Below, piece by piece: positions 1 to 64,000 of a stretch of DNA of 64,000 nucleotides. The stretch spans positions 320,001-384,000 of the forward strand of contig CM000434.1 of NCBI GenBank assembly GCA_000165345.1, written 5' to 3'. A model generated the notes under the pieces. That model saw only the letters and a program-made list of their open reading frames with translations. It did no database searches and was not told the DNA's origin. Both the position numbers and the translations under genes were made by a program. Position 1 is the stretch's first letter, and the number at the start of each line of letters is the position of its first letter.

Positions 1-268
1 ATACTACTTATTAAATCATAATATGTATTCCATATAAAATCAGAAATTGCGATCGAAATATTAGTTTTTAATGCCATATAAAATTGCAGTCAAGAATAAA
101 AATTTAATTACTTATTATCAAATTTGTCTTGAATTAAATAATTATCGAACAAATTGTGTTATTTCTTGAATTTTCATAATTATTCTTATTCTAAATTACA
201 TTGTTTCCAAATAACCAAAAATCATGTAAATATTGTATGGCGGTAAATAAATTTATTGAATATTAAAA

Positions 269-571
269 TTGCAGAATATATGGTTTGGAATTCACCAAAA
301 GAATAAAAAAATAATCCAATATATTATCCAAGATCGACTTAATCAATTTTTTAATAACCTTTTATACTTTATGAGGTCAATAAATAATGGGTCTTTTGAT
401 GGGAAGAGAAGAGTTTTGCCCAATTTTAGGTTTATGTCGCACCCTCTATTTATTCTTTTCCCTATGGATTTGACAAAAATAAGCTATGAAGAATATGTTG
501 AGTTATATAACTACTATAAGACAAAGGCATTTCAAAATGGCCTGGAAAATATTTCAGCACAGATGAGATAG
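269..571 (+). CDS. Small hypothetical ORF. The tracker start is TTG; the first in-frame ATG would give only about 66 aa.
   Basis: Only the six-frame ORF supports it. No recognisable domain and no ATG at the reported start. Confidence 0.12.
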   Translation: MQNIWFGIHQKNKKIIQYIIQDRLNQFFNNLLYFMRSINNGSFDGKRRVLPNFRFMSHPLFILFPMDLTKISYEEYVELYNYYKTKAFQNGLENISAQMR

Positions 572-707
572 TATTTTATAGCAGTCTATTCATAAGCATA
601 TAAAATCATGTTTGAACGTATAACATCAATACGACTTCTGAACGTATTTCTTGTAAAGACATTATATTTTGTTAAGCTAAACTTTTATCACTATATTTCT
701 TACTTTT

Positions 708-1700
708 TTACGATACTTCCAAGTTGTGAAGATTCATTTTATCTCTGATACTAGATGCAGTTGAAGGTGTATAAGAGTACATTTCTTCAATACTTTCAGG
801 ATATGATCTTTTAATCATCTGTACGGATTCAATTCTTCCATCAAACTCATTATTATGGTGTCTTTTATTATTAATTTGACTGCGATGAAAAATCATATTA
901 TTTATACGAGTTTGGTTATCAAACTGGTTAAAGTGTTGATATTCTGATCCAATATTACATAATGATTCATGTAAATTGTTAATATGATTATTTTTATGTC
1001 CAAAAGACTTGTCTCTCCATACAAGTGGGATATCAAGAAGACTTAACGGGGTAAATTGATTTGATAGATGGAAAGTCTCTTCCGAACATAAATTTCTTTC
1101 GCTTAAATGCTGACCAACTTTGCTACTTTCAGTGTTGAATAAACTTGAAACCAGAGAAGGCATTCCTTCAAATGACTTATCAATACTATCTGAACCAAAT
1201 TTGTTTATGGAGCCTAAGCTTGATGTTGTTGAAACTGCGTTATATGGATGGTATAATCTGCTATCATTAAATATATTTTTTCCATCAAAATTCATTGATA
1301 AATCTTGTCTTTGGTTTGTTATCTTCTGAATTGGTACTGGAAGCGTTTCAACATCTAATGGAATGAATTCTCCCTTTTGTGGTTTAGACCTGAGTTCTTC
1401 TATCCCATGTGCATATCTGCACGAATCACCAACTACGCAGCTCCCTTTAATCCAATAAACGCAAAGTGAGGTCTTGAAAAGATCTGACGTTGCTCGAAGT
1501 TCTTTCCTCGAATGTGCATATCTACATTGTGGGTTTCTACATATGCCTTCTTTTAATTGTATTTCACAAAGTTTAGTTCGTGTTAAATCCACGCTTGGTC
1601 TCAATTCATCAATAGAATGTGCCCAATTACATTCCTTATCCATTCTGCATCGTCCAACTGCAAACCAAGGGCACTTTTTTGTTTTATAAAATTGAGCCAT
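708..1700 (-). CDS. Tandem CCCH zinc-finger protein (three C-x8-C-x5-C-x3-H fingers), probably RNA-binding.
   Basis: The translation has three consecutive C-x8-C-x5-C-x3-H units near the N-terminus (CPWFAVGRCRMDKECNWAH, CEIQLKEGICRNPQCRYAHS, CVYWIKGSCVVGDSCRYAHG). It starts at ATG (cat at 1698-1700 on +) and is a long uninterrupted ORF. Confidence 0.75.
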   Translation of the reverse strand: MAQFYKTKKCPWFAVGRCRMDKECNWAHSIDELRPSVDLTRTKLCEIQLKEGICRNPQCRYAHSRKELRATSDLFKTSLCVYWIKGSCVVGDSCRYAHGIEELRSKPQKGEFIPLDVETLPVPIQKITNQRQDLSMNFDGKNIFNDSRLYHPYNAVSTTSSLGSINKFGSDSIDKSFEGMPSLVSSLFNTESSKVGQHLSERNLCSEETFHLSNQFTPLSLLDIPLVWRDKSFGHKNNHINNLHESLCNIGSEYQHFNQFDNQTRINNMIFHRSQINNKRHHNNEFDGRIESVQMIKRSYPESIEEMYSYTPSTASSIRDKMNLHNLEVS

Positions 1701-2151
1701 TATTTTTTTTAAATGTCTTTTTTATTAAAATTTGATTTATATACAGGATTGTTTATCTTCCACAACAAATAATACTATTAAAAATTGAACAAAAAAAAAG
1801 TATTATCTTTATTATTAGTTATAATGCATAAGGTTTTACTAAATACTTATTACTTCTATATTTACTCCGCTTTCAATTCTCTATTTCTATTTTTCTATTG
1901 TTATAATAAATTTGGTATTTATTATTAATAATTTATCTTTAATCTATTTATCGTTAACGAGCTTGCGCATGCAAGTTAATATTTCGCGAAAAAAAAAAAA
2001 ATGATAAATTCTTAAAATATTAAAAATACGTTAAATTTATTTTTAATTTCGAAGAGATAAAAGAAAACTTGTCAAAAAAATCAAAATTTTCATAAATTAA
2101 CAATTACCCCGTTATTTTTATTTTTTGAGAACCTATTAGCGAACCTAAGTT

Positions 2152-5100
2152 TTATTTTTTTTGTAATATATCCCTAAGCATAGTTAAAGAATTCATTTGA
2201 TCTAAAATTACTCTTTTTATTATCCATGCAGATATATCAGTATGTAAATCAACTTGGTTGAAATATATGGCTTGCACTCTATTTTCGCCCTCTGGACGAA
2301 AAACGTATGTTGCGAAGTAATTTTTAGCTCTCACGTATGATGAGTTTATTATGGGCCACTCAATAGATTGTGTAAGAATATATTCATATTGTGATTCATC
2401 TGAATTAGTTGATTCATTTGCATCTGGCTTGTATCTGTAACATATTACAACAAAATCTCTTCCTGAGACACCCCACTGTCCTTTAAATGCCTGGTAGAAT
2501 ATACAAATATTTTCATCATTTCTGAAATAATGCATCGGGTCAGATTTCTCAACCATGGGATCATAATACATCTTGTTGTTTGAATCCCAAATATAATCTA
2601 CAATATCTTTAATTGAACATATTTTGTTTGTATTTTCAATTTCATTATTATCTGAAGAAATTTTAAAAGGTTCTATATTGCAATTCAGTGATATTGAAGT
2701 GATTCCACAACTCATAAATGGTTGCCCATCAACTTCTTTTTTATATACTCTCATGCCATTTGAATTTCTTTCAAGTGACCACTTCTGAGTTCCATTATCA
2801 ATTTCAGATACTAACTTTCTAGTATATTCAAGAAGTTCTGCTCTTTTATCGGTAACAATCTTAAATATACTATCTTCATCTTCTATTAATTGTTGTACTG
2901 TAAGCGGAAACTCATTTAATTCCCCAATAAATATTGGCTTAACACTCTCTTTAGATTGAATTTCATTCAATGAATTAACTGAAATCAAACTTTTTGATTG
3001 GTCAGATTTTATCTTTGATCCACTACTTTCTTTAGAATTGGAATCAGAATCCTTTGATTTAATCATTTCGGTCTTTATAAAGTATCTACAGCAAACAAGT
3101 AAATTATTTTTGTTATTGAAATTTCTTTTCCCACCCTTAAGAATAATTTTATAACATAAGATATCTTGTCGTCTATTTTCAATAATTTTTCCATCATTCC
3201 CTTTTACTTTAAATGGGAGTTTATAAGAAGGAACGATGCTTCTTGTTTCAATCATTTTGAAACCCTCTCTATTTTGTCTCGTTTCTAAAATAATATTTGT
3301 TCTATCTTCACTCCATTCTAAAGTTGTATTTGGTTGTTCAAAAACCATATACTTTTCAAGTGATTTTTTTCTTTTATTTGAATACTGTCTATACAATCCG
3401 CCTTCATCATGAGATAATGATAAATTATCATCCTCTTCCTCCATCTTAAATTTTTCAATCCTATGGTTTTCTATTTCCTCAAGATTATTCTTCCCCAGAT
3501 TTTTTGTTCTGTTTATTATTAATGTTGTTCTATTGTTTAATCCCATTATTAATGTGGTTGATATTGAAACTATTCCTCTTACTGTATCAACATCATAATG
3601 CACAATTGGATTGAGTTTATCGACTGCTCTTCTAATAAACCATGAGACACCCAATGCTGCATTGATTTCTTGAAGTGAGTCAGAATTTGATCTCAATAGA
3701 ACCCAATAACCTTGGAACTTTTCCAATAATTCTTTTAGTGGAGATGTGATTTCAATTGTTCTTATATTTGAATATCCATTTTCTTTTTGTTTGTTAAATA
3801 TTAGATTTAAATTTCCATCGTCATTATTGTTTATTATTTGAGGATTTCTCATTCTTAAAACTTTGTTTATTGCCTTGTTTAAAGACATTTTATTTTTTTC
3901 AATTGCTTGCCTAGTGTATTTAAATAGAGGAACCAGTTTAAATATATAAAAAACTAAGTTTTCGCTTAAATAAATCATTTTTCCTGATTTGCTTGTATTT
4001 ATATTTACATAATTTAATATAAATGTAACAATAAAGAGGGAGGTTTTGAAATTTGAACTAGTTGGTGTTGAAGAGAAACAAGAAATTGAAAACAGTATAC
4101 TGGAATCAATAATAAACTTCCAAAGTTGGTGAGATAGAGTAATAATTAATAGCCATGGTCTTGTTGAATCAGTTAAGATTTTTGAAAAGAGTAAAATTAT
4201 TGTAAGACCACTATTTAACATTAATATAAAAGATGTAATAATCGGATATTCTGTACAAATTGATAGCAATATCATATTTATCAAATTATAGTGCCACATA
4301 TCTTCATATAAAGTATATTTATTTTTTATAAAAAATAAGTTATTCCAGAAATTATTCGAAACTGAAGATGATTGTCCAATAGCTAGATCGTTGTTATATG
4401 TGACATAATCACCTAGAGGAAGTCTCTTCATTTCTTCTTTGGGTCCCAATTTAAAACCTATACAATTTTTGGAATAAGGTATTGAATTTATTACTGAAAA
4501 TAAATTTTTTGCTAAAATAGTTAATGCAATTGCAAAAGGAAAATAATCAATGGAATGAGTACTGAAGTAAATTGATATTTGTTTAATTATTTTCCAATAA
4601 ATAAAAAAAATAATATTTTTTATTATAAGTGGTAACTTAAAAGACCAGAAGGATTCTTTTGTTTCACGAGATACATCTATATTCATATTTATATTATTAA
4701 CAATTTGAAAAATAATTAATGAAAAAATGAAATGTACCATAAATTTGAAAAATTCATTTTTTAGTATTTCAATTTTGTTACTAAATGGCACGTAAATTGA
4801 AATAATCAAAATTGGAATAGCCATATGATAAAAGAGATTCAAATATTCTTTCGGTTTCTTCTTGATTGGATTTCTCCACGTGTTATTAGAAAAGTAAATT
4901 AAATATTCCTGATTATGTTTTGGCAAAGGAAAATCATCCAGTATACTTTTCAAGAAAATCAAACCAATACTAGTGATTATAGGAATCATTAATATAAGAT
5001 ATGGAGTAATTTTCTTTGAATAAAAAGTAAAGTTAAAAACTGGATTTTTGTAATTTAACCAATAAATTGATATAAAATGACCAAATAATGCAATAATATT

Positions 5101-5769
5101 AATACAGAAAATTAATATTGAAATAATAAAAAATACCAACAATAGCCAAAAAATGGTCATTATGTTTGGACCAAAGTAGTCGCACCATTCGCATAAAATA
5201 TTGAATAACCTTGGAATAGAACTGTACTGTTCGTTTTCGTGAATTCTTTCTAAAGGAGATTCTAATTGATCTTTCTTCTTACTTTGGGAACTTCCACTAA
5301 TGCTGAACACGCGTGTAGACTTTTCGTAAAGTTCAAATAATGATTCCCCATTATGTAGGGCAATTAGATTAATAACAACATTCTCCCAAAATTCGAATTG
5401 ACTTATTTCATAAAATAAAATGTTTCCAAGAAAAAAAACCCAAGAATAAGAAGGTGGCCAATCACCCCAAAATAGGTTATCATTTCTGTTCGGTTGTAAC
5501 TCTTCAGCTTTAATAGAAATTTTCTCGTTAGTAAATCTTAAAGAAATAACTAGATAAATAAGGTTTCTAGGGCTATTTAAGTCAGTAAGTTCATAAATAT
5601 TAAATTCATTAGTTTCTTTTAATCCTTTGTATATTTTATCACCGTCACTATTTCTCTTCAAGACCAACAAAAAATGTGATTCCCTATCTTCAAATGAACC
5701 TTGGTTTTCATTTACAGATCTGGTCAAAGAGTGTGTAAAGAAACCTGAAAAATACTTTCCAAGGTCCAT
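2152..5769 (-). CDS. Large multi-pass membrane protein with a C-terminal START (StAR-related lipid-transfer) domain.
   Basis: 1205-aa ORF starting at ATG. The N-terminal third has many hydrophobic helices. The C-terminal ~200 aa carry START-like landmarks (W.L...S.G..VY....DG, RDFVV, YVRA, FRPEG.N, QVDL....SAWIIKRV). Confidence 0.6.
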   Translation of the reverse strand: MDLGKYFSGFFTHSLTRSVNENQGSFEDRESHFLLVLKRNSDGDKIYKGLKETNEFNIYELTDLNSPRNLIYLVISLRFTNEKISIKAEELQPNRNDNLFWGDWPPSYSWVFFLGNILFYEISQFEFWENVVINLIALHNGESLFELYEKSTRVFSISGSSQSKKKDQLESPLERIHENEQYSSIPRLFNILCEWCDYFGPNIMTIFWLLLVFFIISILIFCINIIALFGHFISIYWLNYKNPVFNFTFYSKKITPYLILMIPIITSIGLIFLKSILDDFPLPKHNQEYLIYFSNNTWRNPIKKKPKEYLNLFYHMAIPILIISIYVPFSNKIEILKNEFFKFMVHFIFSLIIFQIVNNINMNIDVSRETKESFWSFKLPLIIKNIIFFIYWKIIKQISIYFSTHSIDYFPFAIALTILAKNLFSVINSIPYSKNCIGFKLGPKEEMKRLPLGDYVTYNNDLAIGQSSSVSNNFWNNLFFIKNKYTLYEDMWHYNLINMILLSICTEYPIITSFILMLNSGLTIILLFSKILTDSTRPWLLIITLSHQLWKFIIDSSILFSISCFSSTPTSSNFKTSLFIVTFILNYVNINTSKSGKMIYLSENLVFYIFKLVPLFKYTRQAIEKNKMSLNKAINKVLRMRNPQIINNNDDGNLNLIFNKQKENGYSNIRTIEITSPLKELLEKFQGYWVLLRSNSDSLQEINAALGVSWFIRRAVDKLNPIVHYDVDTVRGIVSISTTLIMGLNNRTTLIINRTKNLGKNNLEEIENHRIEKFKMEEEDDNLSLSHDEGGLYRQYSNKRKKSLEKYMVFEQPNTTLEWSEDRTNIILETRQNREGFKMIETRSIVPSYKLPFKVKGNDGKIIENRRQDILCYKIILKGGKRNFNNKNNLLVCCRYFIKTEMIKSKDSDSNSKESSGSKIKSDQSKSLISVNSLNEIQSKESVKPIFIGELNEFPLTVQQLIEDEDSIFKIVTDKRAELLEYTRKLVSEIDNGTQKWSLERNSNGMRVYKKEVDGQPFMSCGITSISLNCNIEPFKISSDNNEIENTNKICSIKDIVDYIWDSNNKMYYDPMVEKSDPMHYFRNDENICIFYQAFKGQWGVSGRDFVVICYRYKPDANESTNSDESQYEYILTQSIEWPIINSSYVRAKNYFATYVFRPEGENRVQAIYFNQVDLHTDISAWIIKRVILDQMNSLTMLRDILQKK

Positions 5770-6273
5770 TATTTCATATTAACATTTTTAAATTATGTTA
5801 TTTTGATTTTCGATCTAGTTCAAAATATGTTCCAGCTGAAATTATGAGGTAAACTAACCTATCACCAATTGACTAAACATACCACACACTCTTTTTCGAG
5901 TTTAAACTTGCGCCAGAGAACTTTTTCATTAAATCATTTTTATTGATTTATATTCCTAATTAAATAAGTGATCAATTACAGCTAGTGATATCAATATTAT
6001 AATCCGAATTCTCAATTAAAATGTCATGAAAACAACATTTTGTAGTAAATGACAATTTTCAATGGAAATATTGATCGAAAATAAATACAATACCAGCAAA
6101 ATACATTAATATTATTTATTAAATCTTTACTTAGGGTTCTGGTGTTAATAATTGTCTAAATACAGACAAAAGTAACAATAATAACATGCAAGTTATTTAT
6201 TAACTTTTATTTAATTTTTTAGCGGTAAGAAAAAATGGTCACTTTAATTATTTCATAGTAAATTGAAAAATAA

Positions 6274-7806
6274 ATGTCTGAATATAATGGGATTGGAGGA
6301 AAACTAGCGAGGCCAGTAATAGAGTGTCTGAAATCTCTAAAGAATTATATCAGAGATTACGATCCTTTAGAGAACGATTGTAGATATGATATTTTTCAGG
6401 AACTTTTAACATTTAGAAAAAGTTGGCGTAAATTATCTACTTCATTGGAAGAAATTGATAATAACATAAATCAAGATCTCGTAAGAGAGTTTTATGAAAA
6501 CAACATTTGTATTGATGAATGTAGAGCAAGAGAAGACTTCATCAATATAATCTCAAAAAATTTTGAAAATAACACACATCCAGCATTTGAGATGTACTAT
6601 CACAATAATGTTGATGAAAACGAGGATTTAAATTATTCAGTAGTATCTAGCAATGAATCTTTTGAAACATTTATTAAGATTTTAGAATTTGACTTTGAAG
6701 AAAGACAAAAAAAAATAGCTGAACTTGAGTCTATCAAGCAAGAACATCTTGAATTGGTTGCTGAATCCAAGTCTATGGATCTAGAACAAGAAGAGTTAAA
6801 CAAATATATAGAACCATTTAAAAAAAGCCTAGAATTAATTACTAGCTATTTAGATGATTCGAATTGCGAAGAAAATGAAGGTTTTTGTCCAAACACATTG
6901 CTAGAATTACATAAAAATTTAAGACCAATTTATATATATTTCAATTCTTTTAAGGATAGAATCAACAGTAATAATGATCATGATCAAGTTGTTCATGTAA
7001 ATGTTGATGAATATGGCCAGGTTGTTATTGGTATTAATAGACCATTGTCTAAAATAGAATTTGATACAGTTTCAACAAATTTCCAAGATTTTCTGATCAA
7101 TATTTTTCCAATTAAATTAGAGTTTTCCACAATGAATACTCTATCATCTCGTGAGGTTGTTTTGCTTTCTGTATTTATGAATACAAATAAACAGTTAAAA
7201 TGCCATATTTTTTCGGATATTTTATTTGATAAAGATACTGGCGAAAATATTCCATTAATTGATGAAGAGACTTTGGAGGTTTTACAAGAAGAAATTTCTG
7301 GAAAACCTTATTATTGGCTGCAATACTTTGTCAATAACGTTTCTGTAATCCCTATAAAATTAAATGAAATGAATTTAGACCCTGGTGATCTATTCAAAAT
7401 GATTGAATGCAGGATTCAAAATTTCATATTTTTTAATTTTTTACTATATCTGGCATCAATTGGGCCTCAATTATTCATTAGTTTTATATTATTTTATTCG
7501 GAAATTGAATCAATTGACACTCAAGCAATTGAAATTAATTTTGATAGTTTTAGTTTTAATACAGTTAATGAAATTAGCAAGCATTCAATATTAATTAAAA
7601 CAGAAAACAAGGATATTTATGTTGAAATTGAATTATCTGGAAATATGAGCTATTGCATAAAATTCGATGAATTAATATACAAAGAGGAGTTCAGGTTTAT
7701 TGAAAATGAATTGAATATTGATAAAAATTTGGTTTATAATAAAGAAATTACAATGAATTTTTGCAAAAATCTGTCTCAAGCATTACTAAATATCAAGCCG
7801 AATTAA
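6274..7806 (+). CDS. Hypothetical protein (510 aa), acidic, no recognised domain.
   Basis: Long ATG-initiated ORF with typical coding purine bias. It is divergent from the upstream minus-strand gene. Confidence 0.5.
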   Translation: MSEYNGIGGKLARPVIECLKSLKNYIRDYDPLENDCRYDIFQELLTFRKSWRKLSTSLEEIDNNINQDLVREFYENNICIDECRAREDFINIISKNFENNTHPAFEMYYHNNVDENEDLNYSVVSSNESFETFIKILEFDFEERQKKIAELESIKQEHLELVAESKSMDLEQEELNKYIEPFKKSLELITSYLDDSNCEENEGFCPNTLLELHKNLRPIYIYFNSFKDRINSNNDHDQVVHVNVDEYGQVVIGINRPLSKIEFDTVSTNFQDFLINIFPIKLEFSTMNTLSSREVVLLSVFMNTNKQLKCHIFSDILFDKDTGENIPLIDEETLEVLQEEISGKPYYWLQYFVNNVSVIPIKLNEMNLDPGDLFKMIECRIQNFIFFNFLLYLASIGPQLFISFILFYSEIESIDTQAIEINFDSFSFNTVNEISKHSILIKTENKDIYVEIELSGNMSYCIKFDELIYKEEFRFIENELNIDKNLVYNKEITMNFCKNLSQALLNIKPN

Positions 7807-8065
7807 ATGATAAACAATTTATTCAATAAAACATGAATAATATATAAGATATAAATATTTTCAATAATTAGAAAGACTAATTAACAAAAAGTTAATTTGT
7901 TATGCTAATTAATTTATAATTAAAAGTAGAATCTACACCTAAATTTCAATCAATAAGTTTAACTTGATTACTCCATGTTTTTGTTTTAATTGTTTTTTTT
8001 TTTTAAAATTAATAACAATTATTCATCAGATCTTTAATCTTTTTTTTTTCTAAGTGGGGAACTGG

Positions 8066-8084
8066 GTGTGTGTGTGTGTGTGTG
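8066..8084. repeat. (GT)n dinucleotide microsatellite flanked by poly-T tracts (8041-8049 and 8203-8218).
   Basis: About 9.5 GT units are directly visible in an intergenic AT-rich region. Confidence 0.9.
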
Positions 8085-8376
8085 GTGACTTGCCACAAAA
8101 TTATTAGTAATCAAGATTAGTATGAGTATTATTTTAATATTTCCGATATTTTTGTGATAAAAACAAATTTCAAAAAATATTTGCAAATATTTTACAAGAT
8201 CTTTTTTTTTTTTTTTTTGTAAAAAAGCGACAAATTTTACAGTCTACAAGAATACAAAAAGAACTTTACGTATTTAATATAATCATAAATCACAGTCAAA
8301 GTTGTAACATAAGTAATTTGTATAATAATAAACAATTTTATCAATTTTTACAAGAGTCCAACATAATACTATCAAG

Positions 8377-8961
8377 ATGGTTTGCAAGTCTAAGTGTTCA
8401 ACAAAAATGGGTAATAAGAAAACTGACAAAATGAGTTCGGACGTAAAGAGTTGTTTGAATACAAAAAAAACAGCAAAAAAGGTTGAAGGCAAATCAAAGA
8501 TTATTGGTTCTGGCATGAAAAGAGTAATAAAAAAAGAAATAATAAAGAATATAAACTCCGAGAAACCTATAAAAAATAAGAATACAATAAAAAAAATAAC
8601 AAAGGCAAAAGATAGTGTAAAACAGTCAGTTACAAAGAAAGAAACAAAAAATACACAAATTAAGAACACGCCAGCAAAGAAAACTACGGCTCTTTCTAAA
8701 TCAAAAGTGAGCTCAATCCCCTCTGCAGTCAGAGTTATAAAAAAAATTGAAAAAAATACAACTTCAAAGCCTACCTCAAAAAGTGTTAAACCAAAAAAAT
8801 CACCTGTTGCAAAATTAACCACTAAAACAAACTTGAAGATTGCCTCAAAAAATGAAAGAACATCTTCAAAGTTAATTAAGAAAGATTCAAACAAAAAAAC
8901 GAGCATCTGTAAGTCTTCTGCAAAAAGTCTTTCAACCGGATCTAAATGTAAAAAGACTTAA
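8377..8961 (+). CDS. Lysine-rich, highly basic low-complexity protein (histone H1-like composition).
   Basis: ATG start verified. The + strand is purine-rich (AAA/AAG), as expected for coding in this genome. The antisense 8283..8906 ORF is the Phe-rich mirror image. Confidence 0.4.
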   Translation: MVCKSKCSTKMGNKKTDKMSSDVKSCLNTKKTAKKVEGKSKIIGSGMKRVIKKEIIKNINSEKPIKNKNTIKKITKAKDSVKQSVTKKETKNTQIKNTPAKKTTALSKSKVSSIPSAVRVIKKIEKNTTSKPTSKSVKPKKSPVAKLTTKTNLKIASKNERTSSKLIKKDSNKKTSICKSSAKSLSTGSKCKKT

Positions 8962-9194
8962 CCAGTTCTAAAGCAATATAAAAGCTATCTTTTGCAGCTA
9001 TAGAATAATCAACTGTGATCTAAATCCGCTTATTTTGAGTGATGTAGAACTACAACGATTTCAGAATGATAAAAGTTTTGTTTCCAAGACAACATTTTTA
9101 ATATTTTTTAATTCTAATGTTACAATAGGATTAGACCCAAATCATATTTGAGGGATAAGCATTAATTAATGTCTCTAGTTTCTATATAAGATAT

Positions 9195-10205
9195 TTATTC
9201 AGTAGTTTTAGTGTTTACTGATGCCAAGAATATAGATATTTGTGATTCAATATTAGGAAAAAATATCAACATTGATAGAAATTTGTTCTGCGTTATTGTA
9301 GCAACACAGTAAGAGTCTGAAATAGTAGTAGAAAACTGTAGTACAGACATTAAGTGATTAATATCAAAAGTTGCAAAAACTCTAAATAATTCTTTTTCAT
9401 CAGTTCGGCGATTTTGTTCTTGAGAAATAATCATCCTGGACTCATCATAATTTTCAGTGTGGAAAACAATGCAATTATTAAAAAATGTCTTTATTGAAAC
9501 TGTAGAGTTTAATGATTTATCAGAAGTACAAATAAAATGACAGGTTTGGGATTTAGATCCTTCATCATGATTGTTTTGTGCTTCATTATTGTAATCTTGA
9601 ACTATTTCAATTTCCACATATTTAGAATCAACTAGCTTCATTTTTTCAAATAGTCTCAATAGGGATTTTGGCGGAGGTAAAGAAAAGTGAGTATTGGGAA
9701 TTTCACTACCAAATCTTTTCCCATCCTCACCTAAAGGAATTAATTCATTTGTTATTTTCGATTTCAAAACATCAACTTTGCAATCATGCGTTAGTTGAAA
9801 TGTACTCATTTTTTTTGTTTCAATTATCATTGAGAAAGATAACACATTTTGTGAGTCTCTTTTGCTCAGTCTCAATGTGGTTTCTTTTGCTAATATTGAA
9901 GATCTCAAGGGAAGAATCAAAGCCTCGGGGTTCAAACTAATTCCAATAATATTCTCATTTTTACTCTCTAATACTGGTTCTGAGAAGAAAACATCTTCAT
10001 ATTTTAATCTACAAGACACATCCGCAATTTGTTCATCCCAATTGCAGTAGCTTGTTAGCAGCAAAATTAGTGAATTTTTTTCGAACTTGATATAGAATCT
10101 GCTGTTTTGTTTATTCGGTAATCCCTTCATCATCTTTACAAATCCTTGTATACACTCCAAGAGTATACTAGACTTTCTTTGCAATAGAGTAGCCTTGAAT
10201 CTCAT
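9195..10205 (-). CDS. HUS1: Hus1 checkpoint clamp subunit (9-1-1 complex, PCNA-like fold).
   Basis: The N-terminus MRFKATL matches the fungal and human Hus1 starts (MRFKTRI / MKFRAKI). The internal block LRLSKRDSQNVLSFS closely matches S. pombe VRLSKKDNQPLLSLS. ATG start verified. Confidence 0.7.
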   Translation of the reverse strand: MRFKATLLQRKSSILLECIQGFVKMMKGLPNKQNSRFYIKFEKNSLILLLTSYCNWDEQIADVSCRLKYEDVFFSEPVLESKNENIIGISLNPEALILPLRSSILAKETTLRLSKRDSQNVLSFSMIIETKKMSTFQLTHDCKVDVLKSKITNELIPLGEDGKRFGSEIPNTHFSLPPPKSLLRLFEKMKLVDSKYVEIEIVQDYNNEAQNNHDEGSKSQTCHFICTSDKSLNSTVSIKTFFNNCIVFHTENYDESRMIISQEQNRRTDEKELFRVFATFDINHLMSVLQFSTTISDSYCVATITQNKFLSMLIFFPNIESQISIFLASVNTKTTE

Positions 10206-10544
10206 CTCGGATGATCTTAATTAAAACATTTACACAATACAAGAACTAAAGTTTTAAAATAAATGAAAATTTTTCTAGTAATAAAATGAGGTATTTTTGA
10301 AAATACAAAATCAGATCTTGCAAGAGGGAAATGAGGGGGAGTTGTTCAAATGAAGAAAACTTGTGCATACAAAAGTGAAATATAATACCTAACGATTATT
10401 CAGTTGTTAAGCACGATCGACAGAGTATTTTAGCATTTTAATTTTTTTCATTGTTCTGTAATAAGAATTTCTTGTGATCAAATAATGTCTTGTATCTTAC
10501 AAAAAATCATTTAAATATTAACCTCTTTTAAGATATATTAATAG

Positions 10545-10555
10545 GCGGGAAAAAT
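10545..10555. promoter_or_regulatory. E2F-like GGCGGGAAAAA element midway in the Hus1/HDAC divergent intergenic region.
   Basis: This is the only GC island in an otherwise AT-rich 740-bp bidirectional promoter. It matches the E2F core GCGGGAA. Confidence 0.3.
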
Positions 10556-10944
10556 AAACAGTTTTTTCTTCGGTGATAATACTAAAACAAAGTAACAAAA
10601 TTATATTTTGCACAATACCAAAGGGTATGTATGGCCATTAATTATTTAATTCTAATTGGTAGATTTGGTTTGGGTCATTTAATTACATCTTGATTATACG
10701 AACTAGAGAGTTAGTAACATTCTATTGCTACATAAAAGGTGTGTGTACACCGAAAACATAATTCAAGGCAAAAAATTATTTCTCTGAATTAAATCGTAAA
10801 AAAAAATAAGACTATAAATATTGAGTTTTCGAGAGTATCATTAACAAGCCGATATATATATATATTGATCTATATATGCATATATAAATATTTGTATTTA
10901 TTTATATAAAGATATATTAAAGATATCTATTATATAAATTATCA

Positions 10945-12243
10945 ATGGGAGCCAAGAAGAAAATAGCATATTTCTATGACGAGGAAGTTGGAAATTTCCA
11001 CTATGGCTTGGGCCATCCAATGAAGCCGCATAGAGTTAGAATGACCCATGACCTTGTTTCTCAATACGGGTTATTAGAAAAAGTTGATGTTATGGTACCG
11101 ACCCCTGGGACAGTCGAGTCTTTGACAAGGTTTCATTCGAATGACTATGTAGACTTTTTACGTAGCGTTAATACTGATAATATGCATGACTATTCTGATC
11201 ACTTAGCTAGATTCAACGTAGGTGAAGACTGCCCTGTATTTGATGGCCTGTGGGAATTTTGTCAGTTGTCTGCCGGGGGATCACTTGGAGGGGCTCAATC
11301 TGTTAATGAGTTGGGATATCAGTATGCAATAAACTGGGCAGGAGGGCTCCACCATGGAAAAAAACACGAAGCTAGTGGTTTTTGTTATGTTAATGATTGC
11401 GTATTGGGCGCTTTAGAGTTTTTGAAATATCAACATAGAGTTTGTTATGTTGATATTGATATCCATCATGGAGATGGCGTTGAAGAAGCTTTTTATACTT
11501 CTCCCAGATGTATGTGCGTTTCATTTCACAAATATGGTGACTACTTTCCAGGAACTGGAGCACTAAATGATGTAGGAGTGGAGGAAGGTCTTGGATATTC
11601 CGTAAATGTTCCTTTGAAAGACGGGGTTGATGACGCAACTTTTATTGACTTGTTTACTAAAGTTATGACGCTGGTAATGGAAAATTATAGACCGGGGGCA
11701 ATTGTTTTACAGTGCGGAGCTGACTCACTATCAGGAGATAGACTAGGTTGTTTTAACCTATCACTTAAGGGACATGGGCATGCCGTTTCTTTTTTAAAGA
11801 AATTCAACGTTCCATTGCTTATTTTAGGAGGTGGTGGTTACACACTCAGAAATGTTCCAAAATGCTGGACGTATGAAACAAGTTTAATAGTTGACACATA
11901 TATTGATGAACAGCTTCCTAATTCGTCAAATTTCTATGGGTACTATGGACCTGATTTTTCCTTAGCAGTTAGAACTTCAAATATGGAAAATCTAAACTCA
12001 AGACAAGATTGTGAAGAAATTTATAGGAAAATAAGTGAAAACTTCAGGGATTATGTGTTTCCAATCGGATCTCAAATATCAGCATACGACATACCCGAGA
12101 AGCTCCCTCTCTTATATAATCCAAACAAGACTCCAGATGACTATAAAGATGGCAACAACATTAAACACGAACAGCATCAGGATTTCGATGATGAGATGAA
12201 AGAATGGCCTACGGTTGATTACAACAACAGGGCTATTGGATAG
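10945..12243 (+). CDS. Class I histone deacetylase (RPD3/HDAC1 family).
   Basis: Near-full-length match to class I HDACs, including the catalytic-site blocks HHGDGVEEAF and GGGGY. ATG verified. Confidence 0.9.
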   Translation: MGAKKKIAYFYDEEVGNFHYGLGHPMKPHRVRMTHDLVSQYGLLEKVDVMVPTPGTVESLTRFHSNDYVDFLRSVNTDNMHDYSDHLARFNVGEDCPVFDGLWEFCQLSAGGSLGGAQSVNELGYQYAINWAGGLHHGKKHEASGFCYVNDCVLGALEFLKYQHRVCYVDIDIHHGDGVEEAFYTSPRCMCVSFHKYGDYFPGTGALNDVGVEEGLGYSVNVPLKDGVDDATFIDLFTKVMTLVMENYRPGAIVLQCGADSLSGDRLGCFNLSLKGHGHAVSFLKKFNVPLLILGGGGYTLRNVPKCWTYETSLIVDTYIDEQLPNSSNFYGYYGPDFSLAVRTSNMENLNSRQDCEEIYRKISENFRDYVFPIGSQISAYDIPEKLPLLYNPNKTPDDYKDGNNIKHEQHQDFDDEMKEWPTVDYNNRAIG

Positions 12244-12451
12244 TATACCACTTATCTAGATTTTATCACGAATTAATTAAGCTTAGCGTGGCGAAAAGTT
12301 AGTAAGCCATGACCATAGATAGGTACTAGAACGCAAATAGATATCTAACACTTCATTTTAGCGATTAAGAGAAAGTTATTTTAGTAAACCTAACAGACCT
12401 AATGCCAACTTTATTCCTTTACTATAATAGATGTAACTCGTCCATATAGAT

Positions 12452-12951
12452 TTAAGATCTGGGTTTCTCCTTCTTTTCCTTGAATAATGCAAGTAGTGAT
12501 ACTCCTGAGACCTTCACAGCCTTGAAACGTACTCCTGGAATATCACCAACAGAGTGACCCTTACGACCGAAACCAGCGACAAGCACTTCATCATTCTCGT
12601 CAATGTAGTTCAAGCAACCATCACGTGGAACGAATGCTGTAATTTTCTTACCATTCTTGATAAGTTGTACACGAACACATTTACGAACAGCGGAGTTTGG
12701 TTGCTTTGCTTCTATACCAAAACGTTCAACAACGATTCCCTTAGCATGAGAAGCACCTCCAAATGGATTAGACTTGTATCTTGTACCTAAGTTTGCTCTC
12801 TTGTACTGCTTATCTGCCCATTTTTGAGTTCTACGACGTGTGCGAAGCTCACGTGCCGTATTAATACCCTTTGGTTTTCCTATTGAATGAAAGTTAAAGT
12901 ATTTCAGATACAAATCAATGGTAGTCTCAATATTCACTTACCTGAACCCAT
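12452..12951 (-). CDS. RPS23: 40S ribosomal protein S23 (uS12) in two exons: 12942..12951 and 12452..12879.
   Basis: Exon 2 encodes [17 protein letters not shown]...PNSAVRKC, the RPS23 signature. The tracker's 12937 start is GTG. The true start is ATGGGTTCAG at 12951..12942, followed by a GTAAGTG...AATAG intron (12880..12941, 62 nt), which gives MGSGKPKG. Confidence 0.85.
12880..12941 (-). other. Intron of RPS23 (GTAAGT...AG, 62 nt).
   Basis: Canonical donor and acceptor restore the conserved MG-S-GKPKG N-terminus in frame. Confidence 0.75.
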
Positions 12952-13292
12952 TTTTCAGTTATAATTACTCTCAAAAGACAAAAAAAAATCGATTAAACGA
13001 GTTAAATCAATGTCGACAAACTCTGATTAAATTAGCAATTACCAATAATTAGTCTACCGCTAGCTAGAGCTACGTTAAGCCAATTTAAACAAATATACAT
13101 TTATATATATATTTAATATTAATTTGTCTCTTAAAGAGACGACATAAATGGTATATTGACGCGGTTTATTGGTGGCGCCTATGTATTTGTATAATATTTT
13201 TTTGTACGAGGAAAAATGAGAAATTTATCCTGTATTTATGACTAGTCAGAAGTAACTTAACTAAATTTTGAAGCATATTAATTGCTTGGATT

Positions 13293-13891
13293 ATGTTTTT
13301 CTTAAATAGGGCACCCATACCATCCCCAAGTAGTGATGATAAAATTACTCAACTCCAAACTACTTTAAACAATATTTTGCATTGTTTGACTGTGAGTTTT
13401 AGATCTACTATTATGCTATATCTTATTAACTATGCTTTCTTTTCATGATTTACATTCAGGATGCTTTGTATTTACTGCCGGATCTTGCGCCTAAGGTAAC
13501 ATCTAGCTTGCAGTTAGAGGAAGGCGAGGATTTGAATGCTGTAAAACATGATATACTCTACAGAGCAAACTACATCTCAACGGGTTTTGAGTGCGCAAAT
13601 GACTTGATCTCCAAAATGCGCCAACTAAGACCACTAAATGGTGAAGATGCAGAGAGATACTTAAACAAAATCGAGGAGTTAAGGTCTAAAAACGATAATT
13701 GCGTTAAAGAATTAAAATGTGTGTCAGAAGAATGCACGATTGTATTAGATAAATTAAATGTGAGCATTAGTAAATACGTCGAAGATTCTATAAACAAAAA
13801 CATTATTTCAAATGATACAGAGAATAAAATGAATATGACTTTAGGAGAAATGTACGAGATAAATTATCATGCGCGCTCTAATGATAATTGA
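13293..13891 (+). CDS. Med21/Srb7-like Mediator subunit in two exons: 13293..13391 and 13460..13891.
   Basis: The upstream exon ends at TTGACT|GTGAGT and rejoins at TTCAG|GATGCT in frame (68-nt intron). The joined N-terminus DKITQLQTTLNNILHCLTDALYLL resembles Med21 [24 protein letters not shown]. Confidence 0.4.
13392..13459 (+). other. Predicted intron (GTGAGT...CAG, 68 nt) of the Med21-like gene.
   Basis: Canonical splice signals, and the frame is preserved across the junction. Confidence 0.45.
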
Positions 13892-13917
13892 ATTCTTGAG
13901 AACATTTAAGAGTATTT

Positions 13918-16900
13918 ATGGAGGAATTAAAGCATCTCAGAATACTCAATAAGGTTCAAGCAAGGATATTTGAAGAATGGAATACTAATGATAGAGATCT
14001 TGCTGAATATTTATGCTATATTGGCAAAGAAAGTAAATCACTCAAAGAGTTTAATGGGAAAGTAACAAGTATTAGTGGTGATAAAATATCTCACGAAGTT
14101 TTGGGCGATATTTATTCAATAATAAATGATACTGAATCTAAATTGAATAAAGTAAATAGTGATTCTTTAAAGCTTCAAAAATCGGACTCGAATAACGACA
14201 ATTTAAATTTTGCCATTCCAAATGAGAAAGCACCATTAAGCAAACATGCTCTGGAACTTATTAGGAAGGAGGATCCTCACTATGTAGATATTAACAGAAA
14301 AAACAAGGGCCAAAGCGAGACAATTTCCACAGGATTTGGAATGAAGGATACCAATTTAAAAAAAGGATTCGGTGCAATTTCAGGAATTAAACTGGTAGAT
14401 AGTTGCAATGTAAAATCCCAATACTCAGGTAATAAGCAAGAAAGGGTATCTAATGACTACGAAAAGTGGGAAATTATGCAGCTTCTTAATTCAGGAGTTA
14501 TTTCAAGGGATGAAATTCCTTATGACATTTGCGATACAACCGGAGATACTATCGATTTTCAAAATGTAGAAATATCCACTGAGATTGAGCTTAGAAATTA
14601 TGAGCCATTGTTTCTCAGAGGGCAATCAATTAAAAAGTTCAATTTTGACTCTTCAATACAAGTCGTAGTAAATCCAGAAGGGAGTTTGAATAAGGCAGCT
14701 GAGTTGGCATCTAACATTGCAAGAGAACGAAGAGAGATTCGAGATTTTCAGGAAAAGACCTTAATAGATAGTATTCCAAGAGATATGAACCGGCCTTGGG
14801 AAGACCCCAATCCAGAGGCTGGGGAGAGAACGATTGCAAGCGCGCTGCGAGGAATTGGGATGAATTCTCAAACCACACCGGAATGGAAACGCCAGTATTT
14901 AGGAAAGAGTCTGAGCTTTGGCAAAAAGAATGTTACTGCCTCTATATCAGAACAAAGAAAAAATTTACCCATTTATCCAATGAGAGACTCACTAGTCGAT
15001 GCAATAAGAAATAACCAGGTAATAGTTGTTATAGGAGAAACAGGTAGTGGTAAAACTACTCAGATTACCCAATATCTATATGAAGAAGGATTTTGCAAAG
15101 ATGGTGGAATAATTGGTTGCACTCAACCAAGAAGAGTTGCTGCAACTTCAATAGCTAGACGCGTTGCGCAGGAAATGGGATGTACATTGGGCTCTACTGT
15201 TGGATTTGCAATTCGATTTGAAGATATCACAACACCAGAGACAAAAATTAAATATATGACAGATGGAATGCTTCTTAGAGAAGCTTTATCGGATAACTGT
15301 TTATCACAATACAGCGTTATTATGCTTGATGAGGCTCATGAGAGAACAATCACAACAGACGTGTTGTTTGGACTGTTAAAGGTAAGTTAATAATTTATTT
15401 GCATTTAATAGTTACAAGATTCGCTGTTTCAATTTTACTGCTTTTTTTAATATTAAATACTAGCTTGATGATTGAGTTATCATTCAATTGTTGATGCATT
15501 GAAACACATACTGAATTTAGGTTTATCCAATCATTGACTGATGACTAATAGTTATTGAGAATATACTATTGGACAGATACCAATGATACAACGCTTGACT
15601 ATTAAATGCTGATATTTTCATGTATATTAACTATCTTTAGGAAACGTGCATTAAACGCCCCAAGTTCAGGTTAATTGTAACATCGGCTACTCTTGAAGCA
15701 GATAAATTTTCCGCGTATTTTATGAATTGTAATATTTTTACTATTCCTGGAAGAACTTTTCCAGTTGAAATATTGTACTCAAAAGAGCCTGTGGACGATT
15801 ATGTTGAGGCTACATTGGTTACTGTACTTCAGATTCATTTGCGCGAGCCTCCTGGAGATATTCTGGTGTTTCTAACTGGTCAAGAGGAGATCGATAATGC
15901 TTGCCAAACTCTACATGAAAGGATGAAAAGGCTGGAAAATATGAAGCCTCCGCCATTGATTATATTACCTGTTTACTCATCCCAGCCTAGCGAAATTCAA
16001 TCTCTAATTTTTGAAGATGCTCCTCCTGGATGTAGGAAATGCGTGATTGCAACAAACATTGCGGAGGCGTCCCTTACCATTGATGGGATTTTTTTTGTAG
16101 TTGACCCAGGGTTTTCAAAAATGATGGTTTTTAATTCAAAAACAGGAATGGACAGTCTCACAGTCACTCCAATTTCCCAAGCTAGCGCAAAACAGAGATC
16201 TGGTAGAGCTGGAAGAACTGGACCAGGAAAATGCTATCGGTTATACACTGAAGCTGCTTTCAATACAGAAATGCTTCCAACAACAGTTCCTGAGATACAA
16301 CGTACTAATCTTGCCAATACAGTATTACTTCTAAAGGCACTAGGGGTGAACGATTTACTTAATTTTGACTTTATGGATCCACCTCCCACTACGACACTTT
16401 TAATTGCTTTAGAAACTTTGTTTGAGCTTGGGGCACTTGATGAAGAAGGCTTTTTAACTAGATTAGGTAGAAAAATGGCAGAGCTACCTATGGAACCAAA
16501 GCTGAGTAAAATGGTTCTTTCTTCTGTTGATTTGGGTTGCTCCGACGAAATAATAACAATTACTTCTATGCTTTCTGTACAGAATGTTTTTTATAGGCCC
16601 AAGGATAAACAAGCTCAGGCAGACAGAAAGAAGTCAAAATTTTACCATCCGCAAGGGGATCATTTGACATATTTAAATGTGTATAACTCCTGGAAAAAGC
16701 AAAGATACTCAGTTCCTTGGTGTTATGAAAATTTTCTACAATCGCGAGCACTTAAAGGAGCGCAAGACGTTCGTAAGCAGTTAATTAATATATTTGACAA
16801 GTATAAGCTAGATATCATCTCAGCAGAAAATGATCACGACAAAATAAGGAAGGCAATTTGCGCTGGGTTTTTTAGTAACTCTTGTAAAAAAGATTCTCAA

Positions 16901-17194
16901 GAAGGTTACAGAAATTTGGTTGACAATCAACATGTTTACTTGCATCCATCTAGCACACTATTTAACAAATCTCCTGAATGGATACTCTACCACGAGCTTG
17001 TATTTACTTCAAAAGAATACATTAGAGACTGCTGCACTATTAAGCCTCATTGGCTTGTTGATTTTGCTCCTAATCTATTTCAATTTGCAGACCAGGATCA
17101 GCTGTCAAAAAGGAAAAAAAAGGAAAAGATTCAACCACTATATAACAAATATGAAGATCCAAACTCTTGGAGGTTATCAAAAAGAAGAAGATAA
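13918..17194 (+). CDS. DEAH-box pre-mRNA splicing ATP-dependent RNA helicase (Prp16/DHX38- or Prp2/DHX16-like). Exons 13918..15381 and 15641..17194.
   Basis: It carries [17 protein letters not shown], the LIVTSAT-type block and FMDPP, together with helicase-associated and OB-fold regions. The two ORFs are joined by a GTAAGT...TCTTTAG intron. The junction LLK|[17 protein letters not shown] matches the DHX spacing exactly. Confidence 0.85.
15382..15640 (+). other. Intron of the DEAH-box helicase gene (259 nt).
   Basis: Canonical donor and acceptor. Frame and conserved-motif spacing are restored across the junction. Confidence 0.75.
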
Positions 17195-17413
17195 AGCTCC
17201 TGCTAACAATTTTTAATCTAGTTCTTTGGTATATTCTCAAATATAATATACCGCCAATGTATTGTAGGGAATTAATAACTATTTTCTTATTAAAATGATT
17301 TAAGTCATAATATATTTGTATTTCGTTAAGGACAATTTTGATTTAATTCAGTACTATTTTGTATAAGAAGCACATTCTCGCATTAAATTGTTGTTTCTTC
17401 CATTGAGTACATT

Positions 17414-19351
17414 ATGGTACTCGGAAACTATTTAAGTTCTTATGTGAAGATTATGCGCATAGGCCAAGGTGCATTTGGAGACGTTTGGCTCGCTGAAGAC
17501 TTAAAGAAGAAAAGGCATGTTGCTTTAAAAAAGCTCATTTCAAAGGAGAGTAGAGACGGATTTTCAAAGACAGCAATTAGGGAGATAGTTTTACTAACGA
17601 ACTTGAAGCATGAAAACATTGTCGAGTTGTATGGAGTCGTTTTTTCGAGGCCTCATAACGATTTGAACGAACATAATATTCATGGAAATCCAATTAATGC
17701 TGTGTCTTCTCACTTACAGTCAAATGCACCAAACAGGGGATCTATTTGGATGGTTTTTGAGTACTTACCATATGATCTTTCTGGCTATATAGAAGGTCTT
17801 AAGTTAGAAGGTAGAGTAATTAAGGTAATAGATATTAAGGTAATCATTCGACAGCTTCTATCGAGTTTAGAGTATTGCCACCTTAATAATACAATTCACA
17901 GAGATATTAAATGTGCAAATTTATTAATTTCAGGAGATGGGGTTGTGAAACTAGCGGATTTTGGTCTTGCAAGGGTTTTCAATACTCGTAATAGGATGCT
18001 CACTAATAGAGTTGTCACACTTTGGTATAGACCACCCGAACTTTTATTGGGCGCACAATTTTACGATACTCCCGTTGATATGTGGTCAGTTGGATGTATA
18101 CTTGGCGAACTAGTTTTGCAGCAACCGCTATTTTGCAGTGAAACGGAAGCTGGAGTATTGAAATCAATTGGCGATACTCTTGGCTCTCCTCCCTCAGATA
18201 TGCTGTTTGAACTTAAGAAGCTTCCTTTATGGAATGATCACGATAATAACCCACTATTACAAATTTTGGGTTCAGGAACGGGATCTAAATTTAGACAATT
18301 TACTTCACGTATTGAAGAGAAGGTTGGCCAACAAGGATTAGATTTATTATTACAATTACTGCAATATTCACCGGAAAGCAGATTAACTGCGCGTCAGGCA
18401 TTAGAGCATCCATGGTTAAATTCTAATAACCCAGATGAAGTAATTCCCGATAAATTGGACATGTCCATCTTCACTCAAAAAAAACAATTTCATTCTTTAA
18501 ATGCAAGGAAATTGCGTGATAAACTTCAGGGTAGACTTAAAGCCCCTTCATCCTCAGAAGCAGGCGGTGCATTAAACGCAGTAATTGGGAAGGCATACAA
18601 TGTAGGAAACATAAAAAAGAATATTGAGGAGGACATCAAAGCAAAGAATGCTTCAAAAAATGAAGAAATAAAGGTACAGCAAAATAGTGATACAAATTCT
18701 ATCAATAACGTTGATTCATCTTCAGCCGTTGATGAAAGAAAATTTAAGAGATCTAGAAGCAGAGAATCAGACGACAATTTAAATGGGTCCAGGTGGAAGT
18801 TGAGAAATTCTAGTGAAAGAAAGCACTCTAAAGAGCATGACAAAAGGTGTGCATCGAATACTCACGACAGAAAGGAAAGAGAGCGCGAAAGGGAACGTGA
18901 AAAAGAGTGCGAAAGGGAACGTGAAAGGGAACGTGAAAGAGAGCGTGAAAGGGAGCGTGAAAGGGAGCGTGAAAGAGAGCGTGTAAGAGAGTTTGAAAGA
19001 GATGAATACGAAAGAAGGAGATATGAATACTCATGGGATGACAGCTACTCACGTAGTAGAGACAGAGAGCCAACGTACTATGACTATAGGTACTCGAGCA
19101 GCTCACGATATAATAGAGACTATCCAAACGGAAGCCGCTCTAGTCTCTCGCAGCACCTATCTCCGCACTCGCCACAAAACAACGCATATCTACCATCTAA
19201 TTATTCTGAGAACCAATATAGAAAAAGGAATTCACCTCCAAGGAGTTTACGCGAGCACTCAAGTAAATATAGCACATCAAGAGGCGCGAGTTCAAGTATG
19301 TACCTTGAAGGCAGAAGCAAGAATGAATATCGAGACCACAGGAGGTTATGA
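17414..19351 (+). CDS. CDK-family Ser/Thr protein kinase (CDK9/12 or CRK-like) with an RE/RS-rich C-terminal tail.
   Basis: It has the kinase subdomains GQGAFGDV, HRDIKCANLL, DFGLAR and WYRPPELLLG. The C-terminal tail is (RE)n repeats and RS/RD dipeptides. ATG verified. Confidence 0.85.
   Translation: MVLGNYLSSYVKIMRIGQGAFGDVWLAEDLKKKRHVALKKLISKESRDGFSKTAIREIVLLTNLKHENIVELYGVVFSRPHNDLNEHNIHGNPINAVSSHLQSNAPNRGSIWMVFEYLPYDLSGYIEGLKLEGRVIKVIDIKVIIRQLLSSLEYCHLNNTIHRDIKCANLLISGDGVVKLADFGLARVFNTRNRMLTNRVVTLWYRPPELLLGAQFYDTPVDMWSVGCILGELVLQQPLFCSETEAGVLKSIGDTLGSPPSDMLFELKKLPLWNDHDNNPLLQILGSGTGSKFRQFTSRIEEKVGQQGLDLLLQLLQYSPESRLTARQALEHPWLNSNNPDEVIPDKLDMSIFTQKKQFHSLNARKLRDKLQGRLKAPSSSEAGGALNAVIGKAYNVGNIKKNIEEDIKAKNASKNEEIKVQQNSDTNSINNVDSSSAVDERKFKRSRSRESDDNLNGSRWKLRNSSERKHSKEHDKRCASNTHDRKEREREREREKECERERERERERERERERERERERERVREFERDEYERRRYEYSWDDSYSRSRDREPTYYDYRYSSSSRYNRDYPNGSRSSLSQHLSPHSPQNNAYLPSNYSENQYRKRNSPPRSLREHSSKYSTSRGASSSMYLEGRSKNEYRDHRRL
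18877..18985 (+). repeat. Tandem 12-nt coding repeat (GAGCGTGAAAGG-like, about 9 copies) encoding RERE.
   Basis: Directly visible imperfect tandem repeats lie inside the kinase tail. Confidence 0.8.
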
Positions 19352-19945
19352 TAAGTCATGTTTATCCTTATCGATTCATTAGGGGCTAAACTATAGCCGA
19401 TAATTAATGCTAAAAATTAGTTTACTTTTGAGCATACTTCTCTTTATAATACAAGCCACACCTACAAAAACAACCCACAGTATTTAACTAGAAAGTAACT
19501 AGATTTTTTAACCACACCTCCAAGGCGCCATAGACATGTTGGGCAGCGCATCAAGTACCGTCTAAAATTTAAATAACCTATTGTATTAATAATATATGAA
19601 AATAAGTATATCCATTTAACGCGGGAGGATATATAGGGTAAGCTATATATCTAATGGGGAGCAGATTATATATTAGATATTGTTAATACGATATAAAGGT
19701 AATACTTGAAATACATGTTAATATATAAAATATTTATATTTATATTTATGAATGAATTAATTGAATACTTTCCATATACAATAATAAAAATATATTATTA
19801 GTATATTTAGTACGAGGATAATAAAGCGCTATATTTTGTATCCCGCTTCCGCTCTTATATATTTTTTATTATATTGTAGTTTTCCACGTAAGAAGTTTTT
19901 AAAGATAAATTCAGAATAAGGTCGATATAAAGCTTGTTTAGTAGA

Positions 19946-21946
<2,001 letters not shown>

Positions 21947-22452
21947 ACTAACTGACCAATTTTCAAGATTTTATGGAAACCTGTCTAGGCTTATATTATT
22001 TAATGTTACCTATAATTATATTAAAAGCTTAATGTTATAATTAATCTAACAATTGAACACAGAAATGCTCTTTTTTAGAGTTAAGATCTGCATTTAGCAT
22101 GAGAAGTAATTAATTTGTAATTGGAATTAATGTAAGGATTAATTTAATTTTTTGATAAAATGAGTAATACTCAAAATTTATGTACATGGAGAAATTACAT
22201 CGTTTATTCTCATTTTTAGTCCATTTGCCTTTTACATTATATCGTTCTTAACTCTTAGTCCCAGCGTTTAATTTTACCTTTAAATTTCAATATGTTTAGA
22301 TTCAGAATTTTTTTTTAGTTTGAAATTGCCTTGACCAAATTATTTCAAGTGATTAAAGATACATAATAGCAGATAAATAAGTTATATAGTGAGAACTAAA
22401 TGGTGGGAGGTAGGTCTAAATGGTGCATTTGGCAGTTTAATATGATTTAATG

Positions 22453-23347
22453 TTAATTTTTTCGACCTCTGAAAGCTTTTTGCTGTTTTTCTCTTCTTAT
22501 TTCCTCTAGCTCTTCAAGGATTTCTTCTATTTCTTCCGCCTCCTGAACTGCTTCCTCGATCCTCCCCTCTTGAATAGCTTGTTTAATTCCTTCTTCATCG
22601 AGGTTTTCGAGAACAGGATTGGTTGCGAGTTCATATTCATACTCGCTTTGAAGTTCTTCTTCAGTCATCTTTCTCCTTAAGTTGGACTTTTTTACTACGT
22701 TTTTAGAAACAGGTGTACCAACTTGTTTATTTGGTACTTGCTTTCTGATATTTTTACCTTGTTGTTTTTCATCCTTTGATTGATTAATAATCAGATTTGC
22801 ATAGGGATCTACATGATCAGGATTATCTATATTAGCATTAGAATCTATTAGTTGGGATACAAAGCAATTAATGAGAAATTACTAAAGAATAATTTAGAAG
22901 AACTCACCTGAACCTGTCTTAATTATATTTTTTTTGTTTGATTTTGAATTTGAAAAACTTATTGTTAGGAAAATACGATGTAAAATGATACCTGAAAGTA
23001 AGTTGTGTGAATATATTATTAAATTTATCTACAATTAATGATTGGTTCTGGTTAATTTTTTTTTAATAGAAAGATTATCACTAATTTATGAATTAACCAA
23101 AATAAATCATTAAATAGTAGCTTTAATTATAATACTTACCAAAAATAAATAGTGCAAATATAATAAAAATAATGAAATATTTTTTAGAATTCGAAGTTTG
23201 TGATTTTGAACTGGATTTTGCAGGGGGAGATGCTTTAATATTTATAGGACTAAATGTTGGTAAATCATCCGTTTTTTTATGGTCAATTCTTTCCTTAATG
23301 AACGAACCAGATTTCAATGGCCTTATTAATGAAGAAGATCTTTGCAT
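22453..23347 (-). CDS. Predicted three-exon gene (23347..23140, 22991..22908, 22844..22453) encoding a ~227-aa single-TM protein with an acidic coiled C-terminus.
   Basis: Two tracker ORFs (23123..23347 and 22453..22668) join through GTAAGTA...TTTCAG (22982..23139) and GTGAGTT...AATAG (22845..22907) introns. Phases match (G|GT, then G|AT) and there is no stop across either junction. Confidence 0.35.
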
Positions 23348-23849
23348 TATTCCAATATTATAAAAGAATTATAATGATACCTTCATATTGTTTTCTACTT
23401 TTTTCTTGCTGTTATGAATTTGTCTAATGCATGCAAAATGTCTATTTTAGCGCCTATCATAGTGCAATTGCTACGATAACATTAATTAATTGGTTATATA
23501 TAACTATTTAAAAATTACTTTGCCAGAAATTTTATTTAAAAAAAATATATAACATTTTCTCTTTAATTTTCTTTCTTTAACAATGTCTGTAAAACAGATT
23601 TTCTAGCGTTTCGCCACTTGTTGGTCAGATATGATTATGTTTAAATACTAAAAAAACGTATTCGAAATTCCGAGGTATATTCTAAGACCAATGAGTAGTA
23701 AATATAGTTTGTTATATATAGCTATCATAAAATAATAAGAATTTTATATTTTATTAATAATTTTGGTAATATTTATTAAACAAAGCGCCGAAATAAAAAA
23801 TTAAATTTGTTTTGATGCGATAATATTTTAATGCAATGAACTTTTACAC

Positions 23850-25967
23850 ATGCAATCAATTATAAAAAATGCGTTTGATAAAGTATCAGTTATTAAGGAT
23901 GTAGTCGGGAACTCTATTGAAGAAGCAGTCAAAAGCAATTCAAGAGATGCTTCATATGTATTTAACTCGGGATCTTCAATTTCCACTAGTATTGTTAATT
24001 GGGCTGAAAAAAACAATGTTTCTGAAAGGGCCAACAATATCAAAGTAAGTGCGAGCATGTTTGTTGAAGATTTAGCGACTGGCTTAAAGGGTATGACCAA
24101 TAACATTACAATTCAGAGCAATTTAACCTTGGAAAAATCAAATCAACGTAAATTATTCCAGGAAAAAAGCGAATACGACTATTTTTCTGGAGAATTTGAC
24201 TCTATTGATAATATTGATAAGTTTTATGATGATAATAAATCTTCTATTAAATCTGTTTACAAACCGGAAAATACATTTAGAGAGATACACCAAACAGAAT
24301 ACGAGCTTCCAAGTGAAATAGAAAATCCTCAAATAATACCAATTTGTAACCCTAATAAAAGTTCTAATTCCGACAAAATATGTTTTACATCTGGAGATTT
24401 AGATATTGAATCTAATGGCTCGAGTTCAAATGAATTAATTGGTGAACCGATAAAAGATAAAAAACTTATTCAAGACTGCGATAAATCAGATAATGAATGT
24501 AACTTACTAGATCTTGATAAATCTAGCTATCAAAATTCAGAAGATGGGTTAATGTTTTCAATTAATGAGAGAAAAAATGATCATGATAAGAAAATCGTCT
24601 TGTCAAATAATCAATCAACAATACCCGAAAATTGTACTCAAATTTCTAATACTGATTGTGAATATTTTGAAAACACTAAAAACCAAAGACACGATAATCA
24701 TTTTAAAAATCGATCTAAGATATATAGCCCCAATTCATCAAGTATTGAGCCTCAAGAAACATCTCAAGAAGTGAATTTGGACGTAAAAAATCATCAAATA
24801 AGTAAATTTGAAGAAAACTCGAAAAATGATAATAACCCTCAACTTAATCCACTTACTTTTTTCCAAGAAATTTCCAAACTTAAAGAACAAAATAAATCCC
24901 TTGAAAATCAATTGGAACAAGTAAAAAATGAATCTGTTGAACTTAAAGAAAAGGTTAATATGAAAACAAAAATCATAAATTCGATTAATTCTAGACTTTC
25001 TAAATTGGAAATTGAAAAGAAATCTTTGAATAACTACATAACTGAACTTGAAACTTCAAAGGCAGAATATAAATTGAAAATTGATGAGTTGGAGCATCTC
25101 AATCTTAACTTAAAACTAAATGAAGATGTTAATAAGGAACAAACAAATACTATTAGATCTCTACAAGAGAAAATAGCCGAATTAGAAAATGCGCTGGCTA
25201 TAGGTGAAGCAAATAAGATTGAATCTCTAAAAACTTATCAGAATGAAATTTCAGAACTTAGATTAAAGTTATCTAATTCAAAGGAAAAAGAAAGCAGTAA
25301 TTACAAGCCTTATATTAATAGAATAAGTGCATTAGAACATCAGCTTAGTGAATTAAGAAGAAGGCACTCGAATGAACTACAAAGATTTGAAACAATAATA
25401 GATGACTTAAAAAAAAAATCATTCAAAGATAGGACTGAAAAAGAAGTATTGGAAAACAAACTAAAAGATGCAAATAAGCTTCATCAAGAAACTATCGAAA
25501 ATTATGATGTTCAAATTTCTCAGTACCAATTTGTTCTAGATCAAATTGAAAATAGTAAAGTATCAAATTCCCACGATACAAAGAAATTAATTGATTCAAA
25601 TAAAAGTTTTAAGCTTTCAATATGTAATGCCAATGAGTTAATAATTGAATGCAAACATTCTGATAGCGGAGAAATGAGTTTTAATCAAAATACATTGCCT
25701 TATTTAAACCACACGATTTTATCAAAGCCAAATGTTACAACGCAGCTTTCAATGTTAAATCCTCTACAAGAAGAAATTAAACAAGCTTTGCACGATAAGC
25801 AACTATTGGAGGATGAATATTTTATTGTTTACGAAAAAAACAAACAAATCGGTCAAGAACTGGAAGAAGAAAAACAACGAAATAGACTTCTCCAACAACA
25901 ATTGGAGGCTATGTTTAAATTGGTAAATGATTTAAGCATCAAACTTGATGAATCTAAAAAATCATAA
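23850..25967 (+). CDS. Long coiled-coil protein (705 aa), function unknown.
   Basis: The C-terminal half has heptad-like K/E/L-rich sequence. ATG verified. Confidence 0.55.
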   Translation: MQSIIKNAFDKVSVIKDVVGNSIEEAVKSNSRDASYVFNSGSSISTSIVNWAEKNNVSERANNIKVSASMFVEDLATGLKGMTNNITIQSNLTLEKSNQRKLFQEKSEYDYFSGEFDSIDNIDKFYDDNKSSIKSVYKPENTFREIHQTEYELPSEIENPQIIPICNPNKSSNSDKICFTSGDLDIESNGSSSNELIGEPIKDKKLIQDCDKSDNECNLLDLDKSSYQNSEDGLMFSINERKNDHDKKIVLSNNQSTIPENCTQISNTDCEYFENTKNQRHDNHFKNRSKIYSPNSSSIEPQETSQEVNLDVKNHQISKFEENSKNDNNPQLNPLTFFQEISKLKEQNKSLENQLEQVKNESVELKEKVNMKTKIINSINSRLSKLEIEKKSLNNYITELETSKAEYKLKIDELEHLNLNLKLNEDVNKEQTNTIRSLQEKIAELENALAIGEANKIESLKTYQNEISELRLKLSNSKEKESSNYKPYINRISALEHQLSELRRRHSNELQRFETIIDDLKKKSFKDRTEKEVLENKLKDANKLHQETIENYDVQISQYQFVLDQIENSKVSNSHDTKKLIDSNKSFKLSICNANELIIECKHSDSGEMSFNQNTLPYLNHTILSKPNVTTQLSMLNPLQEEIKQALHDKQLLEDEYFIVYEKNKQIGQELEEEKQRNRLLQQQLEAMFKLVNDLSIKLDESKKS

Positions 25968-26213
25968 TTATGTAAAATTATTATCGCAATTTATATAAAT
26001 AATGCAAACTGTCATCTGTTTAAAATTAGTAAATCATTTTTTTAAAAAAAAATTGCAAGTTCATTTAATTTATATTTTTTTCTTCGATGTGGCGATTTTA
26101 ATCCACATAAATGCATTTGCACCACATGAAATATTTTCTCAACTGAATTGCATTGTCGTTGTATTACTGAAGAAATATATTCTCATTAATTATTAAATTA
26201 TTAATTTAATAAT

Positions 26214-28697
26214 ATGAAAATTTTGCGTCTTAAGTCACTTTTCTTTTTTCTTGAACTTTCATTGATAATAACTAATTCGAGTACGTATATTCCAAATGAC
26301 AATAAAATATTTTCTGGAGTATTTCTTCAATTATCAAGTAGAGAATTTGGAATCAAACAAAATAATGACAAAATTCAGGTAGGCTATAAAAATCAAACTA
26401 TAATAAGAACCGAATATAAAGATCATGACATTTCGCTTTGTGACATTGGATTCGCAATTTTGACAGCTCCCAAATATTTCAATACCAGAGTGAAAGATTT
26501 AAAAAATAGTTGGTTGAGACATTTATGTAGAACTGGTGGTGAACAGCAATTTTCTAGCAATTATGTGTTAATTTCATCTGAAGAACATACTGATATACCA
26601 ACAATGATACCCAATTGCGAAGAAAATTATCTAAATCTTTGTTGTAAAACTCTTGCATCTTACAAGTGGATGGTCAAAAATTGGCCAAAAAAAAAGTGGT
26701 ATATGAAACTTGATGACGACACTTTTGTGATTTTATCAAACTTAATTGATGAATTGAGCTCGTTTAATTCGAATGATAATATATTAATCGGTGGGCAAAT
26801 CTATTTAACATTAGAAGATTCATTGGCTAATTCTGTTACTGGTAGGTCGAATACTTTGCATTGGAAATATCATGGTGAAGTTATAAAAGGGATCAGAGGT
26901 GGTGCAGGGTATTTGATGAGCAACTCTTTAGCAAACTTATTTATAAAAAATGGACAAAGATATTTAGATATCTGCAACGATGGTGGCTCAAAATTTAAGA
27001 CATTCGAAGATGTATCTTTGTCACTATTGATTACAGAACTAGTAGGACAAAAATCAATAAAACACATCCCAGGGTTCCACTTTCATAACCCTGAAATCTC
27101 TTATCGTAATGGTTTTGATAAAAGGGGATTTAGACCCATTACATTTCACATGATGCACGATACTAGTAGAATGGAATTTTTTGATTATTTGTTGAATGGC
27201 TCAATGAGGCCTCCAACTTATTCATGTAACCACAGCTCTACAAATATGTGTATCTCTGAATTTGATCTTTCAATATCATCAAAATACTGGGATCCTGTTT
27301 ATTTTGGCCCATTGAGTTCTAATAGTTCAAAAATACTCGGGAAAAATGCTGTTTATAAAAGTAATTCTAAATCTGAGCATATATATATATACAACTCAAA
27401 TAAAAACAAAGTTGAATCTTTAAATAATTTAAATGTATCAAAGGTGAAACCTGTACAAAAAAGTACAATAGAAATGTCTTATCCAGAATATAGTCAATTA
27501 TCAAATATGCAAGTTACAAATGTATTCAAATTTGACGAACATTTAAATAACACAAATATTCCATTACAATTTAAATATAACTCGTTAGAAATAGAACATC
27601 CATGCAAAAATTTAATAGAGGAATATTCTAACAAATTAAAAAGTTACTATAAACAAGTTTTCACCGGAATTAAAGAGGTATTGTTTGTTGGTTTCCCAGA
27701 TCATCCAAACAGAGGAGATTCTGCAATTTTTACGGGTGCATTAATATTATTGGAATACTTGAAGATAAAAATTATTAAGGTAGTTCATTTATTGAATGAA
27801 TATAATGTGAATGAGATTCTTAATTCATTTAGCTATAAAACCGAGGAGAGAGCTATTATTTTCCATGGTGGAGGGAACTTTGGTGATTTATATTCTCATC
27901 ATCACGAATTAAGACATATTGTACTTAATGATTTTATTGATTACAAAATTATTATGTTTCCTCAGACAGTATTTTTCAAAAATGAAATAAATAAAGTTGC
28001 TACCAAAAAAAATTTTGTTAATCACAAAGGAGAAATATTCCTTGCAGCTAGAGACGGACACTCGTTGAAAATTATGACTGAAATGTTCAATGACGTAAAA
28101 CACATCAAACTTGAGTTGTTGCCTGACATGGCATTTTTAATTGGGGACCAAAGAAAGAGAAGGGGCATTCCTTCTCTCGATATACTGGTGCACGCAAGGG
28201 TAGACAACGAAGCTCCAGATTTAATGTTCAACAATACATTGGTAAAGATGAGCAAAATTAAAATAGAGAGTGTAAAAAAAGTGATAAAAGATAGTATTGA
28301 AATTGAGAATAATTCTGGAAAAGGTAAACATTTAAGCAAAGGCAACATTTTGATAAAAAATAAAGAATGGATCGACTACTTGACAATATTAATTGACGAT
28401 TGGTTAGATAGTGATGCAAACTACAATAATTTAATTAGTTCAGATTATATTGAAAAGTCGATTTCAAGAACATTAGATGGAATGGCATTTTTGTCTAGAG
28501 CCAACTTTGTAATAACTAACAGATTACATGGTCATATATTATTAACACTTTTGGGAGTTTCGCACATTGTCATGGGTGACTCATTTGGGAAATTAACAAA
28601 TTTCAGAGAAACATGGACTGCTAGCTGTCCACTATCAAGCTGGCATGACGAATTTTCCGATGCATTAGTTAGCGCATCAAAAGAATTGTATCAGTAA
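26214..28697 (+). CDS. Secreted or type-II protein with an N-terminal GT31/Fringe-like glycosyltransferase domain fused to a C-terminal polysaccharide pyruvyltransferase (PS_pyruv_trans, Pvg1/CsaB-like) domain.
   Basis: N-terminal signal-like hydrophobic segment. The Fringe-like blocks are WYMKLDDDTFV and GGAGYLMSNSLA. The C-terminal blocks are NRGDSAI, HGGGNFGD, ARDGHS, PDMAFL and NRLHGHILLTLLGVSHIVMGDSFGKLTNF, which match pyruvyltransferase motifs. Confidence 0.7.
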   Translation: MKILRLKSLFFFLELSLIITNSSTYIPNDNKIFSGVFLQLSSREFGIKQNNDKIQVGYKNQTIIRTEYKDHDISLCDIGFAILTAPKYFNTRVKDLKNSWLRHLCRTGGEQQFSSNYVLISSEEHTDIPTMIPNCEENYLNLCCKTLASYKWMVKNWPKKKWYMKLDDDTFVILSNLIDELSSFNSNDNILIGGQIYLTLEDSLANSVTGRSNTLHWKYHGEVIKGIRGGAGYLMSNSLANLFIKNGQRYLDICNDGGSKFKTFEDVSLSLLITELVGQKSIKHIPGFHFHNPEISYRNGFDKRGFRPITFHMMHDTSRMEFFDYLLNGSMRPPTYSCNHSSTNMCISEFDLSISSKYWDPVYFGPLSSNSSKILGKNAVYKSNSKSEHIYIYNSNKNKVESLNNLNVSKVKPVQKSTIEMSYPEYSQLSNMQVTNVFKFDEHLNNTNIPLQFKYNSLEIEHPCKNLIEEYSNKLKSYYKQVFTGIKEVLFVGFPDHPNRGDSAIFTGALILLEYLKIKIIKVVHLLNEYNVNEILNSFSYKTEERAIIFHGGGNFGDLYSHHHELRHIVLNDFIDYKIIMFPQTVFFKNEINKVATKKNFVNHKGEIFLAARDGHSLKIMTEMFNDVKHIKLELLPDMAFLIGDQRKRRGIPSLDILVHARVDNEAPDLMFNNTLVKMSKIKIESVKKVIKDSIEIENNSGKGKHLSKGNILIKNKEWIDYLTILIDDWLDSDANYNNLISSDYIEKSISRTLDGMAFLSRANFVITNRLHGHILLTLLGVSHIVMGDSFGKLTNFRETWTASCPLSSWHDEFSDALVSASKELYQ

Positions 28698-28793
28698 ATT
28701 AATGTGGAGAGTTAAATAAAAACCATAAAAAATACCTTATTAGATTATTTTTTGTAGATAATAGTTCAAAATAAAGCAATCAACTCTAAATTG

Positions 28794-29819
28794 TTAGTTT
28801 TCTGGAATATTTTCATTATTTTTTGATATTGTATGCGAGAAAATGAGAGGTTTTGGAATATTTGGGTATTTTTCTGCAATGCACTCGAGGATAATTTGAT
28901 TAGACCATGGCCCTATATTTGCATTGAACCATTCACCTTCATAATTAGGAGATCCACCTAAAAACTTAGGCAATTGATCAGGATCAACTAAATCAAATAG
29001 CACTGACTTCCAGTCGTCACTGTGGGTATAGACTGATATTTTTTTTGCAGTTCTTTCATCAATTAAAGGTTTAAGAAAGTTCCAAATAATTCCAAATATA
29101 CTTGGAGCATTTATTACGATCATTTTTCCGAGAAGTTCAGGATAATAATTCTGGCTAATGCTTACAAGCTCTTTGATAACTTTCCTGCAATTTCCATCAA
29201 ATTTGCCCATATTAAAGCCACTCATATCAATTATGTTTAAAGTAGAAAAATTCTGGAATTGAATTTCTCCCAAACTTAGCAAATTCATAATCTCGTCCTT
29301 GTTAATATTTGTGATATCTGAATCTTTGGGGAGATGCTCCTTCAATGCATTATATATTTGACACGATATTGAAATTACATTTACGAGGAACTCGTATTCA
29401 TATATCCACTGATTAAAGAAATTTTTTTCAGGATGGATTTCTAGCATTTGTTTAATATTACTGCTCCCAATACAATCAATATATATTGGTCTTCCCAACC
29501 TATCAATACCATGATACGCTCTTTGATATAAGTCTATTTTTATTGGTATTTGAGTGGTATTAATTAACTCTGCTACTTTTTTTTTTCCTCTCCATTCAAA
29601 ATACTTATTTAGCATTTCGGTTGATTTCTCAACATTGAATTGTCTTGCTTTCAAAAATCTAAAAAACAGTTTATAATCTGATTCACTAATACTTTCCAAA
29701 TTCAAATTAAAATTCTCGAGTAAGTTACTTAACTTAAGTTGTTGTTCTTTAAAGTCTATTTCGCATGAGCTATGCTTACTAGATAAGTGCCCAAAACCTT
29801 TTGGCCAACGGATTTTCAT
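28794..29819 (-). CDS. Sec14-like CRAL-TRIO phosphatidylinositol/lipid transfer protein.
   Basis: FLKARQFNVEKSTEMLNKYFEWR is the CRAL-TRIO N-terminal helix pattern of Sec14. The tracker start 29846 is TTG; the first ATG is 29819. Confidence 0.7.
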   Translation of the reverse strand: MKIRWPKGFGHLSSKHSSCEIDFKEQQLKLSNLLENFNLNLESISESDYKLFFRFLKARQFNVEKSTEMLNKYFEWRGKKKVAELINTTQIPIKIDLYQRAYHGIDRLGRPIYIDCIGSSNIKQMLEIHPEKNFFNQWIYEYEFLVNVISISCQIYNALKEHLPKDSDITNINKDEIMNLLSLGEIQFQNFSTLNIIDMSGFNMGKFDGNCRKVIKELVSISQNYYPELLGKMIVINAPSIFGIIWNFLKPLIDERTAKKISVYTHSDDWKSVLFDLVDPDQLPKFLGGSPNYEGEWFNANIGPWSNQIILECIAEKYPNIPKPLIFSHTISKNNENIPEN

Positions 29820-30152
29820 GTTGTTACAAGGGAATTTATCACTCAAATTTACCTTACTTTTTTATTCATATGTACCTTATGACAAACATTCAGTAAAAAT
29901 TAATATTTTTTCCACTATTAAAATTATTGGCGCAAAAGAAAATATGTTAAATATAGAGTTAAACAATTTAAATAATAATGAAGTTAAAAATTAATTAAAA
30001 AATTCTATGCAAAGTAAACAACATTAAAAACCTGTTACACTACTATGTGAATAGAATATCAGCTAGAAATTAATAGCTTAGTTAAGACCCATATTTGGGT
30101 TCTAATTTGTCTAAATTATTAACAAGTTATGGTATCAAAAGTATTTGCTCCG

Positions 30153-32792
30153 CTAATCTTTTAATGAATTTATAAATTCCTCAATTGAGATAGAATTAAT
30201 GATTTGACAACTGTCCTGCACCGAAATTGATAGTTTGCTTGATAAATTCCAATCTTTCAGAGGAAAATTTGTGTTCGATTGATCATTATTAGCCATTTTA
30301 TAGTTAATGTGGGAGAAATTAGGAAAATGGTTTAATGAATCCCATCTTGCATCCATAGTCTTTTTTGGTTCAAAATTTCTAGATAATTCACTAAAAATTT
30401 TCAAATCCTTAGACACTCTAAACATACTATTTCTTTGTCTCCAAATGAATAAATGACTAATCATCAATCTTGTGGATCTTAAGAGATTATATTTCTGTGA
30501 GCTCTTGATGCTTAATTGTTTTTTATTAGTTTTTTGCCCTTTCTCAATATTATCTTGAAAGGATCTTTTATTTGAAAAATAGAAATTGGCCTGATATGCC
30601 CTACTAAACCTAACCTTCATAGCATTTCTAGAAATGATACGTTTTTCTTTGCCTTTTAGCCTAAGCCAAAAGTTGGTGTGCACTGAATTACTACATTTAT
30701 GGCATATAAAAAGATTTGATTGGATGCTTTCATTTTTTAAGTCATTAAAAGTATCGATTGAATTTTTTGGGTTATAAATAACTGTGATTTTTGTTTTATT
30801 CCTTTTCAACGGACTAATTTCATTCATTAAAACAGAATCTTCAGTTCGGCAATAGTAGTCTAATAATTCTTTAAAATAAGACTCTTTGCTAATTTTACTG
30901 CTTGAGAACCAGTTAGGGAGACAAAATGAAGAAGAGGCGATAAATTGATTGCATTTCTTTAGACATGATTTGTGAATGCTTTTTGAACATATATCACATG
31001 ATAATAATGTTCCATGGCAAGAACAAACACTGCATTTTTCATCATCTCCAAGGCCTTGGTCAATAATAGGCCATGACAAGTCTTCATCAACAACTCTAAA
31101 TTTATTGAAAAAAAACGATAGTTTTTGAATGATTGTCCATCTACCTAAATCTACAGATCTGGAAAGGAAAATCTTCCAACCTTTTCCAAGTTCAATGTCA
31201 ATATTTGTCAAATTGTTAATTGCAAGTAGCCATGGATGGGACATTATATGGAGAAATATACCCTTTTGTCTAAATTGATTTAAAGAATATGAACGAACAT
31301 GTTTTTTATTTCTTTCGATTGAAGTTCCAAAATTATTTGAACATCTTCTTCTAGGTCGTTCAAGCTTTACAAAATTCATATTGAAAAACTTATTTTTATT
31401 CTCGCTAATTTCTTTGAATTTAACCCACCAATTGTTGTGCATTATATGCCTATTGCAACATTCTTGTTGGTTATGATAACCTTGCCAACACAAGGATGAA
31501 AATAAATGCCAAAGTGGCAGCTTAGTCGAATAATCTGTAAATTGTTCGTTTAAGTAATTATTGTTAAATAACGAGTTTTGAACCTCATTTATCAGTCTTT
31601 TGTCAACTTCAAAAATATTCAATGCTCTTTTTATAGCTTTATTTGATCTGTTCCTAATATGTTGTTCCTTCCAAGTCTTTTGATCCTCGATAATTTTTTC
31701 CCTCAAAAGAAGAAAAGACTCTAATGAATTTTTGTTATATGAGAAAGAATCTTGATCTGTTGACCCTCTTGTGACAACATTCAGATCCTTTTTTCTTTTT
31801 TTGTTAGTTGCTGGAATTAAAAATTCGCTGAATTCTATTGCTTCATGGATTTTTCTACTACCAATAACTTTTCTGCAATTCTCAAAATCACAGTTGCACT
31901 CAAGTAAACCTAAAAAACGAATAGGATTTTCATTTTTCCTAGCTAGATCTGGAGTGCATCGAGACATTAAATTTTCATAATCAATTGTTATCTCTGTACC
32001 TTTTTTAATATCATTCAGTGCAAATATACCCATTTTCAGCCATGATATTGTGTATTGGTTTCTTATTCTAGCCTTTTGTATATGAGAATTAGGCCTTGAA
32101 ATCCAAACTTCCGCTTGTGAGTTTGGATTACATGAGTGTCTAATATGCTTTGCTTCATTACCTGTTTGAGTCATATCCAAATAAATGAAGTTTTCAACTA
32201 GGCAAAAAAGTTTACCAGGCACTAAAGAAGTCTTCTCAAAACTATAACTCATAACATTTTCATCACCTTGATTTTTGAGCTTGAAATATTTTTGGTACCT
32301 GTCTCTCACGTCAGAATCTGTTAAAATTTCTCCTATACATTCAATTATTAATTCACCTTTTGACACATTGTCTGATAATATAAGTCTTGTTGAATGATGA
32401 GAATTACTATCTTTTAAATTATCTGAACTTATATGTCCACTTTCTTTTTTAATTGGCAATCTAAAACATTCAACAACATATTTCTTGTTTTTTTGATTTT
32501 TAAATCTGAGAAATGGTCTGTTATTACAGTACACATCATGTAAATGGTCAGAAAGTCCGCATATACTTTTATTACATTCCTGATGGTTCAGACGATTAAA
32601 ACAAAAATCGGCGCATGTTTTTTCACAGCTACATTTTTCAGAATTGTTAATTAATGGAATAAGTCCTGTTCCTAGCTCAAGTATTCTTTTACTTAAATAT
32701 GTACTATCTGGGGGTAATAGATTGCTTTCCAATCTAGGCAAGCTACCTATATCTTTAGCTTTATTCTGATAGTTAGTAATTCGGAGGTTCAT
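30153..32792 (-). CDS. SET-domain lysine methyltransferase with a PHD-type zinc finger.
   Basis: The SET core is GKGWKIF...ELIIECIGEIL...HIRHSCNPNS...GTEITIDY. A Cys-rich post-SET motif CNCDFENC follows, plus a PHD-like C4HC3 cluster CSVCSCHGTLLSCDICSKSIHKSC. Confidence 0.75.
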   Translation of the reverse strand: MNLRITNYQNKAKDIGSLPRLESNLLPPDSTYLSKRILELGTGLIPLINNSEKCSCEKTCADFCFNRLNHQECNKSICGLSDHLHDVYCNNRPFLRFKNQKNKKYVVECFRLPIKKESGHISSDNLKDSNSHHSTRLILSDNVSKGELIIECIGEILTDSDVRDRYQKYFKLKNQGDENVMSYSFEKTSLVPGKLFCLVENFIYLDMTQTGNEAKHIRHSCNPNSQAEVWISRPNSHIQKARIRNQYTISWLKMGIFALNDIKKGTEITIDYENLMSRCTPDLARKNENPIRFLGLLECNCDFENCRKVIGSRKIHEAIEFSEFLIPATNKKRKKDLNVVTRGSTDQDSFSYNKNSLESFLLLREKIIEDQKTWKEQHIRNRSNKAIKRALNIFEVDKRLINEVQNSLFNNNYLNEQFTDYSTKLPLWHLFSSLCWQGYHNQQECCNRHIMHNNWWVKFKEISENKNKFFNMNFVKLERPRRRCSNNFGTSIERNKKHVRSYSLNQFRQKGIFLHIMSHPWLLAINNLTNIDIELGKGWKIFLSRSVDLGRWTIIQKLSFFFNKFRVVDEDLSWPIIDQGLGDDEKCSVCSCHGTLLSCDICSKSIHKSCLKKCNQFIASSSFCLPNWFSSSKISKESYFKELLDYYCRTEDSVLMNEISPLKRNKTKITVIYNPKNSIDTFNDLKNESIQSNLFICHKCSNSVHTNFWLRLKGKEKRIISRNAMKVRFSRAYQANFYFSNKRSFQDNIEKGQKTNKKQLSIKSSQKYNLLRSTRLMISHLFIWRQRNSMFRVSKDLKIFSELSRNFEPKKTMDARWDSLNHFPNFSHINYKMANNDQSNTNFPLKDWNLSSKLSISVQDSCQIINSISIEEFINSLKD

Positions 32793-33196
32793 TTCTTAGA
32801 ATAAAAGACACCATATGTATGGATATAGCCGATTTATTGATTATATTGTCATTTTACTATTGGACCCGATATTTATTCGAAAATTAATTCCAGTCTTTAT
32901 TGCCTTGTAAGATTAAAAGCGGGTTAAACATTTATAAGTATGTATTATTTAATATTAATATTGAAATTTAACAACTAGTGAGAATATAATTATATATTTG
33001 ATAATCTTTGTTATCTTTCTCACTTTTATATTGAAATCAGTTCCATAGCGATTGTGTGGAAGACAACAGCAAGTTAATTATATTTTATTGGAGATATAGC
33101 TTTGCTAAAATCTAAATTTTATGACTTAAACACCTGATTGGATTTCAATATCTTCAAACTTAATTGATTCAATATCATAATTATTTTTATATTATC

Positions 33197-34813
33197 ATGC
33201 ATGGCCCTGAAATAGTTTCTGCAACAGTTTTGCAAAGTAAAACTAAGATTGAGATTAAGGATAAAAAAATTAGTTCAGTGATTATTTTTGATTCAAGTGT
33301 TAAAAGCGAATACTATGATGAATACTCTACACAAAATATTAGGGATGATGAAAAATTAATTTACTATTATCCGTCTAGTGACTCGATAATAATCAAACGC
33401 CAGCAAATGAGTCTAGTAGAAGGATTGATTTCTATGTCTTCCCTTTTAATAGGACGCAAAGAGCTAATAAATTATGTAAAAACACGTCAGTACGAAATCG
33501 TTTTTAAAAAAATAAAAGATTCGGAAATAGTTGTTTGTTTTATTATGCAACTGCCATATTACATCAAAGTACAAGCAGGGGAGACTGTTGATGTCGAGTT
33601 TACTGAAGACGATATATATGACAAAAGAAATAATCAATATTCAAATGACTTTTCTTATGATTTATCCTCTAAGTCTAGAAATAGCCTCAAAAACATAAAT
33701 CAAACTCAAGAAGAGAATAATAGAGAACCACTTTTGTCTATATTGGACAAATTTATTGAAACATTTACGTTGCTACATGGGGAAGTTGTTAATATAGAAA
33801 AGAAGTATTTGTTATATATTCTAGAAGATTTTGTACCTGCGTTTATTGAAACAATTGATCTCAATACTTTGTCCATTACTACGAGCATGAACGGATTTTA
33901 TTTTGCTCCAGTTGAGAGACAAGTTCAAATTTCAATAATAAACTTGGTAGAAAATATAATACGTGATTACAATGAAGTTTCACATGTTTCAATATTATTT
34001 GATGCTCATATGCTTTATTCAACTCTCGACTCTTTGTCAAGCAAAATACTTTACAATTATTTAGTAATGCATAATGGAATTGCTATGAATGATAAACTTT
34101 GTAATGAACCTTATGGAAGATTCCCTACGTCATCGTCTTTAGAAAAAAAAGGTGGGTTTTCAGCTTTTGGAAGAAGCAATAAGTTTTCAGGCGATGGATT
34201 TATTTTTGGCCCCACTTCAACTAATGATCAGAATAGCAAGGGGAATTTGATCTTTTCTCCCAAGGTTTTTCTTCCTTGCAATCCAGATAAGGGTTATAAA
34301 TTATTAGTATTTACTTATAATGAGATCATGGTGGTAATTTTATTCAACCCAGAATTGGATTTGAATACCACAGATAATTTTGATAAAAATACTCATTCTG
34401 AATTAAACAAAAATTTTCAATTTTTTCTTGATATGAAAAACCAAATAATTAATTGTAATGGTGGTATTTCTGAGCTCTATGAAAATGTATTTGAGCAATT
34501 CATGAGTATTATGAATTCAATGGATTCGTTTCGTTTCTTTTATATTAACAAATCGAACTATGCGATAAGAAGATCAAATAGATTACTTGGGACAACGAAG
34601 ACATTAATGTCTTCAATAGAGGGAGATTGCGTATTAAAAGCAACAAAAGTGATAAATACTAGCGATGAAAGCATAGATAGCTTTGTTTTTAAATCTAGTA
34701 ATGAAGGATGGGTTGTATGTAGAAAGTCTCTCGACCGTACATTCTATTTATTTTTTGAAGATAGTAAAATACCACTTTCCAAGGTTTTAGGTAAGTTAAA
34801 CAATATTTTATGA
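33197..34813 (+). CDS. Hypothetical protein, possibly a Ccz1/Mon1-family longin-domain (Rab7 GEF subunit-like) protein.
   Basis: The N-terminal pattern VIIFDSS...KLIYYYPSS...LVEGLISMSSLL resembles the Ccz1 first longin domain. The tracker start 33164 is TTG; the first ATG is 33197. Confidence 0.4.
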   Translation: MHGPEIVSATVLQSKTKIEIKDKKISSVIIFDSSVKSEYYDEYSTQNIRDDEKLIYYYPSSDSIIIKRQQMSLVEGLISMSSLLIGRKELINYVKTRQYEIVFKKIKDSEIVVCFIMQLPYYIKVQAGETVDVEFTEDDIYDKRNNQYSNDFSYDLSSKSRNSLKNINQTQEENNREPLLSILDKFIETFTLLHGEVVNIEKKYLLYILEDFVPAFIETIDLNTLSITTSMNGFYFAPVERQVQISIINLVENIIRDYNEVSHVSILFDAHMLYSTLDSLSSKILYNYLVMHNGIAMNDKLCNEPYGRFPTSSSLEKKGGFSAFGRSNKFSGDGFIFGPTSTNDQNSKGNLIFSPKVFLPCNPDKGYKLLVFTYNEIMVVILFNPELDLNTTDNFDKNTHSELNKNFQFFLDMKNQIINCNGGISELYENVFEQFMSIMNSMDSFRFFYINKSNYAIRRSNRLLGTTKTLMSSIEGDCVLKATKVINTSDESIDSFVFKSSNEGWVVCRKSLDRTFYLFFEDSKIPLSKVLGKLNNIL

Positions 34814-34958
34814 AAATTACTTATTGAATTTTAGATGAGTGCTCCATTTTTGAGGCAGCACATTTCAATAGCATTTTTATTTAATATTTTAATGGGCTAT
34901 AAAAACATTTCGGGCGCTATCAGTTAATAATATAATTTTGAAAATTTAACTTCTGAAT

Positions 34959-35546
34959 ATGTCTGAAGCCGAATTGAACCCATATATTGAATTTAACAAA
35001 TACAAGGTATTGATTGTAATCTTTTCTGCTCTTTTAGCCTCAATTGCTGCTGAGCTTTTGTCTTATTTTCTATTTTTTAGAAAAAACGACTTCATAAAAA
35101 TGCAGGACAATTTAATTAAGTCACGAGCAAAGCTAGACAAATTAAAACTAAAGGATAAGACAGGGATAATCACAGAAAATACAACTTTATCTTCAAGTTA
35201 TTCAAATAAAATTAAGAAAAATCCTAAAATTGAATCTCTAGAGCAAAGCATTACGAACCTAACTTATAAAATTTCAATGATTAAGATGAAGTCAGGCATA
35301 TTAGTAGGTATTTTGTTTGCTGCACTAATCCCTTTGAAAAATACATTTTTCGGAGATCTACCAATATGTAAACTTCCATTTGAGCCAATTAAAATTTTCA
35401 GATTAGTTACTCAAGCTGGGCTAAAGAATGCATCAGTCGATGACGCAGGAAGCATTTTCATTTTTGGGCAGGCATTCATGGCTTTTAGAATGGCTATTCA
35501 GAAGGCAGTTTATTTTGATACCTCATCGTCATTCGGGAGGATGTAA
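34959..35546 (+). CDS. TMCO1: TMCO1-family (DUF106) ER membrane protein, a calcium-load-activated channel homologue.
   Basis: Same size and topology, with a coiled-coil between two TM segments. CKLPFEPIKIFRL...DDAGSIFIFGQAFMAFRMAIQKAV matches TMCO1 AKLPFTPLSYIQGL...DCSFIFLYILCTMSIRQNIQKIL. Confidence 0.6.
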   Translation: MSEAELNPYIEFNKYKVLIVIFSALLASIAAELLSYFLFFRKNDFIKMQDNLIKSRAKLDKLKLKDKTGIITENTTLSSSYSNKIKKNPKIESLEQSITNLTYKISMIKMKSGILVGILFAALIPLKNTFFGDLPICKLPFEPIKIFRLVTQAGLKNASVDDAGSIFIFGQAFMAFRMAIQKAVYFDTSSSFGRM

Positions 35547-35681
35547 CTAAAATTGAGGGGGGAACTGATAAAAACTATTAGTCGATTCAATAACTAGGAA
35601 ATATTAGTAACACTAAAAGCTATTAGACTTTCATTAAATATTTTATATTAACTAGTGTTAATTTAAAATCATTACCCTATT

Positions 35682-36557
35682 TTAATTCATGTATCCTGAG
35701 GAAGGCTGCTGCGAATAGCTTCCGTAGTTTTCATCAACATTATAATATTGATTTGTACGGGTGAACTTTTCAACTTGTGTCTCAACATCATTTGTTAATT
35801 CAGTCTCACCAAATGCAGGAGAGAATTCATTTATCGATGGTTCAAAGAGAAGAGCCCATAATAATGCAGTAGAAAAAGATGTTAAGGCAAATAGAGTCGC
35901 TCCAGTGCATTTAAAAGTGGTTGCATGCAACAATAAAGAAGCACCAGATGCTGAAAATGCAAGGAAGTTGATATAGCCATATGAGTTTCCTACGCCCTCA
36001 TCTTGGAATAGCTCTAACAGCAAAAATCCAAGACCGTACGACACAAATGCAATACCACACAATATTTGTCCGAAAGTTAAGAAATTAATCTCAACACCTC
36101 CTTGGGCAACTGCCATGTTGAATGCGGACTCTAAATCAGTGCTACCACCAAGTTGCATTGTAAATACAAAACCGATAGTCTTTCCAATGAAGTCTAAGAG
36201 AGTCGCAATTTTTATTATCTTTGATCCGGTCACATATCCTCTTGCAAAACATGTGTCATCTGCAAGCAATAGCTGGAATGACATTAAATGAAGAGAACCC
36301 ATAATTCCCAAGAAGAAGCAAAATGAAATATATTTCGGAGCATTTCCTTGGACCAAAATTTCTCCTAGTGAGTGGTAATTGAAGCTGAGCTGGTTTGTAT
36401 AGTTGTAACTTATCATTGTAAGCCCAAGATAACACATTAGCTCGAATAGCAATCCCATACGGAGCAGAGTATTAAACATGCCTTCAATTGGAATGCTTGG
36501 ACCTTGCTTAGTTGCTATTCCTGTATCTACATTCTCAACTCGTGTTGATAGCCACAT
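35682..36557 (-). CDS. Multi-pass membrane protein of unrecognised family (about 6 TM, Gly-rich helices).
   Basis: Long ORF with repeated hydrophobic helices. The tracker start 36563 is TTG; the first ATG is 36557. Confidence 0.45.
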   Translation of the reverse strand: MWLSTRVENVDTGIATKQGPSIPIEGMFNTLLRMGLLFELMCYLGLTMISYNYTNQLSFNYHSLGEILVQGNAPKYISFCFFLGIMGSLHLMSFQLLLADDTCFARGYVTGSKIIKIATLLDFIGKTIGFVFTMQLGGSTDLESAFNMAVAQGGVEINFLTFGQILCGIAFVSYGLGFLLLELFQDEGVGNSYGYINFLAFSASGASLLLHATTFKCTGATLFALTSFSTALLWALLFEPSINEFSPAFGETELTNDVETQVEKFTRTNQYYNVDENYGSYSQQPSSGYMN

Positions 36558-37439
36558 TATCAAAAAATTGAAATAACTCTAATTCTTAGATTAATTTTCA
36601 AAAATTAAAACAGCGTTGAAGAAACTCTAAATCTTTAATATTTCTTAAATAAGAACAATTAAATAATTATTTTGCTTGTAATTAATAATTTCTTATAGTA
36701 TTTTTATCCATATGAAAATAATCTGTTTATGCTCACATGTAGTATTCTTTATCCTTTACACGACACGACACAAAATATACGTATTTTTATATGTTTATTT
36801 TTTTTTTTACGTGGGGAGTGCTAGCATTGTACGGCAAAGCACCTGTCTATTGTCAACACTAACAATGGAAAAGCTGCAATTTGAATATTAAAAAAATAGT
36901 GAAATATTAAGCCAATATTCGATACTGACAAATATGCTATAGGTTTAGGAAACCATATCTGAGTTATAATAACAAGTAAAAGCATGTATTCAAATAATGG
37001 TTAGTTCAATTATAGGCTACTACTATAATGGATAGCAACAATAACAATTATTGTTTCAAAAGTGAATTTGTGTATTTCAATATTATTTTTATTAATTTTG
37101 TATTAATATTAATGAATAATCCTTTAAATCTATTTATTTTTACAATCATATAATGGCATGGCGGCAATGACTGGCGGTATGTATGCACACGCAAATATTA
37201 TTCACACTCTAAACGCGATTTTGTGTATCGAAAATGCATCTTGCACCTTGCAATGGGCAAAGTTTCATCAAGCAAAATAAATAGTTATTTCAAACATGAG
37301 TGCAAATTGTTTTATTGAGTGCATAGTTAATAATTTTAGTTTTTAGCTTTAGATTTTTATTATTTATACTTAACAATAGAAAATGCATTAGCTACTCTGC
37401 CACAAGCTGACAAATTTAATTAAGATTATTTAATCGAAA

Positions 37440-39524
37440 ATGTACGGCTCTATAAGGAGAATGCTAACTCTGGAAGATCCGAAAAATGGAGAGTTTAGTG
37501 AAGATGAATTGAAAAGAATTAGATTAAAGCACATTTTTTTAATATTTATTTTTACAGTACTTTATGTATCTTGTTTTTTAATGGAACATAGTTATAATAA
37601 AAGCGCACCAATATCTAATCAGATAAGATCAAAGCTATTTGCGTCAACATCTGAGCAGCTAAATAGAATTCAAGATCAATTTGGAACTCCTGAATTGGAA
37701 TCCATTATATCAGGATCTACAGTTTCAGATGTATTAAATTTACTTCAAGCATCCTGTAAATCTAAGTCTTTAATTGAGGATGGGATGACCGAATTTTTCA
37801 ATTGCGATATAATCAGAATTGATTGGAATAAAACTCATCCAAATCCTACTCATCCTGAGTTACCTTGTGATTATTCTTCTCTTGAAAAATATGTTGAAGT
37901 TGGAGATAATACACCATTAGGCGAATTCCCACCTGCAATCAGAAAATATTATGAAACTAATAAAGTGCCATTAGATCAACAGTCAAAGCCAATTTTTCAC
38001 ATGTATCATGATTCAAAGCTATTACTTCCACTATTCTCTGATTCTGCAGATCACAATTTAGGTCCGATACCTTCAATTCATGAAAAGTTAAATTTAATAG
38101 GTAAGAAACTTTATAAAGAAGAATTAGAGAACGATTCTGATATTAAAAATTCCGATATCTTTAATAGTAAAAAAGTTGTGCAATCCAGCGAAATAAATGA
38201 GAGATATAAGCGAACTAATGTAATTGGAAAAGTTATTAGCGAACTAGATTCGAAACCAAACAATAACAAATTAGTAATTGATATGAACCATCATTGGGAT
38301 TTACTACTTAAATGCGACCCCGAATGGGTTACAGTTGTTTTTGAGGTATCTGCAGTTCAAAGAGAAAAGTATCCACTTTGGTGGAAAACAAAACTTCACT
38401 TTACTCGCAGCTCTCCATATTTAAATCATTATATTCCAGAAATAGAAATTACAACGGGTTTGGCATATCAAAGGCACTATCCTATTTCAACATTATTACC
38501 TGTTGTAACGTTATTATTATTTTCGTGGCTTTTATTTCCTGGTGCAATATCGAGTGTGCTTATGTTTCCTTACAATGTATATAGATTAATTTCAAAGAGT
38601 GGTAGATTCAGAGATATTATTGGCCACTTTATAGATCCATTTGGAAATCGAATTAATACTTTAAGTTGGTTTCAAATATTGTTGGAAAATACAATAGGAA
38701 TACTAATTACTTTAGGATTCTTATTTTCTAGTCTAGCCATTCATTTTGGCTCTGAACTTTGTATTGAAACTGCCTATAAGAAATGTGTTGATCCACATTT
38801 ATTTTGGTCTGAAACTCTTCATTTAACTGGTGCAGAGTATTATGGACAAGTACTTTTCAGTTTGTGGATAAAGACTAAACTACATGCTATTGCAGTTTTG
38901 TTATTATTTATAAGGTTACTAGAAATTTCGTTATTCTCCAGCAATACAAGCTTTCTACTCATGACATTTATCTTTGCGTTCGTACCTTTCATGTATTTTA
39001 CCGCAATATTCCTTGTTTTATTATTTGCATTCTCAATAATAATGCATGCTATGTACGGAGCTATTTATATTCAATTTTCGACAATTTCAATATCATTTTA
39101 TTCATTGTTCTTATTTGCGTTTGGAAGCCCATTCTCCGAGACAGAAGTCGGGATAAATGCTTATTTTGAAAAGAGCGCATATGGTGCAGCAGCTATGTTG
39201 TTACTATTTGAGATCCTCTTTGTCACAATTCTGTTAAATATGTTCACTACAATTATTATGAATTCTTATGCAATAGCAACTAAGAACACAGAGTGCCCAA
39301 TGAGGATGAAGAAGGTTACAGCATCACTTTGGTATCAAGCAAAACTAATTTTTGGATTTGACGATGAACTGCAGGAAGAGTTAGATACAATTGAGCGATT
39401 AGGGACGCTGATAAAAGAAAGTGAAGATGCAGTAGTACTAGATATGGCACTTCATTTGCCACCTGTTATATCACCAACAAACAATTCTTTAGACACAAAA
39501 ACTCCACTTCTAAAAGCAGGTTGA
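37440..39524 (+). CDS. Polycystin-2 (PKD2/TRPP)-like cation channel.
   Basis: Topology is S1, a ~290-aa loop, then S2-S6. The pore and S6 region FSTISISFYSLFLFAFGSPFSE...LLLFEILFVTILLNMFTTIIMNSY aligns with PKD2 [23 protein letters not shown]...FFILLNMFLAIINDTY. Confidence 0.5.
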   Translation: MYGSIRRMLTLEDPKNGEFSEDELKRIRLKHIFLIFIFTVLYVSCFLMEHSYNKSAPISNQIRSKLFASTSEQLNRIQDQFGTPELESIISGSTVSDVLNLLQASCKSKSLIEDGMTEFFNCDIIRIDWNKTHPNPTHPELPCDYSSLEKYVEVGDNTPLGEFPPAIRKYYETNKVPLDQQSKPIFHMYHDSKLLLPLFSDSADHNLGPIPSIHEKLNLIGKKLYKEELENDSDIKNSDIFNSKKVVQSSEINERYKRTNVIGKVISELDSKPNNNKLVIDMNHHWDLLLKCDPEWVTVVFEVSAVQREKYPLWWKTKLHFTRSSPYLNHYIPEIEITTGLAYQRHYPISTLLPVVTLLLFSWLLFPGAISSVLMFPYNVYRLISKSGRFRDIIGHFIDPFGNRINTLSWFQILLENTIGILITLGFLFSSLAIHFGSELCIETAYKKCVDPHLFWSETLHLTGAEYYGQVLFSLWIKTKLHAIAVLLLFIRLLEISLFSSNTSFLLMTFIFAFVPFMYFTAIFLVLLFAFSIIMHAMYGAIYIQFSTISISFYSLFLFAFGSPFSETEVGINAYFEKSAYGAAAMLLLFEILFVTILLNMFTTIIMNSYAIATKNTECPMRMKKVTASLWYQAKLIFGFDDELQEELDTIERLGTLIKESEDAVVLDMALHLPPVISPTNNSLDTKTPLLKAG

Positions 39525-39751
39525 AATTAGAAAAAGGTAATAAAATATTTAAAATTAGATATTTAGAAATTTGATATTTTTTAATATATATTCGATTATT
39601 ACCGGTATAAATTTGAATATGCGGTATTTGGTCATTTTGACTAAATTTTTTATTTGTTGATTCAGAATTTGCATCAATAATTAATGAAAGGGTAAAAACG
39701 GATAATTAGTTTGGTTATTTTTTCAATTGATTGTAATTTAGTAATTAAAAT

Positions 39752-41383
39752 ATGGTCTACCAAAAAATTAGAATAGTCAAGTTCTGCACATTAATAGGTG
39801 CTGCTGGAGTTGGTATTTACTTTGGATGGAAATTATTTAAAAAAGGAAAGGTTTGCTCCATGATCAAAGAAATTTACTCTAAAAACAAAAAAGATAAAAA
39901 AGAGCATTCATTTGAAGATTATTACAATTTTAACAAAGATAAATCAAATGAAGTTGGATCAAATGAATGCGAAGCAGTAAGCTCTTCAGGACTGATTATT
40001 AGGGCAGTAAATAACCTTAATATTCAGCCAGAAGAGGGTTTTGTTCCCGGAGTTGCAAAAATAATGGTAAAAAATTTTGGTTGTAATCACAATCGAAGCG
40101 ACTCTGAAAGTATGATGGGGCTTCTTTCTGAATATGGATACACTTTAGTGGAGGAATTAGACGAATGTAATTTAATAGTAATTAACAGTTGTACAGTCAA
40201 AGGGCCAAGCCAAGATTCGTGCCAAAATTTAATAGAGTTAGCAAAATCGAAAAGAAAATTTGTGGTTGTAACAGGATGCGTTCCGCAAGCAGATATAAAC
40301 TTGAACTTCTTAAAAGATGTTTCTATCATCGGCGTCAGAAATATTCATCGAATAGTTGAGGTTGTAGAATTAACTTTACAGGGGAACATTGTTTTACTGA
40401 TTCCAGATAAAATGGAAGGAAAATCAGGTCAATTAATAGATTCTCTTGAAATTAGTTTGCCTCCATTATCACTACCAAAGATTCGTCGCAATCCTTTCGT
40501 TGAAATAATTACTATTTCTGTTGGTTGCTTGGGAAATTGTACCTATTGCAAAACTAAGCACTCCAGGGGCGATTTGGGCAGCTATCCTGTTGAAACTATC
40601 ATTCAAAGAATCAATCAAAGTCTAAACGAGGGTGTAAAGCAATTTTGGCTGACTTCGGAAGACATTGGGGCATACGGAAAAGATATTGGCACAAATTTAT
40701 CCGAGTTATTGAGAGAAATATTGAAAATTCTACCACAGGACATAATGATTAGGATAGGGATGACAAACCCACCATACATTTTAGATCAAATTGATGAAAT
40801 AATTGATATTATGAAGCACCCCAATGTATTTGAATTTTTGCATATTCCTGTTCAAAGTGGTAGTAACAGGATTCTGGACTTGATGAAAAGGGACTATGTT
40901 ATAGAGGAATTTAGTTTACTAGTTGATTCAATACTAAAAGAAATTCCACTAGCAACTATTGCTACTGACATTATCTGTGGATTCCCCGGAGAAAGCGACC
41001 AAGACCACTTTCAATCTGTCGAATTAATTAATAAATACAAGTTTCCGGTAATAAATATTTCAAAATTCTATCCAAGACCAGGAACTCCCGCTGCAAAAAT
41101 GAAACCTGTACCAAATGGAGTTTCAAAAAGCAGAAGCTCCGAGATTACAAATACTTTTCAGTCTTTTAATCACAACGAATATATATTTGAAAATTTGCCA
41201 GATGATAAAGTTGTCAAGGTGTGGTTTATTGAACACTCTGAAAGAAGCAATCATACAGTTGGACACACAAAAAACTATAATAAAGTATTAGTTAATATGG
41301 ATAACAATCTATTGGGAAAATGCGCAATGGTTAAACTAATCAAACCTTATAAATGGCACATAGAAGGCATCGTTATCAGTTGA
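39752..41383 (+). CDS. CDKAL1: CDKAL1-type radical-SAM methylthiotransferase (tRNA ms2t6A37 synthase, MiaB/e-MtaB family).
   Basis: It has an MTTase N-domain (FGCNHNRSDSE...NSCTV), a radical-SAM C-x3-C-x2-C motif (CLGNCTYC) and a C-terminal TRAM-like region. ATG verified. Confidence 0.85.
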   Translation: MVYQKIRIVKFCTLIGAAGVGIYFGWKLFKKGKVCSMIKEIYSKNKKDKKEHSFEDYYNFNKDKSNEVGSNECEAVSSSGLIIRAVNNLNIQPEEGFVPGVAKIMVKNFGCNHNRSDSESMMGLLSEYGYTLVEELDECNLIVINSCTVKGPSQDSCQNLIELAKSKRKFVVVTGCVPQADINLNFLKDVSIIGVRNIHRIVEVVELTLQGNIVLLIPDKMEGKSGQLIDSLEISLPPLSLPKIRRNPFVEIITISVGCLGNCTYCKTKHSRGDLGSYPVETIIQRINQSLNEGVKQFWLTSEDIGAYGKDIGTNLSELLREILKILPQDIMIRIGMTNPPYILDQIDEIIDIMKHPNVFEFLHIPVQSGSNRILDLMKRDYVIEEFSLLVDSILKEIPLATIATDIICGFPGESDQDHFQSVELINKYKFPVINISKFYPRPGTPAAKMKPVPNGVSKSRSSEITNTFQSFNHNEYIFENLPDDKVVKVWFIEHSERSNHTVGHTKNYNKVLVNMDNNLLGKCAMVKLIKPYKWHIEGIVIS

Positions 41384-41401
41384 TAGCTATGCTAAATTTA
41401 T

Positions 41402-43609
41402 TTATGTATCGATTTGTTTTCTCTTTTTTTTGTTAATTGCTTTGTAACTTTCTTCTAATAATCTTTCTGATAAGTTTTTTATTTTGCAGAATTTGTAACT
41501 CACATTAATTAGCTTTTGACAATTGGGCTCTAAACCAGGATCGTAGTCTTTATTTAATGTATTTTTTGACAAATTATTCCGAGAGAGGCTATTCAAAAAA
41601 TCTTTAGCACTTTGCAGAACGTCATTCCAGATGAAATTAGCCATTTTATTTATATTCATTAATTCAAATCGTTTTTTTAGTGATTGCAACAGAGTAACAT
41701 CCTTTTTTTTAATAATTACTCCATCGTAATTAGGTTTTGACCCATTTTTAAAGTCGTGACCAATAAACGCTCTTGCGTAGTCGATGTTACTTCTTTTAAT
41801 TATATCAACAATATTTTCAGTTTTCCACGTAGAGTAATACCTGGAAGTAAACATAACTTTATCGTTATTAAGACCCTCACAAGAATCTTTTATATGAACA
41901 CATGAATTAGGTATATTTCCTTTAATAGAAATATTTATTGACTTAAAATGATCTTTTGGAATTTGATCAAGGTGGTTCAACTCCGCCAAAGGTTTAATCT
42001 GCGTCTGAAATTCTGCATAGTATTCTAGCTTCACTTTGCCCTTTAAGTCAACGTCATCATTTTTCTTTTTGAAGATAATTTTTATTGGTTGCTGACCAAT
42101 CTTAATTTCGCGTTGTTCTTGATCCCACTGAGTCCTAGTCTTTAACGTTTGGACATTTTCTCTAAGATAAATTGGCTCGCCCTGAAAATATCCAACAATA
42201 GGCTCCTTTGGATGAATGATTTCTAAAGAATTAAGACATGAAATAATGGCGTATTTTGGATGGTTTTTGAAAGATGTTTTTGAAATAGGAATTACATCAT
42301 TTTCGTGTATAATTTTTTCCAATTCGAAATCATCTAATAATTCCAATTTAAGCAGCCTAGAGCTATACTGATTGGAAGTGGAATTTATTGTTGATATTAT
42401 TGACTCAACCTTTTGTTTAAATGAATTCTTCTGTTGAGCTTGAAACACTTGAGACCAGTCTGATACATATCTTCCAGTGGTTTCTCTTAAATACCCATAC
42501 TCATTAACAGATATAATCCACCATCCAATGCTCTCATTAATCTTATGTTTAATATTTGTCCTTGAGATATCGATTTTGCACTGTAATTGAGTGAGTGTTA
42601 ATGATTCTGTTTTCTTTTTATTTGAAAATTCAAATGCTAAGGACTCTCTTTGTTCATCTTGCTCAGCAATATTACTCGTTTCATATTTGACTGATCTTTG
42701 TCTAGTTTCAGTTTTTTTTAAGGGAATAACTGATATGGGTGTTATTTTTTTAAGACTTAAGCTTTTGTCTGAGTCATCAGAGTCATCATTAAATTCACTT
42801 AAGAATAGTTTTGAAAACAATCCCTTATCGCTATTGTGTTCAATTGAAGAAATATTTTTTTCTGGATAAGTTACAAACGGAACTGTAGAACATCCTGTGA
42901 AGTTCCACCCCCCACGATGAATATCGACTGAAATCCACTTGTTGAACTTTGGTTCGAAGACCTCAACCCAAAGCTCAGCTCTCCTATCGTTGCATTGCAA
43001 TTCACAACTTTTTTTAAAGTTAATAATAGGAGGAATAAATAACGTTAGGCGGCAATGATGACCTAGCGATCGGACCAGGGCAGCAAAAAGAATGTTACTG
43101 GCCTCAGCACTACATTTTCCAGATAAAATAGAACTGATCATTCTTCCGAGAATTTTACCAAGAAAGAAACTACGTTGATCTATCAGAGGTGCGAATTGTC
43201 TGTATATTTCCTGAAATTTTTCAAGAAAATTATTCTCGACTCTTCCAATTGTATTATACATTACTCCATTTAAGCATGGGGCAAAATCTTTACCTTCATT
43301 TAAAAATAAAGAATAGTATGCACCCATCCAATTTGATTTCGAAAACGCATTGTTAGTCTTCGCTTCAAAATTATGGAGTTTGTAAATCCAATATTCATTT
43401 GGTAAATAATATGTTTTGAAATACTTTCTAAACCACTGATATATTCCTCTAATACTTTTTTGTGTATCATATTCTTGATTATAATATAGGTACAGGGATA
43501 AAATGTGAGATTTAATGAAAATGTTGTCAACAATTCGATTAAGAATTCTTAAGTGGATCAGCCAACCTAAGATATAGACCTGTCTTGCTTCATTTTTGAC
43601 TTTTTGCAT
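41402..43609 (-). CDS. RAD4: Rad4/XPC nucleotide-excision-repair DNA damage recognition protein.
   Basis: Transglutaminase-like domain blocks NILFAALVRSLGHHCRLTL and ELWVEVFEPKFNKWISVD. The BHD region HPKYAIISCLNSLEIIHPKEPIVGYFQGEPIYLRENVQTLKTRTQW parallels XPC. Confidence 0.65.
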   Translation of the reverse strand: MQKVKNEARQVYILGWLIHLRILNRIVDNIFIKSHILSLYLYYNQEYDTQKSIRGIYQWFRKYFKTYYLPNEYWIYKLHNFEAKTNNAFSKSNWMGAYYSLFLNEGKDFAPCLNGVMYNTIGRVENNFLEKFQEIYRQFAPLIDQRSFFLGKILGRMISSILSGKCSAEASNILFAALVRSLGHHCRLTLFIPPIINFKKSCELQCNDRRAELWVEVFEPKFNKWISVDIHRGGWNFTGCSTVPFVTYPEKNISSIEHNSDKGLFSKLFLSEFNDDSDDSDKSLSLKKITPISVIPLKKTETRQRSVKYETSNIAEQDEQRESLAFEFSNKKKTESLTLTQLQCKIDISRTNIKHKINESIGWWIISVNEYGYLRETTGRYVSDWSQVFQAQQKNSFKQKVESIISTINSTSNQYSSRLLKLELLDDFELEKIIHENDVIPISKTSFKNHPKYAIISCLNSLEIIHPKEPIVGYFQGEPIYLRENVQTLKTRTQWDQEQREIKIGQQPIKIIFKKKNDDVDLKGKVKLEYYAEFQTQIKPLAELNHLDQIPKDHFKSINISIKGNIPNSCVHIKDSCEGLNNDKVMFTSRYYSTWKTENIVDIIKRSNIDYARAFIGHDFKNGSKPNYDGVIIKKKDVTLLQSLKKRFELMNINKMANFIWNDVLQSAKDFLNSLSRNNLSKNTLNKDYDPGLEPNCQKLINVSYKFCKIKNLSERLLEESYKAINKKKRKQIDT

Positions 43610-43894
43610 AGATATAAGGCTTACATTAAATACTCCTTGAATTCATCGAAATTTTTTTTTGAATTTATTTCCTTTATATTTCACGATACTAACATTTACA
43701 CAATGTTGGCGGGTTAATATAAGTGCGTTTACTATTCTATGAAAAAAAAATTCAAATATATTAATTATAACGTGTCCTAGCAATATTCAATGATTTTTTG
43801 AAGTATTTTTTGCGAAATTTAATTACTGAACTTGCTGCTCACAATTATCTAGCTCAAATACTCAGATATTAAAGTATTAGTGTATCTAACCAAT

Positions 43895-45013
43895 TCACAA
43901 CTCCAGAATATTGGAGTCAAAGTCATCATATTGATGAAGAGACTTTCTCCACTGATTTAGTTGATCAGTAAATTGTTTCTGTGGGCACCTTGTATGAGCG
44001 TTTGGAGTTTGAGGATCGTTAGGTTCTCTATCCTCTTTTCTAGGCTTAAGTTTCAAAAAATTCTGATATGCTCTTGTACCCTTTCCAATGGCAATTTGAA
44101 ATAATCTACTAGAAATCCGTTTATTCCAATCAATATTGGAGCTCGCGGTACCATCGATTGATAAATCGTTATTACGACCACTACTGCTAATTTGTGGTGT
44201 TTTCGGAGTTCCTCCCTTCGGAGATTTACTTGTACTATTACTTATCCTTCTAGGAGTACTCAATTGGTTAGTTGTTTTTTTTTGTGCGCACCTCTCATAT
44301 ACGGCATTCTGATTCGTTTCTTTGCCAAGCTTGGGACCTTCGGTTGCAGAAGTACTCGTTTTTGAGTGTTTGATCTTCTTGCATATTTTATCTTCATCAA
44401 CCTGAAGTTCATAGTTGAAATTAATATTTTCGCTATATTCTGAGTTCTCAGTATGATCTTTACTTCTTTTTTTATTAGTGCTAGAATGATTATTTAGTAT
44501 TTGTGGCAAATCCCCGAACACTTTCGGCATATTTAAATTGGCATCTTGTATGAGGCATTTAACTGCCTGATCACTTTTGCTTATATCAGTTAAGCCACCT
44601 GTGAATGTTCCCTCTCCAAATCGAAATTCTTGGCTTTCAATGTTTTGACCCTTTTCGATTGCTTCGAAGTTTTCATTGCTCACTTTACCTAAATACTGAG
44701 GTAAATTCGATATTTCTAATTTAGGTTCAATATTTGTTTCAGCACCATTAATTGTTAAAAACCCTCTATTTGGCATTTTTTCCTTATTTTCTTTAATAGT
44801 TTTTCTGCATTGATATTCGCTTGAGCTATCATTAAGTTTTATATTTTTTTGAAGAAGAGAAGTTAACCCAATAGATTTAGATTCATTTTTTGTATCGCTT
44901 TGAGTATATATCCAGCTATTTGAAGCATCGCTAATACTCAGATCCGCCCATCTCACAGCTCCCCAACCAGGTTTACTCACTACTGTTTTTTCACGAGTAG
45001 AATTCTCAGTCAT
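43895..45013 (-). CDS. Hypothetical Ser/Thr/Asn-rich protein.
   Basis: Long ORF. The tracker start 45016 is TTG; the first ATG is 45013. No recognisable domain. Confidence 0.4.
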   Translation of the reverse strand: MTENSTREKTVVSKPGWGAVRWADLSISDASNSWIYTQSDTKNESKSIGLTSLLQKNIKLNDSSSEYQCRKTIKENKEKMPNRGFLTINGAETNIEPKLEISNLPQYLGKVSNENFEAIEKGQNIESQEFRFGEGTFTGGLTDISKSDQAVKCLIQDANLNMPKVFGDLPQILNNHSSTNKKRSKDHTENSEYSENINFNYELQVDEDKICKKIKHSKTSTSATEGPKLGKETNQNAVYERCAQKKTTNQLSTPRRISNSTSKSPKGGTPKTPQISSSGRNNDLSIDGTASSNIDWNKRISSRLFQIAIGKGTRAYQNFLKLKPRKEDREPNDPQTPNAHTRCPQKQFTDQLNQWRKSLHQYDDFDSNILEL

Positions 45014-45385
45014 CAATCACAACAGTTCGTCTTATACAATATAGAGGAACAAGAAAATTGAATTTATTATAATTTCAATCTATAAATGTTAAATATTTAT
45101 GTTAAAAATTGTTAAGTATTTGAACTCCACACTATATTCAATTTAATGACATCCTCGCCTTAACTCTCGATTTTTGCGCTTTGGAAGGCCTTGTGTGGGC
45201 ATGCCTGTCAAAATGGGGGTAAATAATACAATAGACGTCAATTGAAGATCTCGAAAACTACAATAAAATTTTTACTTAAATTGAATAAAAATATAAATTA
45301 AAAAATATTTGCAGTTAGAGAACTTATCTACAGAAATAGTATCAGATTAATTAGAGTTATAGTTGGTAAGGTTCTAATTAATTGT

Positions 45386-45967
45386 TTATCGGCGCTGTTT
45401 ACGTGAGCAGTTAACCGAGTTGTCCAATTCACTTCCCTGGCACTGCGATTCAGAGTGGTATGAAATACTTGAACCCACATTTGAGCCAGCTGCAGAAAAC
45501 ATTTCTCCTGAGTGTGCTCCTGTATTTGGAGTAGTGCCTAGCGCCTCTATATCTACAGGAGATGTAACTGAAGATAAGGAGAACCAGCGATCTTTTTCAG
45601 AGAATACATTTGGATTTGATCTACAAGAGCCTCGGTTACCTCCAATACTAGATTTTCTTCCTCCTATACTTCCCGTATTGCTATTATACGTTGCATAGCC
45701 GTCCCAACCTCTTAACATATTTCCAATATCAGTAGTTTGGTTCCAGTAAAATGTCTCAAGTTCATATATTTTTCTTTCAATATCTACCAACTCTTCCTGA
45801 ACCTTCTCTCTTAAAGAAACCATTTCGTTGCTGAGTTTTTTGTGAGGGGACTCCTGGCAGAAATTAGTGGGAATTGAAGAATCTTTATTTAGATAATTAC
45901 TACTTTGATGCGTACCTTGAGATTCATTCGAACTACCTTTTCCTTTATTCTCTGATTTTTGCTTCAT
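45386..45967 (-). CDS. EAF6: Eaf6/MEAF6-like subunit of NuA4/HBO1-type histone acetyltransferase complexes.
   Basis: IERKIYELETFY...DIGNMLRGWDGY...DRWFSLSSVTS matches MEAF6 [29 protein letters not shown]...ERLFSKSSVTS. Confidence 0.55.
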   Translation of the reverse strand: MKQKSENKGKGSSNESQGTHQSSNYLNKDSSIPTNFCQESPHKKLSNEMVSLREKVQEELVDIERKIYELETFYWNQTTDIGNMLRGWDGYATYNSNTGSIGGRKSSIGGNRGSCRSNPNVFSEKDRWFSLSSVTSPVDIEALGTTPNTGAHSGEMFSAAGSNVGSSISYHSESQCQGSELDNSVNCSRKQRR

Positions 45968-46129
45968 TGGCTTTTAATTGAATAAATAATTGTTCAAATT
46001 TACGGTAGCGCTTAAATAATTTTTCTTTCCGATTCTAAATTCCTATTAATGATTTGAAAATGAGGATTTGAACATTAATTGTGATTTATTTAGACAAAAT
46101 ATCGTAGAAAGTTCTTAATATGGTAAAAA

Positions 46130-46939
46130 ATGTCTGAAAGAAAAGTCTTGAATCGATATTTCCCACCAGATTTTGATCCAAAAAAGTTGGAAGAAAGTAA
46201 GAAACTTTTAAAAAAATCAAAACCAAACAGTAGAGGTGGAGGGTACAGAAAAAAGAAACTATTAAATATCAGAATGCTATACCCTTTTACTATTAGATGT
46301 AATGGCTGTGAGGTTTATCACTATGTCGGGACGAAGTTTAATTCAAAGGTAGAGAAGGTACAAAGTGAGTCGTATCTTGGAATACCTATTTGGAGATTTT
46401 ACGGGCGATGTACTCAGTGCGGAAATGAAATAGTCTTTAAAACAGATCCAAAATCAGGAGACTATATACTTGAGTCAGGAGCTAAACAAAATTTTAATAT
46501 GAACAATAAAGAAGTTGTAAAAAAAAAATCTGAAGACGACTTCGAAAGTAAAGTCATTAATTCCGTATTAGAATCCAGATCTATGGAGGAGCTTGAAATA
46601 CTGAAGAACCTAAATAAGAGACTAATGAACAGAGAAGCAACTGAATTGAATGCTTTAAAGCATATTCTTGATGAAAACGAAATTATACCTGAAGACCAAT
46701 TCATCACTCCAACAGATAATAAATGCAATGAAATTATATCAGATAGAGAAAGACAGCTAATTACAAATAGTGTAAGGAATTGTATTGATTCATATGAAGA
46801 AAACCCTAAATTTCAAAAAAAATTAGGTAGCTGCGTTGTAAACTCAGATGGTTCAAAGAGGCTCAATGCCGCTGTTAAGGTGAAAGAAAAGAATTCAAAA
46901 GATTTATTTTTTAACTACTACGACACTGAATCGGAGTAG
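46130..46939 (+). CDS. YJU2: Yju2/CCDC94 (CWC16-family) spliceosomal protein.
   Basis: The N-terminus MSERKVLNRYFPPDFDP and the zinc-binding region with C-x2-C ... C-x2-C plus KTDPKSGDY are near-identical to the CCDC94/Yju2 consensus. Confidence 0.85.
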   Translation: MSERKVLNRYFPPDFDPKKLEESKKLLKKSKPNSRGGGYRKKKLLNIRMLYPFTIRCNGCEVYHYVGTKFNSKVEKVQSESYLGIPIWRFYGRCTQCGNEIVFKTDPKSGDYILESGAKQNFNMNNKEVVKKKSEDDFESKVINSVLESRSMEELEILKNLNKRLMNREATELNALKHILDENEIIPEDQFITPTDNKCNEIISDRERQLITNSVRNCIDSYEENPKFQKKLGSCVVNSDGSKRLNAAVKVKEKNSKDLFFNYYDTESE

Positions 46940-48613
46940 TAGATCCTCAAAGCTAAAGGGAATAAATATTCGTTTGCTCATACTTTTAAACTTAGAATAT
47001 CTTGAACAATTATCATTTTAACTAATATAAACTATGCTTTATGAATTTTGTATTACGTTTGCAAAATTATCTATTTTATGCATTGGTTTGAACAGAAGAT
47101 TAAATCAAGCTAGATTCATTTTCTTAATTAGAATAATAAGTAATGTAATTGCTCTTCCGGCAGCAAAAACATAAATTTGTTGTAAAATGGATATTTTTAT
47201 TTAATCTGTTGATTACTCATCAAAAGCTGTAAATCAATTTAATACATCAAAATTGCTTATAACTCCTTTTAAAAACTATAAAATTATCTTTATAGTATTT
47301 AAAAATTATTTTAAGAACATTAAATGCTCGATCTCAATAGAATATTTTATAACAAATTGCCAAATAACGATCTAATTGAATTTAACTCCAATTTTCTAGC
47401 CATTTAATACTATAAATTTAAGCTTTATTTCCGCAAGTTAGAACATAAAGATTTGATGCTCAAGTTTTAATTATATCGAAGTTAGCAAGATTCTATGTAA
47501 GTGAGAATTCACTTCCGACCCCATGCATTTATAATTAAACGCCTTTTATGTTAATACTAATGAATAAATCCTATTTCAATACACTAATTCATATAAATGT
47601 TATTCATGATCATATTTACTAATATAATAATAGTTTAATTAAAATAAATAGAATCCAATTATTTTCCAGTTGCTTCAATACACGTTGATTTACTGTTCTT
47701 TACTCTTCTAGATTGGGGTTTGCTTTTTTCCTTATTTAAAAAAAAAACATAAAAGAATTTAAGTTATGAAATTTTAACTTCCTAAAATAAAATAATAATT
47801 ATCTCAAATTGTGTAATCAATACTCTTAAATATAGATAATTACGTTTATAACTTGAAATACAATAATTAAAATATTCGCGGGATTAAAAGTATGTCAAGT
47901 ATTAAGTTCTAACAAATGACTTTCTAGCTTCTGCTTGATATTGATAGAACGATAATTTAGTCCAATGTTCAAAACTGACCACAGTAATTTTATATTTGGA
48001 AAAATGAACTTTCATTCAATAATTTTTTTTATGGTAAAAATAACTACCTGAATTTGGTTTATTATATAAGATTCTTTTAAATTTTGTAAAAATTGCATTA
48101 AATATTACGATTATGTTCAATTTTTGTTAACTAATCTGTTTTCTTATCCAGTTCAACTTTATTTTCTAGAAATAAGTTCTATTAGTATTTAATATTTTAA
48201 TTTCAGTTTTAAAATAATTTATAATAAATAATACAGTAAATTTCCAGAAGTTAAATTCGTATAAGTGAAACATCATTTCTTCTAATTTTACTTACAAATT
48301 GATTACTCGATGGCTAATTTGGTCTTTTTCTTCTGAATTCATAATTATTTGGGTCGGCAATTTTTTATTTACATATTTCTTTATTCTAATATATAACTAT
48401 TAATAGGTGATAAATCTTAATCATCTCAATAACCTCGTAATCGAATAATTTATTTGAAACTTTTAGACAAACAATAATAATAGTAAGCTTATTATTTATA
48501 TTATTACATTTTAATTAAAAAAATCGGTCACAATACATGTAAATAATCATTTAGAGGCGCTAAATTATTATATAAATAAATAATTTATATATAATTTGTA
48601 AATTTTAGTTAGT

Positions 48614-49651
48614 ATGAAAGAATCAAGCACAATTAATTATCTAATAACACTTACATTCATTATTCCTTTCGTACTTTCCCAGTCAACATTATTAAATCTT
48701 GGTGCAGGGGGTGCACAGGAAAGGAGGGTTTGCACTGACGAAATGCCATGTAACTTTAGATTGGTTGCTGATTTAGATATGAACTCAAAGCCAGGGAATG
48801 GGGAAAAGAATTACAAAAGTTTATTTCAAAAAGGGTCAATAATACAGGACAAAAGGGGCAACTATCGAGTGGACTGGGGAGAAATTCTGGAACTTAAAAG
48901 CGGATATAATGAATATGGGAGAGGGATGGAATTAAGTGAGTTAATTTCATATAATGGAATGATGCTTGCGGGCGACGACCGTACAGGAATAATTTTTGAA
49001 ATAACTGATGATGGGAAAGGAGTAGCACCAAGATATATATTATCTGAAGGTAATGGAAGAACAGCTAAGGGAATGAAGATTGAGTGGTTTGCTGTAAGAG
49101 ATGGAATATTGTGGGTTGGCAGTTTTGGAAAAGAGTTCGTATCAAACGGCATAATAGAAAAAAGGGATAATATGTGGGTAGCCACAATTGATAAAAGAGG
49201 ACATGTTTCACGATTTAATTGGAGTTTTGTTTATGAAAAAATTAGGAATTCACTGGGGGCGCAATATCCAGGTTATTGTATTCATGAAGCAGTGATTTGG
49301 AGTCATTTAATGAGAAAGTGGATATTTTTACCAAGAAGAGTTAGCTTCGATGAGTATGATGAGGAGAAAGACGAAAAGAGAGGTTCCAATAAAATGATAA
49401 TTATGACAGATGATTTTGAAATTCTTGAAATTATTGACGTAGGATTGATAATACCTGAAAGAGGTTTTTCTTCTTTAAAATTTCTTCCTGGGTCGTTTGA
49501 CCAGATAATAGTTGCAACAAAAAGCGTTGAAGAATCAATTTCGGACACTCAAAAGTCTTTCTTAACTATATTCACAATAAATGGAAAAATTTTAATGGAA
49601 GATTTAGAAGTGCCTGGAGACTACAAATACGAGGGGATAGAATTTATATAG
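48614..49651 (+). CDS. Secreted calcium-activated nucleotidase (apyrase, CANT1/SCAN-1 family).
   Basis: Signal peptide, then blocks ADLD, GRGMELSEL, DDRTG, WVGS, GY.IHEA, FLPRR and the identical C-terminus YEGIEFI. Confidence 0.9.
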   Translation: MKESSTINYLITLTFIIPFVLSQSTLLNLGAGGAQERRVCTDEMPCNFRLVADLDMNSKPGNGEKNYKSLFQKGSIIQDKRGNYRVDWGEILELKSGYNEYGRGMELSELISYNGMMLAGDDRTGIIFEITDDGKGVAPRYILSEGNGRTAKGMKIEWFAVRDGILWVGSFGKEFVSNGIIEKRDNMWVATIDKRGHVSRFNWSFVYEKIRNSLGAQYPGYCIHEAVIWSHLMRKWIFLPRRVSFDEYDEEKDEKRGSNKMIIMTDDFEILEIIDVGLIIPERGFSSLKFLPGSFDQIIVATKSVEESISDTQKSFLTIFTINGKILMEDLEVPGDYKYEGIEFI

Positions 49652-49716
49652 AAAGTAACGTAGAAATTTATTTTGTCGTTAAAGTCTCAACAAATTCTGA
49701 TTTTATTTAAATACCA

Positions 49717-51165
49717 TTATGCTTTATATGCTAAGTTATCAAGTAATTTAATTTCTTTAATTGCATTATTTTCCACTTCTGAACCTAGCCAAATAGCTCT
49801 CCTCTTTTTCTTAAGGCCAACATGGCTCTCTTTGTGTGAGAATAAACTAATATTCGATTTTTTCCGATTGACTGGAGATCTGATTGATTGTTTAATTAAC
49901 TCTTCAATATCGCATTCACTTTTCCCTGTATTATCATCTAAATTTTCTTTTTCTAATGAAGCTCTAGAGTCTCTAGATGGCTTTATTTGGTTATCTCTAT
50001 TGTTACAATCATGGCCAAGATTCAATTGGAACTCAGAATGACTATTTATTGGATCATCAAATGCAAGGTGAGTTTCTGGATGAATAAAACCTAAGCAAAT
50101 ATCCTTTGCTACCTTGCCTTGAATAATCGGCCCAATAAAATTTTTCATCTCGTTACATTCAATCAAATTGCCTTGCTTCATTTGGTTATTAAACTCAATA
50201 AATATTGGTACATTATCTAAGGTAACGTTAGTCTCAATTTCGCTTTTAGGCCTGTCACTATTTGAAAGTGGGACCATATTTCCTTCAATAGGGTCATAAA
50301 CTGTTTGGTGGAAGAATGTAATCATTGCATTCTGAACATCAATTGCATAACTTTGTGGTATATCCTTGCCTAAATCCTTAAGTTGTAATATTATCCTTTC
50401 TAAATCTGCATTACATTCTTGCACAAGCTTCATCGCAGTTTTTATCCCCACCCCCTGTGGTGACTTTACATAGTCACAACCAGTCAATATGCACCCTAGT
50501 ACAAAAGTTTCGTATGAGAACATTAATTGTGAAATCACACCACTTTTATACAAATCTTTCCAATATATCACTCTACAGTTACCTGTCTTATCGTCGTATT
50601 TGTAAATTGTACATATGCTTCCAAACACTAGCATATCGCTATCTTCAGTTATCACCGCATCAATATACTTTATTCTTGAAAGATATGAAAGTTGTGCGTC
50701 AGCTTCATACGGAGCAACAATGCATTCTATTTTGTATTCATCTCTTAATACTTCCAAAACCTGGTGAGCTATATTTGGGGTGATATCAAGAGCTTTTTGG
50801 CACAAACTTCTCATATTATATGAACTATAAGACTTTTTTTCGCTTTTTAATCTGATAATTTCTCTCTTTGCATCGCTTCTCCTTTTACTTCTTTCTTCTT
50901 CAGTAACTCTCTTCATAGGAAGAGTGGCACCATCGAACACACAAACCGGAATAAGTCCTTTCCCTTGAAGAGTCCTGATTTTTTCGATACAATAATTAAT
51001 ATGAACTCGAGTAGGTTTGCCTAATACAATACTTTCTGCGCAATTAGCAGCCGATCTATGAAGCCAACCATATGTATCAATTGCTACTCTTTTTCCTTTA
51101 AAGAAGTCGATTTTGCTCTTGATACTTATGTTGTCAACATTAGGTAGTAATCCTTGTATCCCCAT
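49717..51165 (-). CDS. EXO1: Exonuclease 1 (XPG/Rad2-family 5'-3' exonuclease).
   Basis: N-terminus MGIQGLLP...GKRVAIDTYGWLHR...VFDGATLPMK plus the XPG-I region and H3TH. ATG verified. Confidence 0.85.
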   Translation of the reverse strand: MGIQGLLPNVDNISIKSKIDFFKGKRVAIDTYGWLHRSAANCAESIVLGKPTRVHINYCIEKIRTLQGKGLIPVCVFDGATLPMKRVTEEERSKRRSDAKREIIRLKSEKKSYSSYNMRSLCQKALDITPNIAHQVLEVLRDEYKIECIVAPYEADAQLSYLSRIKYIDAVITEDSDMLVFGSICTIYKYDDKTGNCRVIYWKDLYKSGVISQLMFSYETFVLGCILTGCDYVKSPQGVGIKTAMKLVQECNADLERIILQLKDLGKDIPQSYAIDVQNAMITFFHQTVYDPIEGNMVPLSNSDRPKSEIETNVTLDNVPIFIEFNNQMKQGNLIECNEMKNFIGPIIQGKVAKDICLGFIHPETHLAFDDPINSHSEFQLNLGHDCNNRDNQIKPSRDSRASLEKENLDDNTGKSECDIEELIKQSIRSPVNRKKSNISLFSHKESHVGLKKKRRAIWLGSEVENNAIKEIKLLDNLAYKA

Positions 51166-51879
51166 ATGTTATTTTGGCATTAACAGATAAATTGATATCC
51201 CTCAATAAATTGTTTTCTAAATTGGAATCTAATTCCAATTTAGGCAAACTACCGACAAGGCCCCACAAATTTTATTCATTGCCGCTTTGCATGCAAAATA
51301 AGCTAGAACAAAATATGGAAAAATAGGTCAATTTAGCTTTAAGTAACAATATACTCTCTGCGCTTAATTATGAATACCTTGCTAAAAATAGTAAAAATCA
51401 GATATACTTGTGATTATATACATCATTTACAACAATTCAAATTTTAATCTTTTCATATAAAAATAAACTACTCGTCATTTTGCGCTAAGACTTTTTTTTA
51501 ATTTAGAAAACATGTTTTGACTAATTAATATTTAGAATTTAGATGTCTCAGACGGTGCCCTGCGCGCCACAGTAGACACGATATTATAAAGCAAGAGGGG
51601 CAAGGTATAAGTGGCTCGATTATGTTACTTGCTGACTTGTAAGGAGGTAATAAAATATCGGTTTTCTATCATCGCCGCGTATGGAAGCTCGTAAAACCAT
51701 TTTTATAAGAAACACATTTAATCATCATTTTTTTTAAAGATTTAATATTTGGAGAGGCTGATCTGTGGTGAGAGTCAGGTTCCAAAGGTCCACTCATAGA
51801 AGGCTTGCTTCTTATTTTGAAACAAGTGAAGTGTCACCTTCATATTCACTTCTAAAGGACTTCACAGGAACTTTCAAAA

Positions 51880-55410
<3,531 letters not shown>

Positions 55411-55814
55411 TTGAATATATAGCTTCCAAACGTCAAACATATCTTTAACAGGTTGAATATTCATCTGATCATGTTGAAATACTTAAAAGCTTATGTATAA
55501 CATACTTTTGATTATTTATTTAATTAGAAAAAAAAATTAGTATTAACGTGCTTCTTTAATATTTGAATTAAATTCTTTGAACCTATTCTCTTAAAAGTTT
55601 TATTCGAATTGTGATAATTATGAATTTAGTAATTCTTTTCTTACTTCGACTCTTCAACTGCGCGGATATTGCGAAAATGATTTACCATTTTTGCTGAGGG
55701 TGGTTGTGAAAAAATTAAAGTAATTTGCTTACATCCTTTTGTACAAAATCAATTACTAAGTGAATTATTATTATAAATGGTATATAAACGCAACTAAATG
55801 CAAAGGCGATAATT

Positions 55815-56123
55815 ATGAATCGCCCAAAATATATTTCAAAACTCAGGAGAAAGACAATCATTATAGAAAAGAATCGCTCACAGACAATAAATGAAACAAT
55901 TAAATCCAGTTTGAACATAAAAGATGAACTTTCGGATGTGAGCTGTACTAGAATAGATACCGAATGTGAACTTAAAAACCAAAAAGATAAACCTTCAAAA
56001 GTTGATGGCCATGATGAAATAAATAGAAAACTCGATTACTTAAGGTGGAAAGAGAGAGAATATAAGAGGTTGAAAGGGGAGTACTTTGATTATATGGTTA
56101 ATTCTAAATGCAACCATACTTAA
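55815..56123 (+). CDS. Small hypothetical basic protein (102 aa).
   Basis: ATG-initiated ORF isolated in a gene-sparse 2.2-kb interval. No domain. Confidence 0.2.
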   Translation: MNRPKYISKLRRKTIIIEKNRSQTINETIKSSLNIKDELSDVSCTRIDTECELKNQKDKPSKVDGHDEINRKLDYLRWKEREYKRLKGEYFDYMVNSKCNHT

Positions 56124-57612
56124 AAAATTTACCTTAACTGCAAAATATTTAGTAAAATTGAAGATTCGAAACTTTAAATATTATTTTGAGAGGTATAAAT
56201 ATTTTACTAAATAGTAATCAAAAAAATATAATGGTATTTTCTCAAAAATACTTCCACAATTGGATTTAAATAATTGATTTTCTTATTTAAAAATCTAAAA
56301 TTTGTTTGGTATTCATCTTTTTTGTTCAATTTTAATAAGGAAAATTCATTATCTCTATTCCAGATGTTGTTTTCCGATATTTAAAAAAATGTTTTTCAAT
56401 AATTTTTTTGGAAAAATATTAAATATTAAAAAAATAACGATTTATTTTTTTTATATAATTTAAAATTTTCTTATTTTTATATGAAAATGGTCTTCAAACG
56501 ATCTCCCTAAAAATTTTATGAGATGATTCATCACTGAATTTCAAAAAATTATCGAATTGAGTCAATGTTCTATAAATTTTCAGTTGAATAATTATTAATT
56601 CAGTCGAAATCTTTGATTTAGAAACTTTGGTTATAATTTAAAGAATAGATAATTGCTGTCTTTTATGATTCAGTTTTAAAGCAACGATGGAGGCTAAATT
56701 TGCTAACTTGTAAACACCCATGAAACAAGAATAATAAATTTATTATTTTCTAGATAATCAGCTCAAGAGAAATATATCAAATCAAAAAGAGATAAATTTG
56801 TCCGGAGCATGTTAAATGCCACTTTATATATGAATTACTTGTTTAACTAGATTCGTTTTTACTAGTTTTAACCTATATTCTTCTATCTTTTAAAAATAAA
56901 GTTACAAACAGCATAAAAATTCCTTAACTCTAAATTGCTTAAAATAATTATACAAGATTCTAGAAAAAAACAGTACACTTGTTATTTTTAATATTGTTCA
57001 AATATTTTAGGGCTAAGCAACTCATTGTTGCACGATTATAAATTAAAGCTTTAAAATTGATCCAGTTTTTCTCCATATTTTGTCGCAATTTCAAAATAGG
57101 AGTCTTTGATATTTCAGCATTAGTTAAATGTCATTCATTCTCTTATGAAAGAAATAACTTCTTTTTGAAGGAAATCAAGATTTTAAGACATACTAGTTTC
57201 AATTTTCCAATATTTTATTCCTTACAAATCTCTAAAAAGTGTAAATCTAAACTTATATTTATAAACTTTAATAAGTTATTTATATTTTTAGATTCTTAGA
57301 ATAAATTAATAAATTTATTATAGAAAATTTGTACTCTAAAGGCTATTACATTGATTTTATTCCATTCAAGCAACCGTGCGCATGTCATTGCTTTTAAGTT
57401 ACAGCTGTTGGCGGTAATAAATCTGTATGTGGAAGTTTATTTTTACTGGATATTGTGCAAATATTGTGATCTACTCCACGAAAATAATAAATTATTAAAT
57501 ATTATTGGCCAAGCTTGTTTTTATTAAACTATTTCATATATGTTTCAAACAACTTAATCAGTCTAAAGCGGTCTAAGTTACTTATTTAATCAATATTAGT
57601 TACAAAGTAATT

Positions 57613-58962
57613 ATGGTAGGTAGGATACCAAGAACAAAACATGGAGAAAACCACTCTTCGTCTTGCCCAAGCGCTGAAAATGTGACTATTAATGCTGATA
57701 AAAAATCAATTTCTAATAAGTGTTGCAATAAAATTAAATGTAGTTGTACCTCGTTTTTATGGAAGGGTGTAAACATGGACTTAGGAACTTCGGATGAAGG
57801 AATGTATGGAGAGACTAGGGAAAAAGGCTTGAGAAAAATATTTTTAAAAATGGCTAAGTATGGAATGGATAATACTTCAATTCTATTAGATATAGGATCT
57901 GGTAGGGGAGTCCCAAATATTGTTGCATCATTTCAGAATAGTTTATTTTCAAGTATTGGTATTGAACTTGATGAGAAGGCATTTTTTTTATCTCTCTCAA
58001 ACCATCTGCATATTTTGGAATCTAGAAAGAACTCATATGAAAATTCTAACATTGAAAATTCTAATATTTCTTCAGACTTTACAGATTCGAAAGTAAATAA
58101 GAATAACAGTATTGGGTTCTTTAAAGGCGACGCGACTATATTAGAAACTTTTGAACCAGTTACTCATATTTACTCTTTTGACGCTGCAATGCCCATTTGG
58201 ATGATTAAAAGGTTTGTTGATCTGTTCAATGCGAGTAGGACTACGTACTGTTATGTTTCATTTAGAAAGGACTTAGTTGAGACACTTGATATTAAAGCAA
58301 AAAGAATTCATGGAATTTCTACTCAAATGATGGGCTCTGGGGAAGGCCGTATGTGTTGGCTATATCTTAAAAATGACTGGAAAGAAATTAAAGAATTTGC
58401 ATGGATACAAATCTGCGATAAATACAATAATGGAAAAAGCTGTGAATCATTTGATTTGACAAACCTAACAGACATTGACAAAATTATTCGTTTTTCTATT
58501 TGTAGCTCTAGTCTCCAAATGGACTTAATTAATAAAACCTTAAACTTTTGGTTCAATAATAGAAAATCGAGAAGAGAGTGTTTGACAGAAAGAAAGGTTA
58601 TTAACCAAAGGCATAAAGAGCTAAAACAACTATATATACAAGAGAAACTAATCAAAGATGATGCAAACCAACTGACGCTCGAAGATGTTGGCGTCAAGAT
58701 AGCATCAAATACGCGTTCTAACAATTCAAATAAGAATACGAGAAAAAATAAAACAGATTTTGCGACAAAAAGTCCTGAATGCAATACAAAAAATAAGAAT
58801 AAATCTTATGTAGATGGTATTTCAGGAAATCTTAAAAATGAAAATAGTTCACAAACGCAACCAACAATAAAAATAATGGATCCATCAAATTTGTCTCCTA
58901 AAAAAAGTAGAGCTAAACGAAAAGTTGCAGACGCAATAAAGCGCGTTGAAATAACAATATGA
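57613..58962 (+). CDS. Dot1-like class I SAM-dependent methyltransferase with a basic C-terminal tail.
   Basis: Motif I LLDIGSGRGVPNIV...IGIELDEKA matches Dot1 FVDLGSGVGQVVLQ...YGVEKADIPA. The downstream block FFKGDATILE...IYSFDAAMPIWMIKRFVDLF matches LERGDFLSEE...[20 protein letters not shown]. Confidence 0.45.
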   Translation: MVGRIPRTKHGENHSSSCPSAENVTINADKKSISNKCCNKIKCSCTSFLWKGVNMDLGTSDEGMYGETREKGLRKIFLKMAKYGMDNTSILLDIGSGRGVPNIVASFQNSLFSSIGIELDEKAFFLSLSNHLHILESRKNSYENSNIENSNISSDFTDSKVNKNNSIGFFKGDATILETFEPVTHIYSFDAAMPIWMIKRFVDLFNASRTTYCYVSFRKDLVETLDIKAKRIHGISTQMMGSGEGRMCWLYLKNDWKEIKEFAWIQICDKYNNGKSCESFDLTNLTDIDKIIRFSICSSSLQMDLINKTLNFWFNNRKSRRECLTERKVINQRHKELKQLYIQEKLIKDDANQLTLEDVGVKIASNTRSNNSNKNTRKNKTDFATKSPECNTKNKNKSYVDGISGNLKNENSSQTQPTIKIMDPSNLSPKKSRAKRKVADAIKRVEITI

Positions 58963-59400
58963 ACCTATTTACGAACTGTCAGACTAAATTGTTCAACTTT
59001 TCGCGCAAAACTATTTACTATCATTCAAAATTCGCGTTTTAGATCTAAAATAGCATTCCTATATTCTTTACTGTTTGAATAGACAACTTTAATTTTTTGT
59101 TAATTATCATTTTGCTCTTGGTATAGTGCAGAACCTTCTTAAACTATGGGCATGATCTTAGGTGTTACAAATATTGGGCCAAAAGGTTCAATTTGTTTTT
59201 AATTACATATTTATACGTATTCTGGAAGCTTAATGCATTTACCCATTTGAAGGAAATCTAAGAAATATTTTTACCTTTTGCAGCTATAAAAAGTCTTAGT
59301 GCGTTCTCTCAAAATGTTCTAACATATAAACGCCTAAATAATTTCTATAGAATTTTTGAAACAATATCGCTTAAACTATTCCTCCAAATTGAATTACAAA

Positions 59401-60486
59401 TTAAGAATTCTGAACAGATAAATTAATGGGCTCAGAAGTTCCATTATCTAGTGGAAGATGCCCTGAAGTATCTACTTCGCTATTAATAATACAATCCTTT
59501 TCGCCAATGCCTGATTTGGCTCCACATCCAGCATTCACCTGAAACTTGTCGCTTTCTAATTCTTTATCATTATCCAGATCATTTGATTCACATATATCTG
59601 AGATTTTATTAGAAAGTTCGTTGCTATTTTTTTCCTTAATGCCGTTCTTTGTTTCGCTTGAATCTGAAGCCCCAGAAGCCAAACACATTCGTAGTATTCT
59701 TGCAGCATTTTCTTTAGATATAGATTTCCTACTAGGTTTAATCAATTTTTTCTTGGAAGAGGAATCGCATGAAGATCTTTTTGAGCTTTCATAAATCTCA
59801 TCTCTTGTTCTGTTCAATTCTCCCAGATTTATGCTATCATTAATGTTAGCTAATACTTGATCAAACTTTACAGATGTAACTGCGTTGTTTTTTTTCTTAC
59901 ATCCCCTTTTAGATACACTTCTTAAAGCCTTGTTTTCCTTTTCATGTAATTCTGATTTATAAAATGCATTGAGGTCGCAAATAACTTTTTCTATCGCTAT
60001 TAAATTCAAATTGTTGGTTTCAAATGGGGCTAGAATGACTTGGTATGGGCTGAACTCCTCTATAGTGGTGCATTTCAAAATATTGATCCAGTGCCACCTA
60101 AATTGTTCCTCTGTAAATTCTAAGCAGCCACTATTTTTCGAATCAAATAAAAAAGTCAAAATAGAGCATAGCCTCCTCATCTCTTTAGAAATGGAAGATA
60201 TTGATGAAGGTTCTGGCTTTAGACAAATAAAACCTGGTCTTTCAAATTCAGACTGGTTTCTTGAATAGGCTTGGTCGCCAGAGAATAATTGATCGATAGA
60301 AGGCTCTTTTCGAGTATTAATACTTAACATTAACTCACATCTTTGTTTGCCTTCTATTTTATCTAAATTTTTTGAATCTATTGTATTTTTATCGTTGATA
60401 TTCAATTTTTGCTCAGTTCTGGAACTGTTAATTAAGGAGGCAGAGTTGTTTTCATCATTAAAATAATTTGTTTCTCTTGGAAGCAT
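59401..60486 (-). CDS. Hypothetical protein (361 aa).
   Basis: ATG-initiated long ORF with no recognised domain. Confidence 0.4.
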   Translation of the reverse strand: MLPRETNYFNDENNSASLINSSRTEQKLNINDKNTIDSKNLDKIEGKQRCELMLSINTRKEPSIDQLFSGDQAYSRNQSEFERPGFICLKPEPSSISSISKEMRRLCSILTFLFDSKNSGCLEFTEEQFRWHWINILKCTTIEEFSPYQVILAPFETNNLNLIAIEKVICDLNAFYKSELHEKENKALRSVSKRGCKKKNNAVTSVKFDQVLANINDSINLGELNRTRDEIYESSKRSSCDSSSKKKLIKPSRKSISKENAARILRMCLASGASDSSETKNGIKEKNSNELSNKISDICESNDLDNDKELESDKFQVNAGCGAKSGIGEKDCIINSEVDTSGHLPLDNGTSEPINLSVQNS

Positions 60487-60882
60487 ATTTATGAAGTGCG
60501 CATATTACTCACAAAAAGAGCAATCTAATTAAAAAATGATTATTAGAAAACATTTATTTCATTATTTTGGGTGGTTATTTTAACTTTTCACAAAATTTTG
60601 CCGGTTACTAAAATTTAACTGCAGATAAAATTCTACATCAAAGGCGGAAAGAAAAACTAATCGATATGAACTCAAATCAACGAAAAAAACAAAATTATTC
60701 TACAATCATTAACGATGTGAATAAACGCTTATCCTAATTCACTAATTTATAAATATTCTAGACATATAATTTTCTTTTTTCTTTTTGTACTTTTTATACT
60801 TGTCCAAATTATTTTCTCACATTCTTAAACTCAGTCTTTCAATAAAATACTAATTTAACCGAGTAAAATTTTTTTTATAATT

Positions 60883-61152
60883 TCAATTGTTCAATAAAGG
60901 TCTCATTTCAACTGAAGAAAAGTTATTTGTTGCCCAAATTTTTTTTTTGAAAATCTGGATAATACAGTAGATGAACAACCCCATATAGCATGTACCTGTT
61001 AATAGTAATGCTACAGAGTCAGCAATATTGTGTTCTGATGGCAACTCTAAAAGCAAAATTTTAAAAAAGTATAAGCCGCCCATAATTAGACTTATAATAC
61101 CATTCGAACCACTAACAAGTGCCATCATACAAAATGCAGTATAGGAATTCAT
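60883..61152 (-). CDS. Small two-TM membrane protein (89 aa).
   Basis: ATG verified, with two hydrophobic helices. Unassigned family. Confidence 0.3.
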   Translation of the reverse strand: MNSYTAFCMMALVSGSNGIISLIMGGLYFFKILLLELPSEHNIADSVALLLTGTCYMGLFIYCIIQIFKKKIWATNNFSSVEMRPLLNN

Positions 61153-61889
61153 ATTCGTTATTTAGCTATATTAATATTGTAACGTTTGATTTTAACTTTG
61201 TTAAAGTAGAAATTAGCTTAAATGAACTTTTGAGTAGTGATAAAAATTGTATTAATATATATAGTAACTCTTTCCATATGCAAGAATTAGGTAAAATAAA
61301 GGTATGAAAACACGAATTACTCTAAATATATCAAATTGATTGCTCAACTCTGAATCTACTAGCTCATATCAAGGATTTCTCATAAAGCTGGTACACTTCT
61401 CTATTATATAGTTACTATTTAAACATTTGTACTTTATGGAATGAAAATTGTGTTCTTATCAGCTCTTCTAAATAATATTATAATTATTCCGATCAATTAG
61501 ATCCTATTAGGTACATGCCTAAAACGATTCTCCCCAATAAATCTCACAGAGCGGCATATTTTGGCGGTTTTTTGCACAATAAACTTGTGCAAATAGAAGT
61601 AATATAATAAGGCAATGGTACCAATAATAGATTTTTCGTAAATATAATAATTTCATAATAATTGGGAAAAATTCCATTGTTATATCGCTTATTTAATTTA
61701 TACAGAATTTTTCATAATTTTATTGATTTCCTTACCCTTGAACTGAATTTGGATCAATTTAAGAACCCCCCATATTGCCGCACTAATGGAAAGTGACCCC
61801 CGTCTCATTTATTTGTCAAAATAACACTAACAGTCAAGTTACTTCTTATTATTCGGAGAATAAGTACTGTTAAACCATCGTTTTATAAT

Positions 61890-62438
61890 ATGCTATTTCC
61901 AACAGTTTTGTGGGCACAAACTAAAAAGGCACTTTTTGTCACAGTTGACCTGCCTGATCTCAAAGATTACAAAGTTGAGCTGGAAGAGCAATACTTGAAG
62001 TTCCATGCCAATGTAGAAAATAATGAATATGAATTTAGACTAGATTTTTTGAAGCCTATTAATAAGGAGGAAAGTAGGTATCAAGTTACTAGATCTCTCC
62101 ACTTTATGATAACAAAAAAAGAAGAGGAACGTTGGAGTTCTATTGTAAAAGATTCCTCGAAAACAAAGAACTGGCTTAAATGTGACTGGAATAGATGGAT
62201 AGATACTGATGAAGAGGAAAACCCGTCCAGTAAGTTTGACATGTTCGGCGGAATGGATGGGATGATGGGTGGAATGGGTGGAATGGGTGGATTTGACTTG
62301 AGCCAACTTGGTGATATGAGTGGTATGGGGGATATGAATTTCGATGAAGATGACGTTCCTGATGATGAAGACGATGAAGAGCCCAAGGGAGAGCCAGATT
62401 GTTCTAATAAATGTTGTGATTCTGAACACAAACATTAA
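61890..62438 (+). CDS. p23/Sba1-type Hsp90 co-chaperone (CS domain) with a Gly/Met-rich and acidic tail.
   Basis: PTVLWAQTKKALFVTVDLPDLKDYKV and WLKCDWNRWIDTDEEE match p23 PEVLWAQRSDKVYLTV and VDWNKWCDEDEE. The GGM repeats and acidic tail are typical of p23. Confidence 0.8.
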   Translation: MLFPTVLWAQTKKALFVTVDLPDLKDYKVELEEQYLKFHANVENNEYEFRLDFLKPINKEESRYQVTRSLHFMITKKEEERWSSIVKDSSKTKNWLKCDWNRWIDTDEEENPSSKFDMFGGMDGMMGGMGGMGGFDLSQLGDMSGMGDMNFDEDDVPDDEDDEEPKGEPDCSNKCCDSEHKH

Positions 62439-63036
62439 ATAAAACTCTAACATAAATACAGTAGTATCTTGATTAGTATCAAAATTAGCAAAGAATTCAT
62501 ACTAAATAGGCTACTATCATATATTTATCTATTGATATTCTTATCTTCATTATAGTCAGTTCATTTTTTTATTCGGTCCTTTTAAACAATTTTTCTGTCA
62601 TACCAAATAACCAGTTTTTGAGGTTTTGGTCTACGGCTTTCATTTGGGTCAACCTAAAACTTTAAAACCCTATGTTTCATTTTTTCCGGCAGATATTATC
62701 GGAGTCACAAATTTCCATAATTATTCTGGCATTTTAGAGCAAATTATATTTTATTCATTTAGTGAAATTTAGATTCTGACACAAAATCTAAACATGAAAA
62801 GCATCCAACAGTTAATTGGATTAATTCTATTAATTATTCATTGGAAAAACTCTCAGTTTTATATGTAAAATAATGGACTAATGTTATTCTATGAATGCTT
62901 GTACGACAAATTTTAAAAAAATACTTTTGCTGTCTTGAAAAAAAAAGAACTCGTCAAATTAAATCTATTTTGCCGAAAAATAATCATTAATATAATATTT
63001 TAAAATATATATTATTAAAACATTCATAATATTAAG

Positions 63037-64000
63037 TTAATAAATTTGTTCCCCAATCATTTTTGATGGAAATGATAAATTTCCATATAAAATAACTAAC
63101 TTTCTGGCCCTTGCCTTACCAATCTTACGGATGCAGAAACCCTTGGAGCAAAAATATGAAATATTGGCAAGCTCACTAAACCAAGAAGAATTTTCAATGT
63201 CTAATGTGCTGGAATGTCCATATAAACTCTCAAAGAACAGACTTGGCTTGCTTGAAATTAATCCCTGCCTAGCTATATTGTCTGTTATAAACCTAATTAA
63301 TTCTTTTGGGGTTTTGAAAGCATTTTCTATTCCTCTTGCAGAGTCATCAGAGAGTCCAGGTATCTGCATAATTTGAGTAATCCATGGATTACTATTTGTT
63401 CCTGATGTATTTTTTGGCTTGTACTTTGAGGAAATAGGTCTTTTTTGGACTTCATGTAAACCTGAAATAATACTTAACAAATATTGGCTTGCCTCAAATT
63501 CGTTTTTCGCCTCAAAACTATCAATTGAATAATCGACCAACAAATTGGTTATGCATTTATCTAAGCATGAACTGTCAATAAACTTTTGTTTTTGCCTATT
63601 ATTATTGTCTTCAGCTCCAATATCAGATTGTAATTCTATAATTTCCTTGCTAAATAATGACTCCTGAGACAAACAATCTCTTATACCTATCCAAACAACT
63701 ACACAACGTGTCCCCACAATTGAAGCAAACTTTTTAGCTTGAAAAAATAACAAGTCAATGACAATGTGCCCAAAATAATCTTTAATATCAAGCTTATTTA
63801 AACTGGTTATTTTGTCATATACATCAATTGAAACAAAAAATATTATTACCGACGGCTTTTTGTTACTTAATGAAATTCCTAAGTTTTTTGATGTTTTTAT
63901 CCTCCTTATTTTGTCCAAGTGGGATTCGTATTCAAATTTGGGATAAAGATTGCAGTGCGGAATCAAATTATTGTAAAAAGTCTCTTGAGAATATCCTTCA
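63037..64000 (-). CDS. 5'-truncated gene whose reading frame continues past the window end, possibly an ERCC4-like/(HhH)2 protein of the Eme1/Mms4 type.
   Basis: The reported start at 63966 is TTG. The frame stays open to position 64000. An HhH-like segment IPGLSDDSARGIENAFKTPKELIRF lies near the C-terminus. The assignment is weak. Confidence 0.3.
   Translation of the reverse strand, partial: EGYSQETFYNNLIPHCNLYPKFEYESHLDKIRRIKTSKNLGISLSNKKPSVIIFFVSIDVYDKITSLNKLDIKDYFGHIVIDLLFFQAKKFASIVGTRCVVVWIGIRDCLSQESLFSKEIIELQSDIGAEDNNNRQKQKFIDSSCLDKCITNLLVDYSIDSFEAKNEFEASQYLLSIISGLHEVQKRPISSKYKPKNTSGTNSNPWITQIMQIPGLSDDSARGIENAFKTPKELIRFITDNIARQGLISSKPSLFFESLYGHSSTLDIENSSWFSELANISYFCSKGFCIRKIGKARARKLVILYGNLSFPSKMIGEQIY

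Follow-up and report, generated by a model that had tools for sequence, protein, structure and literature searches.

A three-exon gene for a predicted Cryptosporidium-specific membrane protein on chromosome 6 of Cryptosporidium parvum

Two short ORFs on the minus strand of chromosome 6 of Cryptosporidium parvum, located between the E2F/DP gene cgd6_1430 and cgd6_1440, belong to the first and last exons of a single spliced gene of three exons. We hold with high confidence, a judgement that covers gene structure and coding status, that this locus (22453..23347, minus strand) is a real protein-coding gene. Positions refer to the window, which is the whole 64,000-nt stretch of DNA analysed; it is AT-rich (25-41% G+C), and the proteins encoded beside the three-exon gene are identical to deposited C. 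parvum chromosome 6 proteins. The gene model is already known from current C. parvum annotations, and what we report is its correct rediscovery. A spliced model read from the sequence alone, which the original annotation of C. parvum and C. hominis had missed, was later added by evidence-based re-annotation, and the result matters mainly as validation. The features of the locus are as follows.

19946..21946, plus strand: E2F/DP gene cgd6_1430, 666 aa, Pfam PF02319 at E = 1.4e-16
22453..22668, minus strand: 3' ORF, 71 aa
23123..23347, minus strand: 5' ORF, 74 aa
23347..23140, minus strand: exon 1, 208 nt, ATG at 23347; residues 1-69 and the first base of codon 70; encodes the N-terminal domain, basic and rich in Ser and Lys, and the 13 residues that open the hydrophobic helix (YFIIFIIFALFIF)
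23139..22992, minus strand: intron 1, phase 1, 148 nt, 19% G+C; ttg/GTAAGTA...ACTTACTTTCAG/gt, acceptor end TTTCAG
22991..22908, minus strand: exon 2, 84 nt; residues 70 (part) to 98 (part), GIILHRIFLTISFSNSKSNKKNIIKTGS; encodes the second half of the predicted transmembrane helix and a basic flank
22907..22845, minus strand: intron 2, phase 1, 63 nt, 27% G+C; cag/GTGAGTT...CCCAACTAATAG/at, ending AATAG
22844..22453, minus strand: exon 3, 392 nt including the stop codon TAA at 22455..22453; encodes a poorly conserved basic linker, then a conserved acidic helical C-terminal domain
23348..23849, no strand assigned: intergenic region, 502 nt, common to the divergent cgd6_1440
23850..25967, plus strand: coiled-coil gene cgd6_1440, 705 aa, oriented divergently from the three-exon gene

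The spliced model and its place in existing annotation

Rebuilt from the sequence, the spliced CDS has 684 nt and encodes 227 aa with zero internal stops, and the ATG of exon 1 is preceded upstream by an in-frame stop. An earlier sequence-only reading of this DNA had proposed that the two minus-strand ORFs, which are indeed present at its coordinates and encode 74 and 71 aa, are joined by two canonical introns (GTAAGTA...TTTCAG and GTGAGTT...AATAG), and both introns could be rebuilt where it had placed them. Its length for intron 2, 63 nt, agrees with our model. The 158 nt that it gave for intron 1 is wrong, the actual length being 148 nt, and is an arithmetic slip, since its own coordinates (23139 and 22992) give the latter value. 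It was right in calling the phases compatible, as both introns are phase 1 and the 684-nt CDS stays open, and in describing the 84-nt middle exon as open in the required frame only: exon 2 is open in frame 2 and contains stops in frames 0 and 1. The product, which it had expected to be of about 227 aa, is of exactly that length and equals the deposited C. parvum proteins residue for residue.

By exact-sequence look-up, the 227-aa product is 100% identical to CPATCC_0012920/QOY41022.1, CPHLJ_6g1435, WKS78252.1, WRK32741.1 and UniProt A0A7S7RF87; the last bears the name 'Transmembrane protein', and the databases give no function. CPATCC_0012920 is the same gene, alike in all 227 residues and in its 895-nt annotated span, and differs in nothing. 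In assembly GCA_031892065.1 the gene spans 895 nt for 227 aa, that is, 684 nt of CDS and 211 nt of introns. C. hominis and C. tyzzeri have near-identical proteins, which fall in the same 90%-identity cluster. According to its authors, the introns of the CPATCC (CpIA) annotation are 100% RNA-seq-supported, a claim made about the whole annotation (PMC8744675), and it is on this annotation-wide claim that transcript support for the three-exon gene rests. Full-text literature searches for cgd6_1435 and CPATCC_0012920 returned no paper.

The gene had also been described as cryptic. Its three-exon structure stands, while the adjective holds only relative to the oldest annotations, in which the locus appears as two separate hypothetical proteins: XP_668163.1 (C. 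hominis TU502, 74 aa) for the 5' ORF, and XP_668164.1 (C. hominis TU502) together with CAD98688.1 (C. parvum chromosome 6), of 71 aa, for the 3' ORF. These separate deposits would fit a reading in which each ORF is a small gene of its own, or noise, and the splice path between the two is coincidental. However, XP_668163.1 is exon 1 read through into intron 1, and the 71-aa protein begins at an internal Met and covers the 3' part of exon 3. Exon 2, both introns and the 5' part of exon 3 are absent from the split annotations, which have been superseded by newer ones that merge both ORFs. Moreover, the sequence upstream of the ATG of the 71-aa ORF is open and conserved as protein.

Independence of the two ORFs also draws on the ease with which splice paths arise by chance. 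We counted 277 frame-compatible GT..AG paths within the 895 nt of the gene, and a path of this kind is therefore weak evidence when taken alone. The strength of the splice sites argues the other way. Exactly two GT[AG]AGT hexamers occur on the sense strand of the gene, where base composition would lead one to expect 0.37, and these two are the donors of both introns; when the middle 482 nt were shuffled 1000 times, no shuffle produced a GTRAGT..YAG path linking the two ORFs. The exon-intron arrangement of the three-exon gene is more than chance.

Conservation of exons and introns across Cryptosporidium

The gene has orthologues in C. meleagridis, chipmunk genotype I, C. ubiquitum, C. canis, C. 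felis, C. ryanae, C. xiaoi and C. muris, and the genomic DNA of these eight loci together with that of C. parvum made up a comparative set of nine genomes. The protein is 49-96% identical to those of the eight other species, and both phase-1 GT-AG introns lie at homologous codons in nine of nine genomes, C. muris included. Exon 1 measures 208 nt in eight of the nine species, C. muris having 214 nt; exon 2 measures 84 nt in seven of them, C. felis and C. muris having 81 nt; among the closer species, both exons align gap-free. Intron lengths vary by non-multiples of three (125-148 nt across the nine species for intron 1, and 57-93 nt across all species for intron 2, the least conserved segment of the gene), whereas exons 1 and 2 tolerate no such indels. 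Retention of intron 1 would bring in an in-frame stop within 5-15 codons in each of the eight intestinal-clade species tested, and an intron-free ORF was found in none of the eight species tested.

Identity is higher in exons than in introns: in the comparison with C. ubiquitum, it amounts to 0.86 for exon 1, 0.71 for intron 1, 0.85 for exon 2, 0.64 for intron 2 and 0.79 for exon 3. Variable sites cluster in the third position of codons; the start codon, the stop codon and the splice sites are conserved across species. The dN/dS ratio is 0.08-0.16 overall, 0-0.22 in exon 1 and 0.06-0.24 in exon 2, the last range coming from the three closest species. Judged from these alignments, all three exons are under purifying selection. 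The conserved length, frame and sequence of exon 2 across nine species, the presence of non-triplet indels in the introns and not in exons 1 and 2, and a dN/dS well below 1 in each exon all speak against two independent ORFs, a reading that we consider very improbable.

The introns of the three-exon gene are of the U2 type, both in their GT-AG sites (GTAAGT...CAG and GTGAGT...TAG, with orthologue donors that read GTAAGT, GTATGT, GTGAGT, GTACGT or GTAAGC) and in their non-coding mode of evolution, which is visible for the two of them as non-triplet indels, in-frame stops and conservation below that of the exons. Published means for C. parvum introns are 84-99 nt in length and 22% in G+C (PMC4637869, Isaza et al. 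2015). Both introns resemble ordinary Cryptosporidium introns in their GT-AG ends, their GTRAGT donors, their shortness and their low G+C content, but intron 1 differs in being longer than average and in containing a stable hairpin.

A second alternative concerns exon 2, which could be a cassette exon or go unused, in which case its skipping would yield a 199-aa protein with a truncated hydrophobic segment. Skipping would be neutral for the frame, given two phase-1 introns on either side of an 84-nt exon, and the residues of exon 2 are indeed lacking from deposited proteins of C. canis (P0015, P0016), C. felis (P0019) and, in one case, C. meleagridis (P0014). Yet exon 2 is well conserved in the DNA of C. 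canis and C. felis, where GT-AG sites flank it at the same positions, and this exon is under purifying selection. Its inclusion restores the conserved G[VI]ILHRIFLT motif, which makes up half of the predicted transmembrane helix; without it the hydrophobic run is of some 14 residues, too short to span a membrane. We therefore give a cassette or unused exon 2 a slim chance, and a minor exon 2-skipped isoform may exist beside the three-exon transcript.

Keeping to the three-exon model, we note that the deposited models in C. canis (L004:2501-3363), C. felis (L003:2501-3396) and one C. meleagridis assembly omit exon 2 or use other junctions. As the DNA of C. canis and C. felis keeps this exon (84 or 81 nt) with proper sites, these models look like annotation errors. 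Errors are probably what they are, likely without transcript evidence behind them, and the models should be corrected to include exon 2.

Finally, the locus could be a decaying pseudogene, or a non-coding transcript with relic ORFs. The protein belongs to no Pfam or PDB family and lacks homologues beyond the genus, as would be expected of such a relic. Similarly, in the supplements of PMC4637869, PMC6536522 and PMC6877471, which include two expression studies, cgd6_1430 and cgd6_1440 are present and there is no entry under the guessed identifier cgd6_1435, although the tables' own identifier for the gene may differ. Against decay, the ORF is intact and has the same structure in nine species of the intestinal and gastric clades, with the low dN/dS (0.08-0.16) and the conserved start, stop and splice sites described above. 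We attach virtually no credence to the pseudogene.

The position of the three-exon gene is conserved as well. At seven intestinal-species loci it is flanked by a gene of ~690-706 aa on one side and a PF02319 (E2F) gene on the other, in the same order as in the window; at the C. muris locus, only the upstream neighbour is visible. The C. muris gene, CMU_008510 (XP_002140709.1, 237 aa), is the most distant orthologue found. It shares with the intestinal species the N-terminal MQRSSS, the KKTD motif, the FG.ILHRIF helix, the C-terminal KGFRG motif and the same two phase-1 intron positions, with exons of 214, 81 and 419 nt; it differs in having no recognisable counterpart of the acidic helical C-terminal domain seen in the intestinal species. 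An orthologue profile matches CMU_008510 at positions 1-165 only (E = 1.6e-7). By sequence similarity, synteny, and shared intron positions and phases, the gene belongs to the CPATCC_0012920/CMU_008510 orthogroup.

The same three coding blocks, in matching frames, are found on a 1.5-kb metagenome contig of the xiaoi/ryanae clade (ENA ERZ11466776, 1-1520), whose exon 3 is 68% identical to that of C. xiaoi and 62% to that of C. ryanae. On this contig, only the ORF of exon 3 (110 aa, P0020) had been called as a gene.

An orphan protein with one hydrophobic helix

The 227-aa product is a single-pass membrane protein specific to the genus, its membrane placement being predicted. A HMMER profile built from 12 orthologues gave only four matches among 1.84 billion representative proteins, none of them outside the Cryptosporidium type: three Cryptosporidium proteins and one metagenome ORF of Cryptosporidium type. 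The family is therefore genus-restricted and uncharacterised. Pfam searches with the whole protein, with both of its halves and with the C. muris orthologue gave sub-threshold matches only; SNARE (PF05739), DUF6574, Zip, SARAF and MPS-4, all matching on the hydrophobic segment, scored 11-19 bits against gathering cut-offs of 25-35 and were rejected. Against PDB sequences, the profile yielded one borderline match, to the TPC1 S6/C-terminal region in 6c96 (E = 0.0015, 21 bits), that spans the transmembrane helix and a short KS.L..KM..EE.Q..YE stretch. We judged this match compositional and rejected an identity as a two-pore channel C-terminus, for which Foldseek gave no support: a search of the predicted structure against the PDB returned nothing at E <= 0.001.

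The architecture foreseen by the sequence-only reading, with a basic N-terminus, one hydrophobic helix and an acidic C-terminus, is borne out by the composition of the protein and its predicted structure. Residues 1-56 carry a net charge of +8, have a pI of 10.5, are rich in Ser, Thr and Lys and contain the invariant motifs M.RSSS.I.PL.S.SF and H.K.DDL. The sole hydrophobic segment, of about 26 residues, follows at ~57-82, and AlphaFold2 predicts a helix at 54-85 with a pLDDT of up to 88. Intron 1 splits this helix at Gly70, and so only the spliced message encodes the whole putative membrane anchor. Residues 86-148 form a poorly conserved basic linker that is predicted to be disordered. Residues 149-227 are again conserved in intestinal species, with the pattern KKSNLRRKM[T/S]EEELQSEYEYEL..NP.LE.LDE..IK.AI..G.I....EAEEIEEI...FRGR, and within them the stretch 158-216 has a net charge of -19 and is predicted to be helical, with AlphaFold2 helices at 159-172, 181-189 and 192-221 and a short heptad pattern at 193-213. 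The AlphaFold2 model obtained with the orthologue alignment consists of helices and disorder and is of low confidence (pLDDT 60, pTM 0.20). The 227-aa sequence has no Cys, and no N-glycosylation sequon is conserved among the aligned orthologues.

Inspection by eye led to the rejection of several short motifs. In a FFAT-like motif (EYEYELA), an invariant Tyr puts Glu where a small residue is needed; a 14-3-3 motif lacks Pro at +2; the C-terminal FRGRKN does not fit a di-lysine ER signal; and UIM and LIR motifs do not fit either.

How such a protein might work can be sketched, although the functional details are tentative and our confidence in them is far below that in the gene structure. Transcription would start in the 502-nt region common to cgd6_1440, as the position of the gene suggests, and removal of the two phase-1 GT-AG spliceosomal introns from the pre-mRNA joins the three exons into the 684-nt CDS. 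The hydrophobic segment would act as a signal anchor, probably such that the very basic N-terminus faces the cytosol. The charges flanking the helix are +4 and +3 to +4 and make the topology ambiguous; since they are balanced, this N-in orientation is at best mildly favoured, despite the strongly basic N-terminus.

The conserved acidic helices might, more speculatively, form a protein-interaction module. A conserved R-R/K-K-M/L-[S/T]-E-E-E motif matches basophilic and acidophilic kinase consensus sites, and one could imagine that it regulates the acidic module, only if the C-terminus is cytosolic. With a single span, the N-in orientation would make the kinase-type motif lumenal, which argues against a cytosolic phosphosite. 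As it stands, the protein joins the many membrane proteins that are confined to Cryptosporidium and uncharacterised, and nothing points to a specific or unusual function.

The intron 1 hairpin, the upstream region and other genes in the window

Intron 1 (22992..23139, minus strand) contains an inverted repeat that folds as a long hairpin, with arms UUAAUGAUU..UUUUGGUUAAUU and AAUUAACCAGAACC..AAUCAUUAA. The fold has a minimum free energy of -27.5 kcal/mol, where shuffled sequences give -13.9 +/- 2.7 (z = -5.05). Unusually stable folding is also seen in the orthologous introns of C. meleagridis (z = -3.3), C. ubiquitum (-3.8) and C. canis (-2.2), and a four-species consensus keeps 27 pairs, two of them with compensatory changes. 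The introns of chipmunk genotype I, C. felis, C. ryanae, C. xiaoi and C. muris show no such stability, RNAalifold gave no consensus structure for the nine intron 1 sequences, and Rfam returned no match at E <= 1 for 21900..23900. The hairpin, which is stable in the C. parvum clade, could serve as a cis-element, for example by bringing together the splice sites of a longer-than-average intron. The combined proposal, in which the orphan protein would belong to a Cryptosporidium-specific membrane structure, with its acidic domain as a regulated interaction module, and the intron 1 hairpin would at the same time be a functional cis-element, is in our estimate unlikely.

The 502-nt intergenic region (23348..23849) is presumably the promoter region. 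It contains the palindrome TGCATGCA at 23428..23435, 81-88 nt upstream of the start codon, which does not vary among the five aligned species and has a partly conserved GGCGCTA close by on its upstream side. The palindrome resembles an ApiAP2-type motif and is a candidate for one. The window has three copies of TGCATGCA against 0.85 expected, a number reached by 8 of 100 shuffles.

The donor and acceptor style of the two introns had been likened to that of four other introns in the window, and the likeness is good for the two that we compared, in the DEAH-box splicing helicase gene and the ribosomal protein S23 gene. The former (cgd6_1410, 13918..17194, plus strand) has a single 259-nt intron at 15382..15640 (aag/GTAAGTT...CTTTAG/ga), which is the only GT-AG solution giving the annotated 1005-aa product. 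The latter (cgd6_1390, 12880..12951, minus strand) has a first exon of only 10 nt (ATGGGTTCAG), followed by a phase-1 intron of 62 nt at 12941..12880 (cag/GTAAGTG...CAATAG), and its product begins with MGSG. In the neighbouring E2F/DP gene, the mechanical ORF (19934..21946, plus strand) begins at a TTG and has 670 aa, the annotated protein of 666 aa starting from the ATG at 19946, and a long Asn run and Ser/Asn-rich low-complexity regions lie ahead of its winged-helix domain.

Follow-up and report, generated by a model that had tools for sequence, protein, structure and literature searches.

Human polycystin-2 (PKD2) carries a selectivity-filter Asp that supports Ca2+ binding, polycystin-1-type proteins were for long regarded as non-conducting, and TRPC channels lack a large S1-S2 ectodomain. 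In apicomplexans, microneme secretion, gliding and invasion are driven by Ca2+ signals, and to our knowledge few of the channels for Ca2+ entry or release have been identified in these parasites. TgTRPPL-2, the sole apicomplexan TRPP-like channel studied, was experimentally shown to be a cation channel contributing to Ca2+ influx; it is largely ER-resident, as is PKD2, and was found at the plasma membrane too, and TgTRPPL-1 was located in the ER (PMC8216714). According to the survey of Prole & Taylor 2011 (PMC3194816), Cryptosporidium contains only two TRP-like genes and no recognisable homologues of IP3R/RyR, TPC or CaV channels, so the gene considered here is among very few candidate cation/Ca2+ channels. 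This gene was listed as a TRP homologue in that survey, under the label 'TrpC/TrpP/TrpV', and its product is named polycystin-channel-domain protein in UniProt. Thus, the identification is already known, and candidate channel status dates from 2011, an idea that the work on TgTRPPL-2 (PMC8216714) supports. Literature searches on the accession of the protein and on gregarine polycystins yielded nothing beyond the 2011 survey. What is added here is a confident structural model and the definition of an alveolate subgroup that has an ectodomain of its own, together with two cautions: the filter lacks the polycystin aspartate, and subfamily assignment by sequence alone is ambiguous.

Within the 64-kb window (the whole stretch of DNA that was analysed), an uninterrupted open reading frame at 37440..39524 on the + strand encodes a protein of 694 aa, whose sequence, by exact look-up, is that of EAK89823.1 / CPATCC_002672 from C. 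parvum Iowa II. Orthologues from at least six Cryptosporidium species are 64-99% identical to it, and their alignment shows large invariant blocks across the genus. This is a real, intact C. parvum gene. Its neighbours are unrelated housekeeping genes and no tRNA or Rfam elements were found in the window; therefore, the gene neighbourhood offers no contextual clue. The features of the gene are listed below.

37440..39524, + strand: complete intronless coding sequence, 694 aa plus stop, putative TRP/polycystin-like channel subunit (open reading frame list, exact-sequence look-up, orthologues)
37500..37589, + strand: S1 transmembrane (TM) helix, aa ~21-50 (hydropathy peak 27-52; AF2 helix 21-50, pLDDT >90)
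37590..38480, + strand: S1-S2 ectodomain, aa 51-347, ~297 aa
38481..38747, + strand: S2 (348-385), cytosolic S2-S3 linker and S3 (410-436) (hydropathy, AF2, conservation)
38829..38933, + strand: S4, aa 464-498 (AF2, PKD2 alignment, conservation)
38949..39056, + strand: S4-S5 linker and S5, aa 504-539, with near-invariant G540 at the end (AF2, conservation, PKD2 alignment)
39075..39146, + strand: pore helix (549-560) and selectivity-filter region, aa 546-569 (alignments, conservation)
39171..39287, + strand: S6 pore-lining helix, aa 578-616 (AF2, alignments, conservation)
39297..39452, + strand: cytosolic post-S6 helices, aa 620-638, 641-658 and 662-671 (AF2, conservation)

The topology was assigned from hydropathy and a confident AF2 model. 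Prediction from just 7 Cryptosporidium orthologues was unusable (pLDDT 35) and was superseded by a model built on a 78-sequence alignment (pLDDT 82.9, pTM 0.80). The layout proposed in the initial annotation, S1 followed by an extracellular loop of ~290 residues and five more helices, was borne out by both approaches, the hydrophilic S1-S2 stretch being ~297 aa long. In these predictions the protein displays features of a group II TRP subunit: six TM helices, a re-entrant S5-S6 pore helix, the fold of solved TRPP/TRPML subunits and an extracellular/luminal S1-S2 insertion of >200 aa. The cytosolic N-terminus before S1 is short (~20 aa) and without ankyrin repeats. An invariant IDPxGxR motif (398-404) lies in the S2-S3 linker and an invariant E416 in S3. 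In S4, R492 (PKD2 K572) and E495 (PKD2 K575) are invariant across the clade; with a single basic residue, this helix would be at most a weak voltage sensor. The first post-S6 helix, in which W631 is invariant across the clade, may be a TRP-helix-like or assembly element, and the predicted helices at 641-671 could form a coiled coil. As to the suggested comparison of a predicted structure with PKD2, the best 50 Foldseek matches of the model were all PKD2, TRPML1 or TRPML3 (top E = 4.9e-8), with TRPC absent from these 50. It should be noted that canonical polycystins were included in the AF2 alignment and could bias the loop toward a fold like the polycystin TOP domain.

The S1-S2 ectodomain is predicted to have an alpha/beta fold (strands 120-129, 296-305, 314-325 and 330-339) and contains conserved Cys106/122/143/292 and the conserved motifs GPxPxxxxKLNxIG and NHHWDLLxxCxP, as well as two variable, low-confidence inserts (189-211 and 240-274). 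No Pfam match to Polycystin_dom (PF20519) was obtained for the protein at E <= 10, and phmmer found no match of the loop alone in the PDB. Alignment of the loop by hhalign with the TOP segments of 5 Polycystin_dom-bearing relatives gave a probability of < 1%, which is a weak negative given the small reference alignment. The loop sequence is common to alveolate relatives only. A sub-threshold POTRA match (aa 216-281, E = 0.0067, 17.5 bits, cut-off 21.3) was considered a chance match, falling in a variable low-confidence insert and found in 1 of 48 family members; a sub-threshold match to DUF1687 (E = 0.063) was also dismissed as chance.

A word-indexed homologue search returned matches in Cryptosporidium only, and an alignment query added just two distant matches. 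By using a profile of the Cryptosporidium orthologues in an exhaustive representative search of 1.84 billion proteins, we identified 88 relatives (E <= 1e-3) from gregarines, dinoflagellates and marine samples; the sources of 20 relative clusters were looked up, and neither Toxoplasma nor Plasmodium was among them. The protein itself matched PKD_channel (PF08016) below the gathering score (16.2 versus 22.4 bits; E = 0.0074; aa 476-611 against profile positions 94-223 of 225), and the C. muris orthologue reached 17.6 bits. The significant match came through the relatives: PKD_channel was found in 42 of the 48 scanned (best 2.7e-46), Ion_trans in 26, EF-hands in 8 and Polycystin_dom in 4, whereas Ank and TRP_2 domains were detected by Pfam in none of the 48 and not in the 694-aa protein. 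Several relatives that carry the Cryptosporidium-type loop exceeded the PKD_channel threshold (P0021, 29.6 bits; P0029, 31.5; P0030, 46.8; P0035, 37.6; P0037, 37.5), and in every individually listed relative matching both profiles, PKD_channel scored higher than Ion_trans. Against the PDB, the 78-sequence family profile matched polycystin-2 (9e-33) and PKD2L1 (1.5e-30) ahead of TRPC3 (1e-15). Such profile matches and the transitive chain of relatives show significant homology with recognised PKD_channel members, and the polycystin/TRP-like identity given in the initial annotation is supported by the relatives, the family profile and the predicted fold. On the other hand, TRPC3 was the best direct PDB match of the single protein, and TRPC3 and TRPC6 led for both the protein and a profile restricted to the Cryptosporidium and gregarine clade (TRPC3, 5.5e-4; bacterial NaV pore, 1e-3; PKD2, 0.014); a Cryptosporidium-only profile had no PDB match at E <= 1. 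By direct sequence comparison, TRPC3 and PKD2 are equally close to the clade, and such results would fit a TRPC-like (group I) or unclassifiable early-branching TRP channel whose PKD_channel likeness reflects a generic TRP pore.

Over the pore and S6, the local BLOSUM62 score against human PKD2 was 92 (shuffle mean 40 +/- 6.5, z = 8.0; matched by 0 of 300 shuffles), so the PKD2 resemblance first described as position-by-position is well beyond chance; however, TRPC3 scored 122 (z = 10.2), and the resemblance is thus not PKD2-specific. The literal strings given for it (FST..F..F....G...F.E and LLF.F.ILLNMF..II...Y) are absent from both the Cryptosporidium protein and PKD2. The true pore-helix identities are F546-S-T (PKD2 F626-S-T), F557 (F637) and G562 (G642), and the S6 segment ILLNMF..II...Y is common to I597-Y610 and PKD2 I671-Y684. 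The pore helix, G562 and the S6 motif (L599-N600-M601-x-T603-T604-I605, plus Y610) are invariant across the clade, including N600, and T603 and M607 align with L677 and N681, which are gate residues in PKD2. The filter stretch reads F561-G562-S563-P-F-S-E567-T-E569. The acidic filter residue of L-G-D (PKD2 D643, PKD2L1 D523) is missing, S563 being aligned with D643, and this position is occupied in the clade by Ser in six sequences and by Ala, Gly, Asn and Tyr in one each. Positions 565 and 570, often acidic across the wider family, hold Phe and Val in this protein. E567 corresponds to PKD2 E648 and an acidic residue at 569 is conserved in Cryptosporidium. Because the PKD2 filter Asp is absent, Ca2+ permeability is unproven and the 'Ca2+ entry pathway' of the initial annotation is conjecture. 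In the deep-profile HMMER alignment to PKD2, S3 of the Cryptosporidium protein was paired with PKD2 S2 and PKD2 S3 appeared as an insertion; therefore, the S4-S6 part alone was held reliable.

On the basis of the sequence profiles and the predicted fold, the gene very probably encodes one subunit of a tetrameric 6-TM cation channel like polycystin-2 and the mucolipins, of the PKD_channel / group-II TRP type. Four subunits would surround a central pore made by S5, the pore helix and S6, with S1-S4 as a peripheral voltage-sensor-like domain. The ~297-aa S1-S2 domain, presumably disulfide-containing, would face the outside or an organelle lumen and, by analogy with the polycystin TOP and mucolipin luminal domains, may cap the pore and have a role in assembly and gating. 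Coupling to the gate or tetramerisation may be the function of the cytosolic post-S6 helices.

The chances are somewhat under even that a polycystin/mucolipin-type channel of this kind is located in an internal membrane (the ER or an acidic/secretory compartment) and serves as a release or monovalent-cation channel, not in plasma-membrane Ca2+ entry. The largely ER residence of PKD2 and TgTRPPL-2 and the ER location of TgTRPPL-1 (PMC8216714), the replacement of the PKD2 filter Asp by Ser563 and the failure of Pfam to detect an EF-hand in the protein are consistent with such a role. However, location is not determined by the sequence itself, the residues E567 and 569 could allow divalent permeation, and TgTRPPL-2 supports Ca2+ influx and occurs at the plasma membrane too (PMC8216714).

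Sequence relationships place the protein in a divergent alveolate subgroup (Cryptosporidium, gregarines and dinoflagellate-type sequences) with an ectodomain sequence family of its own. It appears unlikely that this subgroup represents a distinct, undescribed myzozoan group-II TRP subfamily whose ectodomain is a lineage-specific sensor, not a canonical TOP domain. If it does, the ectodomain could couple a gut cue (an excystation/invasion trigger) to cation/Ca2+ entry in Cryptosporidium, and coccidia and haemosporidia may have lost the small 6-TM form.

We consider it improbable that the preferred channel subunit is instead a non-conducting receptor-like or auxiliary protein that needs a partner to form a channel. 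The second, larger TrpP-type homologue of Cryptosporidium, XP_627866 (13 predicted TMDs; PMC3194816), could be such a partner. In addition, the filter is divergent, and one database entry gives the C. felis orthologue the name 'polycystic kidney disease protein 1-like 2'. However, the protein has the full 6-TM layout of PKD2 and not the 11-TM layout of PKD1, and the invariance of the pore helix, G562 and S6 motif across the clade suggests a functional pore. The TRPC-like reading is very improbable, since, against the TRPC3/TRPC6 scores, the filter (FG-SP-FSE, resembling TRPC3 FGLSE) and the HMMER alignment of the W631 helix with the TRPC3 TRP-box region, there is no EWKFAR box (the post-S6 sequence is MKKVTASLWYQAK), ankyrin repeats are absent because merely ~20 residues precede S1, the large ectodomain is a group-II feature, and both the Pfam domains of the relatives and the best Foldseek matches point to polycystins or mucolipins.

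The channel subunit favoured here resembles PKD2 and PKD2L1 in its 6-TM layout and large S1-S2 extracellular domain, and PKD2 also in the pore-helix FST, the filter Gly (G562/G642), the S6 motif and the basic S4 residue (R492/K572). It differs from them in its ectodomain, which exceeds theirs by ~70 aa and does not match Polycystin_dom in sequence, and from PKD2 in D643 to Ser, L677/N681 to T603/M607 and K575 to E495, as well as in the missing C-terminal EF-hand (Pfam). The mucolipins TRPML1-3, group II TRP channels too, also count among its nearest known counterparts. With TRPC3 and TRPC6 it shares the top direct pairwise and clade-profile similarity over S4-S6, and with TRPC3 an FG..SE-like filter stretch and a Trp-containing helix after S6, whereas it has neither the ankyrin repeats nor the EWKFAR TRP box of TRPC channels and does have a large S1-S2 domain. 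TgTRPPL-2 (TgGT1_310560) and TgTRPPL-1 are likewise apicomplexan proteins with PKD-channel-type pores from the same 2011 survey; however, at 14 and 19 predicted TMDs versus 6-8 here they are far larger (PMC3194816), and their Cryptosporidium counterpart may be XP_627866.

The product of the gene at 37440..39524 is very probably one subunit of a tetrameric cation channel of the polycystin/mucolipin type, whose ectodomain serves as a cap. The gene lies in an AT-rich window (~30% G+C) densely filled with long unbroken ORFs, and appears in the ORF list as follows:

37440..39524, plus strand, single 694-codon ORF (channel gene)

By exact look-up, its translation equals C. parvum Iowa II EAK89823.1 (CPATCC_002672) at every residue, and CAD98696.1 from the chromosome 6 project (676 aa) belongs to the same 90%-identity cluster. 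Long invariant blocks and 64-99% identity mark the orthologues in C. hominis, C. meleagridis, C. tyzzeri, C. canis and C. felis, as well as those in C. bovis, C. muris, C. andersoni and C. serpentis. The exact identity and the conserved orthologues establish that this is a true gene under constraint.

The identification itself is already known from an entry of Prole and Taylor (2011) and from the UniProt name ('Polycystin cation channel PKD1/PKD2 domain-containing protein'). Prole and Taylor (2011; PMC3194816) entered C. muris XP_002140701, the 64%-identical orthologue P0006 in our set, as a 'TrpC/TrpP' homologue and, in the same slot, C. parvum XP_627518 as 'TrpC/TrpP/TrpV', with a second, larger TrpP homologue for each species. 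Because the gene at 37440..39524 is orthologous to the C. muris entry, XP_627518 in the same slot would be this gene. A literature search found no reported experiment on the protein. What is new here is descriptive: an alveolate subgroup with its own ectodomain, a confident model and a divergent filter.

Kyte-Doolittle hydropathy and an AlphaFold2 model (78-sequence alignment, mean pLDDT 82.9, pTM 0.80; pLDDT only 35 with seven orthologues) agreed on the following topology:

N-terminus, ~20 aa
aa 21-50, S1
aa 51-347, hydrophilic domain (~297 aa)
aa 348-385, S2
aa 410-436, S3
aa 464-498, S4
aa 504-539, S4-S5 linker and S5
aa 549-560, pore helix
aa 578-616, S6
aa 620-671, three cytosolic helices

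This bears out the arrangement proposed in the initial annotation (S1, a loop of ~290 residues and five more helices), and we consider both topology and fold established. All 50 best Foldseek matches of the model in the PDB were PKD2, TRPML1 or TRPML3 (best E = 4.9e-8), and TRPC was absent among them. The residues of a resolved PKD2 subunit that lie outside the TOP domain (Pfam Polycystin_dom) number only some 250-260, and therefore ~100 TOP residues must superpose on the Cryptosporidium S1-S2 domain. The modelled ectodomain is alpha/beta, with a strand at 120-129 and a three-strand meander at 296-339 leading directly into S2, which we take to be the general layout of the TOP (PKD2) and luminal (TRPML1) domains; canonical polycystins were included in the AlphaFold2 alignment, so this region may be biased.

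At the sequence level, the ectodomain matched neither Pfam Polycystin_dom nor any PDB entry, and hhalign against the TOP segments of five Polycystin_dom-bearing relatives gave a probability below 1%. When its N-terminal and C-terminal halves were each made into an HMM, these matched gregarine and dinoflagellate-type relatives (for example, P0029, P0032, P0040, P0043, P0056 and P0075), with no match in the five Polycystin_dom-bearing proteins. Conserved elements included C106, C122, C143, C292, GPxPxxxxKLNxIG and NHHWDLLxxCxP. The ectodomain is a separate sequence family, and may be a TOP domain that has diverged very far or a domain that has taken its place.

Direct profile tests of the protein for family gave weak results. 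Pfam PKD_channel gave E = 0.0074 and 16.2 bits, under the 22.4-bit gathering score; an NCBIfam search gave no match, and the best PDB match by phmmer was TRPC3 (E = 0.002). A profile built only from the Cryptosporidium orthologues had no PDB match; one built from the Cryptosporidium plus gregarine clade matched TRPC3 at 5.5e-4, a bacterial NaV pore at 1e-3 and PKD2 at 0.014. Such weak and mixed results agree with the ambiguous 'TrpC/TrpP/TrpV' label (PMC3194816). The pore and S6 likeness to PKD2 noted earlier is real, but the two literal motif strings given for it match neither the channel protein nor human PKD2. In alignment, F546-S-T, which opens the pore helix, corresponds to PKD2 F626-S-T, F557 to F637, G562 to G642, I597-LLNMF..II...Y610 in S6 to I671-Y684, and R492 to K572. 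The local alignment score against PKD2 was 92 (shuffles 40 +/- 6.5; z = 8.0). Since the same segment scored 122 against TRPC3 (z = 10.2), the sequence likeness extends to TRP pores at large and does not single out PKD2.

Relatives supply the family link. When the orthologue profile was run exhaustively with HMMER over 1.84 billion representative proteins, 88 relatives came up at E <= 1e-3, and 47 of these reached E <= 1e-10. The closest were from gregarines (Lankesteria, Polyplicarium, Porospora, Ancora and Selenidium), followed by a second tier from dinoflagellates (Gymnodinium, Biecheleria and Ansanella) and marine metagenomes/transcriptomes. Among 48 relatives scanned individually against Pfam, 42 matched PKD_channel (best E = 2.7e-46), 26 Ion_trans, 8 EF-hand and 4 Polycystin_dom, and none Ankyrin or TRP_2; PKD_channel outscored Ion_trans in every individually listed relative with both. 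Relatives with the Cryptosporidium-type loop also passed the PKD_channel threshold (P0021, 29.6 bits; P0029, 31.5; P0030, 46.8; P0035, 37.6; P0037, 37.5), and the chain from the Cryptosporidium protein to the PKD_channel family is continuous, a connection that we regard as established. The 78-sequence family profile (polycystin-2, 9e-33; PKD2L1, 1.5e-30; TRPC3, 1e-15) demonstrates family connectedness, without placing the Cryptosporidium branch closest to PKD2, because canonical polycystins are in it.

Porospora cf. gigantea had at least three paralogues (P0024/P0025/P0041), and each Cryptosporidium species was present only once among the relatives found, which suggests gregarine expansion or Cryptosporidium reduction. 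The distant relatives P0090, P0093, P0107 and P0108 (1221-1461 aa; P0108 from a EukProt transcriptome) are tandem two-repeat polycystin-like channels, because each holds two PKD_channel/Ion_trans stretches.

The flanking genes are unrelated to the channel (SET-domain protein, EMC3/TMCO1-like, DUF3273, radical-SAM methylthiotransferase, Rad4/XPC and SLBP), and tRNA and Rfam searches of the 64-kb window gave no match. Other features were:

13918..15390, plus strand, 490-aa ORF, N-terminal DEAH-box helicase half (DEAD/AAA_22)
15722..17194, plus strand, 490-aa ORF, C-terminal DEAH-box helicase half (Helicase_C, HA2, OB_NTP_bind)
34959..35546, plus strand, EMC3/TMCO1-like membrane protein, 195 aa (PF01956, E = 1.7e-16)
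35682..36563, minus strand, multi-pass membrane protein (DUF3273 full-length match, E = 1.2e-75)
36564..37439, intergenic spacer of 876 bp 5' of the channel gene

The consecutive helicase halves probably belong to a single gene, in which the ~330 bp between them would be an intron or a frame break. About 1.9 kb separates the EMC3/TMCO1-like gene from the channel gene downstream of it; animal TMCO1 has been described as an ER Ca2+-leak channel, and such adjacency on a eukaryotic chromosome is probably coincidental. The DUF3273 and channel genes are divergently transcribed, and the spacer seems, by impression, long for so compact a genome. It contains atggcggcaatgactggcgg at ~37157-37178, which bears some likeness to the E2F-like promoter motifs with a GGCG core sequence that have been reported in Cryptosporidium.

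The filter reads F561-G562-S563-P-F-S-E567-T-E569, with S563 in place of PKD2 D643. Positions 565 and 570 are usually Asp/Glu in the wider family but Phe and Val here, and the acidic residue at 569 is kept within Cryptosporidium. L677 and N681, which lie at the lower gate of PKD2 and were located via the gain-of-function construct 9l0m (FAAIIAD versus wild-type FLAIIND), correspond to T603 and M607, and the TRP-typical S6 asparagine N600 (PKD2 N674) is invariant. S4 retains the single basic residue R492, with E495 in place of PKD2 K575, and Pfam detected no EF-hand in the protein. From the pore, gate and S4 residues a cation channel would be expected; whether it passes Ca2+, responds to voltage or is regulated by Ca2+ is not readable from sequence. 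Directly after S6, an amphipathic helix (aa 620-638) carries the clade-invariant W631 (window 39327..39332 region). HMMER aligns this helix with the TRPC3 TRP-box region EWKFARSKLW, and it may be a TRP-helix-like element, a feature usually described as absent from group II TRP channels.

We infer the oligomeric state, conduction, selectivity and location of the protein. The role in Ca2+ entry suggested by the initial annotation requires a plasma membrane location, the alternative being an internal membrane; the nearest characterised analogues, PKD2, TRPML1 and TgTRPPL-1/-2, have a location that is largely or in part intracellular (PMC8216714).
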